Source of the DNA: Nitrososphaerota archaeon
GTDB lineage: Archaea; Thermoproteota; Nitrososphaeria; Nitrososphaerales; Nitrosopumilaceae
DNA: 48,493 nucleotides
Direction: 5' to 3'
Assembly: GCA_018668425.1 (NCBI GenBank)
Contig: JABJDB010000112.1
Span: 1 to 48,493 of the forward strand
Both the position numbers and the translations under genes were made by a program. The notes under the pieces are model-generated. The model was given only the letters and a program-made list of their open reading frames with translations. It was not told the DNA's origin and did not search any database. Of the stretch, positions 1 through 48,493 are shown one piece after another (the stretch's first letter is position 1; every line of letters starts with the position of its first letter).

Positions 1-277
1 GACATAGTCTATTTGAAAATTCTCCATTAACTGGAATTATTACTTTGTCACCTTTCTTAACTACATTAACTACTCCTGCTTCAACAGCACCTGTTCCAGA
101 TGCAGATAATGCTACAATATCATTTTGTGTTTGGAATACTTGTTGAGTTTTATCAACAACATCAGTATACAGTTCTACAAAATCATCACTTCTGTGATTA
201 ATCATTGGTGCAAGCATTGCTCTCATTACTCTATTAGGTACATTTGTTGGACCAGGGAGCATTGAGAGATATTCCAT
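1..277 (-). CDS. Class V PLP aminotransferase (serine-pyruvate/alanine-glyoxylate type), 5' part only; runs off the window
   Basis: Manual translation from ATG at 277: MEYLSMLPGPTNVPNRVMRAM...INHRS...SASGTGAVEA, with typical PGP and SGT motifs. Not in the ORF track. Confidence 0.85.
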   Translation of the reverse strand, partial: MEYLSMLPGPTNVPNRVMRAMLAPMINHRSDDFVELYTDVVDKTQQVFQTQNDIVALSASGTGAVEAGVVNVVKKGDKVIIPVNGEFSNRLC

Positions 278-316
278 TGTAATCTAATAGTGAATGTGAT
301 ATGGGTTTATTTATAA

Positions 317-811
317 TTAAAGATTTTTCAAAAAATCTTTGGCACTAGTTTTTTTCAAAAAATCTTTTGTTCCTTTAGGTACCAAATCATCCCATTTCTG
401 ATCGCTAATTATCAGATTTCTAATTTTTGTTCCAGATAGTTTGTCTCTTTTTAAAAATGGAATAGATTCTACTTTGATCGATCTTTTAGAATAGAGATGT
501 TTTGTTAAATCATCATTTGAAAAAATTATTTCAAATTGTGGAACAATTGTATCTATTTTCTCAATCCATTTGATATGATTATCCAAATCAGGAATAAAAT
601 AAATTGAAATTCTCTTCTTCATTGAATCATCAATCGAAGACAAAATCATTTCTTTTCGTTGATCAGCTGAGAATGGATTGTTTTTTTGTGATGGTAAATT
701 TGAGCTTCCTAAACCAACCCAAAGATTATCTACTTTAGATAAAGCAAATTGTAAAGCTTCTAAATGACCCAAATGAAAAGGTTGGAATCTTCCAATTAAC
801 AATCCATCCAT
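317..811 (-). CDS. nadM: Nicotinamide-nucleotide adenylyltransferase
   Basis: GRFQPFHLGH (HxGH), NPFS and SGTKIR motifs; 164 aa. Confidence 0.9.
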   Translation of the reverse strand: MDGLLIGRFQPFHLGHLEALQFALSKVDNLWVGLGSSNLPSQKNNPFSADQRKEMILSSIDDSMKKRISIYFIPDLDNHIKWIEKIDTIVPQFEIIFSNDDLTKHLYSKRSIKVESIPFLKRDKLSGTKIRNLIISDQKWDDLVPKGTKDFLKKTSAKDFLKNL

Positions 812-874
812 ACAAAAATATAGAAAATTCCTTTTTTAAAAAACTATCATAAAGAGATTCAATTTACCGAAATT

Positions 875-1897
875 ATGGATTTTTTGAAAATAAATGGTGG
901 GCATGGTGAAGGAGGAGGTCAAATCATACGTACAGCAATAACTCTTTCATGCATTACAAAAAAACCAATCCATATAGAAAATATCAGAAAAAATAGAAAA
1001 GTTTCTGGATTAAGACCTCAACATGTAACTGCAATCAAAATTCTTCAAAAAATTTCAAATGCTAAAGTAATTGGTGCAGAGATTGGTTCAACTGAATTAA
1101 AATTCATTCCAAATGACATTAAAAGTTTAGAATTAATTGAAGATGTTGGAACAGCTGGAAGTATTTCTTTAATTTTACAAGTATTAATTCCAGTAATTGC
1201 AATATCTCAAAAGAAATTTAATTTGAAAATTAGAGGTGGAACAGATGTATCATGGAGTCCTTCATTTGATTATACACAATATGTTTTAAGAGAAGTATTT
1301 TCTAGAATGGGGATAAAGTTTTCACTTGAATTATCTAAACGAGGGTATTATCCTAAAGGTGGTGGGGAAGTTATACTAGAAGTGAATCCATCAAATGTAA
1401 ATTCGATTTTACTAACAAAAAGAAAAACAAAATTAGTAAAATTAATCTGTACATTTTCAAAACTTTCAAACAAAGATATTGAAACTCAAGTTAATAAAAT
1501 TAAAGAAAAATTAATTGAAGAAAATTTTGTTGTTGAGATCATTATAAAAAATGAAGATGCAATAGATTCTGGTGCATCCTTGTTAATTTACAGTATTGAT
1601 GAAAATTCAATTATAGGAAATGATATTTTATTTGATAAAAAAACAAAAAAATTCAATTTAGATTTAGATAAATTTATCAATAATTCATTAGGAGTTGATG
1701 AAAAATTAGCAGATATGCTTGTAGTAGTTGCAAGTTTGGGGGATAAAAAAACAATTTTTCACACCAAAGAGATTACAAAACATCTTGAAACAAACTTGTT
1801 TGTTACATCAAAAATTACTGGTTGTAAGTACGGTATTGGAAGATTAAATGATGGATTTGAAGTAATTATTGAGGGTGTATCAAACTCCAGCGTCTAA
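875..1897 (+). CDS. rtcA: RNA 3'-terminal phosphate cyclase
   Basis: GEGGGQIIR, GLRPQH, GGTDV, GYYPKGGG and catalytic His in TKHLETN. Confidence 0.92.
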   Translation: MDFLKINGGHGEGGGQIIRTAITLSCITKKPIHIENIRKNRKVSGLRPQHVTAIKILQKISNAKVIGAEIGSTELKFIPNDIKSLELIEDVGTAGSISLILQVLIPVIAISQKKFNLKIRGGTDVSWSPSFDYTQYVLREVFSRMGIKFSLELSKRGYYPKGGGEVILEVNPSNVNSILLTKRKTKLVKLICTFSKLSNKDIETQVNKIKEKLIEENFVVEIIIKNEDAIDSGASLLIYSIDENSIIGNDILFDKKTKKFNLDLDKFINNSLGVDEKLADMLVVVASLGDKKTIFHTKEITKHLETNLFVTSKITGCKYGIGRLNDGFEVIIEGVSNSSV

Positions 1898-2386
1898 TAA
1901 TGCTGCAAAAAATAGGATTGTTATGGATAAAACTACAGTAATTTCTCCTAAAATAATGATTTTCTTTCTTAATTTTTGAATTTGATTATCAGACATTTGG
2001 TTTGACATGATTTTATCTTCAATGTCTTTTCTAATTACTCTGACATGAATTACATAAGTAATGATTAGTGCAATGACTAAAATTATTTTGATTATCAAAT
2101 ACGTCCCATAACTTGTAGCAAGTAAAAGTTCAGGTTTTCCAAGTAACATATGAGTACTATACAATCCAGTTGCCATCAAAATAATTAATGAAGGAACGGC
2201 AATTTTGTTAAAACGTCTGCCAACAAGAATCATTATTTGCATTCTTTCTTGAAGAGAATTAGTCATTGTTTTAAGAAGTGGTGAAAACACAATTCCAATA
2301 AAAAGTGAACCACCAACCCAAATTGCTGCTGCAATAAGATGTATCCAAGTAATAATTGCCTGCTCTATAGCACTCATCAATAACAA
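1880..2386 (-). CDS. CopD-like/DUF4149 four-TM membrane protein
   Basis: WIHLIAAAIWVGG motif and four hydrophobic helices; the start may be MSAIEQ. Confidence 0.65.
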   Translation of the reverse strand: MLLMSAIEQAIITWIHLIAAAIWVGGSLFIGIVFSPLLKTMTNSLQERMQIMILVGRRFNKIAVPSLIILMATGLYSTHMLLGKPELLLATSYGTYLIIKIILVIALIITYVIHVRVIRKDIEDKIMSNQMSDNQIQKLRKKIIILGEITVVLSITILFFAALLDAGV

Positions 2387-2459
2387 TATTTTAAATCAAA
2401 TATTATGTATTTGGATCTTGACAAGGTTTTTTAGTTGTACATAATCTGAAATCATTGAA

Positions 2460-2954
2460 ATGGCACTTCAAAGTAAAATGACAGTTTATCTTGCAATTGT
2501 TGGGGTTTTTGCCATGATGGGTGGTATTGTTTACTATGCAAGTTTGGGTAATGCTGATCTTGAACAAGCAGAAATTAAACTAACAAATGTTGAATTAATT
2601 AATAATGATGATATTAGTGATAAAGCAAAATTTAATGTAACATTTCTTGTGAAAAATCCTAGTGACACTACATTTACAGTTTCAGTAATTCAATACGAAT
2701 TGTATGCTGATGGTATACATTTAGGCTCAGGAAGATATTCTACAGAAGATGTTTCAATGCCAGGAAGAGCTTCATTTTTCCCCAATACTGAAATTCCTTT
2801 AAAAAATATTTTTGTTCTAGAAAAATCTGAAACTAATTCAGAAATATTTCAATCTTTAATAGAAAATGGAATTACAAATTTTAGTGCTGAAGGTATAATC
2901 ACCACTCAAACTACATGGACTGTAGGTGAAAAAGAGTTCAAATCTGGATTTTAA
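2460..2954 (+). CDS. Membrane-anchored LEA_2/WHy-like protein
   Basis: N-terminal TM helix, then VKNPS...YELYADG..LGSG beta-sandwich signature. Confidence 0.6.
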   Translation: MALQSKMTVYLAIVGVFAMMGGIVYYASLGNADLEQAEIKLTNVELINNDDISDKAKFNVTFLVKNPSDTTFTVSVIQYELYADGIHLGSGRYSTEDVSMPGRASFFPNTEIPLKNIFVLEKSETNSEIFQSLIENGITNFSAEGIITTQTTWTVGEKEFKSGF

Positions 2955-2965
2955 ATAAAAAGAAG

Positions 2966-3039
2966 TGGGCCTAATGAGATTCGAACTCATGATCACCGCC
3001 ATGTCGAGGCGGTATCCTAACCAGCTAGACTACAGGCCC
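2966..3039 (-). tRNA. tRNA-Val(GAC), 74 nt, no encoded CCA
   Basis: Cloverleaf GGGCCTG/TAGGCCC, anticodon arm CCGCC-TCGACAT-GGCGG, T arm ATGAG-TTCGAAT-CTCAT. Confidence 0.92.
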
Positions 3040-3120
3040 ATTGAAATACAAAACAATGTGCAGACATTATTAACGTTTAACAAAAGAAAGAATTGATGAG
3101 ATATAGAAGGCACAAAATAA

Positions 3121-3831
3121 TTGACAGATGATTTTACTGATGATGAAAAAAGAGGACTCTATAAGGCAATATATTCAAGAAGAGATGTAAGATCCCATTT
3201 TAATTCAAAGCCAATACAAGATGATATTTTATCAAAAATTCTTCATGCTGCACATCATGCACCATCTGTAGGATTTTCTCAACCATGGAATTTTATTTTA
3301 ATTAAAAATGATGAAACAAAGAAAAAAATCAAAGAATCTTTTGAAAAAGAAAAAGACCGTTCCTCACAATTAGTAGAAGAACCAAAAAGATCAAAATATC
3401 TTTCATTTAAGCTTGAAGGGATTTTAGAATCTCCGGTAAATTTGTGTGTGACATATGATCCATCTAAATTTGGCCCATTTGTTATTGGCAGATCAAGTAT
3501 CCCTGAAGCAGGATTATACAGTGTGTGCTGTGCTATACAGAATTTATGGCTATCAGCAAGAACTGAAGGAATAGGGTTAGGATGGGTGAGTATTCTATCA
3601 AATGATACTTTGAAAGAAGCTTTAGACATTCCTGAGCATGTAATTCCTGTTGCATACTTGTGTTTAGGTCATGTTGATGATTTTGCCAAGAAACCTGATC
3701 TTCAAACTGCAGGATGGTTACCAAGATTAGAATTGAAGGATGTTGTATTTTTTGAAAAATGGGATGATAAAGAAAATAATGATTGGAAAATTATTCAAAA
3801 AATGATTAAAGAGAATTTAGATTACGCTTAA
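3121..3831 (+). CDS. bluB: 5,6-dimethylbenzimidazole synthase (nitroreductase fold)
   Basis: RRDVR, AHHAPSVGFSQPWNF, KLEGI and QNLWLSARTEGIGLGWVS motifs. Confidence 0.9.
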   Translation: MTDDFTDDEKRGLYKAIYSRRDVRSHFNSKPIQDDILSKILHAAHHAPSVGFSQPWNFILIKNDETKKKIKESFEKEKDRSSQLVEEPKRSKYLSFKLEGILESPVNLCVTYDPSKFGPFVIGRSSIPEAGLYSVCCAIQNLWLSARTEGIGLGWVSILSNDTLKEALDIPEHVIPVAYLCLGHVDDFAKKPDLQTAGWLPRLELKDVVFFEKWDDKENNDWKIIQKMIKENLDYA

Positions 3832-3855
3832 ATAATTACAAAATATTTTTTTTCT

Positions 3856-3948
3856 GGGCTTGTGGCGCAGAGTCAATTTGACGCGAAACATGGATAGCGT
3901 GGTAGCCTCCTAAGTTACAGGTCGAGGGATCGAAGCCCTCCAAGCCCG
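3856..3948 (+). tRNA. tRNA-Arg(CCT) with a probable 18-nt intron (about 3871-3888) in the D-loop
   Basis: Acceptor GGGCTTG/CAAGCCC, anticodon arm GTAGC-CTCCTAA-GTTAC, T arm GAGGG-ATCGAAG-CCCTC. Removing AGTCAATTTGACGCGAAA restores a normal D arm and a 75-nt tRNA. Confidence 0.85.
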
Positions 3949-4150
3949 TTTTATTTTAAAAAAAATCTAATTCAAATTTATTAAATTAATTTAATTTCTT
4001 AAAAAAAGATCAACATCAAAAGAAAATTTATCAATTCAAATTAAATTGATTTTTTAAAATGAATTTAATGTATAATTTCATCAAATCTTTAAAAGATTAA
4101 TCATTAAAATTGTAAAAGTAAAATATCATAATGACATAGATAACACATAA

Positions 4151-4270
4151 TTGAATTCAAAAAAAGATCCAACTGAATTATGTTCGTGTAAATGTCATTA
4201 TGGAGGAGCAGTTAGCTGTCCAGGATGTAAGAAAAATCATGGAATTACATGTAATCACTGTGATAAATAA
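4151..4270 (+). CDS. 39-aa Cys/His-rich micro-protein (metallothionein-like)
   Basis: Manual translation from TTG: MNSKKDPTELCSCKCHYGGAVSCPGCKKNHGITCNHCDK; below the ORF-track cutoff. Confidence 0.6.
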   Translation: MNSKKDPTELCSCKCHYGGAVSCPGCKKNHGITCNHCDK

Positions 4271-4272
4271 GA

Positions 4273-4731
4273 TTATTTTCTTTTAGATGCAAGCATTTTG
4301 AGATTTGCCAGTTCAGTTTTTAGTGATTCTATTTGAACAAGTGTTTGTAAATTAGAAATTTCTTGGTTTAATCTTTCTATTTCACTGTCTTTTAGTTTTA
4401 CAGATTCTTTTAGATTGTTAAGATCTGATGACAATTCATTTTGAATTTGTTTTATTTCTGAAAGACCAATTGTAGTTCCAACAGTTGTTGTTTGAATTGT
4501 TTGGGTATTACTCAAGCTTTTTTTTTCAGTATGAGCATGCTTGTGCATGTAATCTGTACTTTTCTGAGATATCCAACAAGTAAATACTAGAAACCACATA
4601 ATTGGGACTGCCATTACAAACACGAAATTTAGTATTGGTGCAAAATCAACAAAATATGGCCAAAGTGCAGTTAGAATAATTGCAAAAACTCCAGTAACAA
4701 GAGTTGCCAAATGATTTCCCACATATCCCAT
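4273..4731 (-). CDS. Hypothetical protein with 2 TM helices and a C-terminal coiled coil
   Basis: ORF track gives 4273..4779; ATG at 4731 (MGYVGNHL) is preferred. Heptad-rich C-terminus. Confidence 0.6.
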   Translation of the reverse strand: MGYVGNHLATLVTGVFAIILTALWPYFVDFAPILNFVFVMAVPIMWFLVFTCWISQKSTDYMHKHAHTEKKSLSNTQTIQTTTVGTTIGLSEIKQIQNELSSDLNNLKESVKLKDSEIERLNQEISNLQTLVQIESLKTELANLKMLASKRK

Positions 4732-4814
4732 AATTAATTTGGAAAATTCATTGTTTATAACAGTAATGCTAAAAATCACAAAATAATAGGATTAAAAATA
4801 AAAAGGAACCGATC

Positions 4815-5045
4815 TTATTCGTCTGCTTCAATAGTAGTTGTTGGTTTAGGCATATCAGATTGTAAGATTTGGATCTTTGATAATAATTCAGTTCTAAGAT
4901 CTCTTGCAACTCTTCTTACAGTAGGTCTAGGTACACCAAGTTCATCAACAACTTTGGTGTAGATATCTTGTTTGTCAGTAACCCCTTTGTCAAGATAAGA
5001 ATTAATTGCTTCTTTAATTATCGTGCTTTGGTTTGTACGATTCAA
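4815..5045 (-). CDS. Small helix-turn-helix-like protein
   Basis: VVDELGVPRPTVRRVAR resembles an HTH; followed by a T-rich tract on the minus strand. Confidence 0.6.
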   Translation of the reverse strand: MNRTNQSTIIKEAINSYLDKGVTDKQDIYTKVVDELGVPRPTVRRVARDLRTELLSKIQILQSDMPKPTTTIEADE

Positions 5046-5279
5046 CGAATATCAATTTTTTGTTGTTCTATATAAGACTATAACTTTAAAAATTTCAAAA
5101 ATATAATTTTTAAGAAGTTCATAATTATGTTATATGTAAAAATACATAGTCCTCAAAGAAATTTTTTGCGACAATAAAATAATTACTTACAACAAAATTC
5201 TAATTAAATTAAAAAAATAATAAATTTTCAAATTAGTTTTCACAAAAGACTCTTATGATAAGAAGAAAAACCCAAAATA

Positions 5280-5756
5280 ATGTCTACAGTAAATATTGAA
5301 ACAAATTTAGGGAAAATTTCTTTCAAGTTATTGCCTGAATTAGCACCTGAGACAGTAAGAAATTTTGAAAAATTAGCAAGAGATGGATTTTATGATGGAA
5401 CTCTTTTCCACAGAGTAATTCCAGGATTTATGATTCAGGGTGGAGATCCTAACACAAAAACTGACAACAAAGGTTCATGGGGAATGGGTGGACCTGGATA
5501 TAATATTAAAGCAGAATTTAGTTCAAGATCTCATTTACGAGGTATTGTTTCTATGGCAAGATCTCAAGATCCAAATAGTGCAGGCTCACAGTTTTTTATT
5601 GTAACAGCAGATAGTGCATTTCTTGATAGACAATACACAGTATTTGGTGAAGTAACAGAGGGAATGGATGTTGCAGACAAAATTGTTAATCTTGAAAGAG
5701 ATGGTAATGATTGTCCATTAGAAAAAACATCATTAGTTCATGTTACTGTGGAATAA
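5280..5756 (+). CDS. Cyclophilin-type peptidyl-prolyl cis-trans isomerase
   Basis: FHRVIPGFMIQGGDP, SMAR, SAGSQFFI and YTVFG motifs. Confidence 0.95.
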   Translation: MSTVNIETNLGKISFKLLPELAPETVRNFEKLARDGFYDGTLFHRVIPGFMIQGGDPNTKTDNKGSWGMGGPGYNIKAEFSSRSHLRGIVSMARSQDPNSAGSQFFIVTADSAFLDRQYTVFGEVTEGMDVADKIVNLERDGNDCPLEKTSLVHVTVE

Positions 5757-6653
5757 ATGAATTCACAAATTTTTGGGTTTTTAACAGTTTTACTTTTAAT
5801 TTCAATTATCCCAATGGTTGATGCTCAAATATCAATTGGAGAAAAAGCAATACAAAAATCAGTTGAAATCAATATTGATTCAGATGGAAATGTTCATGTT
5901 AAACATGTGATTCGTTCATCAAATTTGCCAAAAGATCTTGAATTAGTTTATGGAACAGTTTCAAATATTTCAGTCAAAAATGAACAAGGAGAAGATGTAC
6001 TTTTCTCTAGCAGTAATGAAAACAGTATGGTACTAGTTCAACCTTCAGATGAAGAATCAATTGTTGAGTATGATCTTGAACATGTATTGATTCAAAAAGA
6101 TAATGTTTGGACATGGAATTTCTTGTATCTTGAAACAACTTCTTTCTTTTTTCCTGAAGAACTAAATTTAATTTTTTCAAATGAACGACCTGTATATTTA
6201 GATGGAAAAAAAGGAATTGCATGTCATGGATGTCAAATGCTTTTAGAATATTCAATGAATCAACCAAAGATAGTAAAAAATGTGAATTGGGAAGATAATG
6301 AATTCATAGTAGAGATTCAAAGTCATTCAAGTATTGATAAATTTACTTTTGATCAACCAACAAAGAGTATCACTTTTGATGTCTTAAAAGAAAATCAGTT
6401 TGTTACGGTAATAATTCCATTAGAATTGTTATGGAAACCATATTCAGTTTTTCTAGATGATGAGAAAATTTTCTTTCATGAATATATCAATAATGGAACT
6501 CATGTTTTGTTAAGTATGAAACCTGAATCTACAGGTGAAATAATGGTTATTGGAACTACGGTTATTCCTGAATTTCCAATTATTGCACCTCTAGCAATAG
6601 GATTCTTGATGATTCTTGTAATTCCATTAATGAAAAAAGTTAATCTCCACTAG
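5757..6653 (+). CDS. Surface protein with PEF(G)-CTERM-type sorting signal
   Basis: Signal peptide; C-terminal IGTTVIPEFP, TM helix and basic tail. Confidence 0.8.
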   Translation: MNSQIFGFLTVLLLISIIPMVDAQISIGEKAIQKSVEINIDSDGNVHVKHVIRSSNLPKDLELVYGTVSNISVKNEQGEDVLFSSSNENSMVLVQPSDEESIVEYDLEHVLIQKDNVWTWNFLYLETTSFFFPEELNLIFSNERPVYLDGKKGIACHGCQMLLEYSMNQPKIVKNVNWEDNEFIVEIQSHSSIDKFTFDQPTKSITFDVLKENQFVTVIIPLELLWKPYSVFLDDEKIFFHEYINNGTHVLLSMKPESTGEIMVIGTTVIPEFPIIAPLAIGFLMILVIPLMKKVNLH

Positions 6654-6795
6654 AACCACATGAACAAAAACCATATTCATCTATTCTAACATCACATACA
6701 GGGCATTTTTCACCATAATCTACTTCCCATGGTTCTTTTCCAAAAAGTTTGAAATGATCATCAATTTCTAATGGAATATCCCGTTTTTTTTCCAA
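6640..6795 (-). CDS. 51-aa small zinc-finger-like protein
   Basis: Manual translation from TTG: MEKKRDIPLEIDDHFKLFGKEPWEVDYGEKCPVCDVRIDEYGFCSCGSSGD (CPxC...CxC); not in the ORF track. Confidence 0.75.
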   Translation of the reverse strand: MEKKRDIPLEIDDHFKLFGKEPWEVDYGEKCPVCDVRIDEYGFCSCGSSGD

Positions 6796-6835
6796 TGATT
6801 TGTATAAGTATTCCAACTATACATGTATTATCAGA

Positions 6836-7027
6836 ATGAAAATTGAATGTGGATGTCATTGTATTAAATGTAAAAGTACAGATCTTGAATCAAATAAAAT
6901 TGGACATGTTGAAAAAGATGGATATTTTGATGTGCATCATACATGTAACAAATGTAAAACACATTTTGATCATTTGGATGGTGAAATTTTTTCAAGTTGT
7001 GAAAAATGTGACTATTCTTCTAATTAG
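6836..7027 (+). CDS. 63-aa Cys/His-rich metal-binding protein
   Basis: MKIECGCHCIKC...HHTCNKC..HFDH...CEKC. ATG 6836 preferred over the track start at 6800. Confidence 0.7.
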   Translation: MKIECGCHCIKCKSTDLESNKIGHVEKDGYFDVHHTCNKCKTHFDHLDGEIFSSCEKCDYSSN

Positions 7028-7511
7028 TAATTAACGTATCTTCAACAAAATAATGAGTTCTATTTTCATGAGAATTTTTTAAAATTTCTTTATTTGATGC
7101 CATTTTTGCCAATGCTTTTGATACATCTAATGGACTTGTTGCCCAACCATATTCTCTTAGTTGTTCAACAGTTTCAGTAACAGTATGTGGTGTATCAAAG
7201 AATCTACTTGTTTCTAAAATTCTTAATTTAGATTTAATTTCATGGGATGCAACATATTTTGGTTCAGCAAATTCTGGTTCAAATACTTCAGCATCATCAA
7301 GATTCTCTAAACCAAACTGGGTTGTTTGTTCAAGTTCTGCTGGTTTTGTAATAGTTTCTGATTCATAAACAATTTTGGCTTGATTTTCTGGTAAATGATT
7401 TGAGATACTATCAATTATTTCTCCTATAGTTTGATTATCAACATAAAAATCCCTAGAGTCAACTTCAATTTCATTTTCACCTAGCTTGAGTTTTATCCTT
7501 GCCAATAGCAA
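7020..7511 (-). CDS. Hypothetical protein with a C-terminal winged-helix-like domain
   Basis: FFDTPHTVTETVEQLREYGW...VSKALAKM...RTHY resembles a wHTH. Confidence 0.55.
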   Translation of the reverse strand: MLLARIKLKLGENEIEVDSRDFYVDNQTIGEIIDSISNHLPENQAKIVYESETITKPAELEQTTQFGLENLDDAEVFEPEFAEPKYVASHEIKSKLRILETSRFFDTPHTVTETVEQLREYGWATSPLDVSKALAKMASNKEILKNSHENRTHYFVEDTLITN

Positions 7512-7636
7512 ATAATCATTTAATTTTCATTTATTTTATTAGCTCTAATCAGCTTTAAGAGTAGATCAAAAATTTTACACAATAAATTAGGATTTTTTTT
7601 GTTTCTAGTTAAAATGTAATTTTGTGATTACTAGTC

Positions 7637-8086
7637 ATGAAATCATCCAAAAAAGGCGGTTTAATTGTCCTCTTTGTATTAGGCATGAGTATTTTTGGAT
7701 ATTCACAATACGCATCTGCTTCTCAAATTGAAGTAAGTATTACTCAAAGTGAATTATTAAATGAAGATGAAAAAGGTGCAAACTACAATATAGAATTAGA
7801 ATTTGATAATCCCTCATTGTTACTTTTAACTGCTGGTCAGACTGAATTCTTTTTAATTTCAAATGATGAAATAATTGGTAAAGGTGAGTTAGAATCATTC
7901 ATTCTACAACCTTTAGACAATAGTAATGTTAAAGGAACTTTCCACACAAATTCAAATAATAATGAATCTAGTTCTGTAAAAATTTCTGGAATAATAAAAT
8001 ATGAAATATTTTTTACATCTATTGATGTTCCTTTTGTTTACTATCCAACAGAAGAGCAAGCAAGAGAATTTATACATCAAAAATAG
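7637..8086 (+). CDS. Membrane-anchored LEA_2-like hypothetical protein
   Basis: N-terminal TM helix, FDNPS motif, beta-rich; similar pattern to 2460..2954. Confidence 0.55.
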   Translation: MKSSKKGGLIVLFVLGMSIFGYSQYASASQIEVSITQSELLNEDEKGANYNIELEFDNPSLLLLTAGQTEFFLISNDEIIGKGELESFILQPLDNSNVKGTFHTNSNNNESSSVKISGIIKYEIFFTSIDVPFVYYPTEEQAREFIHQK

Positions 8087-8097
8087 TTTCTTCACAA

Positions 8098-8991
8098 ATG
8101 CTTACTGTTTTTGGTTCTACAGCACTAGATACAATTAGAACCCCAAAAAAAACATTAAAAAATGTTCTAGGTGGAGCTGCAACTTTTGCAGCAATTTCAG
8201 CAAGTAATTTTGTAGATACTGGATTAATTGCCGTGGTTGGAAAAGATTTTCCAAAACAACATCATAAAATTTTATCAAAACATCTTGATTTACAAGGATT
8301 TACAGTAAAAGATGGTAAAACATTTCGTTATGATGGTAAATATGATGATACACTAAGCACAAGATCAACATTAAAAACAGAATTAAATGTTCTTGCAGAT
8401 TTCAAACCAACTGTTCCAGAAGATTATAGAAAATCTCAATTTGTTTATCTTGCAAATAATGATCCTGAACAAAATACTTCATTACTAAAAGAATTTGATA
8501 AAGTTAAATTTTCAATGTGTGATACAATTGATTTTTGGATATCTACAAAAAGAGAAGCAGTAATCAAGATGATAAAAGCTGTTGATGCAGTTGTAATTAA
8601 TGACGAAGAAGCAAAATTGCTTACAAAAGAATTCAACCTGATAAAATGTGCAAAAAAAATGATGAAATGGGGTGCAAAATATGTAATTATTAAAAAAGGT
8701 GAACATGGTTCACTCATGTTTTATGATGACGTAATTTTTCCAACTGCAGGATTTTCTTTAGAAGATGTAGTAGATCCTACAGGTGCAGGAGATTCTTTTG
8801 CAGGAGCGATGATTGGATATCTTGCAAGTAAAAAATCAACTAGTCTATCAGAAATCAAAAAGTCAGTAGTTTATGGAAATGTATTAGGATCCTTTGCAGT
8901 TGAAAGATATGGCCTTGATGGATTGTTAAAAATCAAAAAAGGTGATATTGCAAAACGTATCAAGACATATGAAAAAATGATTCGATTCTAA
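8098..8991 (+). CDS. PfkB/ribokinase-family kinase
   Basis: LGGAA, INDEEA, KKGEHG and DPTGAGDSFAG motifs. Confidence 0.92.
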   Translation: MLTVFGSTALDTIRTPKKTLKNVLGGAATFAAISASNFVDTGLIAVVGKDFPKQHHKILSKHLDLQGFTVKDGKTFRYDGKYDDTLSTRSTLKTELNVLADFKPTVPEDYRKSQFVYLANNDPEQNTSLLKEFDKVKFSMCDTIDFWISTKREAVIKMIKAVDAVVINDEEAKLLTKEFNLIKCAKKMMKWGAKYVIIKKGEHGSLMFYDDVIFPTAGFSLEDVVDPTGAGDSFAGAMIGYLASKKSTSLSEIKKSVVYGNVLGSFAVERYGLDGLLKIKKGDIAKRIKTYEKMIRF

Positions 8992-9030
8992 AAAGACTTA
9001 AGTTCAATAATTTCTCAAAATATTTTATCC

Positions 9031-9375
9031 TTGTCAGAAATTTCTGAAGATAGATTAGATACAATATTCAAACTTCAAAAAGGTCTTTCTGAAATGATGA
9101 AACTTGACAGATATCCAAAAGATTCTGAAAGTAGGATTTCTGCATTAAGTACTGCAATTATGCATGAAGCAGTTGAATTACAAAGAACAACAAATTGGAA
9201 GTGGTGGAAAACACCAACAGATTTTGATGTTGCTGAAGCAAGAGAAGAATTAATTGATATTTGGCATTTTGTTGTTCAAGCATCACTTGAGTTAAATCTC
9301 ACACCAGATGATATTGTAGAAGAATACAAAAAGAAAAATGAGATAAATCGTGAAAGACAAAGAACTGGATATTAA
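9031..9375 (+). CDS. Dimeric (all-alpha, MazG-like) dUTPase-type pyrophosphatase
   Basis: EAVEL..WKWWK..EELIDIWHF..KKNEINRERQ motifs. Confidence 0.85.
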   Translation: MSEISEDRLDTIFKLQKGLSEMMKLDRYPKDSESRISALSTAIMHEAVELQRTTNWKWWKTPTDFDVAEAREELIDIWHFVVQASLELNLTPDDIVEEYKKKNEINRERQRTGY

Positions 9376-9476
9376 AGAAATCCAATTAGTAAAAAATTCT
9401 AATTAAATTAAAATTTTCAATCGGATTCCTTCAGATTTTGTAATATCTTCAGGCTCGATTCTGTTTAATTATTCAT

Positions 9477-10565
9477 CTATTTTGATAGAATTTCATGCAT
9501 GGTTTTTGCAATAAATTCGATATTCTTTTTTGTTACATTTGGATGGATTGGTAAAGATAAGACATTTTTTGCAGCCCAATCAGTTACAGGGAGTTTTGTT
9601 TTAAGTTTGTAAAATGGAGTTTTGTGAACAGGTGTTGGATAATAAGATGCAGCACCAATTCCTTTTTGGTTAAGTTTCTTCAATAATAGATCACGTTTTT
9701 TTGTAGTAATTGTATAAAGATACCAATTTGTATTTTCATTTTTTCGTTGCTGTGGAAGTTGAATTTTTAGATCAGAAATTAGTTTTGATAAAAGTTGTGC
9801 ATTATTTTTTCTAGATTTCAAAAATCCTGGAAGTTTTTTCATTTGTACTGTTGCAATTGCAGCATTAATTTCAGGTAATCTCAAGTTTAGACCAAATACT
9901 TTGGTATCATATCCATGAACCATTCCATGGTTTCTGATCATCAATAGTTTATCTCGTAATTTTTTATTATTAGTTACAATAAAACCTCCTTCTCCAGCAG
10001 TCATTACTTTTGCAGGATACATACTATAACATCCCATTTCAAAGAAAGTGCCAGTGTGCTTTCTTTTATACGTCGAACCTAAAGATTGTGCAGAATCTTC
10101 AATTATTGGAATGTTATTTTTTTTGGAGATTTCTGATAGTCTTTCAATATTTGCCACATTACCATAAAGATGAACAGGAATTATTGCACGGGTTTTTTTT
10201 GTAATCTTTTTTTGTATATCATCAGGATCAATTGTGTAATTTTCTTTAAGAATATCAACAAAAACAGGTTTTGCTCCAGTTGAAACAACTGCATTTGCAG
10301 TAGCTACAAAAGTAAATGATGGTACTAAAACTTCATCACCTTTTTTGATGTCTAATGCGTAAAGGGCAGCCTGTAAAGCAGCAGTTCCAGAATTTACTGC
10401 TATAGCATATTTTGATTTTACAAATGATGAAGCAGATTTTTCAAATTCCTGGACATGTTTTCCGCCTTGATTAGATGATGAAGTTAAAGCTCCTTTTTTA
10501 AGAATATTAGTGACTGCATCAATCTCTTCTTTGCCCACTAATGGAATGTTAATTGCAATATTCAT
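9477..10565 (-). CDS. DegT/DnrJ/EryC1/StrS sugar aminotransferase
   Basis: NSGTAAL, PSFTFVAT, VHLYG, EDSAQ and SMYPAK..GEGG motifs. Confidence 0.93.
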   Translation of the reverse strand: MNIAINIPLVGKEEIDAVTNILKKGALTSSSNQGGKHVQEFEKSASSFVKSKYAIAVNSGTAALQAALYALDIKKGDEVLVPSFTFVATANAVVSTGAKPVFVDILKENYTIDPDDIQKKITKKTRAIIPVHLYGNVANIERLSEISKKNNIPIIEDSAQSLGSTYKRKHTGTFFEMGCYSMYPAKVMTAGEGGFIVTNNKKLRDKLLMIRNHGMVHGYDTKVFGLNLRLPEINAAIATVQMKKLPGFLKSRKNNAQLLSKLISDLKIQLPQQRKNENTNWYLYTITTKKRDLLLKKLNQKGIGAASYYPTPVHKTPFYKLKTKLPVTDWAAKNVLSLPIHPNVTKKNIEFIAKTMHEILSK

Positions 10566-10632
10566 TAGTAATTCTCTCTCTAACTAGTCTATAAATCTCG
10601 TTGAGGATACATGAATTTTTATATTTCAAAAT

Positions 10633-11211
10633 TTGGCAAACGGCATTATGAAACCACGTCATCTTGAAAAATCAGATTCAGGATACAAAGTGTATCTCTA
10701 TGTTTTCTATATTTGTGGATTCATTATGACATCATCATTAATTTTTGGAGTATATGCAACAATGCTGGAATGGATTCAAAATGGAACTTATGTTATGGGT
10801 GAAGTAATTCATAATACAACTATTCCTTTTGAGAATTTTGCAAGGGTTACAACTTGGATATTTTTTTCTACAATAATTGGTTGGTATTGTGTCACAAGAA
10901 TAGGTTGGAGAAGAACTGCAGGAGATAAGATTGTTGGAACAAAAATGGCATTACTTCAATTGATGTTATTAGGATTTTCAATTATCTCACTATACGAAGT
11001 ATTATACAATTTTACAGTTCTAAATGGAGTAATTGCTGCAGGTACAATTAATGGAATGGTTCCAGATATTGATAGATTATCAGTTGCTTATCCAGATCCG
11101 GATAGACCATGGAACTTAGTTTTTGCAACAAAAATTTTCCTTGCATCTTTTATTATTTCCACACATGGGTTTTATCTTAGTATAAAACCAAGAAAAAGCT
11201 TAGATGAATAA
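10633..11211 (+). CDS. Hypothetical four-TM membrane protein
   Basis: Long ORF with four hydrophobic segments. Confidence 0.6.
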   Translation: MANGIMKPRHLEKSDSGYKVYLYVFYICGFIMTSSLIFGVYATMLEWIQNGTYVMGEVIHNTTIPFENFARVTTWIFFSTIIGWYCVTRIGWRRTAGDKIVGTKMALLQLMLLGFSIISLYEVLYNFTVLNGVIAAGTINGMVPDIDRLSVAYPDPDRPWNLVFATKIFLASFIISTHGFYLSIKPRKSLDE

Positions 11212-11290
11212 TTTTCAAAATACGTTTTATTGTATGGTTTATTGTTAATTTTTAGTAAAACTATTTTTTCTACTATAACATACTTGGAAT

Positions 11291-11479
11291 ATGGGATTAT
11301 TTGGATCTAGTAAAAACGATTTAAAATGCAAAAAATGTGGAACTATTCTTTCTGATTCTGAGAGATTAAAAAAACATCAAGAAAAAGCACACAATAAGAA
11401 AAAAGAGAAATGTAGAGTTTGTGGAACTGAGTTTGACACTCAAGAAGGACTAAGAAAACACAAAAAGAATTGCAAGTAA
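11291..11479 (+). CDS. Tandem C2H2-type zinc-finger protein
   Basis: CKKC..L..H...H and CRVC..F..L..H...C. Confidence 0.8.
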   Translation: MGLFGSSKNDLKCKKCGTILSDSERLKKHQEKAHNKKKEKCRVCGTEFDTQEGLRKHKKNCK

Positions 11480-11680
11480 TTATTCAGATTTATTTTTTGA
11501 TTGACGTTTAAGGGCTTTTTCTATGGATTCTAAATTTTTAATTTCATTTTTAGAATTCATTGAAAGTGTATTAATCATTTCAGGGCCTAGTTGAACTGAT
11601 TGTTCAGGTAGTAAATCTAGAAATTTTTTGAGTCCTTTCTTATAATTTTCAATCAATTCTAGTCCTTCTTCAAGAGTCAC
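11480..11680 (-). CDS. Small helical hypothetical protein
   Basis: 66-aa ORF filling the gap between the zinc-finger gene and tyrS. Confidence 0.55.
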   Translation of the reverse strand: MTLEEGLELIENYKKGLKKFLDLLPEQSVQLGPEMINTLSMNSKNEIKNLESIEKALKRQSKNKSE

Positions 11681-11775
11681 AAATATTGTGAATGTGACAC
11701 ATATTCATAGCTTTCAAATTTGATTGAGTTTTTTTGAATAACTTTATACGTTTAGATCTCAAAACTTGTTTTGAT

Positions 11776-12822
11776 TTGGATATTACAGAAAAAGTAGATT
11801 TGATTCAAAGACCACCAACTGAAGAGGTGGTAACACATGAAGAATTAATTGAATTGTTCAAAACAAACTCATCTCCACAACATTACATTGGTTTAGAAAT
11901 TTCTGGATTTTTACACCTTGGTAGTTTGATTAGTACAGGTTTCAAAATTAATGATTTTGCAAAAGCTGGTGTTAAATGTAAAATCTTTCTTGCAGATTGG
12001 CACACTCTAATTAATGACAAACTGGGTGGGAATTGGGAAACTATTTCTAAAGTTTCAAAATATTACCAAGATGCTTTCAAGCTAGTTTGTCCTGATGCAG
12101 AAATTGTTTTAGGATCAGATTTGTATAAAGAAAAAACAGAATACTGGTCTGAGCTTGTTAAATTTACAAAACATATGTCAATTGCCAGAACAATGAGAAC
12201 TCTAACAATTATGGGTCGTTCTGAAGATGATAAAAAAATTGATGTTGCAAAATTACTCTATCCTGCAATGCAAGCAGTAGATATTCACTCATTAGATGTA
12301 GATATTGCACATGCTGGAATGGATCAAAGAAAAATCCACATGTTAGTTAGAGAGATATTTCCTAAAATGAAATGGAAAGTTCCAGTAGCTGTTCATCATA
12401 AATTATTGCCAGGACTTACAAAACCTGCAGATACTAGTGATTCTAAGATTATAGGAAAGATGAGTAAATCTGATCCAAATTCAGGAATTTTTATTCATAA
12501 TACAGACGATGAGATAAAGAAAAAAATTAGTAAAGCATGGTGTGAAGAGGCAAACATACAGAACAATCCATTATTAGAAATTGCAAAAACTGTAATCTTT
12601 CACGAATTTAATGAAATGAATGTTGAAAGACCTGAGAAATTTGGTGGTAATGTATCATATTCTGATTATATTCAACTTGAAACAGACTTTGTTGAAAAGA
12701 AATTACACCCAGGGGATTTGAAACAGACTGTAGGAAATTATTTGGTAAAAATTGTATCACCAATTAGAGAAAAGTTGAACCTTAGTGAAGAAATACATGA
12801 AGCAATAAAGAAAAGCTTCTAG
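11776..12822 (+). CDS. tyrS: Tyrosine--tRNA ligase (archaeal type)
   Basis: YIGLEISGFLHLG, ADWH, YPAMQAVD, GMDQRK and KMSKS motifs. TTG 11776 preferred over the track start at 11734. Confidence 0.93.
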   Translation: MDITEKVDLIQRPPTEEVVTHEELIELFKTNSSPQHYIGLEISGFLHLGSLISTGFKINDFAKAGVKCKIFLADWHTLINDKLGGNWETISKVSKYYQDAFKLVCPDAEIVLGSDLYKEKTEYWSELVKFTKHMSIARTMRTLTIMGRSEDDKKIDVAKLLYPAMQAVDIHSLDVDIAHAGMDQRKIHMLVREIFPKMKWKVPVAVHHKLLPGLTKPADTSDSKIIGKMSKSDPNSGIFIHNTDDEIKKKISKAWCEEANIQNNPLLEIAKTVIFHEFNEMNVERPEKFGGNVSYSDYIQLETDFVEKKLHPGDLKQTVGNYLVKIVSPIREKLNLSEEIHEAIKKSF

Positions 12823-13613
12823 ACTTTAAGATCAGAATTAGTTTGTTCTTCTAAATTGTATTTTGATTTGTATCCTCTAGGATTAATCATCAAATCTTTG
12901 TAAGTATAAGTTGAAGAATTTCCAATAATTACAGTACTAGTCATTCCTAATGCATCTGAATGATTTGGTAAATTTTCTAAATCAGTAATTACTATTGATT
13001 CAGATTCTCTATATGCTGCTTTAATTATTGCAACAGGGGTTGTAGGTTTTCTATATTTTAGAAGAGTTTTTCTGGTATCTTGTAATTGGTGAATTCTTTT
13101 TTTGCTTGCAGGATTGTAAATTACAATAACAAAATCACCTTTTGCTGCAGATTCCACTCTTTTTTCAATTACTTCCCAAGGAACTAACAAATCACTCATA
13201 CTAACAACTGCAAAATCAGTCATTAGAGGAGAACCAACAATTGATGCACATGAATTTAGTGCAGACACACCTGGAACTATTTCAACTTCTAGTCCATCTT
13301 TAGGATTCCAACCAATTTCAGCTAATGTTTCGTAAATTAATCCTGCCATTCCATAAATTCCAGGATCTCCACTTGAAACAAGTGAAACAATTTTTCCTGA
13401 TTTAGCAAGATCAATACATTGATGGGCTCTTTCAACTTCTTGAGTCATCGCATATCGATGAATTGTTTTTCCTTCAATAAGATCTGAAACCAAATTAACA
13501 TAAGTTTCGTAACCAACAATTGTATCACTTTCAACAATTGCTTCTTTTGCTCGAAATGTCATGTGATCATTACTACCAGGACCAACACCGACAATGTAGA
13601 GTTTACCAGTCAA
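12819..13613 (-). CDS. cobJ: Precorrin-3B C17-methyltransferase (CobJ/CbiH)
   Basis: VGVGPG, SSGDPGIYGMA, SDLLVPW, YNP and PRGY motifs. Confidence 0.92.
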   Translation of the reverse strand: MTGKLYIVGVGPGSNDHMTFRAKEAIVESDTIVGYETYVNLVSDLIEGKTIHRYAMTQEVERAHQCIDLAKSGKIVSLVSSGDPGIYGMAGLIYETLAEIGWNPKDGLEVEIVPGVSALNSCASIVGSPLMTDFAVVSMSDLLVPWEVIEKRVESAAKGDFVIVIYNPASKKRIHQLQDTRKTLLKYRKPTTPVAIIKAAYRESESIVITDLENLPNHSDALGMTSTVIIGNSSTYTYKDLMINPRGYKSKYNLEEQTNSDLKV

Positions 13614-13641
13614 TTTTAAAATAAATTTTTTCTCAAGTAAT

Positions 13642-15120
13642 TTATCCGTTTAGTGATGTTTCTTGAAATGGATCAATAAACGGACAATTTACAATATGAT
13701 CACTGTTAGTTGGTCGTGCTATACTCACAGAAAGTAAATCATCTGCACGAAATGAATCAATATCTGACTTTGTCTCCAAAATTTTTGCTGATTCATCATC
13801 GTTCCATTCAACCAGGTAAATTCTCCACATTGGACTGTAATTTTTATCTCCAAGTGAAGCTCCTGCAATTCCTGGCTGGAATCCTAATGGACCAGATCCT
13901 TTAATTCCATTTTTGAATTGAAAAAGATCAACTGCACCTGAGTGAATTACAAGATTTGCAGAACTAGGTGATGAAACAACACCCATTGTTTCTGCAGGTC
14001 CTTTAGGAGTTGCATCAGTTACAATATAGTAAATTGTTTTTCCATCAGGTCCCCATCCTCTATGAGCTACAAAAGTTACAGTCAGTTCTTCTTTATTAAT
14101 TTCAGTTATTTGACCTTCGCCATATGACATATGATCAGTAATTTCACTATCAGTACGAACTAACATTTGCCCATCAGGCCAAACAATCTGAGGTGTATTA
14201 AGAACAATTTCTGTTTCATTAAATTCAATTCTTCCGTTCTCTTTTGCAGTAACAATATCCGTAGATGATTCAAATACAATTTCTTTTTGTCCTTTTTTCC
14301 AAGTAACTTCAATTATAGAATTTAATGCACTGTATTGTGATTCTTGTGATGGTGTACTAGAAAACACTTCATCTTGAAATCCGTAAATTCCATCACCCTT
14401 TACTCCATTTTTAAAAATGTATAATTGTTCAAGTGCAGTTTCTGGAACATTAGAAATAGCTGTTGCGTTATTAACAATCCATCCTTGTTTTTCAGTAATT
14501 GTTTTTGCATAATTCCCATCACTACCATCAGTAATTATGTAAAGAACTTGTTCTCCATCATAGATTCCTTTATGCATTGGAATTGTAGCTGGAACATTTG
14601 TTCTAGAAAGTAATGACGTTGGTTCTTCCTTTTTTAATTCAATTTTTTGCATTATTACTTCAGTTGGTTGTCCACGAATCCATCCATCAACACTTACAGT
14701 TGAAGTGAATTTCTTTGATGGTGAATGCAAAGCAAGTGCAGCACCTGTAAATTCAAAAGAACCTGATTTTTCATTTAAATCAATTAGAGATAATCCATAG
14801 ATTGTATTTCCATCAATAGTCCATGTAGGTTGACCCTTTGCATCTTGTGAGTTTATTTCATGTAAAACTACTAGTTGGACATGCTCACTTGAGGTAAATG
14901 TCATAGAACCGTCATAAAGTGTACCTTCACTTGGAGATAAAACAAATGATAATTGATGGTTTTCATGTCCTTTACCTGGATCTTGTGAAGATGTAATCGT
15001 TTGAGTAAAGTGAATTTTTTTTCTAGAACCAGCATCAACGAATTGATCAGATACAGAAGAGATAGAAATTATGCTTGTAGCAAAAATTACAATCATTACA
15101 ATGGCAATTAATTTTTTCAA
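13642..15120 (-). CDS. Secreted protein with a tandemly duplicated domain of unknown function
   Basis: Signal peptide; two copies of Y(Y)IxTD...FKNGxKGxGxxGFQ...YS...VxW...NxP. Confidence 0.65.
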   Translation of the reverse strand: MKKLIAIVMIVIFATSIISISSVSDQFVDAGSRKKIHFTQTITSSQDPGKGHENHQLSFVLSPSEGTLYDGSMTFTSSEHVQLVVLHEINSQDAKGQPTWTIDGNTIYGLSLIDLNEKSGSFEFTGAALALHSPSKKFTSTVSVDGWIRGQPTEVIMQKIELKKEEPTSLLSRTNVPATIPMHKGIYDGEQVLYIITDGSDGNYAKTITEKQGWIVNNATAISNVPETALEQLYIFKNGVKGDGIYGFQDEVFSSTPSQESQYSALNSIIEVTWKKGQKEIVFESSTDIVTAKENGRIEFNETEIVLNTPQIVWPDGQMLVRTDSEITDHMSYGEGQITEINKEELTVTFVAHRGWGPDGKTIYYIVTDATPKGPAETMGVVSSPSSANLVIHSGAVDLFQFKNGIKGSGPLGFQPGIAGASLGDKNYSPMWRIYLVEWNDDESAKILETKSDIDSFRADDLLSVSIARPTNSDHIVNCPFIDPFQETSLNG

Positions 15121-15158
15121 CGAGTCTAGTTGAAATTATTCCCTTAAATGATTTTGTC

Positions 15159-16562
15159 TTAGTTAATTTTGTCTAGTGCAAATTCATTGTGTAAAGCACG
15201 TACTGCAGTATTTGTATCAGAATTTTTTACAACAAATGCAAGATTAAGTTCAGATGAACCTTGTGTAATCATAGACACATTGACTTTGTTTTTCTGAATT
15301 GAAGTAAAAACTTTTGATGCAACTCCAACTGTACCTCTCATTCCTGATCCAATTAATGCAATTATTGCTACATCAGTTGTAACTTCTAATTTTTTAATTA
15401 TTTTTCCTAACAATTCCAATTCAAGTGAACTTGTTGCTTTATCCAAATCAGTATTTTTTACAACTATAGTTATACTTGATTCTGATGGATTTTGTGAAAT
15501 CATCATTACGTTAATTCCAGCTTTGGCTAAAGTTTCAAATATTTTTGCAGCAGTTCCAGGATTTCCCACCATACTGCCACCTCTAATATCGATTAATCCA
15601 TTATTTCGAACATTGCTCACACACTTTACAGTATTTCTTGCAGCTTTTGAAGGAGTTGCAGATACTAAAGTTCCCTCATTTTTTACATTAAATGAACTTC
15701 TAATCTTCATAGGTATTTTCTTTGACAAAAGAGGCTCAAATGTTCGTGGATGAATTTGTTTTGCTCCAAACAATGCCATCTCAATTGCTTCAACATATGA
15801 TACTTCTTTGAGTAATTTTGCATTTTTGACAATTTTTGGATCTGCAGTCATTAATCCATCTACATCACTCATTAACCAAATTTCATCTGCTTTGATACTT
15901 GATCCAATTGTTGTTGCTGAATAATCAGATCCACCTCTACCAAAAGTAGTTACATGTCCATGTTGATCCGCTCCTGTAAATCCACCAATAACAGGAATTG
16001 TTTTCTTTGAAAATAATGCATCAATTGTTTTTGATGTTCTAAGTCTTGTTGTATCCATTAGTGGTTTTGATTCACCAAAATTAGAATCAGTTACAATCCC
16101 TACTTCTTTACCAGTAAGAGGAATTGATTTTAATCCTATATCATTTAGTGATGCTGAAACTAATTTTATTGATAATCTTTCACCAAATGAAATTAGATAA
16201 TCCATTGATCTTGGTGTGACTTCACCTAACAACACCATTCCATCAATTAATGCAAGTAATTCTGTAAAGTCTTGATCTAATTTCACTAGTAATTTTTTTT
16301 GTACATCAGATTTTGTGATGGTTTGTTTTGCTAATTGCTTATGTCTATTGATAATTTTTGCTGCAAGTTGTTCTCCTTTTGATTTATTTTCTTTTTTTAT
16401 TGATTCAGATATTTCTATGAGATCGTCAGTAGTTCCACTCATTGCAGAACATACAACTGCAATTTGATTTTTCTTTGATAAAGAACTAAGATATTTTGCT
16501 ATAGCTTTGATATCTTTTGTAGCAGAGATTGATGTTCCACCATATTTTATTACAAGTCTCAT
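15159..16562 (-). CDS. lysC: Aspartate kinase
   Basis: KYGGTS, GERLS, GRGGSDYSAT, DVDG..TADP and two ACT domains. Confidence 0.95.
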   Translation of the reverse strand: MRLVIKYGGTSISATKDIKAIAKYLSSLSKKNQIAVVCSAMSGTTDDLIEISESIKKENKSKGEQLAAKIINRHKQLAKQTITKSDVQKKLLVKLDQDFTELLALIDGMVLLGEVTPRSMDYLISFGERLSIKLVSASLNDIGLKSIPLTGKEVGIVTDSNFGESKPLMDTTRLRTSKTIDALFSKKTIPVIGGFTGADQHGHVTTFGRGGSDYSATTIGSSIKADEIWLMSDVDGLMTADPKIVKNAKLLKEVSYVEAIEMALFGAKQIHPRTFEPLLSKKIPMKIRSSFNVKNEGTLVSATPSKAARNTVKCVSNVRNNGLIDIRGGSMVGNPGTAAKIFETLAKAGINVMMISQNPSESSITIVVKNTDLDKATSSLELELLGKIIKKLEVTTDVAIIALIGSGMRGTVGVASKVFTSIQKNKVNVSMITQGSSELNLAFVVKNSDTNTAVRALHNEFALDKIN

Positions 16563-16597
16563 TTCAAAATACTTGAATTAGTTAATCTTTAAATGCG

Positions 16598-17344
16598 TTA
16601 AGTTTCCACGCGTGGAGCCAAGTAAAAGTGAATTCTACCAATATTTGCTACTTTGAATTCAATTCTTAGAGGTTTTGCGCTTGAAAATTCACATGTGATA
16701 AAACCTGCAGTTGAACCAACTGCTTTGACTACTGGATTAAGATACTCTAGGCTGTAAGTTCCAGCACCGTCTTCTTTTGATGAAATTTCTTCAATGTCTT
16801 TATCATCATTTTCTAAATCTATTACAACTTCACCAGAATCACCTTTGCCTGAAAAATCTGCTTTTGAATCAATTGTTTGAATTGTTAGATAGTCTGATAC
16901 TACTTGTACATCACCTAAAATTTTATCAAATTTTGAAGATGTCAAGACAATTTTTGAATCATATGGAATTTTTGGTAAAGGTGTATCAGTTGCAGAACTT
17001 TCAATTAATCTCATTTTGTATTTTTTATTTTTTCCAACAGTTACAAGTAACATGTTTTGTTCAGAGATACTAATCTCAATGCTGTCTGTTTTTGCAGCTC
17101 TTTTGATAATTTTTGAAAATTCATCTATTCTAACTCCAAATTTAATATCACTATCACATTCATATTTTTCAAATGCAGAATTTGGCCAAGAAATATCAAT
17201 TAATGCAACATGAGAAGGATCCATTCCTCTAAAAGAAATTCCTTCAGTAGTTGCAACAAATGTTGCTTCTTCAACTAGTGTAGAAATTGCAGAAATAATT
17301 GCTTTAAGATCATCAGAACCACTAGTCTTTGCTCCAAAAGTCAA
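16598..17344 (-). CDS. pcn: PCNA sliding clamp
   Basis: MDPSHVAL, YSLEYL and FYLAPR motifs. Confidence 0.95.
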   Translation of the reverse strand: MTFGAKTSGSDDLKAIISAISTLVEEATFVATTEGISFRGMDPSHVALIDISWPNSAFEKYECDSDIKFGVRIDEFSKIIKRAAKTDSIEISISEQNMLLVTVGKNKKYKMRLIESSATDTPLPKIPYDSKIVLTSSKFDKILGDVQVVSDYLTIQTIDSKADFSGKGDSGEVVIDLENDDKDIEEISSKEDGAGTYSLEYLNPVVKAVGSTAGFITCEFSSAKPLRIEFKVANIGRIHFYLAPRVET

Positions 17345-17378
17345 ATCAATTTTCCTGACCTAAAGTTCCAGTTAAACG

Positions 17379-17696
17379 TTATGTGTAATCTCGCCAGGTG
17401 TATTTACATTTCTGGCAACGATAAAATCTAGTTGTAGGTTCATCAGCACTTCTAGTTTGAAACATCCACCAAACTGCTTCATCATGTCCACATTTTTCAC
17501 AATCCATTTTGATTGTTGGGTTTGAGTCTTCTCCTTCATTTCCTTCAAAAGCTAAAAGTGAAAAATCAGGTTCTTCTTCATTAACGATTTTTTTTGTTTG
17601 TTTTGTTTTTTCACCATCAACGTAACCACATTTAGAACATTCTAGACCAGAATTACCTTTTTTTAATTTAACCTCACATTTGGGGCAAAACTTCAA
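17379..17696 (-). CDS. tfs: Transcription elongation factor TFS (RpoM family)
   Basis: Two Zn ribbons and the QTRSADEP acidic hairpin. Confidence 0.92.
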   Translation of the reverse strand: MKFCPKCEVKLKKGNSGLECSKCGYVDGEKTKQTKKIVNEEEPDFSLLAFEGNEGEDSNPTIKMDCEKCGHDEAVWWMFQTRSADEPTTRFYRCQKCKYTWRDYT

Positions 17697-17698
17697 TT

Positions 17699-17977
17699 CT
17701 AATTTACCTTGATTTTAGAATTCACTAATTTTTTAAATTCTTCAGAAATTTTTATTGCAGAATCTGTTGCTTTTTTAATCTCACCTAATGGTTTTCCACT
17801 AGAAGTAATTCTCATCCAAATTTCATCAGTAAGAGGGTGTTTTACAATAACACCAGCAAAATCTACACTTGATTGTTTTAGGAGCTCATGTTGAATTACA
17901 TACAATAATCCAATATCAGCATTTTTTAGTGAAAGACTCATTTCTTTTGCCTCTGAACTAATTACTTCCATGTTCAT
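17699..17977 (-). CDS. rpoL: RNA polymerase subunit L (Rpo11)
   Basis: VDFAG...HPL motif; directly upstream of tfs. Start at 17977 preferred over 18013. Confidence 0.8.
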   Translation of the reverse strand: MNMEVISSEAKEMSLSLKNADIGLLYVIQHELLKQSSVDFAGVIVKHPLTDEIWMRITSSGKPLGEIKKATDSAIKISEEFKKLVNSKIKVN

Positions 17978-18028
17978 GTATCCAAAAAAACACTTATTGT
18001 GGATATAAATCATTCATAGAGGTTAAGG

Positions 18029-18565
18029 TTGGTAGAAAGTAGAATTTCAGATATAAAATTGGTAAAATCCAAGGATGAATATTCATCTGATGAGAATGTT
18101 GAGATAAATGTACAATTTTCAGTAGAAGGCGATCTCAGAGATGCATTTAATGAGGCAAACTGGACTAAAGCCTACAATATCTATGATGCATCATTTAAGC
18201 TAAAATTCGGTATCAAATTAACGTCTGGTGGATTTAGAAAAAAAGAAGTTGGTAAAACTATGGATACATACAGAAAGGCATCAATTTTTTGGACAAGAAA
18301 TCCAAAACTTGTCAATCCAATGAAAGATAGAAGAATTTGGGTCCAAGTAGCTAAAAACTTTGAGCCATTTATCAGACATACTGAAGAAGAAGTAAAACAG
18401 GAATTATTTGATTTTAATGAAAAATTTGTCTTTAGAGCATCTGATTTAGGTAAAGGTAATCACAAAATTGGAGCAGAGGCATTTGCATCATGGCAAAAAC
18501 ACGATTACACAGAACCTGGTAATATTAAAAATGATTCTAATGAAATTGAGATTACAATCAATTAG
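18029..18565 (+). CDS. Hypothetical beta-rich soluble protein
   Basis: 178-aa ORF with coding-like composition; no motif recognised. Confidence 0.6.
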   Translation: MVESRISDIKLVKSKDEYSSDENVEINVQFSVEGDLRDAFNEANWTKAYNIYDASFKLKFGIKLTSGGFRKKEVGKTMDTYRKASIFWTRNPKLVNPMKDRRIWVQVAKNFEPFIRHTEEEVKQELFDFNEKFVFRASDLGKGNHKIGAEAFASWQKHDYTEPGNIKNDSNEIEITIN

Positions 18566-18596
18566 GGATATAAGGAACTATTTTTTGTGAATTAGT

Positions 18597-18749
18597 ATGG
18601 CAAAATATGATGGTCTGTTAGGACAACCACTTCTTGAAATAGAAGATCCTGACAAAGAAGGTGGTATAACTTTCATTATGAAAGATAATAGATTTTTGTT
18701 CATCAAAGCAGTTGATGGTAAAATTGAGACGGTGTCAATTCCAGAATAG
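18597..18749 (+). CDS. 50-aa hypothetical micro-protein
   Basis: Manual translation: MAKYDGLLGQPLLEIEDPDKEGGITFIMKDNRFLFIKAVDGKIETVSIPE. Confidence 0.7.
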   Translation: MAKYDGLLGQPLLEIEDPDKEGGITFIMKDNRFLFIKAVDGKIETVSIPE

Positions 18750-18759
18750 GTGAAAATGA

Positions 18760-18900
18760 ATGATAGATGTTGAAGAATTTAAAATGAAAGAAATTGTAAA
18801 AATTGAAGATTCAGGTGAAGAATTGATAGTTACTTTTACAGATAGTAAAACTATGAAAATCAAAATAGTTGATGGTAAACTAGTTTCAGAATTAATTTAA
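18760..18900 (+). CDS. 46-aa micro-protein, apparent paralog of 18597..18749
   Basis: Manual translation: MIDVEEFKMKEIVKIEDSGEELIVTFTDSKTMKIKIVDGKLVSELI; AGGTGA Shine-Dalgarno-like site at 18748-18753. Confidence 0.65.
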   Translation: MIDVEEFKMKEIVKIEDSGEELIVTFTDSKTMKIKIVDGKLVSELI

Positions 18901-19391
18901 TTATTAACGTGTTTTTCAAAAAAACCTATAGCTAATTCCTGTACTTCTGATTGAATAGAACCAGGTCTTTCACTTCTAATTTTTGTAATTGCATCTTTAG
19001 CTGTAAATTTTTTATATTTTACAAAGTAACATGCTAAAATTGTTCCAGCTCTTCCCATTCCAGCAGCACAATGAACCATCACTGCATGGTTATTGTTAAT
19101 TTGTTCATGCATAAAATCTACTGCAAATTCAATTCTATCCATATCAGGTGCAGTAAAATCAGGAGTTGGGACATGTAAATAATCAATACTTTGAGTCCAA
19201 TTTTCTGGTAATGAATTTTCAGTCATAGTTACAATTGATTTAACACCTTGACCTGTAATCCATTCAAATTCCTCAAAACTAGTCGGCATTCCAGAGCCTG
19301 CTAATTTTTCTTCAATTAACCAAGAAAAGTTTGTTGGTTTTTTTGTAATTTTGCCATGAACCTTTCTCCAAATATTACCAGGTTTACTCAT
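18897..19391 (-). CDS. Dual-specificity protein phosphatase
   Basis: HCAAGMGR (CX5R) P-loop and PDF general-acid loop. Confidence 0.92.
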   Translation of the reverse strand: MSKPGNIWRKVHGKITKKPTNFSWLIEEKLAGSGMPTSFEEFEWITGQGVKSIVTMTENSLPENWTQSIDYLHVPTPDFTAPDMDRIEFAVDFMHEQINNNHAVMVHCAAGMGRAGTILACYFVKYKKFTAKDAITKIRSERPGSIQSEVQELAIGFFEKHVNN

Positions 19392-19444
19392 AGTAATTAT
19401 TGAAACTTGCCTGTTTTTAGCATTACGAAAATTTTGAGAGTAAA

Positions 19445-20086
19445 TTATGAAGCTATTGCTCTTACTGGTGAGCCTGTTGCATTTTTGAGTTTTAATGGAA
19501 GAATTGTAAATTTGAATTCTTGTGATTTTATTTTATTCAAATTTGTTAAATTTTCTACAATCAAAATATTGTTTTTTGATAAGATGTGATGAACGTTAAA
19601 TGATTCATCGTTTCCAAGATCTATACTTGGAGAATCAATTCCAACTAGATTGATTTTTTTTGATGAAAGATATTTTGCAGATGATATATCTAATCCCGGA
19701 TTTTCTGTAAAATAATTACTATTTTTTAGATTTTTTTGCCAACCAGTATAGAAAAAAACTGAAGATTGGTTTGGAATTTTCCCATAAATTTTTTCAAATG
19801 AAATAATATCAGATTTTGTGATTGTTTTGTTTTTAGTTTTTTTGAGTTTTATTAAAATTGCATTTCCAATTAATCTATCTAGAGGAATTTCATTAATTTT
19901 AAGGCCATTTTTTGTGAAATGGTATGGTGCATCAATATGAGTACCAGTGTGTGTGCTAAGAAAAAGTAATTCTAGATTGTATCCATCATCTTTTAGATTA
20001 GACCATGAAATGAATTGTGGTTTTGGGGAACCAGGAAAACTTGGAATAGATTCAGATATTGTTAGTGTAAGATCTACTGGTTTCAT
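19445..20086 (-). CDS. Cyclase family metal hydrolase (kynurenine formamidase-like)
   Basis: HTGTHIDAPYH, GIDSPS, ENL and GSPVRA motifs. Confidence 0.9.
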   Translation of the reverse strand: MKPVDLTLTISESIPSFPGSPKPQFISWSNLKDDGYNLELLFLSTHTGTHIDAPYHFTKNGLKINEIPLDRLIGNAILIKLKKTKNKTITKSDIISFEKIYGKIPNQSSVFFYTGWQKNLKNSNYFTENPGLDISSAKYLSSKKINLVGIDSPSIDLGNDESFNVHHILSKNNILIVENLTNLNKIKSQEFKFTILPLKLKNATGSPVRAIAS

Positions 20087-20161
20087 ATCAATAGACTCTG
20101 TAAGTGATTAATCAGTTTTTGAATCATCAAAAGTTAAATAGTCATTGATGAAAATTTTCTT

Positions 20162-20419
20162 GTGCCTACTGCGTATGTTTTATTGAATTCTGACTTGGGT
20201 TCAGATGAATCAATAATTAGTGAAGTAAAGCAAATTCTTGCTGATGAATCAGTAACCTATGAAGTTCAAGGTGTCTATGGGGTATACGATATAGTCTTAA
20301 AATTGACCTCTGATGACGCTGAAAAATTACGTGCAATAATTACAAACAAAATCAGAAAAATAGGTAAAGTTCAATCAACACTAACCATGATGGTTATTGA
20401 AGAACAAGAAAATCTATAA
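20162..20419 (+). CDS. Stand-alone Lrp/AsnC ligand-binding (RAM) domain protein
   Basis: AYVLL...VYGVYDIV...IRKI..VQSTLT; no HTH. Confidence 0.88.
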   Translation: MPTAYVLLNSDLGSDESIISEVKQILADESVTYEVQGVYGVYDIVLKLTSDDAEKLRAIITNKIRKIGKVQSTLTMMVIEEQENL

Positions 20420-21565
20420 TTTCTTTATTGCATCAATAACTTGAAGAATTTCAGTTTCTGAGTTAAAAAAGTGAGGAGAAGCTCTAACTATTTTTTGTTC
20501 CATAATTTCTCGTACAGCCAAAACAATATTTTGTTTTTCTAATTTATCTACCATCTCTTGTGAATCTAATCCTTTGATGTTAAATGATACAATACTTGTT
20601 CTATCATCTTGATCTTCAGGTCCATACAAAATAATATTTGGGATTTTTGATAATTCTTCTCTAAAAAGATTTGAGAGATATTGATTTTTCTTGTGAATAT
20701 TTTTCATTCCAAAGTCTAACATGTATTTTGCAGATGATTCTAATCCAACAATTCCAACATAGTTTCTAAAACCAGTTTGGAATTTATCAGGTAATTCTTT
20801 AAAAGCTAAATTTGTTTCATCATAAATAATTGCAGACTCACCGCCAATTGTTTGAGGTTCTAGTAATTCACTTGATTTTCTATTACAATAAAACAAACCA
20901 GTACCCATTGGGCCACAAAGCCATTTAGATCCATTAAATGACATAAAATCACAATTAAATTCTGACACGTCAATATCACCAATGCACCCTATAGTTTGTG
21001 CTGCATCAATAAAGAATGAAGATTTTTCTTTGACTATTTTTGCAATTTCTTTTACAGGTAAAATAGATCCAGTGTTATACAATGCGTGACTAAGTGCTAC
21101 AAGTTTTGTATTATCATCAATAAAAGATTCTAAAATATTCAAATCAAAAAAACCATTTTTATCAATAGGTAAATCTTTGATTGAAATTCTTTCTTTTAGT
21201 TTAATCCAAGGGTAAAAATTTGAATGATGTTCATGTGACATTCCACGAATAATGATATTTGATTTTTCATCAAAAGATAGTCCATTTGCTACAAAATTGA
21301 TTCCATCAGTTGTACTTTGAGTAAGAACAACTTCATCAGGTTGACAAGAAATAATTTTTGAGATAATCTTTCTTACATCCCTTAATTTTTCAGTAACAAA
21401 AGGTTCTGAATCCTTTGAATCAGGTCCAATGGAATTGTAAGATAAAAGAAAATCATTCATGGCCTCAATACTTTGTAAAGGCATTAGAGATACTGATGCA
21501 TTATTTAGATAGATTTTATCTGATTTTGGAAAATCTGCTGAAATATCTTTTGATTCTAAATTCAT
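20414..21565 (-). CDS. Class V PLP enzyme (cysteine-desulfurase fold, no catalytic Cys loop)
   Basis: YLNNAS, STT, EHHSN, DAAQ, SKWLCGP and RASPH motifs. Confidence 0.8.
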   Translation of the reverse strand: MNLESKDISADFPKSDKIYLNNASVSLMPLQSIEAMNDFLLSYNSIGPDSKDSEPFVTEKLRDVRKIISKIISCQPDEVVLTQSTTDGINFVANGLSFDEKSNIIIRGMSHEHHSNFYPWIKLKERISIKDLPIDKNGFFDLNILESFIDDNTKLVALSHALYNTGSILPVKEIAKIVKEKSSFFIDAAQTIGCIGDIDVSEFNCDFMSFNGSKWLCGPMGTGLFYCNRKSSELLEPQTIGGESAIIYDETNLAFKELPDKFQTGFRNYVGIVGLESSAKYMLDFGMKNIHKKNQYLSNLFREELSKIPNIILYGPEDQDDRTSIVSFNIKGLDSQEMVDKLEKQNIVLAVREIMEQKIVRASPHFFNSETEILQVIDAIKKL

Positions 21566-21591
21566 TATTATATCTGTAAAATGCTAAAGTA

Positions 21592-22206
21592 GTGTTGGAT
21601 AAAAGTCCTGAGTGGGTTTTAGATAATGATTTATCACTTGTTCAAAATGAATTTGGAAAAAATGTACCAAGCATAGTATTATGTTCTGAGCCATTTTACA
21701 AAGCAGAATTTCTAAACATACTAATCAATTCAGTGAAAATTCCTGTGATTTTTGTTGACATGGATTTACTATACACGGGATATGTTGAATCTGGAATGAT
21801 TCAAAAAAAAGACAATATTACAATTTTCCATCCTGAAAAAATAGATTGGAAAGAAAAATTATCAAAAATTATCACAGATGCATCAAATCAGAAAATTCTT
21901 GTTGTAATTGACTCATTTAATGGAGTCTATAACATGTTTAATGACTTGGAATCAGCAAGATTCATCAATTCGTGTATCATGTTACTTTCATCTCTAGGAA
22001 GAGAAACTAGTTCATCAATTGTTGTTTCTGCAATGGCTAGAAAAAAAGAAAATAATGAATGGGTAATTTCTCCAGGTGGAAAACAGATTATCAAATCAGA
22101 AAAAACCGGTGCGTATTTTCTAAAAAAGATTCAGGGAAATCTAATGATTAGTACTTTGGAGAATAGCGATTCTGATTCAAAAAAATTCAAAATTGAAGTA
22201 AAATAG
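21592..22206 (+). CDS. Hypothetical RecA/RadB-fold protein with a degenerate P-loop
   Basis: IFVDMD and LVVIDS (Walker B-like), PGG; no GxGK(S/T). Confidence 0.5.
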   Translation: MLDKSPEWVLDNDLSLVQNEFGKNVPSIVLCSEPFYKAEFLNILINSVKIPVIFVDMDLLYTGYVESGMIQKKDNITIFHPEKIDWKEKLSKIITDASNQKILVVIDSFNGVYNMFNDLESARFINSCIMLLSSLGRETSSSIVVSAMARKKENNEWVISPGGKQIIKSEKTGAYFLKKIQGNLMISTLENSDSDSKKFKIEVK

Positions 22207-22210
22207 ACGA

Positions 22211-22310
22211 TTTTGATGCGATCAAAAGTCAAACGGTGTTATAAAATCTGAAACGGTGTTATGGAATGAATTTTTTAGATAAATTATATAAGTAATGAAT
22301 CGCGAATTCA
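22211..22310 (+). promoter_or_regulatory. Ferredoxin promoter with palindrome, direct repeat and TATA box
   Basis: TTTTGAT-GCG-ATCAAAA (22211-27); AAACGGTGTTAT twice (22231, 22251); TTATATAA (22284-91), 26 nt before the ATG. Confidence 0.6.
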
Positions 22311-22317
22311 ATTTGTT

Positions 22318-22617
22318 ATGCCAGTAGGAATAATTCCAGACATAAGCGAACAAATGTGTATCGGATGCGCACTATGTGTAGAAATCTGTACAACACTTGG
22401 TCCTGATGTCCTTAGAGTAAAACCAGTAGAAGGCTGGAAAAGAGGCAAAGCATTTGTTTTCTACCCAGAAAGATGTATTTCTGATGGTGCATGCATCGGT
22501 GTATGCCCAACAAAAGCAATCTTTTGGATGAGACCAATGGACTTTACAGTTGGACAACCAGTCCCATTGCACAAAGACTCAGTCTTCGTCAAAGGTTGGA
22601 CTGAATTAATCGATTAG
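22318..22617 (+). CDS. Dicluster ferredoxin
   Basis: CIGCALCVEIC and CISDGACIGVCP; C-ending codons suggest high expression. Confidence 0.92.
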   Translation: MPVGIIPDISEQMCIGCALCVEICTTLGPDVLRVKPVEGWKRGKAFVFYPERCISDGACIGVCPTKAIFWMRPMDFTVGQPVPLHKDSVFVKGWTELID

Positions 22618-22658
22618 ATTAATTCAAACAATTTTTAATTTCTTTTTTATTATTTTTA
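22602..22658 (+). terminator. Hairpin over the ferredoxin stop codon followed by oligo-T tracts
   Basis: TGAATTAATC-GATTA-GATTAATTCA perfect 10-bp inverted repeat, then TTTTTAATTTCTTTTTT. Confidence 0.55.
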
Positions 22659-22659
22659 A

Positions 22660-23649
22660 TTAAACAGCACTTGATTTTGTTGGTTTTACATCAGGTTTTC
22701 TCTTTTGCCAAAGTAATGCTGTAATAAACATTACAGCGGGAATGAGAATAATGAATATCATTAATTCATAATAAACTGTCAATCTTTGAGCCGGTTTAAT
22801 ATGATAAGTTTCATGAGAAGTTTTTTCTGGGTTATCATAAACTGCTGCTGTAAAGTCTACTGAGCGCTGTGATGAATATTCGACTTCACCAAATACAGTT
22901 ACTCCTTCTTCAGCTAAAATTGATGGTGAGTGAATTCCATCTATTCTAACAATTATTGAACCAGAATCAGAAAAGACAAAATTTCTGTAATCACCACCAA
23001 TCTGATTTAATCCCTCATCACGAAAAATTTCTTTTCCATTTTGAAATATTATAAAATCATATTTCATTTTTGCAAGATTAGAATTTGTTTTTGGATCATA
23101 GAATTGATATACAAATTGTACTTTTTCATGTGTTTTGATTACTGGTGGATTCCATGATAAGTTAACTTCTATATTTCTATCAGGGGTATATTCCAATAAT
23201 GGAAATTCTAATTTTTTTCCTGTTGCATCATGAGGAAAATCTGGAATTTCTTTTTCAACAATTACAATTCCTTCCATCCATGGATGAATTATACAAAAAT
23301 ATGAAAAATTCCCTGATTCTTTAAACTCATATGACCAAGATTCACCTGGTAAGAAATTTCCACTATCAAAAATTCCATCTGCTGTTCCAAATTCTTTGTT
23401 ATCCATCCAACCAAATCGTCCTGGACCATCCCCACTAGTTACAGTATGACTTTCTCTATCATCATTGTACCAAGTAATTTTATCCCCTACTGTAACAAAA
23501 ATTTGTGGTGGATCATACCAAACTTCAGCAGGTGTGTTCAGTTCTGGATTATAGGCACCAAATGGAATATCAATAATATACTCTTCAGCATAAACTACAG
23601 ATACGGAAAAAGCCAAAATTGTAATCAAAAAAATATGAAAAATTTTCAT
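22660..23649 (-). CDS. Membrane-anchored cupredoxin (type 1 blue copper) protein
   Basis: Signal peptide, HTVTS and YFCIIHPWM Cu ligands, C-terminal TM helix. Confidence 0.88.
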   Translation of the reverse strand: MKIFHIFLITILAFSVSVVYAEEYIIDIPFGAYNPELNTPAEVWYDPPQIFVTVGDKITWYNDDRESHTVTSGDGPGRFGWMDNKEFGTADGIFDSGNFLPGESWSYEFKESGNFSYFCIIHPWMEGIVIVEKEIPDFPHDATGKKLEFPLLEYTPDRNIEVNLSWNPPVIKTHEKVQFVYQFYDPKTNSNLAKMKYDFIIFQNGKEIFRDEGLNQIGGDYRNFVFSDSGSIIVRIDGIHSPSILAEEGVTVFGEVEYSSQRSVDFTAAVYDNPEKTSHETYHIKPAQRLTVYYELMIFIILIPAVMFITALLWQKRKPDVKPTKSSAV

Positions 23650-23795
23650 ATAATAAAATAAAAAATTAGTTAATTAAACATTAATGCTAATTCTCAAAAA
23701 ATGTAAGTGGTTATCAATTTGTATAATTACTATTAAGAAAATTTACTTGAAAATAGTAGAATCATTGATATCACAAGAGAATGAATGAAAAATAA

Positions 23796-25544
23796 TTGTC
23801 ATTTACATTCAATCTTGGAAAAAAATTGATTCTTTTAGTAATGGTTGTATCAATTGTTTCTTTAACAATTACTGGATTTCTTAGTTTTAATTATGCTGAT
23901 CAAATTTTAAAGGAAAGAGTTGGAGAACAATTATTTGGAGAATCATCAATACGTGGAGATACTCTAAGATTACTAATTGAATCAAGAATAGAACAAAATA
24001 ATATTCTTGCAAATGATCCAATGATTGAGATTTTAATTTCAGAGATGAATAAAGTTTCTGAAGATAAATTAAAAGAAAAGAAAGATGTAACTAGAAAAGA
24101 TTTTTTGATTCAAGTTCAAGCATTTCAAGAATTGATTGGGTTTTCAATTGGACTTGAGGATGTAAAAATAATGCGTGCAGATGGAAAAGTGTTATTTTCT
24201 CTTATAGGGGTTAAAGATGAAAATTTCCATGATAACCAGTTTTTTCAAAGAGGAGCAATCGAATCTTTTGTTGAATTTGAATCAACAAGAAATGGTAAAA
24301 AAATGATCGTTGTTTCTCCAGTATTTGCAGATGATAGTAAAAAAGGTGACAAATCAATAGGGGTAATAATTTCAAAAATGAGGACAGAGGCAATAGATAA
24401 CATTTTGCTAGATAGAAGTGGATTAGGTGAAACAGGTGAAGTTTACATTGTTAATGAAGAATTTTTGATGCTATCAGAATCTAGATTTTTTGAAAATGCT
24501 GTGTTTCAACAAAAGGTAGACACGTTAGGAGTGCAAAAATGTTTCAACGATAATCAAGAAAATATAGGATTTTATCCAGATTATAGAAATATTCCAATTT
24601 ATGGTTCTTCATATTGTGCAAAGGATTTAGGAATTGTTTTACTTGCAGAAATTGATCAACAAGAAATAGAAAAACCAATTAATATTCTTCAAAATAGAAT
24701 ATTCCAAACTGGAATATTGATAGCTATAGGAATGGGAATTGCCGCCTTTATAATATCTAAATCATTTTCAAAACCACTTGTCAAATTGAAAAATGCTGCA
24801 AATAAAATTTCCAGTGGAAATTTTGATGTAAGAACTAACATTAAGACAGGAGATGAAATTGGAGAATTATCTCATGCATTTGATTCAATGGCACAAAAAT
24901 TACAAGAATCATTAGTTGAGATCAAACAGAAAGAAGAGGTTATCAAGCAACTTAAGGGCGGTAATTTGCTAAAATTTTCACAACGTGATGAAAATGATTG
25001 TGTAGGTGTAGTTGACATGACTAATTCTACTAAAATTTCAGACAAATTATCAGATGAAAAACTTGCTAAATTATATGAAATCTTTTTAAATTTTATGGCA
25101 AAGATTGTCATTAATCATAATGGTGAAGTGGTGAAGAATATTGGAGATGCTTTAATGTTTAGATTTCCAAATGTTAAACATAATGATTCTTTAATGATGA
25201 AAAATGTTTTGGAATGCTGTTTGGATATGATTGATTCTCATGACGGATTAAAAAAAGAACTTGAAAAAGAAAACATTCCTGCATTAGATTACAAAGTTAG
25301 TGCAACATATGGTTCAGTAAAGGTAGCTGAGAGTGTTACTTCTAACATATCTGATATTTTTGGACCTACAGTAAATCGATGTTTTAAAATTAATTCACTT
25401 TGTCCGGTGAATGGTTTAGTAGTTGGAATTAATTTGTATGAAAATTTGAAAGACTTTGCTGAATATGAATTCATACAGTTCTGTTCTATTGAATTAAAAC
25501 AAGAATATGGTTATAGTATTTTTGAAGTTAAAAGAAAAAAATAA
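23796..25544 (+). CDS. Membrane sensor (Cache-like + HAMP) class III adenylate/guanylate cyclase
   Basis: Two TMs, LGETGEVYIVN, HAMP (DEIGELSHAFDSM), VVDMTNST, KNIGDALM and DIFGPTVN motifs. Confidence 0.85.
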   Translation: MSFTFNLGKKLILLVMVVSIVSLTITGFLSFNYADQILKERVGEQLFGESSIRGDTLRLLIESRIEQNNILANDPMIEILISEMNKVSEDKLKEKKDVTRKDFLIQVQAFQELIGFSIGLEDVKIMRADGKVLFSLIGVKDENFHDNQFFQRGAIESFVEFESTRNGKKMIVVSPVFADDSKKGDKSIGVIISKMRTEAIDNILLDRSGLGETGEVYIVNEEFLMLSESRFFENAVFQQKVDTLGVQKCFNDNQENIGFYPDYRNIPIYGSSYCAKDLGIVLLAEIDQQEIEKPINILQNRIFQTGILIAIGMGIAAFIISKSFSKPLVKLKNAANKISSGNFDVRTNIKTGDEIGELSHAFDSMAQKLQESLVEIKQKEEVIKQLKGGNLLKFSQRDENDCVGVVDMTNSTKISDKLSDEKLAKLYEIFLNFMAKIVINHNGEVVKNIGDALMFRFPNVKHNDSLMMKNVLECCLDMIDSHDGLKKELEKENIPALDYKVSATYGSVKVAESVTSNISDIFGPTVNRCFKINSLCPVNGLVVGINLYENLKDFAEYEFIQFCSIELKQEYGYSIFEVKRKK

Positions 25545-25585
25545 TCAAAATAATTTTTCTTAGAGTAAATAAAATTCAACAAGTA

Positions 25586-25960
25586 CTATTCAGTATCTTT
25601 TTGAGAATTAAGTGCAGAATGTACATAATCAATGATTTTTAAATAATCTGCTCGTGGTTCTGTACTAATTAGAAATAATTCGCTAGAGTTTATTGGAATA
25701 CTCATCATTGTTACTTTTTCATATTCAGTAATTGACGATTTTTCATGACCAATTCTATATGCCAAATTGGTATAAAGATCTCTTTTCTGTATTGCATAAT
25801 GAATTGACATTTTTACATCATCATCAGACAATAATCGTTCAGTATTCTCTTTTTGTCCACCTGCAGTTATTACTCCTTTATTGTTTGCAACACCTGCAAA
25901 TCTTATTTGAGGATCTAGATCAAGAATTTGTTTTGATAATTCATCATAATTAATAGCCAA
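25586..25960 (-). CDS. Roadblock/profilin-like small protein (DUF6659-like thaumarchaeal family)
   Basis: ILDLDPQIRFAGV..G...YEKV...P...LLIST pattern. Confidence 0.6.
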   Translation of the reverse strand: MAINYDELSKQILDLDPQIRFAGVANNKGVITAGGQKENTERLLSDDDVKMSIHYAIQKRDLYTNLAYRIGHEKSSITEYEKVTMMSIPINSSELFLISTEPRADYLKIIDYVHSALNSQKDTE

Positions 25961-25974
25961 TTTTTATCACAGAA

Positions 25975-27285
25975 TTACTTCTTTTTGAACAGTATTTCAT
26001 CTTTTTCCTGCAAATCTTCTGTGAACGTATCCATATCTAACATGAATTCCTCTTCATCAGAATACGCAGATTCTGCATGCTCGCTAATATCTAATCCAAT
26101 ATCTTCTACTTCTGGAGAAACTCTAATTCCAATAAGATGTTTGAGTATTTGTAAAATTATCCAAGTACCACCAAATCCCATTACAGCTGCAACACCAACA
26201 CCTACTGCTTGAATCCATAGTTGATCAGGATTACCAAACAGTAAACCATCAACACCACCAGGATTGATTGCAGTACTTGCAAATATTCCAATTGCTAATG
26301 CACCAACAATTCCTGCAACGCCGTGTACAGAACTTACATCAAGTGCATCATCAATCTTTAATTTTTCTTTGAACAGTACTACTCCAGAGTATGAGATTAC
26401 ACCAATTGCAATACCAATTACAAATGCATGTTCTACACTAACAAATCCTGATGCCGGTGTAATACCTGCAAGACCTGCAATTGCACCGTTAATTGTTGCA
26501 ACAACAGAAGGTTTTCCAGTTCTAATCCATGAAAGACCAGCCCAAATTAAAGCAGAAATTGATGAAGCCATGTGAGTTACAATTACAGTATTTCCTGCAA
26601 CTCCACCAGATGCAGACAATGCACTTCCGGCATTAAATCCAAACCATCCTAACCACAATAATGAAGAGCCGAGTACGGCTAGTGGAATACTATGTGGAAT
26701 CATTATGGCAGGACCATAGTTTCTTCTTTTACCTAATACTAGTGCGGCAGCAAGAGCTGCCATTCCTACACTTGTGTGAATTACAATACCACCAGCAAAG
26801 TCAACAACACCTAATTGTGCTAACCAACCACCACCCCAGACCCAGTGGACTAGAGGGTAATAGATTAGCATTGACCATGCTGCAATGAAAATAATAAATG
26901 AACTAAATTTCATTCGTTCAGCTATTGTTCCTGTAAGTAATAGAGGAGTAATTGCTGCAAACATCAATTGGAATTTTACAAATAACATACCAGGAATTGT
27001 TGGTGCATATTGTTCCAATGGAGCATCAGCAGGAATTCCTTTGAGAAATACCCATTCAGTATCTCCAATTAATCCCAAAGTAGATTCTCCAAATGATAAA
27101 CTAAATCCGAAAATAAACCACATAACACTAAGCATTGCTAAACCAAAGAAGATTTGCATGAAAATGGAAGCTGCATTTTTCTTTCTTAATAATCCAGATT
27201 CAAAGAGGCCTAATGCGGGAATCATCAACAATACGAGACTTCCAGCTACGAGCATCCATGCTGTATCTCCAGAATCAAGTACCAT
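25975..27285 (-). CDS. amt: Ammonium transporter
   Basis: DSGDTAW, FQLMFA, AER, DFAGG, twin His (VIHT, SVHG), WFGFN and DDAL motifs. Confidence 0.97.
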   Translation of the reverse strand: MVLDSGDTAWMLVAGSLVLLMIPALGLFESGLLRKKNAASIFMQIFFGLAMLSVMWFIFGFSLSFGESTLGLIGDTEWVFLKGIPADAPLEQYAPTIPGMLFVKFQLMFAAITPLLLTGTIAERMKFSSFIIFIAAWSMLIYYPLVHWVWGGGWLAQLGVVDFAGGIVIHTSVGMAALAAALVLGKRRNYGPAIMIPHSIPLAVLGSSLLWLGWFGFNAGSALSASGGVAGNTVIVTHMASSISALIWAGLSWIRTGKPSVVATINGAIAGLAGITPASGFVSVEHAFVIGIAIGVISYSGVVLFKEKLKIDDALDVSSVHGVAGIVGALAIGIFASTAINPGGVDGLLFGNPDQLWIQAVGVGVAAVMGFGGTWIILQILKHLIGIRVSPEVEDIGLDISEHAESAYSDEEEFMLDMDTFTEDLQEKDEILFKKK

Positions 27286-27326
27286 TAATTGGAAAAATCA
27301 ATTTTAAATTAATAACACTAACTATT

Positions 27327-27359
27327 TTTGATTATCAAATGATTATCATTTAGTCATCA
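27327..27359. promoter_or_regulatory. Phased palindrome array in the divergent amt/PII promoter
   Basis: TGATTATCA at 27329 and 27340, degenerate TAGTCATCA at 27351; 11-bp period. Confidence 0.5.
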
Positions 27360-27401
27360 AAATAAGAAATTATATTTGTGTAAAAAATTTATGGATATTA
27401 A

Positions 27402-27743
27402 ATGCTAAAAATCGAAATTATCCTTGGTGAAAATGACGTAATGGCAATTAGTGAAGGATTAAAAAAAATTGGTATTGGAGGCCTTACAGTTTCCAAAGTT
27501 AGAGGAAGAGGAAAAAGACCAGGACCAGAAATTCACGCATCTAAAGGAAGTGAGATTTTTACACCTCAGTTTAATGAGAAATACAAAATGGAAGCAATCA
27601 TTCCAGAATCAAAAGAAGATGAAGTAGTTAACATTATCAAATCAAATGGAAGAATAGGAAAAATTTTCGTATCTCAAATTTTACGAGCAGTAGATATCGC
27701 AACAAGTGAAGAAGGCGATGAAACAATTTGGAAAAATAAGTAA
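27402..27743 (+). CDS. P-II family nitrogen regulator (non-canonical)
   Basis: KIEII, GLTVSKVRGRG and GKIFVS; divergent from amt. Confidence 0.88.
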   Translation: MLKIEIILGENDVMAISEGLKKIGIGGLTVSKVRGRGKRPGPEIHASKGSEIFTPQFNEKYKMEAIIPESKEDEVVNIIKSNGRIGKIFVSQILRAVDIATSEEGDETIWKNK

Positions 27744-27754
27744 AAAGAAAGATC

Positions 27755-27886
27755 ATGGATTTTTTACGAAAAAGCAAATTATTTCAAAGACAAAAAATGC
27801 AACCAATAAAAGGTAAAGATTACCTCAAAGTTGTTGCAATTGTTGGAATTATTGTTGTACCAGTAGTTGTTGGTTTAGTTATATGA
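27755..27886 (+). CDS. 43-aa single-TM micro-protein
   Basis: Manual translation: MDFLRKSKLFQRQKMQPIKGKDYLKVVAIVGIIVVPVVVGLVI. Confidence 0.55.
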   Translation: MDFLRKSKLFQRQKMQPIKGKDYLKVVAIVGIIVVPVVVGLVI

Positions 27887-27975
27887 AAATATCTAGGATT
27901 TTGATGATGAAATTAGTATTTGCAGCAGTAGGTATGACTTTGATAGGATTGTATTTGTTTGGTCCTTACATTTAG
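27883..27975 (+). CDS. 30-aa single-TM micro-protein
   Basis: Manual translation: MKISRILMMKLVFAAVGMTLIGLYLFGPYI; ATGA overlap with the preceding ORF. Confidence 0.5.
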   Translation: MKISRILMMKLVFAAVGMTLIGLYLFGPYI

Positions 27976-27978
27976 AAA

Positions 27979-28560
27979 TTAATAATTATTAAAATTATTT
28001 TCATAAACTACTGTAGGATTCTTTAATTGTTTTTCTAAAGTTGGAAGAGATTTCATAATACAATAATTAACAAAATCACTAAATGATTTTATTCTATAAT
28101 CATTTCGAAGTGATTCTTTGTTTTCTTCATAAGTTAATTGTAATTTTTGCAAAGTAAATTTTTGTAATGGAACAAATCTACTACGTTTAGGTAATTGTGT
28201 CACTTCTAATTTTTCTTCAGAAGAAATTCCCAAGTCTTGTTGTCCACCAAGTGTATTCATATCTACAACTTCCTCCATTTCAGAAACAAAGATTTTTCCA
28301 CCATGATTTGCAGACAATCCAGAATTTTTAGAAATCATTTCAACTACTTTTCTTGCATCTTTGTTTGAAACTACCATTTCGAGTTTTGCTAAAGGAACTG
28401 ATTTGATTCCAGTAGAACCAATACGAGAACCTTTTGATTCATCGTAAATATTACTATCCTCTAAATTTCGTTTATCAATAATGTATGTTCCAACCGCACT
28501 AAGATTAGTTTTGATTACAGTGAAATTTCTTCTCTTAATTACAGCCTCTATCTTTTTCAC
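27979..28560 (-). CDS. P-II-like domain with a C-terminal extension (ribbon-helix-helix-like)
   Basis: MKKIEAVIK...KLEMVV...GGKIFVS, then about 80 extra residues including IKSFSDFVNYCI. Confidence 0.8.
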   Translation of the reverse strand: MKKIEAVIKRRNFTVIKTNLSAVGTYIIDKRNLEDSNIYDESKGSRIGSTGIKSVPLAKLEMVVSNKDARKVVEMISKNSGLSANHGGKIFVSEMEEVVDMNTLGGQQDLGISSEEKLEVTQLPKRSRFVPLQKFTLQKLQLTYEENKESLRNDYRIKSFSDFVNYCIMKSLPTLEKQLKNPTVVYENNFNNY

Positions 28561-28632
28561 AAATAAATTGCAAAATTAGGGTTATTTATGAGAAGAGCTA
28601 ATTTTCAAAGCAAAAATATGGTTTTTTATATT

Positions 28633-29775
28633 CTAAAAGCCAAATTTTGATTTCCAGCCATTTTTTTCTTTTGGTGGATTCAATGAAAGATTATCAAGCA
28701 TTTCATACGTGATGGTAAATCCATGTCCAACCAAAGTTGCATCTTTGGTATAATTCTCTTTGTTAGGCACAAATTGATCAGCTAAATCTTTAATTTTTTT
28801 TGTTTTTAGATCAAACAATCTAATTTTTTTGCCATTTTCTAAATGGATTTTTGCATCACCACTTATACCTTGAATTGAAAAGTTTTCAAAGAATCGGATT
28901 ATTCCTCCTTGTTTTAATTCAATTACAGAATCAAATGTGAATTTACTTCCATAAAACAAAATTTCACGAGCTGAAATTCTCACATCATCTTCAATGTTTA
29001 GAACTATTACTGTATCAGCATCAACTGTAACTGTATCTACAAGATTCTCAGCAATTACTTTACCATTAGGAGCTGAAATTTGTGTTCTATGTTCTTGAAT
29101 TTGATAAATACCTACTTTTCCATCAGGATCTTCAACTCTGAATTTTCGTCCATAGACATTTCCAACAACAGCATTTCCATTATCAACAATTATTCTAGCA
29201 CCGTTTTCAATTTTATATTTATTTTCTAATGGATTTACAAACTTAAAATCACCTGAAGTAAGATGTATGTTTGATTGATACTCTTTTGTCCATGATGGAC
29301 TAGTAATACTACCTTGCATTACAATTGGACCATCATAAGTTAAACTTCCTGCCATAAAATTTCCTTTAATTGATAATGCACCATTTGCCTTTCTTTCTAA
29401 TTCAATTTCACCAAGTGTTTTTGATCCAAATAATCTCGATGCAACAGAATTTGTTTTGTTTAACGTTGATGCCCATTCTTGTGCAGATTTCATTTCTTTT
29501 GATAATTCTTGACCTAAAATCTGATTTTTTCTTCTTACATCTTCTTCTGTTTCATCAGAGTAAACTCTTGAATTTTTTCTCTTTTCAATATCTGTTTCAG
29601 GATATTTTTTACCGATTTTGAGATCTTCATAGGCTTGTTTAATTTTAATAAATTGCTCATTTTCTCCACCACGATCTGAATGGAATTGAAGTGCTAATCG
29701 TCTAAATCCATCTCTAATTTCTTTTTCAGTGGAGCCTTCTAAAATTCCTAAAATATCAAAATTATTTTCAACCAT
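28633..29775 (-). CDS. J-domain protein with a long beta-rich C-terminal region
   Basis: FDILGI...EIRDGFRRLALQFHSDRGG..F..IKQAYEDL. Confidence 0.8.
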   Translation of the reverse strand: MVENNFDILGILEGSTEKEIRDGFRRLALQFHSDRGGENEQFIKIKQAYEDLKIGKKYPETDIEKRKNSRVYSDETEEDVRRKNQILGQELSKEMKSAQEWASTLNKTNSVASRLFGSKTLGEIELERKANGALSIKGNFMAGSLTYDGPIVMQGSITSPSWTKEYQSNIHLTSGDFKFVNPLENKYKIENGARIIVDNGNAVVGNVYGRKFRVEDPDGKVGIYQIQEHRTQISAPNGKVIAENLVDTVTVDADTVIVLNIEDDVRISAREILFYGSKFTFDSVIELKQGGIIRFFENFSIQGISGDAKIHLENGKKIRLFDLKTKKIKDLADQFVPNKENYTKDATLVGHGFTITYEMLDNLSLNPPKEKNGWKSKFGF

Positions 29776-29879
29776 ACCTTACACTAACTTGAATAATTTT
29801 TCTAATTGCTATACTTGTAAGTTTTCACACATAAAATTAACGACATAGATTAATTTTCTAGTTTAGAAAAGCCAGATAA

Positions 29880-31181
29880 TTGTCTGAACTAAAGCGACAC
29901 ATGAGTCTTTTTCATCTTACGATGTACGGTGTAGGATTGATTTTAGGCGCAGGAATCTATGTCTTAATTGGAGAAGCTGCAGGATTTGCTGGAAATTCAA
30001 TGTGGATTTCTTTTTTGTTGGGTTCAATAGTTGCAATTTTTGCAGGATTAAGTTATGCAGAATTAACTGCCTTGTATCCAAAAGCAGCAGCTGAATACAC
30101 ATTTGTAAAAAATGCTTTTAAAAATAATTTTTTTGGGTTCATTATTGGATGGTTAACTGCAATTACATCAATGATTGTTGCAGCAACTGTATCTTTGGGA
30201 TTTGGGGGTTACTTTACTCAATTTATAGAATTACCAATTACTTTTGTAGCAATTTTATTAATTGGAATTTTATCAATAGTAAATTTTATTGGAATTAAAG
30301 AATCAACTTGGGCAAATACAATTTTTGCATTAATTACAGCAGCTGGATTAATTTTAATTATAATTTTAGGATTAACTACAGAACCATCTAAACCAATTGA
30401 TTATTTTGAGATGCCAAATGGATCTACAGGAATTATTCTAGCGTTTGTATTGATTTTCTTTGCATTTATTGGATTTGAAGATATGGCAAATGTTGCTGAA
30501 GAAGTAAAAAGACCTCACAAAACAATTCCAAGAGCTATAATTTTGTCTGTAGTAATTACTGGAGTAATCTATATTCTAGTATCATTATCAGTTGTTCGAG
30601 TTTTAAATTGGGAAGAATTGAGTTTGTCTTCAGCACCACTTGCTGATGTAGCTAAGAATGTTTTAGGAACAAATGGAAGTATTACACTATCACTAATTGC
30701 ATTATTTGCTACGGCAAGTACTGTTTTGATTACATTAGTTGCAGGTGCACGAATTTTGTATGGAATGGCAAAAAGTAACTCATTGCCATTATTTTTGAGT
30801 AAGATTCACTCAAAGACTAAAACACCATGGATAGCTGTAATTGGAATTTTAATTGCCTCAGTAGGGTTTGCTTTTGTTGGAGACATAGTAGTTGTTGCAA
30901 ACATTACAGTTTTTGCAGTAGTCATAACATTTGCAGTGATTAATTTGGCAGTTATTGTACTTCGTTATACTGAACCAGAATTAGAAAGACCTTTCAGAGT
31001 TCCAGTTAACATTAGAAAATTTCCAATTTTACCATTATTTGGATTTGCAACTACCGTATACATGGCATTACAGTTTGAAATTGAAGTGGTTCTAGTAGGT
31101 TTTGCAATAATTGGTATTGGTGCAATATTTTATCTTATTTTGAAAAAAAGAAATCAAATTACAAATTCTGATCTTTCTTAG
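29880..31181 (+). CDS. APC-family amino acid permease
   Basis: GLILGAGIY, YAEL, FAFIGFE, AEEVKRP and RPFRVP; about 12 TMs. Confidence 0.92.
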   Translation: MSELKRHMSLFHLTMYGVGLILGAGIYVLIGEAAGFAGNSMWISFLLGSIVAIFAGLSYAELTALYPKAAAEYTFVKNAFKNNFFGFIIGWLTAITSMIVAATVSLGFGGYFTQFIELPITFVAILLIGILSIVNFIGIKESTWANTIFALITAAGLILIIILGLTTEPSKPIDYFEMPNGSTGIILAFVLIFFAFIGFEDMANVAEEVKRPHKTIPRAIILSVVITGVIYILVSLSVVRVLNWEELSLSSAPLADVAKNVLGTNGSITLSLIALFATASTVLITLVAGARILYGMAKSNSLPLFLSKIHSKTKTPWIAVIGILIASVGFAFVGDIVVVANITVFAVVITFAVINLAVIVLRYTEPELERPFRVPVNIRKFPILPLFGFATTVYMALQFEIEVVLVGFAIIGIGAIFYLILKKRNQITNSDLS

Positions 31182-31821
31182 ATTTTATAATGGCAATTAA
31201 TGCAATTGTTATTCCAATAATACCTACTCCAATTCCAACATAACCAACATCTATTGGTTGATTAGTTTTGTTTTGATTTACAGAGTCTTTTAGCTCACTT
31301 ACATCTTCAATTAATGCAGTATGTCCATCAATCATTTGTTGAACTGTGATATCTGATGGTTCAGGAAATTCAATGTAAGAGCGTTCTGCAACTTTTGGTG
31401 GATGCATTGATAAACTAATTGGTGTATCGTTAATTGTTCCCAACATATTTGCTTGATAGAATCCAGAAACTGTTGGATTAACAAAAGCATAGTATTTTCC
31501 AGGAATATCATGATCTGGTACAAGTGGAAGTGTTATGCTTTCATCCTTGTAAATTAACTGCATTTTTACAGTTTTTTTTAATCCTTCAATTCCATTTTGA
31601 AATTCTTGAGATTCTGCACATTTGATTGGTTCTGAAATTTTAGGACATGGAATTAATGGACTAACATAGAATTCAATTCCATTAGTCTCTCCAGAAACAA
31701 CTGGTTCATTCATCCACCCAATCTCTACTCTATATTCTCCAACTGCGTCAACTGTATGACCATATGCAATACTAACTGAACCTGGAATAATTAACAACAA
31801 CAAAAACATTACAAGTTTCAT
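31159..31821 (-). CDS. Exported membrane-anchored protein (mature N-terminal His)
   Basis: Signal peptide ending AYG|H, GWxNEP motif, C-terminal TM and basic tail. Confidence 0.6.
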   Translation of the reverse strand: MKLVMFLLLLIIPGSVSIAYGHTVDAVGEYRVEIGWMNEPVVSGETNGIEFYVSPLIPCPKISEPIKCAESQEFQNGIEGLKKTVKMQLIYKDESITLPLVPDHDIPGKYYAFVNPTVSGFYQANMLGTINDTPISLSMHPPKVAERSYIEFPEPSDITVQQMIDGHTALIEDVSELKDSVNQNKTNQPIDVGYVGIGVGIIGITIALIAIIKSKKDQNL

Positions 31822-31894
31822 ACTAAAAAATTATAATCTTATTTTAAAAATGTTCTAATAATTTTCTAATGATGAGTTTTGATATTTGTACCAG

Positions 31895-33340
31895 TTATGC
31901 ATCTGCATACATTGAAACTTCCCAGGTTGTAGGAGTTTGAGCAAATGCAGTATATTCATTATATTTTAATTCTGAATATTTTTCAATGAAATCTTTTGTG
32001 AAAACATCTTCTAAGAATTTTGAATCGCTAGACAAAGAATCCAATGCACCTTTTAGTGATACTGGTAGTGAGCCGATTTTGTATTCACGTTTCTTTTCTG
32101 TAGAAAGTTTGTATACATTCTCTTCAATAGGATCTCCTGGCTCAATTTTGTTTTTGATTCCATCTAATCCTGCTAGTAACAATGCTGCTTCTAAAAGATA
32201 GATATTTGCAGTAGGATCAGGTACACGATATTCCATTCTTTTACTTTTTTCTTGATTTCGATTATACATTGGAACTCTCACTGCAGCAGATCTGTTTCCT
32301 AATCCCCAACAAACATTGACTGGTGCTTCAAATCCAGGAACAAGACGTTTGTAAGAATTTGTAGTTGGATTGGATATTGCACATAATGCAGATGCGTGAC
32401 TCAAAATTCCACCAATATAGTATCTTCCAGTTTGACTTAACTGAGCTAGATTATCATTTTCATCATACATTGCATTTGAATTTCCATTCCACAAACTTTG
32501 ATGAGTATGCATAGCTGATGCATTATCTCCAAAAATTGGTTTTGGCATAAAAGTTGCTACTTTATTTTTTCGTTTAGCTTTTACTTTAACTAAATTTTTT
32601 ACAGCGATTATGTTATCTGCCATTACAATCATTTCATCATAAACTAAATTAATTTCACATTGACCAGAAGTTGCTACTTCATGATGTTCAGCTTCAATCT
32701 TTATTCCAAAATAATTATACAAATCATCACAAATATCTTTTCTAAATCCATCAAGTGTATCTTTAGGCTGTGATGGATAATATCCTTCTTTGATATCAAT
32801 TGCAGTGCTTACGTTTCCTTTAGACCATGGAGATTCTTTTGATTCAATAGAATAACCTGAGCCTGCACCAGAATGTGTTGCAGCATATGGTGATGGATAA
32901 ACATTGATTGCATCAAAAACAAAGAATTCTATTTCGGGTCCCCAATTAGTATGAGAAAATCCAAAATATTTTAATTTCTCTGATGCTTTGTGTGCAATTC
33001 CTCTAGAGTCTCGATTATATCGTGATTCTTTATTTGTACTTCCATCATACAGATCACAAAAAATTCTTGCATTCTTTCTATTACCTGGATCATAATCAGG
33101 TGGAAGAATTTTAAATGAATTAGGATCAGGCATTAAAATCATATCAGAGTTATTTACAGATTTAAATCCAACAATCGAACTTGCATCCAATTTTTCAAGG
33201 CCATTTACAAAACTATCTTTATCAATTGCATAACTTGGCATTCCAACATTATGTAGTTCTCCAAAAATATCTACAAACCAAAAGTCAATGAAAGAGATAT
33301 TTTCATCTTGAATTGTTTGTAGTACTTGATCTGCGTTCAA
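31895..33340 (-). CDS. glnA: Glutamine synthetase type I, second paralog
   Basis: DASS, GPEIEF, HHEVA, MPKP, SYKRLVPGFEAP, NRS and EYRVPD motifs. Confidence 0.9.
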   Translation of the reverse strand: MNADQVLQTIQDENISFIDFWFVDIFGELHNVGMPSYAIDKDSFVNGLEKLDASSIVGFKSVNNSDMILMPDPNSFKILPPDYDPGNRKNARIFCDLYDGSTNKESRYNRDSRGIAHKASEKLKYFGFSHTNWGPEIEFFVFDAINVYPSPYAATHSGAGSGYSIESKESPWSKGNVSTAIDIKEGYYPSQPKDTLDGFRKDICDDLYNYFGIKIEAEHHEVATSGQCEINLVYDEMIVMADNIIAVKNLVKVKAKRKNKVATFMPKPIFGDNASAMHTHQSLWNGNSNAMYDENDNLAQLSQTGRYYIGGILSHASALCAISNPTTNSYKRLVPGFEAPVNVCWGLGNRSAAVRVPMYNRNQEKSKRMEYRVPDPTANIYLLEAALLLAGLDGIKNKIEPGDPIEENVYKLSTEKKREYKIGSLPVSLKGALDSLSSDSKFLEDVFTKDFIEKYSELKYNEYTAFAQTPTTWEVSMYADA

Positions 33341-33430
33341 TTATTGTTTTTAGAGAATTAGTTTACTAATGTTATTTAGTAAGATAGAATTGTCAAGATG
33401 GTCAGGTAAATTCTAAGATTTTGACTAGTT

Positions 33431-34771
33431 TTAATGAGATGACGTTATCGTTTTCATCTCATCATCAAAGAAGAATTTTTCTGAAAATGCAGGAGTCAAA
33501 TCATCTAACCAAATTGCATTTTCATCATATTTTGCAAAAAATGGAACATCCACCCAATCAGGATTTCTGCCTTGCAAGAATCTTAAAACGATCATTTTTT
33601 GATCATTAATTGTTGTAGTTCCAATCACGTGTACTTTACCTGGGGTTGCTGACATACTAGGACCACGAACAGTTCTTGCTAATCCACTTACTGAGGAATA
33701 TGCCTTTTTGAAAATTTCTTGAGCTTTAATCAAAGAGATTCCAAAATAGTGCTGTGCTCCCGTATCTCTTACTACAAACATGTAATATGGAATACAACCC
33801 AATTGAACCTGTTTTGTCCACATTTTTGCCCACATTTCTGAATCATCATTAATGTGTGCCAATATTGGGGATTGAGTTCTAATTTGTGCTCCAGTCGCTC
33901 TTACTTTTTTGATTGCATCTTTTACAGCATCAGTTGATAATTCTGTTAGATGATTAAAGTGGGCCATAAATGCAAGATGAATTCCATTATCAGTAATTTT
34001 TTTGAAAACATCTAACATTTCTTGAGAATCAGAATCAGTCAAAAATTTGTATGGCCAATATGATAATGCTTTTGTTCCAATTCTGATTGTTTTAAGATTA
34101 GGAAGTTTTGCATCAATTAATGCATCAACGTATTTTGAAAACATTTTAGCTTTCATTATCATCGGATCACCGCCAGTGAATAATACATCACTAATTTCTG
34201 GATGTTCTCTTACATATTGAACAAGTTGTTGTCCTTCTTGCATTGCAAATTTCATTTCATCCATTCCAACAAATTGTGGCCATCTAAAACAAAAACTACA
34301 ATATGCATGGCATGTTTGACTTTGACTTGGGAAAAACAGACATGTTTCTTTGTATTTGTGTTGCATACCATACAATTTGGTTCCATCATTAAGAGTTGGA
34401 ACATTTAATTCCATTTGTCCAGCTGGATGTGGATTCAATTGTAATCTAATTTCATTTGCAATATTTGCAATTTCTTTTTTATCAGCATTATTTTTTAAAG
34501 CAGTTTCCATTTTTTTGTAATGTTCTTGACTAAGCATTCCTTTTTGTGGAAAAGTTAAAACAAACATTGAATCGTTTGGAATGTTGTTCCAATCAATTAA
34601 TTGTTCAACAACATAGTTGTTAGTTTTAAAAGGTAAAACATTTCCTACAACTTCCATTTCAAATTGAGTTTCTTCAGAAAGTCTTTGAATTTGTGGTAGT
34701 TCTCTAAAATTTGCTAAAGTAATTGATTTTAAAGATGGAGAATCATCCCAAACTGATTCTTGATAGGTCAT
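33431..34771 (-). CDS. KamA-family radical SAM/PLP 2,3-aminomutase (substrate probably not lysine)
   Basis: HKY, CHAYCSFCFR (CxxxCxxC), TGGDP, RIGTK, HFNH, PYY and PGK (PLP Lys). Confidence 0.85.
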   Translation of the reverse strand: MTYQESVWDDSPSLKSITLANFRELPQIQRLSEETQFEMEVVGNVLPFKTNNYVVEQLIDWNNIPNDSMFVLTFPQKGMLSQEHYKKMETALKNNADKKEIANIANEIRLQLNPHPAGQMELNVPTLNDGTKLYGMQHKYKETCLFFPSQSQTCHAYCSFCFRWPQFVGMDEMKFAMQEGQQLVQYVREHPEISDVLFTGGDPMIMKAKMFSKYVDALIDAKLPNLKTIRIGTKALSYWPYKFLTDSDSQEMLDVFKKITDNGIHLAFMAHFNHLTELSTDAVKDAIKKVRATGAQIRTQSPILAHINDDSEMWAKMWTKQVQLGCIPYYMFVVRDTGAQHYFGISLIKAQEIFKKAYSSVSGLARTVRGPSMSATPGKVHVIGTTTINDQKMIVLRFLQGRNPDWVDVPFFAKYDENAIWLDDLTPAFSEKFFFDDEMKTITSSH

Positions 34772-34922
34772 TTAGTAAATAGTCCATTTACTATTGTTAA
34801 AGGTTGCAAGTATTTTACGCACAAAATTTCATAATGAATTGATAAAAATTTCAATAAATAATGACAATATGCCTTAACGTTTGTATTCAAGAAGATGAAT
34901 TTGAGTAGAATGGTGATTATTA

Positions 34923-36665
34923 GTGGCTGAAGGAGACTTGACACAAATTCCAGTTGGACAGTTTGAAACAGTTTCACAGCTTTTAGCATCAAATGAATCA
35001 ATTCAAATTGCATTTTCTATAATGATTTTAGGAATTATTGGAATAGCAATTGGTTATAGGAAATTTTCATTTTGGGTAGGTTCACAGAAATTCTATTATC
35101 AAAAACCACATTTAGCAAGATTTGCACGCAGAGCAATTCTACCAGTTTTAGGAATTGTGTTAATTACATTAATCAATGTTCACATACAAAATGGTATTTT
35201 GTTAGGTGAGGACTTGACTATAGAGGGGGATGAAGATATTTCACCTCAAGAAATATTTGCAAAGATTCTCAACACATTCAATATTTTGGTAATCGGTTAT
35301 ACAATTTCGCATCTTATCCCAATTGGTCTTAACAAACGTGAAAAAACAGAATTAGAAAAACAGGATTTTGATGCCTGGTTTGAAATGAGAGGATATGTTG
35401 ATGATAATGATGAATTGTTCCATAAATTGTACAAGTGGGTTCCACCAAAAGTCATTCCAGAAGATATTCCAGAGGAGGAATTCAAAGAGATGTTAAAAAC
35501 AGAAGAAGGCATGTTAGATTTGGAACGATTCCGAACATCAAAAGGAAATGCAATTGGCGGATATGAAAAATTAGTTGATAAACCATTTGAAGAATGGAAA
35601 AAATCTGAGCGTTTGAAATATGAAAAATATTATCAAAATTGTATTACTGGTAACAATCAATCTGGAAGAAAGTTAAAACCAGGTGCAAAACCTGATGAAA
35701 TATTTCCTATTGATGTATGGAGAGAAGAAAAAAGAACAAATGGCTTTGAGCCACTAATTCCAAGTTCTCGTCCTCCAGGATATGCAAAAAAGAAAAGAGA
35801 GGGAATTCCAAAATCTGCAAGACAGGTTCTTCCAGTTGGAATTTTTGTTGCAACAATTTTAGGAGTTGTTGCTTGGTGGGGTGTTGATCTGATTGTACTT
35901 GCTACAGCTACAGGTGGAATGGCAATTGGTATAGGATTAGCATTGCAAGAGACAATGCAGAATTATTTTGCATATATTCTCATAAGAAAAGATAAGATAT
36001 TTGTCGAAGGTGAGCGTGTAAAACTAGATACAGGATATAATGGCTATGTACACAAAATTACGCCTAGAGTTACCTATATTCGAGATGCATTAAATGAATC
36101 AGTTGCAATAATTCCAACAAGACAATTAGTTAATGCACAGGTGATTAATTATACACAGGGAATAAAGATGGTACCTGCAATTGTAGATGTGGGAGTTTCT
36201 TATCTTAATGATCCTAAACAAGTTTCAGCTATTCTTGTAAAAGTTGGGAAACGTGCAATGAATGAAGTGGTTGATGGTAGAGGTAGACATCTCATTACAC
36301 AAATTCGATGTCCATACTTGAAACATAATCAACCAAGTTGTGGTTGTGATAAAGATATTCATGTTGATATCAATCAGCCAGTTGTGAGATTTAACCAATT
36401 CAATGATTCTGCATTAGATTTTTCATTATGGGTTTATGTTAGAGATTATGGTGCACAATTCAAAACTAAAACAGACATGAGGATAATCATGTATGAAGAG
36501 TTCAAGAAATATGATATTAGAATTCCATGGCCAATTAGAACAGTATACCAAGGAGATGAAAAACGTGAACAAGAAGAGATCGATAAACTGGAGGATCAGA
36601 GAAATACAGTTATTGATAAATACGGTATAGGGGATCTTGGCCGCGGTAGTGGCGAGGATGAATAA
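34923..36665 (+). CDS. mscS: MscS-family mechanosensitive channel with large insertions
   Basis: IGIGLALQETMQN, GERV..G.V.KI..R, IPT..L...VIN, VGVSY, F.DSALDF and IRIPWP motifs. Confidence 0.88.
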   Translation: MAEGDLTQIPVGQFETVSQLLASNESIQIAFSIMILGIIGIAIGYRKFSFWVGSQKFYYQKPHLARFARRAILPVLGIVLITLINVHIQNGILLGEDLTIEGDEDISPQEIFAKILNTFNILVIGYTISHLIPIGLNKREKTELEKQDFDAWFEMRGYVDDNDELFHKLYKWVPPKVIPEDIPEEEFKEMLKTEEGMLDLERFRTSKGNAIGGYEKLVDKPFEEWKKSERLKYEKYYQNCITGNNQSGRKLKPGAKPDEIFPIDVWREEKRTNGFEPLIPSSRPPGYAKKKREGIPKSARQVLPVGIFVATILGVVAWWGVDLIVLATATGGMAIGIGLALQETMQNYFAYILIRKDKIFVEGERVKLDTGYNGYVHKITPRVTYIRDALNESVAIIPTRQLVNAQVINYTQGIKMVPAIVDVGVSYLNDPKQVSAILVKVGKRAMNEVVDGRGRHLITQIRCPYLKHNQPSCGCDKDIHVDINQPVVRFNQFNDSALDFSLWVYVRDYGAQFKTKTDMRIIMYEEFKKYDIRIPWPIRTVYQGDEKREQEEIDKLEDQRNTVIDKYGIGDLGRGSGEDE

Positions 36666-36703
36666 TCTTCTCAAAACTTAAGAATCCCATTAATTCACAT
36701 TGC

Positions 36704-37585
36704 TTGTTGAGTAAATTATCAGTAATTGCAGGAAAATCTTCTGAAGATATAGCAAGAAAACTATCTAGAAAAATAAAAGCAAATTTTGTAAAATCACAAG
36801 TTAGAATTTTTGCTGATGGAGAAAGTAAAATAACACTTTCAGGAAATATATCAAAAAAAAAATCTATTGTTGTACAATCAATTTACCCTCCAGTTGATAC
36901 AAATCTAATTCAAACATTATCACTTATTTCAAAAGCTAAAGAAACATCGTCTGAAGTAATTGCTGTAATTCCATATATGGGATATGCAAGACAAGATAGA
37001 GAATTTTTACCAGGGGAAATTGTAACTATGAAAGTTCTTGGAAAATTGTTCAAAGGAGCTGGTGCATCAAAAATTATTGCTGTTGATATTCATAGTTTGA
37101 TTGGATTCAAACATTTTTCCATCAAAACAAAGAATGTTTCTGCAATTCCTGAACTTGTCCGATATTTCAAGAAATTGAGCCTGAGAAATCCTCTTGTTGT
37201 ATCACCAGACCAAGGAGGAAAAGAAAGAGCAAAAGAGTTTGCAAAAGAATTAGGCTCAGAATACATTGCATTAGAGAAAAAAAGAGATAGAAAAACAGGA
37301 AAAGTTCAGATTAAAACAAAGAATCTAGATGAAGTTGCAAATAGAGATTTGATTTTAGTTGATGATATGATTAGTACTGGAGGAAGCATTGTAAAAGCCA
37401 CTCAATTTCTCAAGAAACAAAAATGTAAAAAAGTGTATGTTGCATGTACACATGCATTATTGATGAATGATGCAGAAAAGAAAATTAAGAAAGCTGGAGT
37501 AACAAAAATTGTTAGTGTAAATACAATTCCTGGAAAAACATCACTAGTTGATGTTTCAAATACGATTGCAAAGGCAATAGTGTAA
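36704..37585 (+). CDS. prs: Ribose-phosphate pyrophosphokinase
   Basis: FADGE, PYMGYARQD, DIHS, SPDQGG and VDDMISTGGS motifs. Confidence 0.95.
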   Translation: MLSKLSVIAGKSSEDIARKLSRKIKANFVKSQVRIFADGESKITLSGNISKKKSIVVQSIYPPVDTNLIQTLSLISKAKETSSEVIAVIPYMGYARQDREFLPGEIVTMKVLGKLFKGAGASKIIAVDIHSLIGFKHFSIKTKNVSAIPELVRYFKKLSLRNPLVVSPDQGGKERAKEFAKELGSEYIALEKKRDRKTGKVQIKTKNLDEVANRDLILVDDMISTGGSIVKATQFLKKQKCKKVYVACTHALLMNDAEKKIKKAGVTKIVSVNTIPGKTSLVDVSNTIAKAIV

Positions 37586-38532
37586 TGCCAGAAAGTTTTT
37601 TTGTTTTATTCAAAGAAAATTTAGAACTTGCTACAGATGAAGTTGTTGCAATAGCAAAAATGTACGATAGATTTTCTAAAGTGAAAATAATTTCAAATTT
37701 AGTAATTATTCAATCAAAAACAAATTGGAGTGAGATATCAAATCGAGCATCATTTGTTAAAATATCAGGACAAATATTAAGAAAAATGTCTGGGTTATTT
37801 TTAGATGAAAGTAATTTTGAAATTCTTAAAAATGCAAAAACATTTGTTTGTAGAATAATCAATTTGTCATCAAACCAATTCAATGTTCCTGAATTAGAAA
37901 ATTCAATGGGAGATATGATATCAAAATTTTCTCATGCAAAAGTAAAGATGGAAAATCCAGATATTACAGTATATCTCATTTTTACTAACAAAGAAAATTT
38001 CTTTGGGTTCTCAAAGATGACAAAACAAAGAGTCAGGCCAAAAAAGACAAAGACGTATCCTAATGAATTAGATTGGAAATTAACTAGAGCTATGATAAAT
38101 TTGATTGGTCTAAAACCAGGAGAAACAGTATGTGATCCATTTTGTGGTACAGGAACTACACTTTTGGAGGCTGAATCCATGGGTATTCATGCAATTGGGA
38201 TGGATTTTGATGAGAAAATGTTCAATATTGCAAAAGAGAATCTCAAAGAAAATAAATTCAAATCTGAAATTTTTAATACTGATTTTAAAGAAATGTTAAA
38301 AATTCCTGAAAAATATGATGGAATTGTTACTGATTTACCATATGGACTTAATTCTAAAACTAGTGAAAAACCTGAAGAGATTCTAAAAAGATTCATTTCA
38401 GTTCTTCCTAAACGAAAAAAAATTGCAATAATGTACAAAAAAGAATTAGGAGATAATCTAAAACTAAAAGGATTGAAAAAATATCAAATCTATAGGCATA
38501 AAAGCTTGACTAGGACAATTTTGATTAAATGA
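37585..38532 (+). CDS. THUMP-type tRNA (guanine-N2) methyltransferase, Trm11-like
   Basis: [11 protein letters not shown] motif and TDLPYG; lies among tRNA-processing genes. Confidence 0.75.
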
Positions 38533-39428
38533 AACTTGTATTTTTAGGAACATCAGCTGCACAGCCTACTGAAAGAAGAGGATTGTCATGCATTTGTTTG
38601 GAAAGGGATGGGGAAATTCTAATGTTTGATGCAGGTGAATCTGCACAAATTTCCTATATGAAATCAGGTTTAGGTTGGAATAAAAAAATGAAAATTTTTG
38701 TTACACATCTTCATGGAGATCATTGTGTAGGAATTTTAGGATTGTTACAAACAATGTCTATGCAAAATAGAACTGAAACTTTAGAAATCTATGGTCCTAG
38801 TGGTATTGAGGAATTTATTGCAGCTAACATCAAAGTGTTAAACTTTGGATTATCATTTCCAGTTTTGATTAATGTAATTAATGAAGAAAAAATAATTGAT
38901 AATGAAAAGTTTACAATACATACCTGCAAAGCTAATCACTCAATTACTGCATTTTCTTATCTAATTGAAGAAAAAGATAAGCCAGGAAGATTCAATGTTG
39001 AAAAAGCAAAAGAATTAGGCATACCTGAAGGTGAATTATGGAATAAATTACAAAATGGAAATGAAATCAATCATAATGAAAAAATAATAAAACCTGAACA
39101 AGTATTAGGAGAAAAACGTCCAGGTAAAAAAATCGGTATTTCAGGCGATACAATGCCAACTGAGAAATTGGAGAAATTTTTTGATGAATGTGATTATCTA
39201 GTATTTGATTCTACATTTCTAGATGAAGAAAAACAAAGAGCACAAGATACTTGTCATTCTACTGCAAAGCAAGCTGCAACATTGGCTAAAAATGCTAAAG
39301 TAAAAAATTTAATTTTGACACATTTTTCAGCAAGATACAAAGATGAAATAGGACATTTGAATGAGGCAAAAGAAATTCATGATTCAGTGATTACTGCAAG
39401 AGATCTATTAGAAATAGAAATCAAATGA
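38529..39428 (+). CDS. rnz: Ribonuclease Z
   Basis: FLGT, DAGE, THLHGDH, exosite, SGDT, HST and THFSARY motifs. Confidence 0.95.
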
Positions 39429-40150
39429 TGTTTGAATCAATTAAAGAAGAAATTAAAGATTTTAAAAAAATTGTTTTTGTAACAGGTGCTGGAATTTCTC
39501 AAGAAAGTGGGATTCCTACATTTAGAGGTAAAGATGGATTATGGAGAAATTATGATGCCATGAAGTTAGCTACAATTGATGCATTTTATGAAGATCCAAA
39601 ATTAGTTTGGGAATGGTACAATGAAAGAAGAAGCAATATTTTTTCAGCTAGTCCTAATCAAGGTCACATAGCCATCGCAGAACTTGAAAAATATACAGAT
39701 GTCACAATATTGACTCAAAATATTGATGGTCTGCATCAAAAAGCCGGTAGTTCACATGTATTGGAATTGCATGGGAGCATAATGAAGATAAAGTGTACAG
39801 TTTGTGAGTTTCATGATGAAATAATGACTGAATTTTCTGAAATCCCTCCATTATGTAAATGTGGGAATATACTAAGACCAGATGTAGTTTGGTTTGGAGA
39901 GTCATTACCACAAGATGTTTGGAAAAATGCAATGATTCTTGCAAGTCAATGTGATTTAATGATAATTGCTGGAACATCACTTGTTGTATCTCCTGCAAAT
40001 ACATTACCAATCTATGCTAAACAAAATAATGCTGTATTAATTGAAATTAATCCTGAAAAAACTGAAATGTCATCAGAAATGGATTTGATATTAAGAAATA
40101 CAAGTGCAAATGTATTACCTGAATTTGTATCACTGTTTAAAGAAAATTAA
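39425..40150 (+). CDS. cobB: Sir2-family NAD-dependent protein deacylase
   Basis: [36 protein letters not shown] and GTS motifs. Confidence 0.93.
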
Positions 40151-40151
40151 A

Positions 40152-40898
40152 TCATGATTGAGAAAATATACCACTGATTTTTGAATCAGTGGAATCTCCT
40201 GGATTAAATACTGATGAGTTTATAGTTCCATAATCTTCATGTTCTACAATCATATCTACATAATATGGTTGACCAGAAATATCATTTAGATTGGTTTCAA
40301 ACATTGATGTAAAAAATATTCCAGAGAAAATTTCTTTTTGATCAGTTCTAATAATTACATTAACGCTATTTGTTTTTCCACTTGAATCAGAATATTGAAG
40401 AACAATATCATCATTTGATGCTTGAGTTGTAGATAGTGATAGTGTTTCATGAATAATTGGTAATTGATTCTCTACAGTACTTTGAGTTGTAATGTCTTCA
40501 GTAATTATATTATTGGTTGAATCTGTTAATTCTTCAACGTTTGGATTATCAGAAAAAATATTTTTTATCGATTCAATTGGATTAAAGTCAGAAAATTTTT
40601 CATCAATTTTTTGTTTTGATGATTCTTTAACATCAGAGATTTCATCACTAATCTTGTCTCCTGCCTCGCTTATTTCATTAGTTATTGCATCGCCTGTTTT
40701 GTCCACAATTTTATCAATAGAGTCATCAATTCTTTTTTCTACAGAGTCTGTTGCTTTTGCTCCAAAATTAGATATGTCTTCTTTTAGAGAATCAACTACA
40801 TTTGCAGAAGTTGATGGAAATAAGGTATCAATTTCATTTGAGAAGATCATGCCTCCTAAGATGAGAATACCTGCAATTATGCCTAATTTTATGAACAT
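40152..40898 (-). CDS. Membrane-anchored hypothetical protein with an acidic helical repeat stalk
   Basis: N-terminal TM, about 11-residue periodic helical region, beta-rich C-terminal domain. Confidence 0.6.
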   Translation of the reverse strand: MFIKLGIIAGILILGGMIFSNEIDTLFPSTSANVVDSLKEDISNFGAKATDSVEKRIDDSIDKIVDKTGDAITNEISEAGDKISDEISDVKESSKQKIDEKFSDFNPIESIKNIFSDNPNVEELTDSTNNIITEDITTQSTVENQLPIIHETLSLSTTQASNDDIVLQYSDSSGKTNSVNVIIRTDQKEIFSGIFFTSMFETNLNDISGQPYYVDMIVEHEDYGTINSSVFNPGDSTDSKISGIFSQS

Positions 40899-40972
40899 TA
40901 GATAATAATTCTAAAAAATGAATTTTAGATTCGAACTAAAAAAAATAGTCAATAAAGAGTGAATTTTCTTAG

Positions 40973-41377
40973 CTAATCAAAAATTATCCAATCAATAATT
41001 CCATCAATATTTGATGATGTTAATACTACTTTGATAGGACCTAGTGGGGATTCTTCAGCCTCTTCACAAATTGCTATCTTTTCGACAAATGCTGCTTGTT
41101 TGTTTAGATAAAACCAAGTGGAATCATTTTTCAAATTTTGTTCTAGACTTCGTCTATAACTTTTCTGAGATTTGTTTAATTGAATTGTTTCATAAATTTT
41201 TTCAAAAGAATTCAAATCTTTAGATATTGCACTAATTGAATAATTTTCATTTTTTATTTTTGAATTTGGAAAAACATTAGATATTGCTTGTTTAATTTTT
41301 TCAGGATCTTCTGAAGAATTAACTGAACAAAACATTTCTATTTTACAACTAATGCTTGGTATTTTCATTCTATCCAA
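40973..41377 (-). CDS. UPF0201/DUF54 putative RNA-binding protein
   Basis: SEDPEKIKQAISNVFP, LNKQAA and PLGPI motifs. Confidence 0.8.
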   Translation of the reverse strand: MDRMKIPSISCKIEMFCSVNSSEDPEKIKQAISNVFPNSKIKNENYSISAISKDLNSFEKIYETIQLNKSQKSYRRSLEQNLKNDSTWFYLNKQAAFVEKIAICEEAEESPLGPIKVVLTSSNIDGIIDWIIFD

Positions 41378-41913
41378 CTTTGTATTATTTTAAATGCTGA
41401 ATCAATCAATTCATCTTTTGATAAACCAATGTTAGATATTGCATAATCAGATAATGCAATTGAGTTACTAATACCAACACCTAGTTCTCTGTTATCTCTT
41501 TCCTCAAAATGAGCTATTGTTTGAGGATCATCTGATCTTCCTCTTTTTTGAAGAAAATCAAATCTTGTATCAGTTGATGCATGAATTGCTAATAATTTTA
41601 CAATACCAAATTTTCTAAGTACTTGAATTTCATTGTTTGATCTCACTCCATCAATTAAAATTACATTTGCATTTGATAATTCTATTTGTGATTTCACTAA
41701 TTCTGCAATTGCACCAGGACCATTTTTTTCTCTAAGTTCAAGCATTAATTTTCCAAGATTTTCTCTAGTTGATTCTAAATTTCTTTTTTTTGCTTCTTCT
41801 CTAACTGCATTTCCCATATTGATAATATCATATCCTTTTGATTTTAGTCCGTCAGCTATAGTTGATTTTCCTGCACCAGGCATTCCAGTCAAACATACAA
41901 TTAGTTTTGTCAA
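41365..41913 (-). CDS. UPF0200-type nucleotide kinase (dephospho-CoA/adenylate kinase-like P-loop)
   Basis: GMPGAGKS, DGVRS, RGRSDD and RD.REL motifs. Confidence 0.8.
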   Translation of the reverse strand: MTKLIVCLTGMPGAGKSTIADGLKSKGYDIINMGNAVREEAKKRNLESTRENLGKLMLELREKNGPGAIAELVKSQIELSNANVILIDGVRSNNEIQVLRKFGIVKLLAIHASTDTRFDFLQKRGRSDDPQTIAHFEERDNRELGVGISNSIALSDYAISNIGLSKDELIDSAFKIIQSWIE

Positions 41914-41967
41914 TAATTATTAAAAAAAAGGCTCGTCTATGAAGTTACCGGAAATTATTATAAAGAT

Positions 41968-42525
41968 ATGCCAAAAAATGTTGTAATGCGAACATTTGTT
42001 TCAATTGAGATTTCAGATGAAAATGTAATTAATTCCATTGAAAAATTTCAGAAAGAAATTTGCATTGATGCAAAAGCTATAGAATCAAGAAATTTACATT
42101 TTACGTTACAATTTTTAGGTGAAATTTCTGAAAATATTCTGCAGAAAGTAAAACAGGCACTATCAACTATAGAATTTTCAAGTTTTAATGTCAATTTGAT
42201 AGGAATTGGAGCATTTCCTAAACCTAAATTCCCTAGAGTAATTTGGGTTGGAACTGATAGTAATGGAGGAAATTTACTCATAGAATTATCACAAAAAGTC
42301 AATAAAGTGTTAGAACCATTAGGATTAATTTCAGATAAAGCATTCAAACCTCATATCACAGTATTTAGAATTAAAAAGAAGGTTGGAGATATGACAAAAG
42401 AATTGGAAAAACAAGGAATGGTAGATTTTGGAATACAGAAAATTTCTAGCATAAAGTTAAAAAAAAGTGAACTAACACCTAATGGACCAATTTATTCAGA
42501 TTTAGTGGAGGTTATGGCTACATGA
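41968..42525 (+). CDS. thpR: RNA 2',3'-cyclic phosphodiesterase (2'-5' RNA ligase family)
   Basis: Two HxT motifs (HFTL, HITV) plus GAFP, RVIW and GPIY; the start may be ATG 41986. Confidence 0.9.
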   Translation: MPKNVVMRTFVSIEISDENVINSIEKFQKEICIDAKAIESRNLHFTLQFLGEISENILQKVKQALSTIEFSSFNVNLIGIGAFPKPKFPRVIWVGTDSNGGNLLIELSQKVNKVLEPLGLISDKAFKPHITVFRIKKKVGDMTKELEKQGMVDFGIQKISSIKLKKSELTPNGPIYSDLVEVMAT

Positions 42526-43853
42526 AACAAGTAATTTCTAAAATTGGGAAATCAGTTGTACCAACAAAAACTGTTGAAAAATCAAAAAACAGTATTGCAG
42601 AGATAGCTTACAATTTAGTTGAAAATGAAATAAAAAAATATTCTGAAGTATTAGGATTAGAGTTTGGAGGTTCTTTTGCAAAGGGAACATGGTTATCAAA
42701 AAATGCAGATGTGGATATTTTTGTCAAGTTTAAAAAAACAACATCAGAAGAAAAATTTGAAAAGATTTCAAAAAAAATTGGTTTTGATTCATTAAAAAAA
42801 TATTCTCCATACGTAAGATACTCTGAACACCCATATGTTGAGGCTAAAATCAAAGATACTAAAATCAATGTTGTACCATTTTATGATGTAAAACTAGGTG
42901 AATGGAAAAGTGCAGCAGATAGATCTCCATTTCATACAAAGCTCATGGAAAAATCATTAACTTCTAAAATGAGAAATGAAGTTAGAATTCTTAAAACATT
43001 TTTACAATCAAATGGAATTTATGGTGCAGAAATTGCTAAACAGGGATTTAGTGGTTATGTTTCTGAAGTTTTAATTTTAAATTTTAAAAGTTTTGAAAAT
43101 ACAATTAAATCAATTTCAGAAATTAAAGAAAACCAAATAATTGGAAAAACTACAAAAAAGTTTGATACATCAATAGTAATTATTGATCCAATTGACAGTA
43201 ACAGGAATTTAGCTGCTGCAATTTCAGATGAAAATATTGGAAAGTTTGTTTTAGTTTCAAGAGCATTTAAAGAAAAACCTAGATTAACATTATTTCAAAG
43301 TAAAAAATCTAAAATTTCAAAAAAATATTGGAATAATTTGTTAGTGATAAAATTTGATTTCAAACCTAGAAGTCCTGATGTGATATGGGGACAGATTAAG
43401 AGGGCAACTACATCACTATCTACACAATTAGAACTTGGTGGGTTTACAGTACTAAGAAGTAATGCTCATTCTGATCAAATTAAAGAAGCATATCTCTTGT
43501 TTTTCTTAGAATCTACAAAGATTTCTGATACATACACAAAAAATGGACCAGAATTTTTCAGAGAAAGTAGTTCAAAAGGTTTCATTTCTAAAAATCTTAA
43601 AAATACAGAACTGATGTGGATTGAAACTAGTGGAAAAATAATTTCGCTTGAAAAAAGAAAACATACAGAAGCTGTTAAATTTATCACAGAATTTTTGAAA
43701 AAGAATCTTCAAACAGGCATGCCAAAAGGTCTGATTGGTGATTTTAAGCGAGGATTCAGAGTTTCGATAGGAACTAAAAATTTGAGCAAATCAATTAAAG
43801 AGGAAGTAGGCGAGTTGATTTCAACTGATGGAACACTCCTTTATTTCAATTAA
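42522..43853 (+). CDS. cca: Archaeal (class I) CCA-adding enzyme
   Basis: GSFAKGTWL..DVD, EHPY, SAADRSPFH, GFSGY and DPID.NRN motifs. Confidence 0.93.
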   Translation: MKQVISKIGKSVVPTKTVEKSKNSIAEIAYNLVENEIKKYSEVLGLEFGGSFAKGTWLSKNADVDIFVKFKKTTSEEKFEKISKKIGFDSLKKYSPYVRYSEHPYVEAKIKDTKINVVPFYDVKLGEWKSAADRSPFHTKLMEKSLTSKMRNEVRILKTFLQSNGIYGAEIAKQGFSGYVSEVLILNFKSFENTIKSISEIKENQIIGKTTKKFDTSIVIIDPIDSNRNLAAAISDENIGKFVLVSRAFKEKPRLTLFQSKKSKISKKYWNNLLVIKFDFKPRSPDVIWGQIKRATTSLSTQLELGGFTVLRSNAHSDQIKEAYLLFFLESTKISDTYTKNGPEFFRESSSKGFISKNLKNTELMWIETSGKIISLEKRKHTEAVKFITEFLKKNLQTGMPKGLIGDFKRGFRVSIGTKNLSKSIKEEVGELISTDGTLLYFN

Positions 43854-44589
43854 GAAATTTTTAGAAGAACCATATTCACTAATTCTTGGATATCCAAAAG
43901 CTACTAGTCGTCAAATAAAATCAAGAATTAATGAATTGGAAAAATTAAAAATCAAATCAATTTCATTAACAGGTCCAACTACACTTGGAAAATTAGCTAT
44001 TTTGGGAAAAGGATATGTCGGAGTAGTTGTTTTAGCAAAAAAAAATAACAAACAAGTTGCATTAAAAATCAGGAGAACAGATTCACAAAGAAAAGATATG
44101 AAAAATGAATCAGTCTTGTTAAAACTAGTTAATTCTGTAAATGTTGGACCAAAAATGATCGATGTTAGTAAAAATTTTCTAGTAATGGAATATCTTGATG
44201 GTGAAAAAATTAGTGATTGGATAAATTCACTTACAGGTGTAGGTAGTGCAAAAAAATTAAAATCTACAATTAAAAAAGTTCTTGAGGATTGTTTTAGATT
44301 AGATCAGATTAATTTTGATCATGGTGAATTAAGTAATGTTTCAAAACATGTTATTGTAGGAAAAACAAAATCTACACTAATAGACTTTGAGAGTTCAAGC
44401 ACTAATAGAAGACCATCAAATGTAACATCAATTACTCAAGCATTTTTTATCGGTTCAGGAATTGCTAGAAAAACACAAAAAGTTTACAAAAACTCTCCTA
44501 AAGAAAAAATTATTGAGGCACTAAAACAGTACAAAGAAGAAAAATCAAGAGTAAATTTTGATCAGTTGTTAAAAATTCTAAAATTATGA
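43828..44589 (+). CDS. RIO/Bud32-like Ser/Thr protein kinase
   Basis: LGKGYVG, ALK, MEY, HGELS and IDFE motifs. Confidence 0.8.
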   Translation: MEHSFISIKKFLEEPYSLILGYPKATSRQIKSRINELEKLKIKSISLTGPTTLGKLAILGKGYVGVVVLAKKNNKQVALKIRRTDSQRKDMKNESVLLKLVNSVNVGPKMIDVSKNFLVMEYLDGEKISDWINSLTGVGSAKKLKSTIKKVLEDCFRLDQINFDHGELSNVSKHVIVGKTKSTLIDFESSSTNRRPSNVTSITQAFFIGSGIARKTQKVYKNSPKEKIIEALKQYKEEKSRVNFDQLLKILKL

Positions 44590-44610
44590 TAATTACGAAG
44601 GTGATACTAA

Positions 44611-44684
44611 TGGGACCGGCAGGATTTGAACCTGCGACCACTAGTCCCCCAGACTAGTATCATACCAAGCTAGACGACGATCCC
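44611..44684 (-). tRNA. tRNA-Pro(GGG), 74 nt
   Basis: Acceptor GGGATCG/CGGTCCC, anticodon arm CTAGT-CTGGGGG-ACTAG, T arm GCAGG-TTCAAAT-CCTGC. Confidence 0.93.
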
Positions 44685-44740
44685 GTAGTAGATGAGGCAC
44701 AAAATGAAATTATTAAATCGTCGTATTAATTAGAATAATT

Positions 44741-44950
44741 ATGAAAATCTGTAACATCTGTCACAAAATTTCTGGAACTGGACAAAATCATATTGATTGT
44801 GTACAAAAAAGAAATATTGAATCTGAAGATGCAGAATTTAAAAACAACATTGCAGAAAAACTAAATCTCTCAAATGACAATCAAGAATTGGGAGTTGAGG
44901 TTAGAGCACTTTTAGAACATATGAGTAAAGAAAAAGATTCAGACGAATAA
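44741..44950 (+). CDS. Small hypothetical protein with a CxxC..H..C motif
   Basis: MKICNIC...HIDC followed by a helical tail. Confidence 0.55.
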   Translation: MKICNICHKISGTGQNHIDCVQKRNIESEDAEFKNNIAEKLNLSNDNQELGVEVRALLEHMSKEKDSDE

Positions 44951-45691
44951 TTATCGTTCTTGAGTTGTAGGTCTAATTAGAATTTCATTTACATTAACAT
45001 AATCTGGTGAATCAACTGCATAGTGTATTGCATTTGCAATATCTTCTGCTTGTAATGCTTGCATCTTTTTTGTGTTCTCTACAAATCCTTTTAGTGATTC
45101 ATCAGTAATTGTATTGTTAAGTTCTGTATCTACTACACCTGGTTCAATACTTGTAATTCTAATATTTGAGCGAACACTAAACTCTTGACGTAATCCTTCA
45201 CTAAATGCTGCAACTGCATGTTTTGTTGCACAATAAACACTACCTGCAGGAAATACAATTCGTCCTGCAACTGAGGACAAATTAACAATGTGACCTGATT
45301 TTTTCTCTTTCATGTGAGTAATTACAGAACCTGCCATATACAAAACTCCTTTAATGTTAACATCAACCATTCTGTCCCATTCATCTACTTTGAGGCTCTT
45401 AAAGAAACTCAGAGGCATTAGACCTGCATTATTTACTAAAATATCAATAGAATTCCATTTCTCTAAAACTGCCTTTGCAAAATTATCACATTCTTCTCTT
45501 TTAGTTACATCTAATTTTTGAAAATAAACTTCACCGCCATTATCAGTGATTTGTTTTGCCAATTCTTCTAATTTATCAACACGTCTTGCACCAATTGCAA
45601 TTTTAGCTCCTGCCTTTGATAGTTTGAGTGCAGTAGCATATCCAATACCACTACTTGCTCCAGTAATTATTGCAACTTTACCTTGAATCAT
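44951..45691 (-). CDS. Short-chain dehydrogenase/reductase
   Basis: TGASSGIG, NNAG, YCATK and EPG motifs. Confidence 0.95.
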   Translation of the reverse strand: MIQGKVAIITGASSGIGYATALKLSKAGAKIAIGARRVDKLEELAKQITDNGGEVYFQKLDVTKREECDNFAKAVLEKWNSIDILVNNAGLMPLSFFKSLKVDEWDRMVDVNIKGVLYMAGSVITHMKEKKSGHIVNLSSVAGRIVFPAGSVYCATKHAVAAFSEGLRQEFSVRSNIRITSIEPGVVDTELNNTITDESLKGFVENTKKMQALQAEDIANAIHYAVDSPDYVNVNEILIRPTTQER

Positions 45692-45775
45692 TTAATTAAA
45701 TTCAAGTTTATCATCGTAAAAACGTTTAGACCAAAAAAGAACTAGAAAAATTCTATCACCTTTATTAAATGAAAA

Positions 45776-46012
45776 ATGGTTAATCATTTTGTGGAGTCAG
45801 AAAAATGTGCATATTGTGGAGATTTGACAGATATGCCTTTTCATTGTAATTATTGTAAAGATCCTTTTTGTGCAGAACATAGACTACCTGAAGAACACAG
45901 ATGTGTCAAACTAACACAAATTAGAGCAAAAAGATTTGGTGAGAAAAAAGTAATCAGAGATGGTGGACGAGACAAACCAAATATTTTCAAAAGACTATTC
46001 AAAAGATTCTAG
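45776..46012 (+). CDS. AN1-type zinc-finger protein
   Basis: CAYC...PFHCNYC..FCAEHRLPEEHRC. Confidence 0.9.
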   Translation: MVNHFVESEKCAYCGDLTDMPFHCNYCKDPFCAEHRLPEEHRCVKLTQIRAKRFGEKKVIRDGGRDKPNIFKRLFKRF

Positions 46013-46293
46013 TACGGACTTTTTTCAGGTGAAATTTTTGCACGTCTTCCCTGATAGATTAGTGCAATGGCTAGTGCAAACATTACCATTGCAGTCATTG
46101 GAAAATTTTGTGGTGCTGGAAGAATAAACCAATAGTATACTCCAAATCCAATTGACACTATAGCTTGAGTCCAGAGTTTAATCCACTTTGGTGCTCGAAT
46201 AAGTCTACTAATGGCCTCTACGATAAAAATTCCAATTACAGGATAAATTGTATAAAACAGAAAATCAATTACATCAACGCCTGTATGAGACAT
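46009..46293 (-). CDS. Small three-TM membrane protein
   Basis: Three hydrophobic segments in 94 aa. Confidence 0.6.
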   Translation of the reverse strand: MSHTGVDVIDFLFYTIYPVIGIFIVEAISRLIRAPKWIKLWTQAIVSIGFGVYYWFILPAPQNFPMTAMVMFALAIALIYQGRRAKISPEKSPY

Positions 46294-46324
46294 GATTAAT
46301 GAGAATAACAGGTATAATTTCTAC

Positions 46325-46882
46325 TTAATCTTCTAGGTGGACCTTTGTTGCGACATTTTTAGCAATTAGTGCTTGGGCATTCTCATAGGGTATGGTTGCA
46401 ATGTCTTCAGTTTTGAATGGACCATATTTTTCAAAATCAGCTCCTACAATTTCATCTACTTCATTTAAAAATCGAATTACAACTTTTTTGGTTTTATGAT
46501 TCTGAGCAAGAGATTCTAGAAATTTTGATTTTCCATTAAGTGTGGCTGATAAAATCATCTCTGTTCTTTCTTGTTGGTCTTCTTGGGAATCTAGTATGAA
46601 TTTCTCCTCATCTAAGAGAAATCCAATATCATAATCTTCTTCTCTTGAAATTTTATCCAATCTTATGTTAATGAGTAATGATGTTAATTCAGTTGCCATC
46701 TCAATCATAGTATCTTTGATTTTGCTTTCAATACCATCAAATTCTTGTTTTTTTAGATTTCCTATGAAATCAGACAGGGTTCTGTAATAATTTGGAGTAA
46801 GTTCTAAAAGATTTTCATCTTCAGTTTCTAGCAATACTGTATGGTGTAGTGAGTTGATATTGATTTGATTTTCTTCTGACAT
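46325..46882 (-). CDS. GINS complex subunit (Gins15/Gins51-like)
   Basis: Helical A domain (L..L..NYY, RLDKI, EEK) followed by a B domain (IVGAD...YGPF..ED...P..NA..LI). Confidence 0.75.
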   Translation of the reverse strand: MSEENQININSLHHTVLLETEDENLLELTPNYYRTLSDFIGNLKKQEFDGIESKIKDTMIEMATELTSLLINIRLDKISREEDYDIGFLLDEEKFILDSQEDQQERTEMILSATLNGKSKFLESLAQNHKTKKVVIRFLNEVDEIVGADFEKYGPFKTEDIATIPYENAQALIAKNVATKVHLED

Positions 46883-46937
46883 GACTTACCTAATCCTTAA
46901 ATGATGGATGTATTTGTGTTTGATTGAAGTACAAAAA

Positions 46938-48398
46938 TTGCCCTATAAAGTAAGTCATGGTAAAGCAGTGCAAGTAACATACTCATCAGATGAAGTTTTC
47001 TCCAGAATTAAACACGAAGGAATTCAATTCATCGATTTACAATTTACAGGTCTTACTGGTCATTTCCATCATACCACAATTTCTGCTGATACGTTTACAC
47101 CTGATCAAATGAAAGATGGATTACCAAAATTAGATGGTTCATCAATTATCGGATTTACTAGTATTCAAGATTCAGATTTACTCTTAAAACCAGATCCAAA
47201 CACATTTGCAATTATTCCTTGGTTAACTGAAAACAAAACAGCAAGATTGCTCTGTGATGTGTATTGGGGAGGGAACCGAGGAAGACTAGAAAGTGATCCT
47301 AGAGGAATTTCTCAAAAAGCTGAAGAATACATCAAAACTCAAGGATTTGATTTTAGTACATGGGGTCCAGAAGTAGAATTTTTTGTTTTTGATAAAGTTC
47401 ATTGGGATGTTCTAACACCGTACAAAGGACAATCATATTCTATTGAATCAAAAGAAGCTCCATGGAGTAATGATGGTGATGGATATCCAATGGGGTTACA
47501 AGAAGGATACTATCCAAGTACTCCAGCTGACACTTTAACTCCTTACAGAAATGAATGTGTAAATATTCTAAACAAGAATTTCGGAATTTTGTGTGATAAT
47601 CACCACCACGAAGTTGCAACTGCAGGACAATGTGAAATTGATATCAAATATGATTACATGACTAATGCTGCAGACGCTGCACAGTCATACAAGTATGTAA
47701 TTCGAAATGTTGCACAAAAGTATGGTAAAGTTGCAACAATGATGCCAAAACCAATTGCAATGGATTCAGGTTCTGGCATGCATGTTAATGTAAGTTTGTG
47801 GAAAGGAAAAGAAAATCAATTCTTTGATCCGGATGATGAAATTGAATTAAGTCAATTAGGACGATATTTTTGTGGTGGTATTATTAATCACGCAAAAGCA
47901 TTATCTGCAATTTGTAATCCAACTACAAACTCTTACCATAGATTAGTTCCAGGATATGAAGCTCCTGCATATATTGCATGGAGTTCAGGAAATCGTTCTG
48001 CAATAGTTAGAGTTCCAAATCACCTTACAGGAGAAAAATACGCTAATCTCAAAAGATTAGAGTTTAGAGCACCTGATCCATCATCAAACCCATATCTTGT
48101 ATTTGCAGCAGTAACTGCAGCAGGTCTTGATGGAGTAAAGAAGAAAATGGATCCTGGAGATGAAGTTCGTGATGATATTTTCAAGATGACAAAATCAGAT
48201 AGAGCTAAAAGAGGTATTGGTGTTTTGCCAAGAAATCTTAGTGAAGCATTAGATGAATTAGAAAGTGATAGAAAGTTCCTTAACCCAATTTACACAAATA
48301 ATGTAATTGATAAAATTATAGAATTAGAAAGAAGAGATCAACGTGAAATTGCCATTAGACCGCATCCACATGAATTTTATCTATACTTTGATGTCTAA
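46938..48398 (+). CDS. glnA: Glutamine synthetase type I (probable housekeeping copy)
   Basis: DGSS, GPEVEF, HHEVA, MPKP..DSGSGMH, PGYEAP, NRS and EFRAPD. TTG 46938 preferred over the track start at 46908. Confidence 0.93.
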   Translation: MPYKVSHGKAVQVTYSSDEVFSRIKHEGIQFIDLQFTGLTGHFHHTTISADTFTPDQMKDGLPKLDGSSIIGFTSIQDSDLLLKPDPNTFAIIPWLTENKTARLLCDVYWGGNRGRLESDPRGISQKAEEYIKTQGFDFSTWGPEVEFFVFDKVHWDVLTPYKGQSYSIESKEAPWSNDGDGYPMGLQEGYYPSTPADTLTPYRNECVNILNKNFGILCDNHHHEVATAGQCEIDIKYDYMTNAADAAQSYKYVIRNVAQKYGKVATMMPKPIAMDSGSGMHVNVSLWKGKENQFFDPDDEIELSQLGRYFCGGIINHAKALSAICNPTTNSYHRLVPGYEAPAYIAWSSGNRSAIVRVPNHLTGEKYANLKRLEFRAPDPSSNPYLVFAAVTAAGLDGVKKKMDPGDEVRDDIFKMTKSDRAKRGIGVLPRNLSEALDELESDRKFLNPIYTNNVIDKIIELERRDQREIAIRPHPHEFYLYFDV

Positions 48399-48493
48399 AC
48401 TCTTCCAGTAAGCTGAAAGATAAAATACAATGAAACTGTCATTAAAGTAAATCCTACACCAAGAAATATTAGTCGATTTTTCTCAGATGTTGC
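48395..48493 (-). CDS. 3' end of a membrane protein; gene starts outside the window
   Basis: Open frame ATSEKNRLIFLGVGFTLMTVSLYFIFQLTGRV*, with the stop overlapping the glnA stop. Confidence 0.5.
   Translation of the reverse strand, partial: ATSEKNRLIFLGVGFTLMTVSLYFIFQLTGRV

Follow-up and report, generated by a model that had tools for sequence, protein, structure and literature searches.

We found that the KamA-like gene of the window (the whole stretch of 48,493 nucleotides that was analysed) encodes an aminomutase that likely makes beta-glutamate as an osmolyte, a reading to which we give a probability of roughly 0.7. Both the conversion of glutamate to beta-glutamate and its osmotic role are well supported, if indirectly, by the predicted pocket residues, by kinship with aminomutases of the incednine type, by the 730 mM beta-glutamate of Nitrosopumilus maritimus SCM1 and by the repeated association of the gene with MscS and Na+/H+ antiporters. 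In the proposed mechanism, PLP-bound glutamate would undergo a 1,2-amino shift initiated by the 5'-deoxyadenosyl radical, with the alpha-carboxylate gripped by R163 and the side-chain carboxylate by R335, and the beta-glutamate formed would accumulate since protein synthesis makes no use of it. A second glutamine synthetase, GS2, would be an optional third part, which may amidate beta-glutamate to neutral beta-glutamine. Of the synthesis-plus-release module proposed in the initial annotation, the step from glutamate to beta-glutamate and the osmotic role are supported; the nearby APC permease does not belong to the module, and nitrogen storage in beta-amino acids is speculation.

The tandem arrangement of the KamA-like gene and a second glnA, 90 bp apart, with mscS divergent across a spacer of 151 bp, was found again in the open reading frames (Table 1). 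The separate glnA (GS1), which had been placed about 14 kb away, is 44% identical to GS2, and the starts of the two genes lie 13,568 bp apart. Parts of each of the three cluster genes find matches, some without differences, in the contigs of three metatranscriptomes, although such contigs cannot show transcription or its level.

Table 1. Genes and non-coding elements of the locus, with positions in the window.
Feature	Position	Strand	Length	Remarks
GS2 (second glnA)	31895..33340	-	481 aa	ORF; second type I glutamine synthetase, candidate beta-glutamine synthetase; ammonium and metal sites intact, GDNASAMH loop
Aminomutase (KamA-like)	33431..34771	-	446 aa	ORF; radical-SAM/PLP 2,3-aminomutase, IdnL4-like clade, likely glutamate 2,3-aminomutase; C154/C158/C161, R163, R335, S372/S374, K379
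mscS	34923..36665	+	580 aa	ORF; long MscS-family channel
GS1 (other glnA)	46908..48398	+		Likely housekeeping glutamine synthetase; context, outside the module
APC amino-acid permease	29880..31181	+		Nearby here, no conserved member
Conserved element in the aminomutase-GS2 spacer	33362..33410	-	~50 nt	Includes TTAC-N12-GTAA (33363-33382) in this window
Conserved promoter-like block	34790..34807	-		~20-35 nt before the aminomutase start codon

The aminomutase and its predicted pocket

Motif, fold and aligned residues place the protein in the superfamily of KamA-type radical SAM/PLP 2,3-aminomutases. The cluster motif CxxxCxxC (C154/C158/C161) is present and invariant in the alignment, and the AlphaFold2 model (pLDDT 94) has lysine 2,3-aminomutase (2A5H) as its best match, with Z 35.7 and an rmsd of 3.8 over 350 residues; the second-best structural match reaches Z 13.7. 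K379 aligns with K337 of 2A5H, which we take to be the PLP lysine, and R163 with R134, presumably the arginine of the alpha-carboxylate. Fold, cluster motif, alpha-carboxylate Arg, GGD and PLP lysine are therefore shared with KamA/AblA of Clostridium subterminale (2A5H, TIGR03820), whereas the two proteins are about 22% identical, D293 and D330 are replaced here by Arg and Ser, and the AblB partner was not found. Membership in the characterised families was rejected, since the aminomutase scores far under every cut-off: 114.2 bits against 525.4 for TIGR03820 (lysine 2,3-aminomutase), 103 against 369 for TIGR03821 (EpmB), 100 against 600 for TIGR04468 (arginine 2,3-aminomutase) and 90.7 against 650 for TIGR04368 (glutamate 2,3-aminomutase, EAM), the lowest of six KamA models. 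By these scores, it belongs to a distant clade outside TIGR04368.

The pocket was mapped by sequence alignment at about 22% identity, not by coordinates, and in this mapping D293 of 2A5H falls on R335 and D330 on S372 or S374. We take these two residues to be the aspartates that bind the lysine side chain, and by the alignment both are lost from the aminomutase; of three LAM-like controls, all have Asp at the D293 position and two at the D330 position. No variation is seen at R335, S374, R163 or K379 across 89 archaeal rows and 68 others; for 80 loci the invariance of R335 is partly built into the search pattern. Among 65 cluster representatives chosen without the motif, position 335 is Arg in 38 and Asp in 2, and 27 lack R335 (5 of them gaps). 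The invariant Arg of the predicted archaeal pocket fits a carboxylate. EAM presumably also carries a basic residue at the D293 position, and a 629-aa archaeal long-form KamA (L282), which we take to resemble the methanogen type, has Lys there; it is about 20% identical to our protein and far off in the tree.

A Streptomyces homolog (L033) is 45% identical to the aminomutase, shares R335, S374 and K379, and falls in the same clade in a quick tree (SH-aLRT 100). Its gene is part of a macrolactam PKS cluster, where a VinJ-like peptidase and a PLP enzyme flank it, and the best PDB match of the adjoining adenylation enzyme is 5JJQ; we take 5JJQ to be IdnL1 and 3WMR to be VinJ. The gene pair of such cassettes is described, in the accessible parts of two reviews, as glutamate 2,3-aminomutase together with a beta-glutamate decarboxylase (PMC11284099, PMC9230918), and the assignment of IdnL4 rests there on a knockout, without in vitro activity (PMC11284099). 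Judged by its sequence, the aminomutase groups with those of beta-glutamate decarboxylase cassettes, the kinship running through the L033 homolog and not through IdnL4 itself. In the IdnL4-type clusters (incednine and relatives, with macrolactams primed by 3-aminobutyrate), beta-glutamate is decarboxylated to a polyketide starter, whereas the partners here are MscS and GS.

The proposed product is abundant in a cultured relative. In N. maritimus SCM1, beta-glutamate was reported at 730 mM as the metabolite of highest abundance among those identified, and it rises with ocean depth (Heal 2021, PMC8269262); the aminomutase goes unmentioned in the accessible parts of that paper. The literature searched, which covered few subscription papers, yielded no paper linking the gene to beta-glutamate in AOA, and no named SCM1 protein tied to the cluster was present among the members listed. 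We regard the cluster as a candidate source of, and marker gene for, beta-glutamate. Clostridial EAM and the methanogen enzyme (Tunckanat et al. 2022) share the proposed reaction, and the methanogen aminomutase is described as making beta-glutamate as an osmolyte in work cited by a preprint seen in part (bioRxiv 10.1101/2025.11.21.689712). Pathway designers call a glutamate aminomutase from an aerobe lacking (same preprint); if our reading is true, the present gene would encode one.

Linkage across genomes and the MscS neighbours

The aminomutase was found in 175 of 250 family genomes and in all 51 same-genus genomes that are at least 85% complete. Within the genus, mscS is the divergent neighbour in 27 of 30 loci and GS2 follows the aminomutase in 19, two further loci ending short of the GS2 position. 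In a sample of 40 loci hand-picked across genera, MscS lies within about 6 kb of the aminomutase in 31 and GS2 in 24. The linkage of the three genes exceeds chance, and their association outside this genome, on which the initial annotation depended, was confirmed. The cluster is not confined to marine lineages: it is intact in a record (L088) of Nitrosarchaeum, which we take to be a low-salinity genus. Among 61 loci outside the archaeal AOA, many of them short and all called with a crude ORF caller, none showed a GS or long-MscS neighbour. Bacterial homologs of the aminomutase include non-halophiles. The APC permease adjoins the cluster in only 2 of the 40 cross-genus loci and 3 of 19 archaeal loci, and was rejected as a member of the module; its stretch has no RNA cover in the metatranscriptome contigs, which proves nothing.

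The mscS product is likely a putative pressure-release channel, as judged from its MscS beta domain and its C-terminal domain (PF00924, 29.9 bits against a cut-off of 20.2; PF21082, 29.6 against 21), which come after a hydrophobic segment. Hydropathy indicates two N-terminal hydrophobic segments, a large soluble insert and an MscS core at 344-534, and this long protein is the only MscS found in the assembly.

A conserved block before the aminomutase start codon is recognisable in 28 of 30 same-genus rows (shifted in L028 and L029) and is likely a putative archaeal BRE/TATA, from which an almost leaderless transcript would start. An inverted repeat of 8 bp immediately ahead of the start codon was rejected as not conserved, and a sigma-70 scan gave matches at chance level.

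N. maritimus also carries osmolyte synthesis genes, the ectoine cluster ectABCD, with which mscS is presumably co-encoded. Ectoine genes are patchy according to the sources accessible in part, in contrast to the presence of the aminomutase in every one of the same-genus genomes counted above, and no EctC over the cut-off was detected in this assembly.

The second glutamine synthetase

GS2 passes the cut-off of TIGR00653 (type I glutamine synthetase, GlnA; 522 bits against 429), and its residues D52, S55, Y187, E221, N273 and E338 are conserved, corresponding to Salmonella D50, S53, Y179, E212, N264 and E327, which we take to form the ammonium site and flaps. A role as gamma-glutamyl-amine ligase was rejected on the intact ammonium site and on scores under the cut-offs of NF045547 (240 bits against 650) and TIGR03105 (240 against 470). 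GS2 occurs in 123 family genomes, 122 of which also carry the aminomutase; in the single exception it lies at the start of a 2.2-kb contig. In three mixed genera the presence of the two genes agrees exactly (14/42, 12/25 and 3/6), although adjacent genes may be co-lost without any functional cause and related genomes do not count as independent cases. Both coordinates are listed for 112 genomes, and in 11 of these more than 100 kb of a single contig separate the two genes. On these data GS2, which is retained almost exclusively alongside the aminomutase, is predicted to be an intact ligase that depends on ATP and ammonium.

The substrate loop is also distinctive. NASAMH replaces the glycines of NGSGMH (G265A and G267A in Salmonella numbering), with A274 in 52 of 53 rows and A276 in 53 of 53, and the signature GDNASAMH is clade-specific: of 118 metagenome matches to the motif, 102 are GS hits, all at least 58% identical to GS2. 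It is plausible that GS2 converts beta-glutamate to beta-glutamine because it is nested in aminomutase genomes and has its own loop signature. The enzyme is dispensable, being absent or broken in 53 of the 175 aminomutase genomes, and therefore we suggest only tentatively, at somewhat under even odds, that it may amidate beta-glutamate rather than alpha-glutamate only. If GS2 prefers beta-glutamate, this would be a new enzyme specificity. We take the beta-glutamine maker of Methanohalophilus portucalensis to be the usual GS of the cell, relaxed in its specificity, whereas the aminomutase described here is accompanied by a paralog apart from the usual GS and marked by a loop signature of its own; the two systems are likened by description. 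The Methanohalophilus enzyme turns beta-glutamate into beta-glutamine at high salt, according to the accessible part of PMC1224877.

Not quite an even chance falls likewise to an alternative in which the aminomutase makes beta-glutamate and GS2, regulated by salt or nitrogen, uses alpha-glutamate, making alpha-glutamine or feeding the glutamate pool, without beta-glutamine. The GlnA score and the retention of every catalytic residue checked agree with it, beta-glutamine does not appear in the accessible parts of PMC8269262, and osmoadaptation in Halobacillus is described, in a paper seen in part, as using glutamine and a second glnA (PMC2412884). An ordinary role is harder to reconcile with the GS match in 248 of the 250 family genomes, regardless of GS2 presence, which leaves GS1 in nearly every genome already, with the nesting that persists when the genes are unlinked, with the loop altered in 52-53 of 53 rows and with the confinement of the 102 GS hits carrying the motif to close relatives of GS2. 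Separate regulation would suit it: the ~50-nt element before GS2 is recognisable in all 19 same-genus spacers aligned, fades in other genera and is likely a putative promoter or regulator site of GS2. Taken by itself, TTAC-N12-GTAA does not exceed chance in the window, with 2 occurrences against an expectation of 0.74 (21 of 100 shuffles), and the motif was rejected as a shared nitrogen operator, being absent before amt, GS1, two P-II genes and mscS.

A fuller scheme is doubtful. In it, most Nitrosopumilaceae would run a two-step osmolyte switch: their aminomutase, from a clade with no relation to the characterised EAMs, would supply anionic beta-glutamate, and a GS2 dedicated to this task, with a re-shaped NASAMH pocket and a promoter of its own, would turn it into neutral beta-glutamine whenever ammonium suffices, nitrogen-short lineages dropping the second step. 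If true, GS2 would be the first enzyme dedicated to beta-glutamine synthesis, and some of the most abundant ocean nitrifiers would have a hidden sink for ammonium.

Alternative neighbourhood and substrate readings

It is rather unlikely that the genes are neighbours by inheritance only and that mscS has no functional tie to the aminomutase. Gene order is widely conserved around the locus, with prs following mscS in most cross-genus loci; in 8 of the 40 no MscS occurs within about 6 kb, and MscS is missing beside the bacterial homologs. In 26 of the 40 loci the long MscS is divergent from the aminomutase, and in a further one it lies within 6 kb. A different, short MscS (280 aa), which shares only a 72-residue match with the long one, stands downstream of the aminomutase in 4 loci, belonging to two genera, and in 3 of the 8 complete cross-genus loci without MscS the aminomutase has Na+/H+ antiporter genes near it; both findings argue for a functional tie.

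Less probable again is an amino shift by the enzyme on a substrate other than glutamate (glutamine, 2-aminoadipate or alanine), with GS2 supplying or modifying that substrate and N. maritimus obtaining beta-glutamate through a glutaconyl-CoA route. Such a route has been proposed for methanogens (PMC1224877, seen in part), and the clade is diverse in pocket and context, with homologs in an NRPS cluster, in a siderophore-like cluster that contains lysine-related genes, and in other settings; the invariant Arg of the archaeal pocket suits a carboxylate, however, and among the functionally annotated contexts the beta-glutamate cassette is the nearest.

That the enzyme makes beta-lysine, as databases label its relatives, is very improbable: the best NCBIfam and PDB matches are lysine enzymes, D336, adjacent to the D293 position, is conserved, Glu occupies position 334 in many bacterial homologs and one homolog lies among lysine-related genes, but the protein scores 114 bits against the TIGR03820 cut-off of 525, Arg at the D293 position would repel the lysine side chain, the archaeal proteins carry Val, Thr or Ala at 334, and the partners that would use beta-lysine were not found across the whole assembly (87% complete; no AblB, and no EpmA over the cut-off), as had been noted earlier for the window. 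Identity as EpmB was rejected on the TIGR03821 score and the missing EpmA partner. If the enzyme does act on glutamate, a large clade now labelled lysine 2,3-aminomutase, estimated at ~6900 matching stretches in the species-genome collection, would need re-annotation.

Organisation and conservation of the cluster

The initial annotation had placed a second glutamine synthetase gene (GS2) and a KamA-like aminomutase gene in tandem, divergent from mscS, and our analysis bears out this arrangement, its coordinates and its spacers.

Coordinates of the cluster and of neighbouring features in the window
Feature	Position	Strand	Remark
Ammonium transporter and two P-II genes	25975-28560		3-6 kb from GS2
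220-aa protein	31159-31821		after GS2
GS2	31895-33340	-	glutamine synthetase gene
Conserved ~50-nt element	33362-33410		aminomutase-GS2 spacer; repeated TGAC/TTAC words
Aminomutase (KamA-like)	33431-34771	-	90-bp spacer to GS2
mscS (long)	34923-36665	+	151-bp spacer to aminomutase
GS1 (other glnA)	46908-48398		44% identity with GS2

Close homologs are labelled Nitrosopumilus, and 14 seawater DNA runs contain the stretch, at 74-84% of its words. In the assembly, which is 87% complete, AblB was not found, neither EpmA nor EctC gave a match over the cut-off, and a single MscS was found. Because of the ammonium transporter and P-II genes, the region around GS2 is a nitrogen neighbourhood as well. 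The 220-aa protein matches no Pfam or NCBIfam family and is often near the aminomutase in relatives. A contig end of the same assembly (G000:C57:7969-9020) repeats the 3'-terminal kilobase of GS1 at 92% DNA identity and with identical protein; it probably represents a second strain.

The module is real and conserved. At 30 same-genus loci, examined with flanks of 1.5 kb, the gene divergent from the aminomutase is mscS in 27 cases, and GS2 comes next in 19. Across 40 loci picked by hand to span genera, one of which stops at the aminomutase gene, 26 have the long mscS in divergent orientation and another has it within 6 kb; GS2 is present in 24. Four have a different MscS, of 280 aa, downstream of the aminomutase plus a Na+/H+ antiporter, and eight lack MscS, a Na+/H+ antiporter being nearby in three of the eight. 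The position of mscS next to the aminomutase is not universal. The APC permease, previously noted as nearby, is beside the cluster in 2/40 and does not belong to the module. Metagenomes gave 48 GS2 loci with 1 kb or more of upstream sequence; the aminomutase is found in 41 of these, and mscS as well in 37. All three genes occur in named records such as Nitrosopumilus, Nitrosarchaeum sp. LAS73 and Cenarchaeum sp., and a record from Nitrosopelagicus combines aminomutase and mscS with no GS2 within 6 kb. No GS or long-MscS neighbour was seen at any of the 61 other loci, which are bacterial except for two from Thermoplasmatota; 29 of them, going by name, come from marine or halophilic groups (Marinobacter, Halomonas, Guyparkeria and others), a count that has no background control.

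The aminomutase and its relatives

The aminomutase contains the CxxxCxxC motif, and its model (pLDDT 94) has the lysine 2,3-aminomutase fold, matching 2A5H at Z 35.7 (rmsd 3.8, 350 residues), the second-best match being at Z 13.7. Membership in an NCBIfam KamA-type family was rejected, as the protein falls under every cut-off: lysine (114 bits, cut-off 525), EpmB (103, 369), arginine (100, 600) and glutamate (91, 650).

The alignment retains R134 and K337 of 2A5H as R163 and K379. D293 aligns to R335, in a register inferred from the alignment and with D336 directly adjoining, and D330 aligns to S372 or S374. We take D293 and D330 to be the aspartates that grip the lysine side chain; glutamate 2,3-aminomutase has a basic residue at the D293 position. 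Three lysine-type controls keep Asp there, and a literature search for the residue numbers gave no match. Neither R335 nor S374 varies across 89 archaeal and 68 other rows, in which some genomes are counted twice and 80 loci came from a pattern able to include the Arg. The wider clade is not uniform, since 65 representatives picked independently of the pattern have R at position 335 in 38 cases and D in 2, with a gap in 5. In one genome of the genus, a cell-surface sugar cluster contains a further KamA-like gene, unrelated to the first (L281:5356-6522).

Matches to the aminomutase occur in 139 plasmid records, 24 of which cover at least 80% of the protein, and seven close ones were opened. The homolog in one (L033), 45% identical, lies within a Streptomyces type I PKS cluster, with a PLP enzyme on one side, a proline-iminopeptidase-family gene on the other, and an adjoining adenylation enzyme whose best PDB match is 5JJQ. 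We take 5JJQ to be IdnL1 and 3WMR to be VinJ. Two reviews (PMC11284099; PMC9230918) describe this cassette, a functional anchor for the clade, as a glutamate 2,3-aminomutase (IdnL4) with a beta-glutamate decarboxylase (IdnL3), and give for IdnL4 knockout support and no in vitro activity. The contexts of the other six homologs vary, with NRPS, type III PKS and siderophore-like settings among them. A quick tree with 54 rows unites the 47 members of the clade, L033 among them, as one group on a long branch (SH-aLRT 100). Since the archaeal rows are nested among bacterial ones, the gene was likely gained from bacteria; one bacterial-labelled row falls inside the archaeal set. At two bacterial loci (L102:4308-5597; L104:4013-5314) the aminomutase and a class I/II aminotransferase are arranged divergently or convergently; the latter may be a beta-glutamate-using enzyme and has a relative in the archaeal locus L080.

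Residues, regulation and distribution of GS2

GS2 scores above the GlnA cut-off. Its metal, ATP and ammonium-site residues are conserved, and so it should use ammonium, not an organic amine. In its loop, GDNASAMH replaces GDNGSGMH (Ala 274 in 52/53 rows, Ala 276 in 53/53). Of the 118 loci that a metagenome scan gave for the motif, 102 are GS genes, each with at least 58% identity to GS2; the remaining 16 are unrelated and match by chance. As the same loop also deviates in GS1, in ways of its own, the motif alone is no proof of beta-glutamate specificity. The conserved spacer element, which in the window includes a TTAC-N12-GTAA dyad, suggests that GS2 is regulated separately; it is recognisable genus-wide and fades in other genera, and no known regulator was identified for it.

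With a GS2 threshold set post hoc, where a gap separates the scores of GS1 matches from those of GS2, 250 family genomes comprised 175 with the aminomutase (one weak match left out), 123 with GS2, 122 with both, 53 with the aminomutase only and 74 with neither. GS2 is tightly nested within the aminomutase genomes; in the one genome with GS2 alone, the gene lies at the beginning of a 2.2-kb contig. Presence is exactly concordant in three mixed genera (14/42, 12/25, 3/6), and of 112 genomes with both coordinates 89 are linked, 11 have the genes far apart on one contig and 12 on separate contigs. These patterns indicate that GS2 depends on the aminomutase and not vice versa, in a set where kin are not independent and block loss accounts for part of the co-occurrence. 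GS2 is in decay in some genomes keeping an intact aminomutase, and all three suspect GS2 genes that were opened are broken: same-genus loci L286, L287 and L288 show a stop, a truncation and two ORFs. In genus g43, 14/18 genomes have the aminomutase without GS2. Speculatively, small-genome lineages might drop GS2 because beta-glutamine costs ammonium, which is these cells' energy source too.

A probable beta-glutamate osmolyte pathway

Gene arrangement, fold, residue changes, linkage and nested distribution are observed directly; the pathway steps are inferred. The best explanation, to which we give a probability of roughly 0.7, is that the aminomutase isomerises glutamate to beta-glutamate, which would be retained as osmolyte. 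MscS would probably vent solutes on down-shock. Amidation of beta-glutamate by GS2 is a more tentative step, somewhat less likely than not, for which the M. portucalensis GS, described as forming beta-glutamine at high salt (PMC1224877), is a precedent. The suggested nitrogen-storage role found no support here. An exclusively marine interpretation is weakened by the occurrence of the cluster in a low-salinity genus.

Both the solute and the chemistry were known before; for the assignment of the chemistry to this enzyme clade in ammonia-oxidising archaea, and for the link with GS2, no published report turned up in a search that missed most subscription papers. In N. maritimus SCM1, beta-glutamate is the most abundant identified metabolite (730 mM), and in the ocean the compound increases with depth (Heal et al. 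2021, PMC8269262); the main text does not contain the word "aminomutase". All 51 same-genus genomes at least 85% complete have the gene, so SCM1 very likely carries it; no named SCM1 protein was found among the listed members. In a class-wide draw it occurred in 111/139 family genomes, and the other 61 genomes gave only one, distant, match.

Two inserts mark the long MscS (580 aa): a soluble one of ~170 aa ahead of the core and a Cys-rich one around residues 460-475. The 280-aa MscS, a short paralog, takes its place beside the aminomutase at L047:8124-9053, L055:8623-9462, L059:4616-5464 and L060:5309-6151, with a DUF432 gene nearby in L055 and L059. Downstream of the long mscS, two genera have genes for a GNAT acetyltransferase and an amidohydrolase (L043:2807-4239; L066:1572-3016); the L066 GNAT, considered as AblB, was rejected, matching no NCBIfam family.
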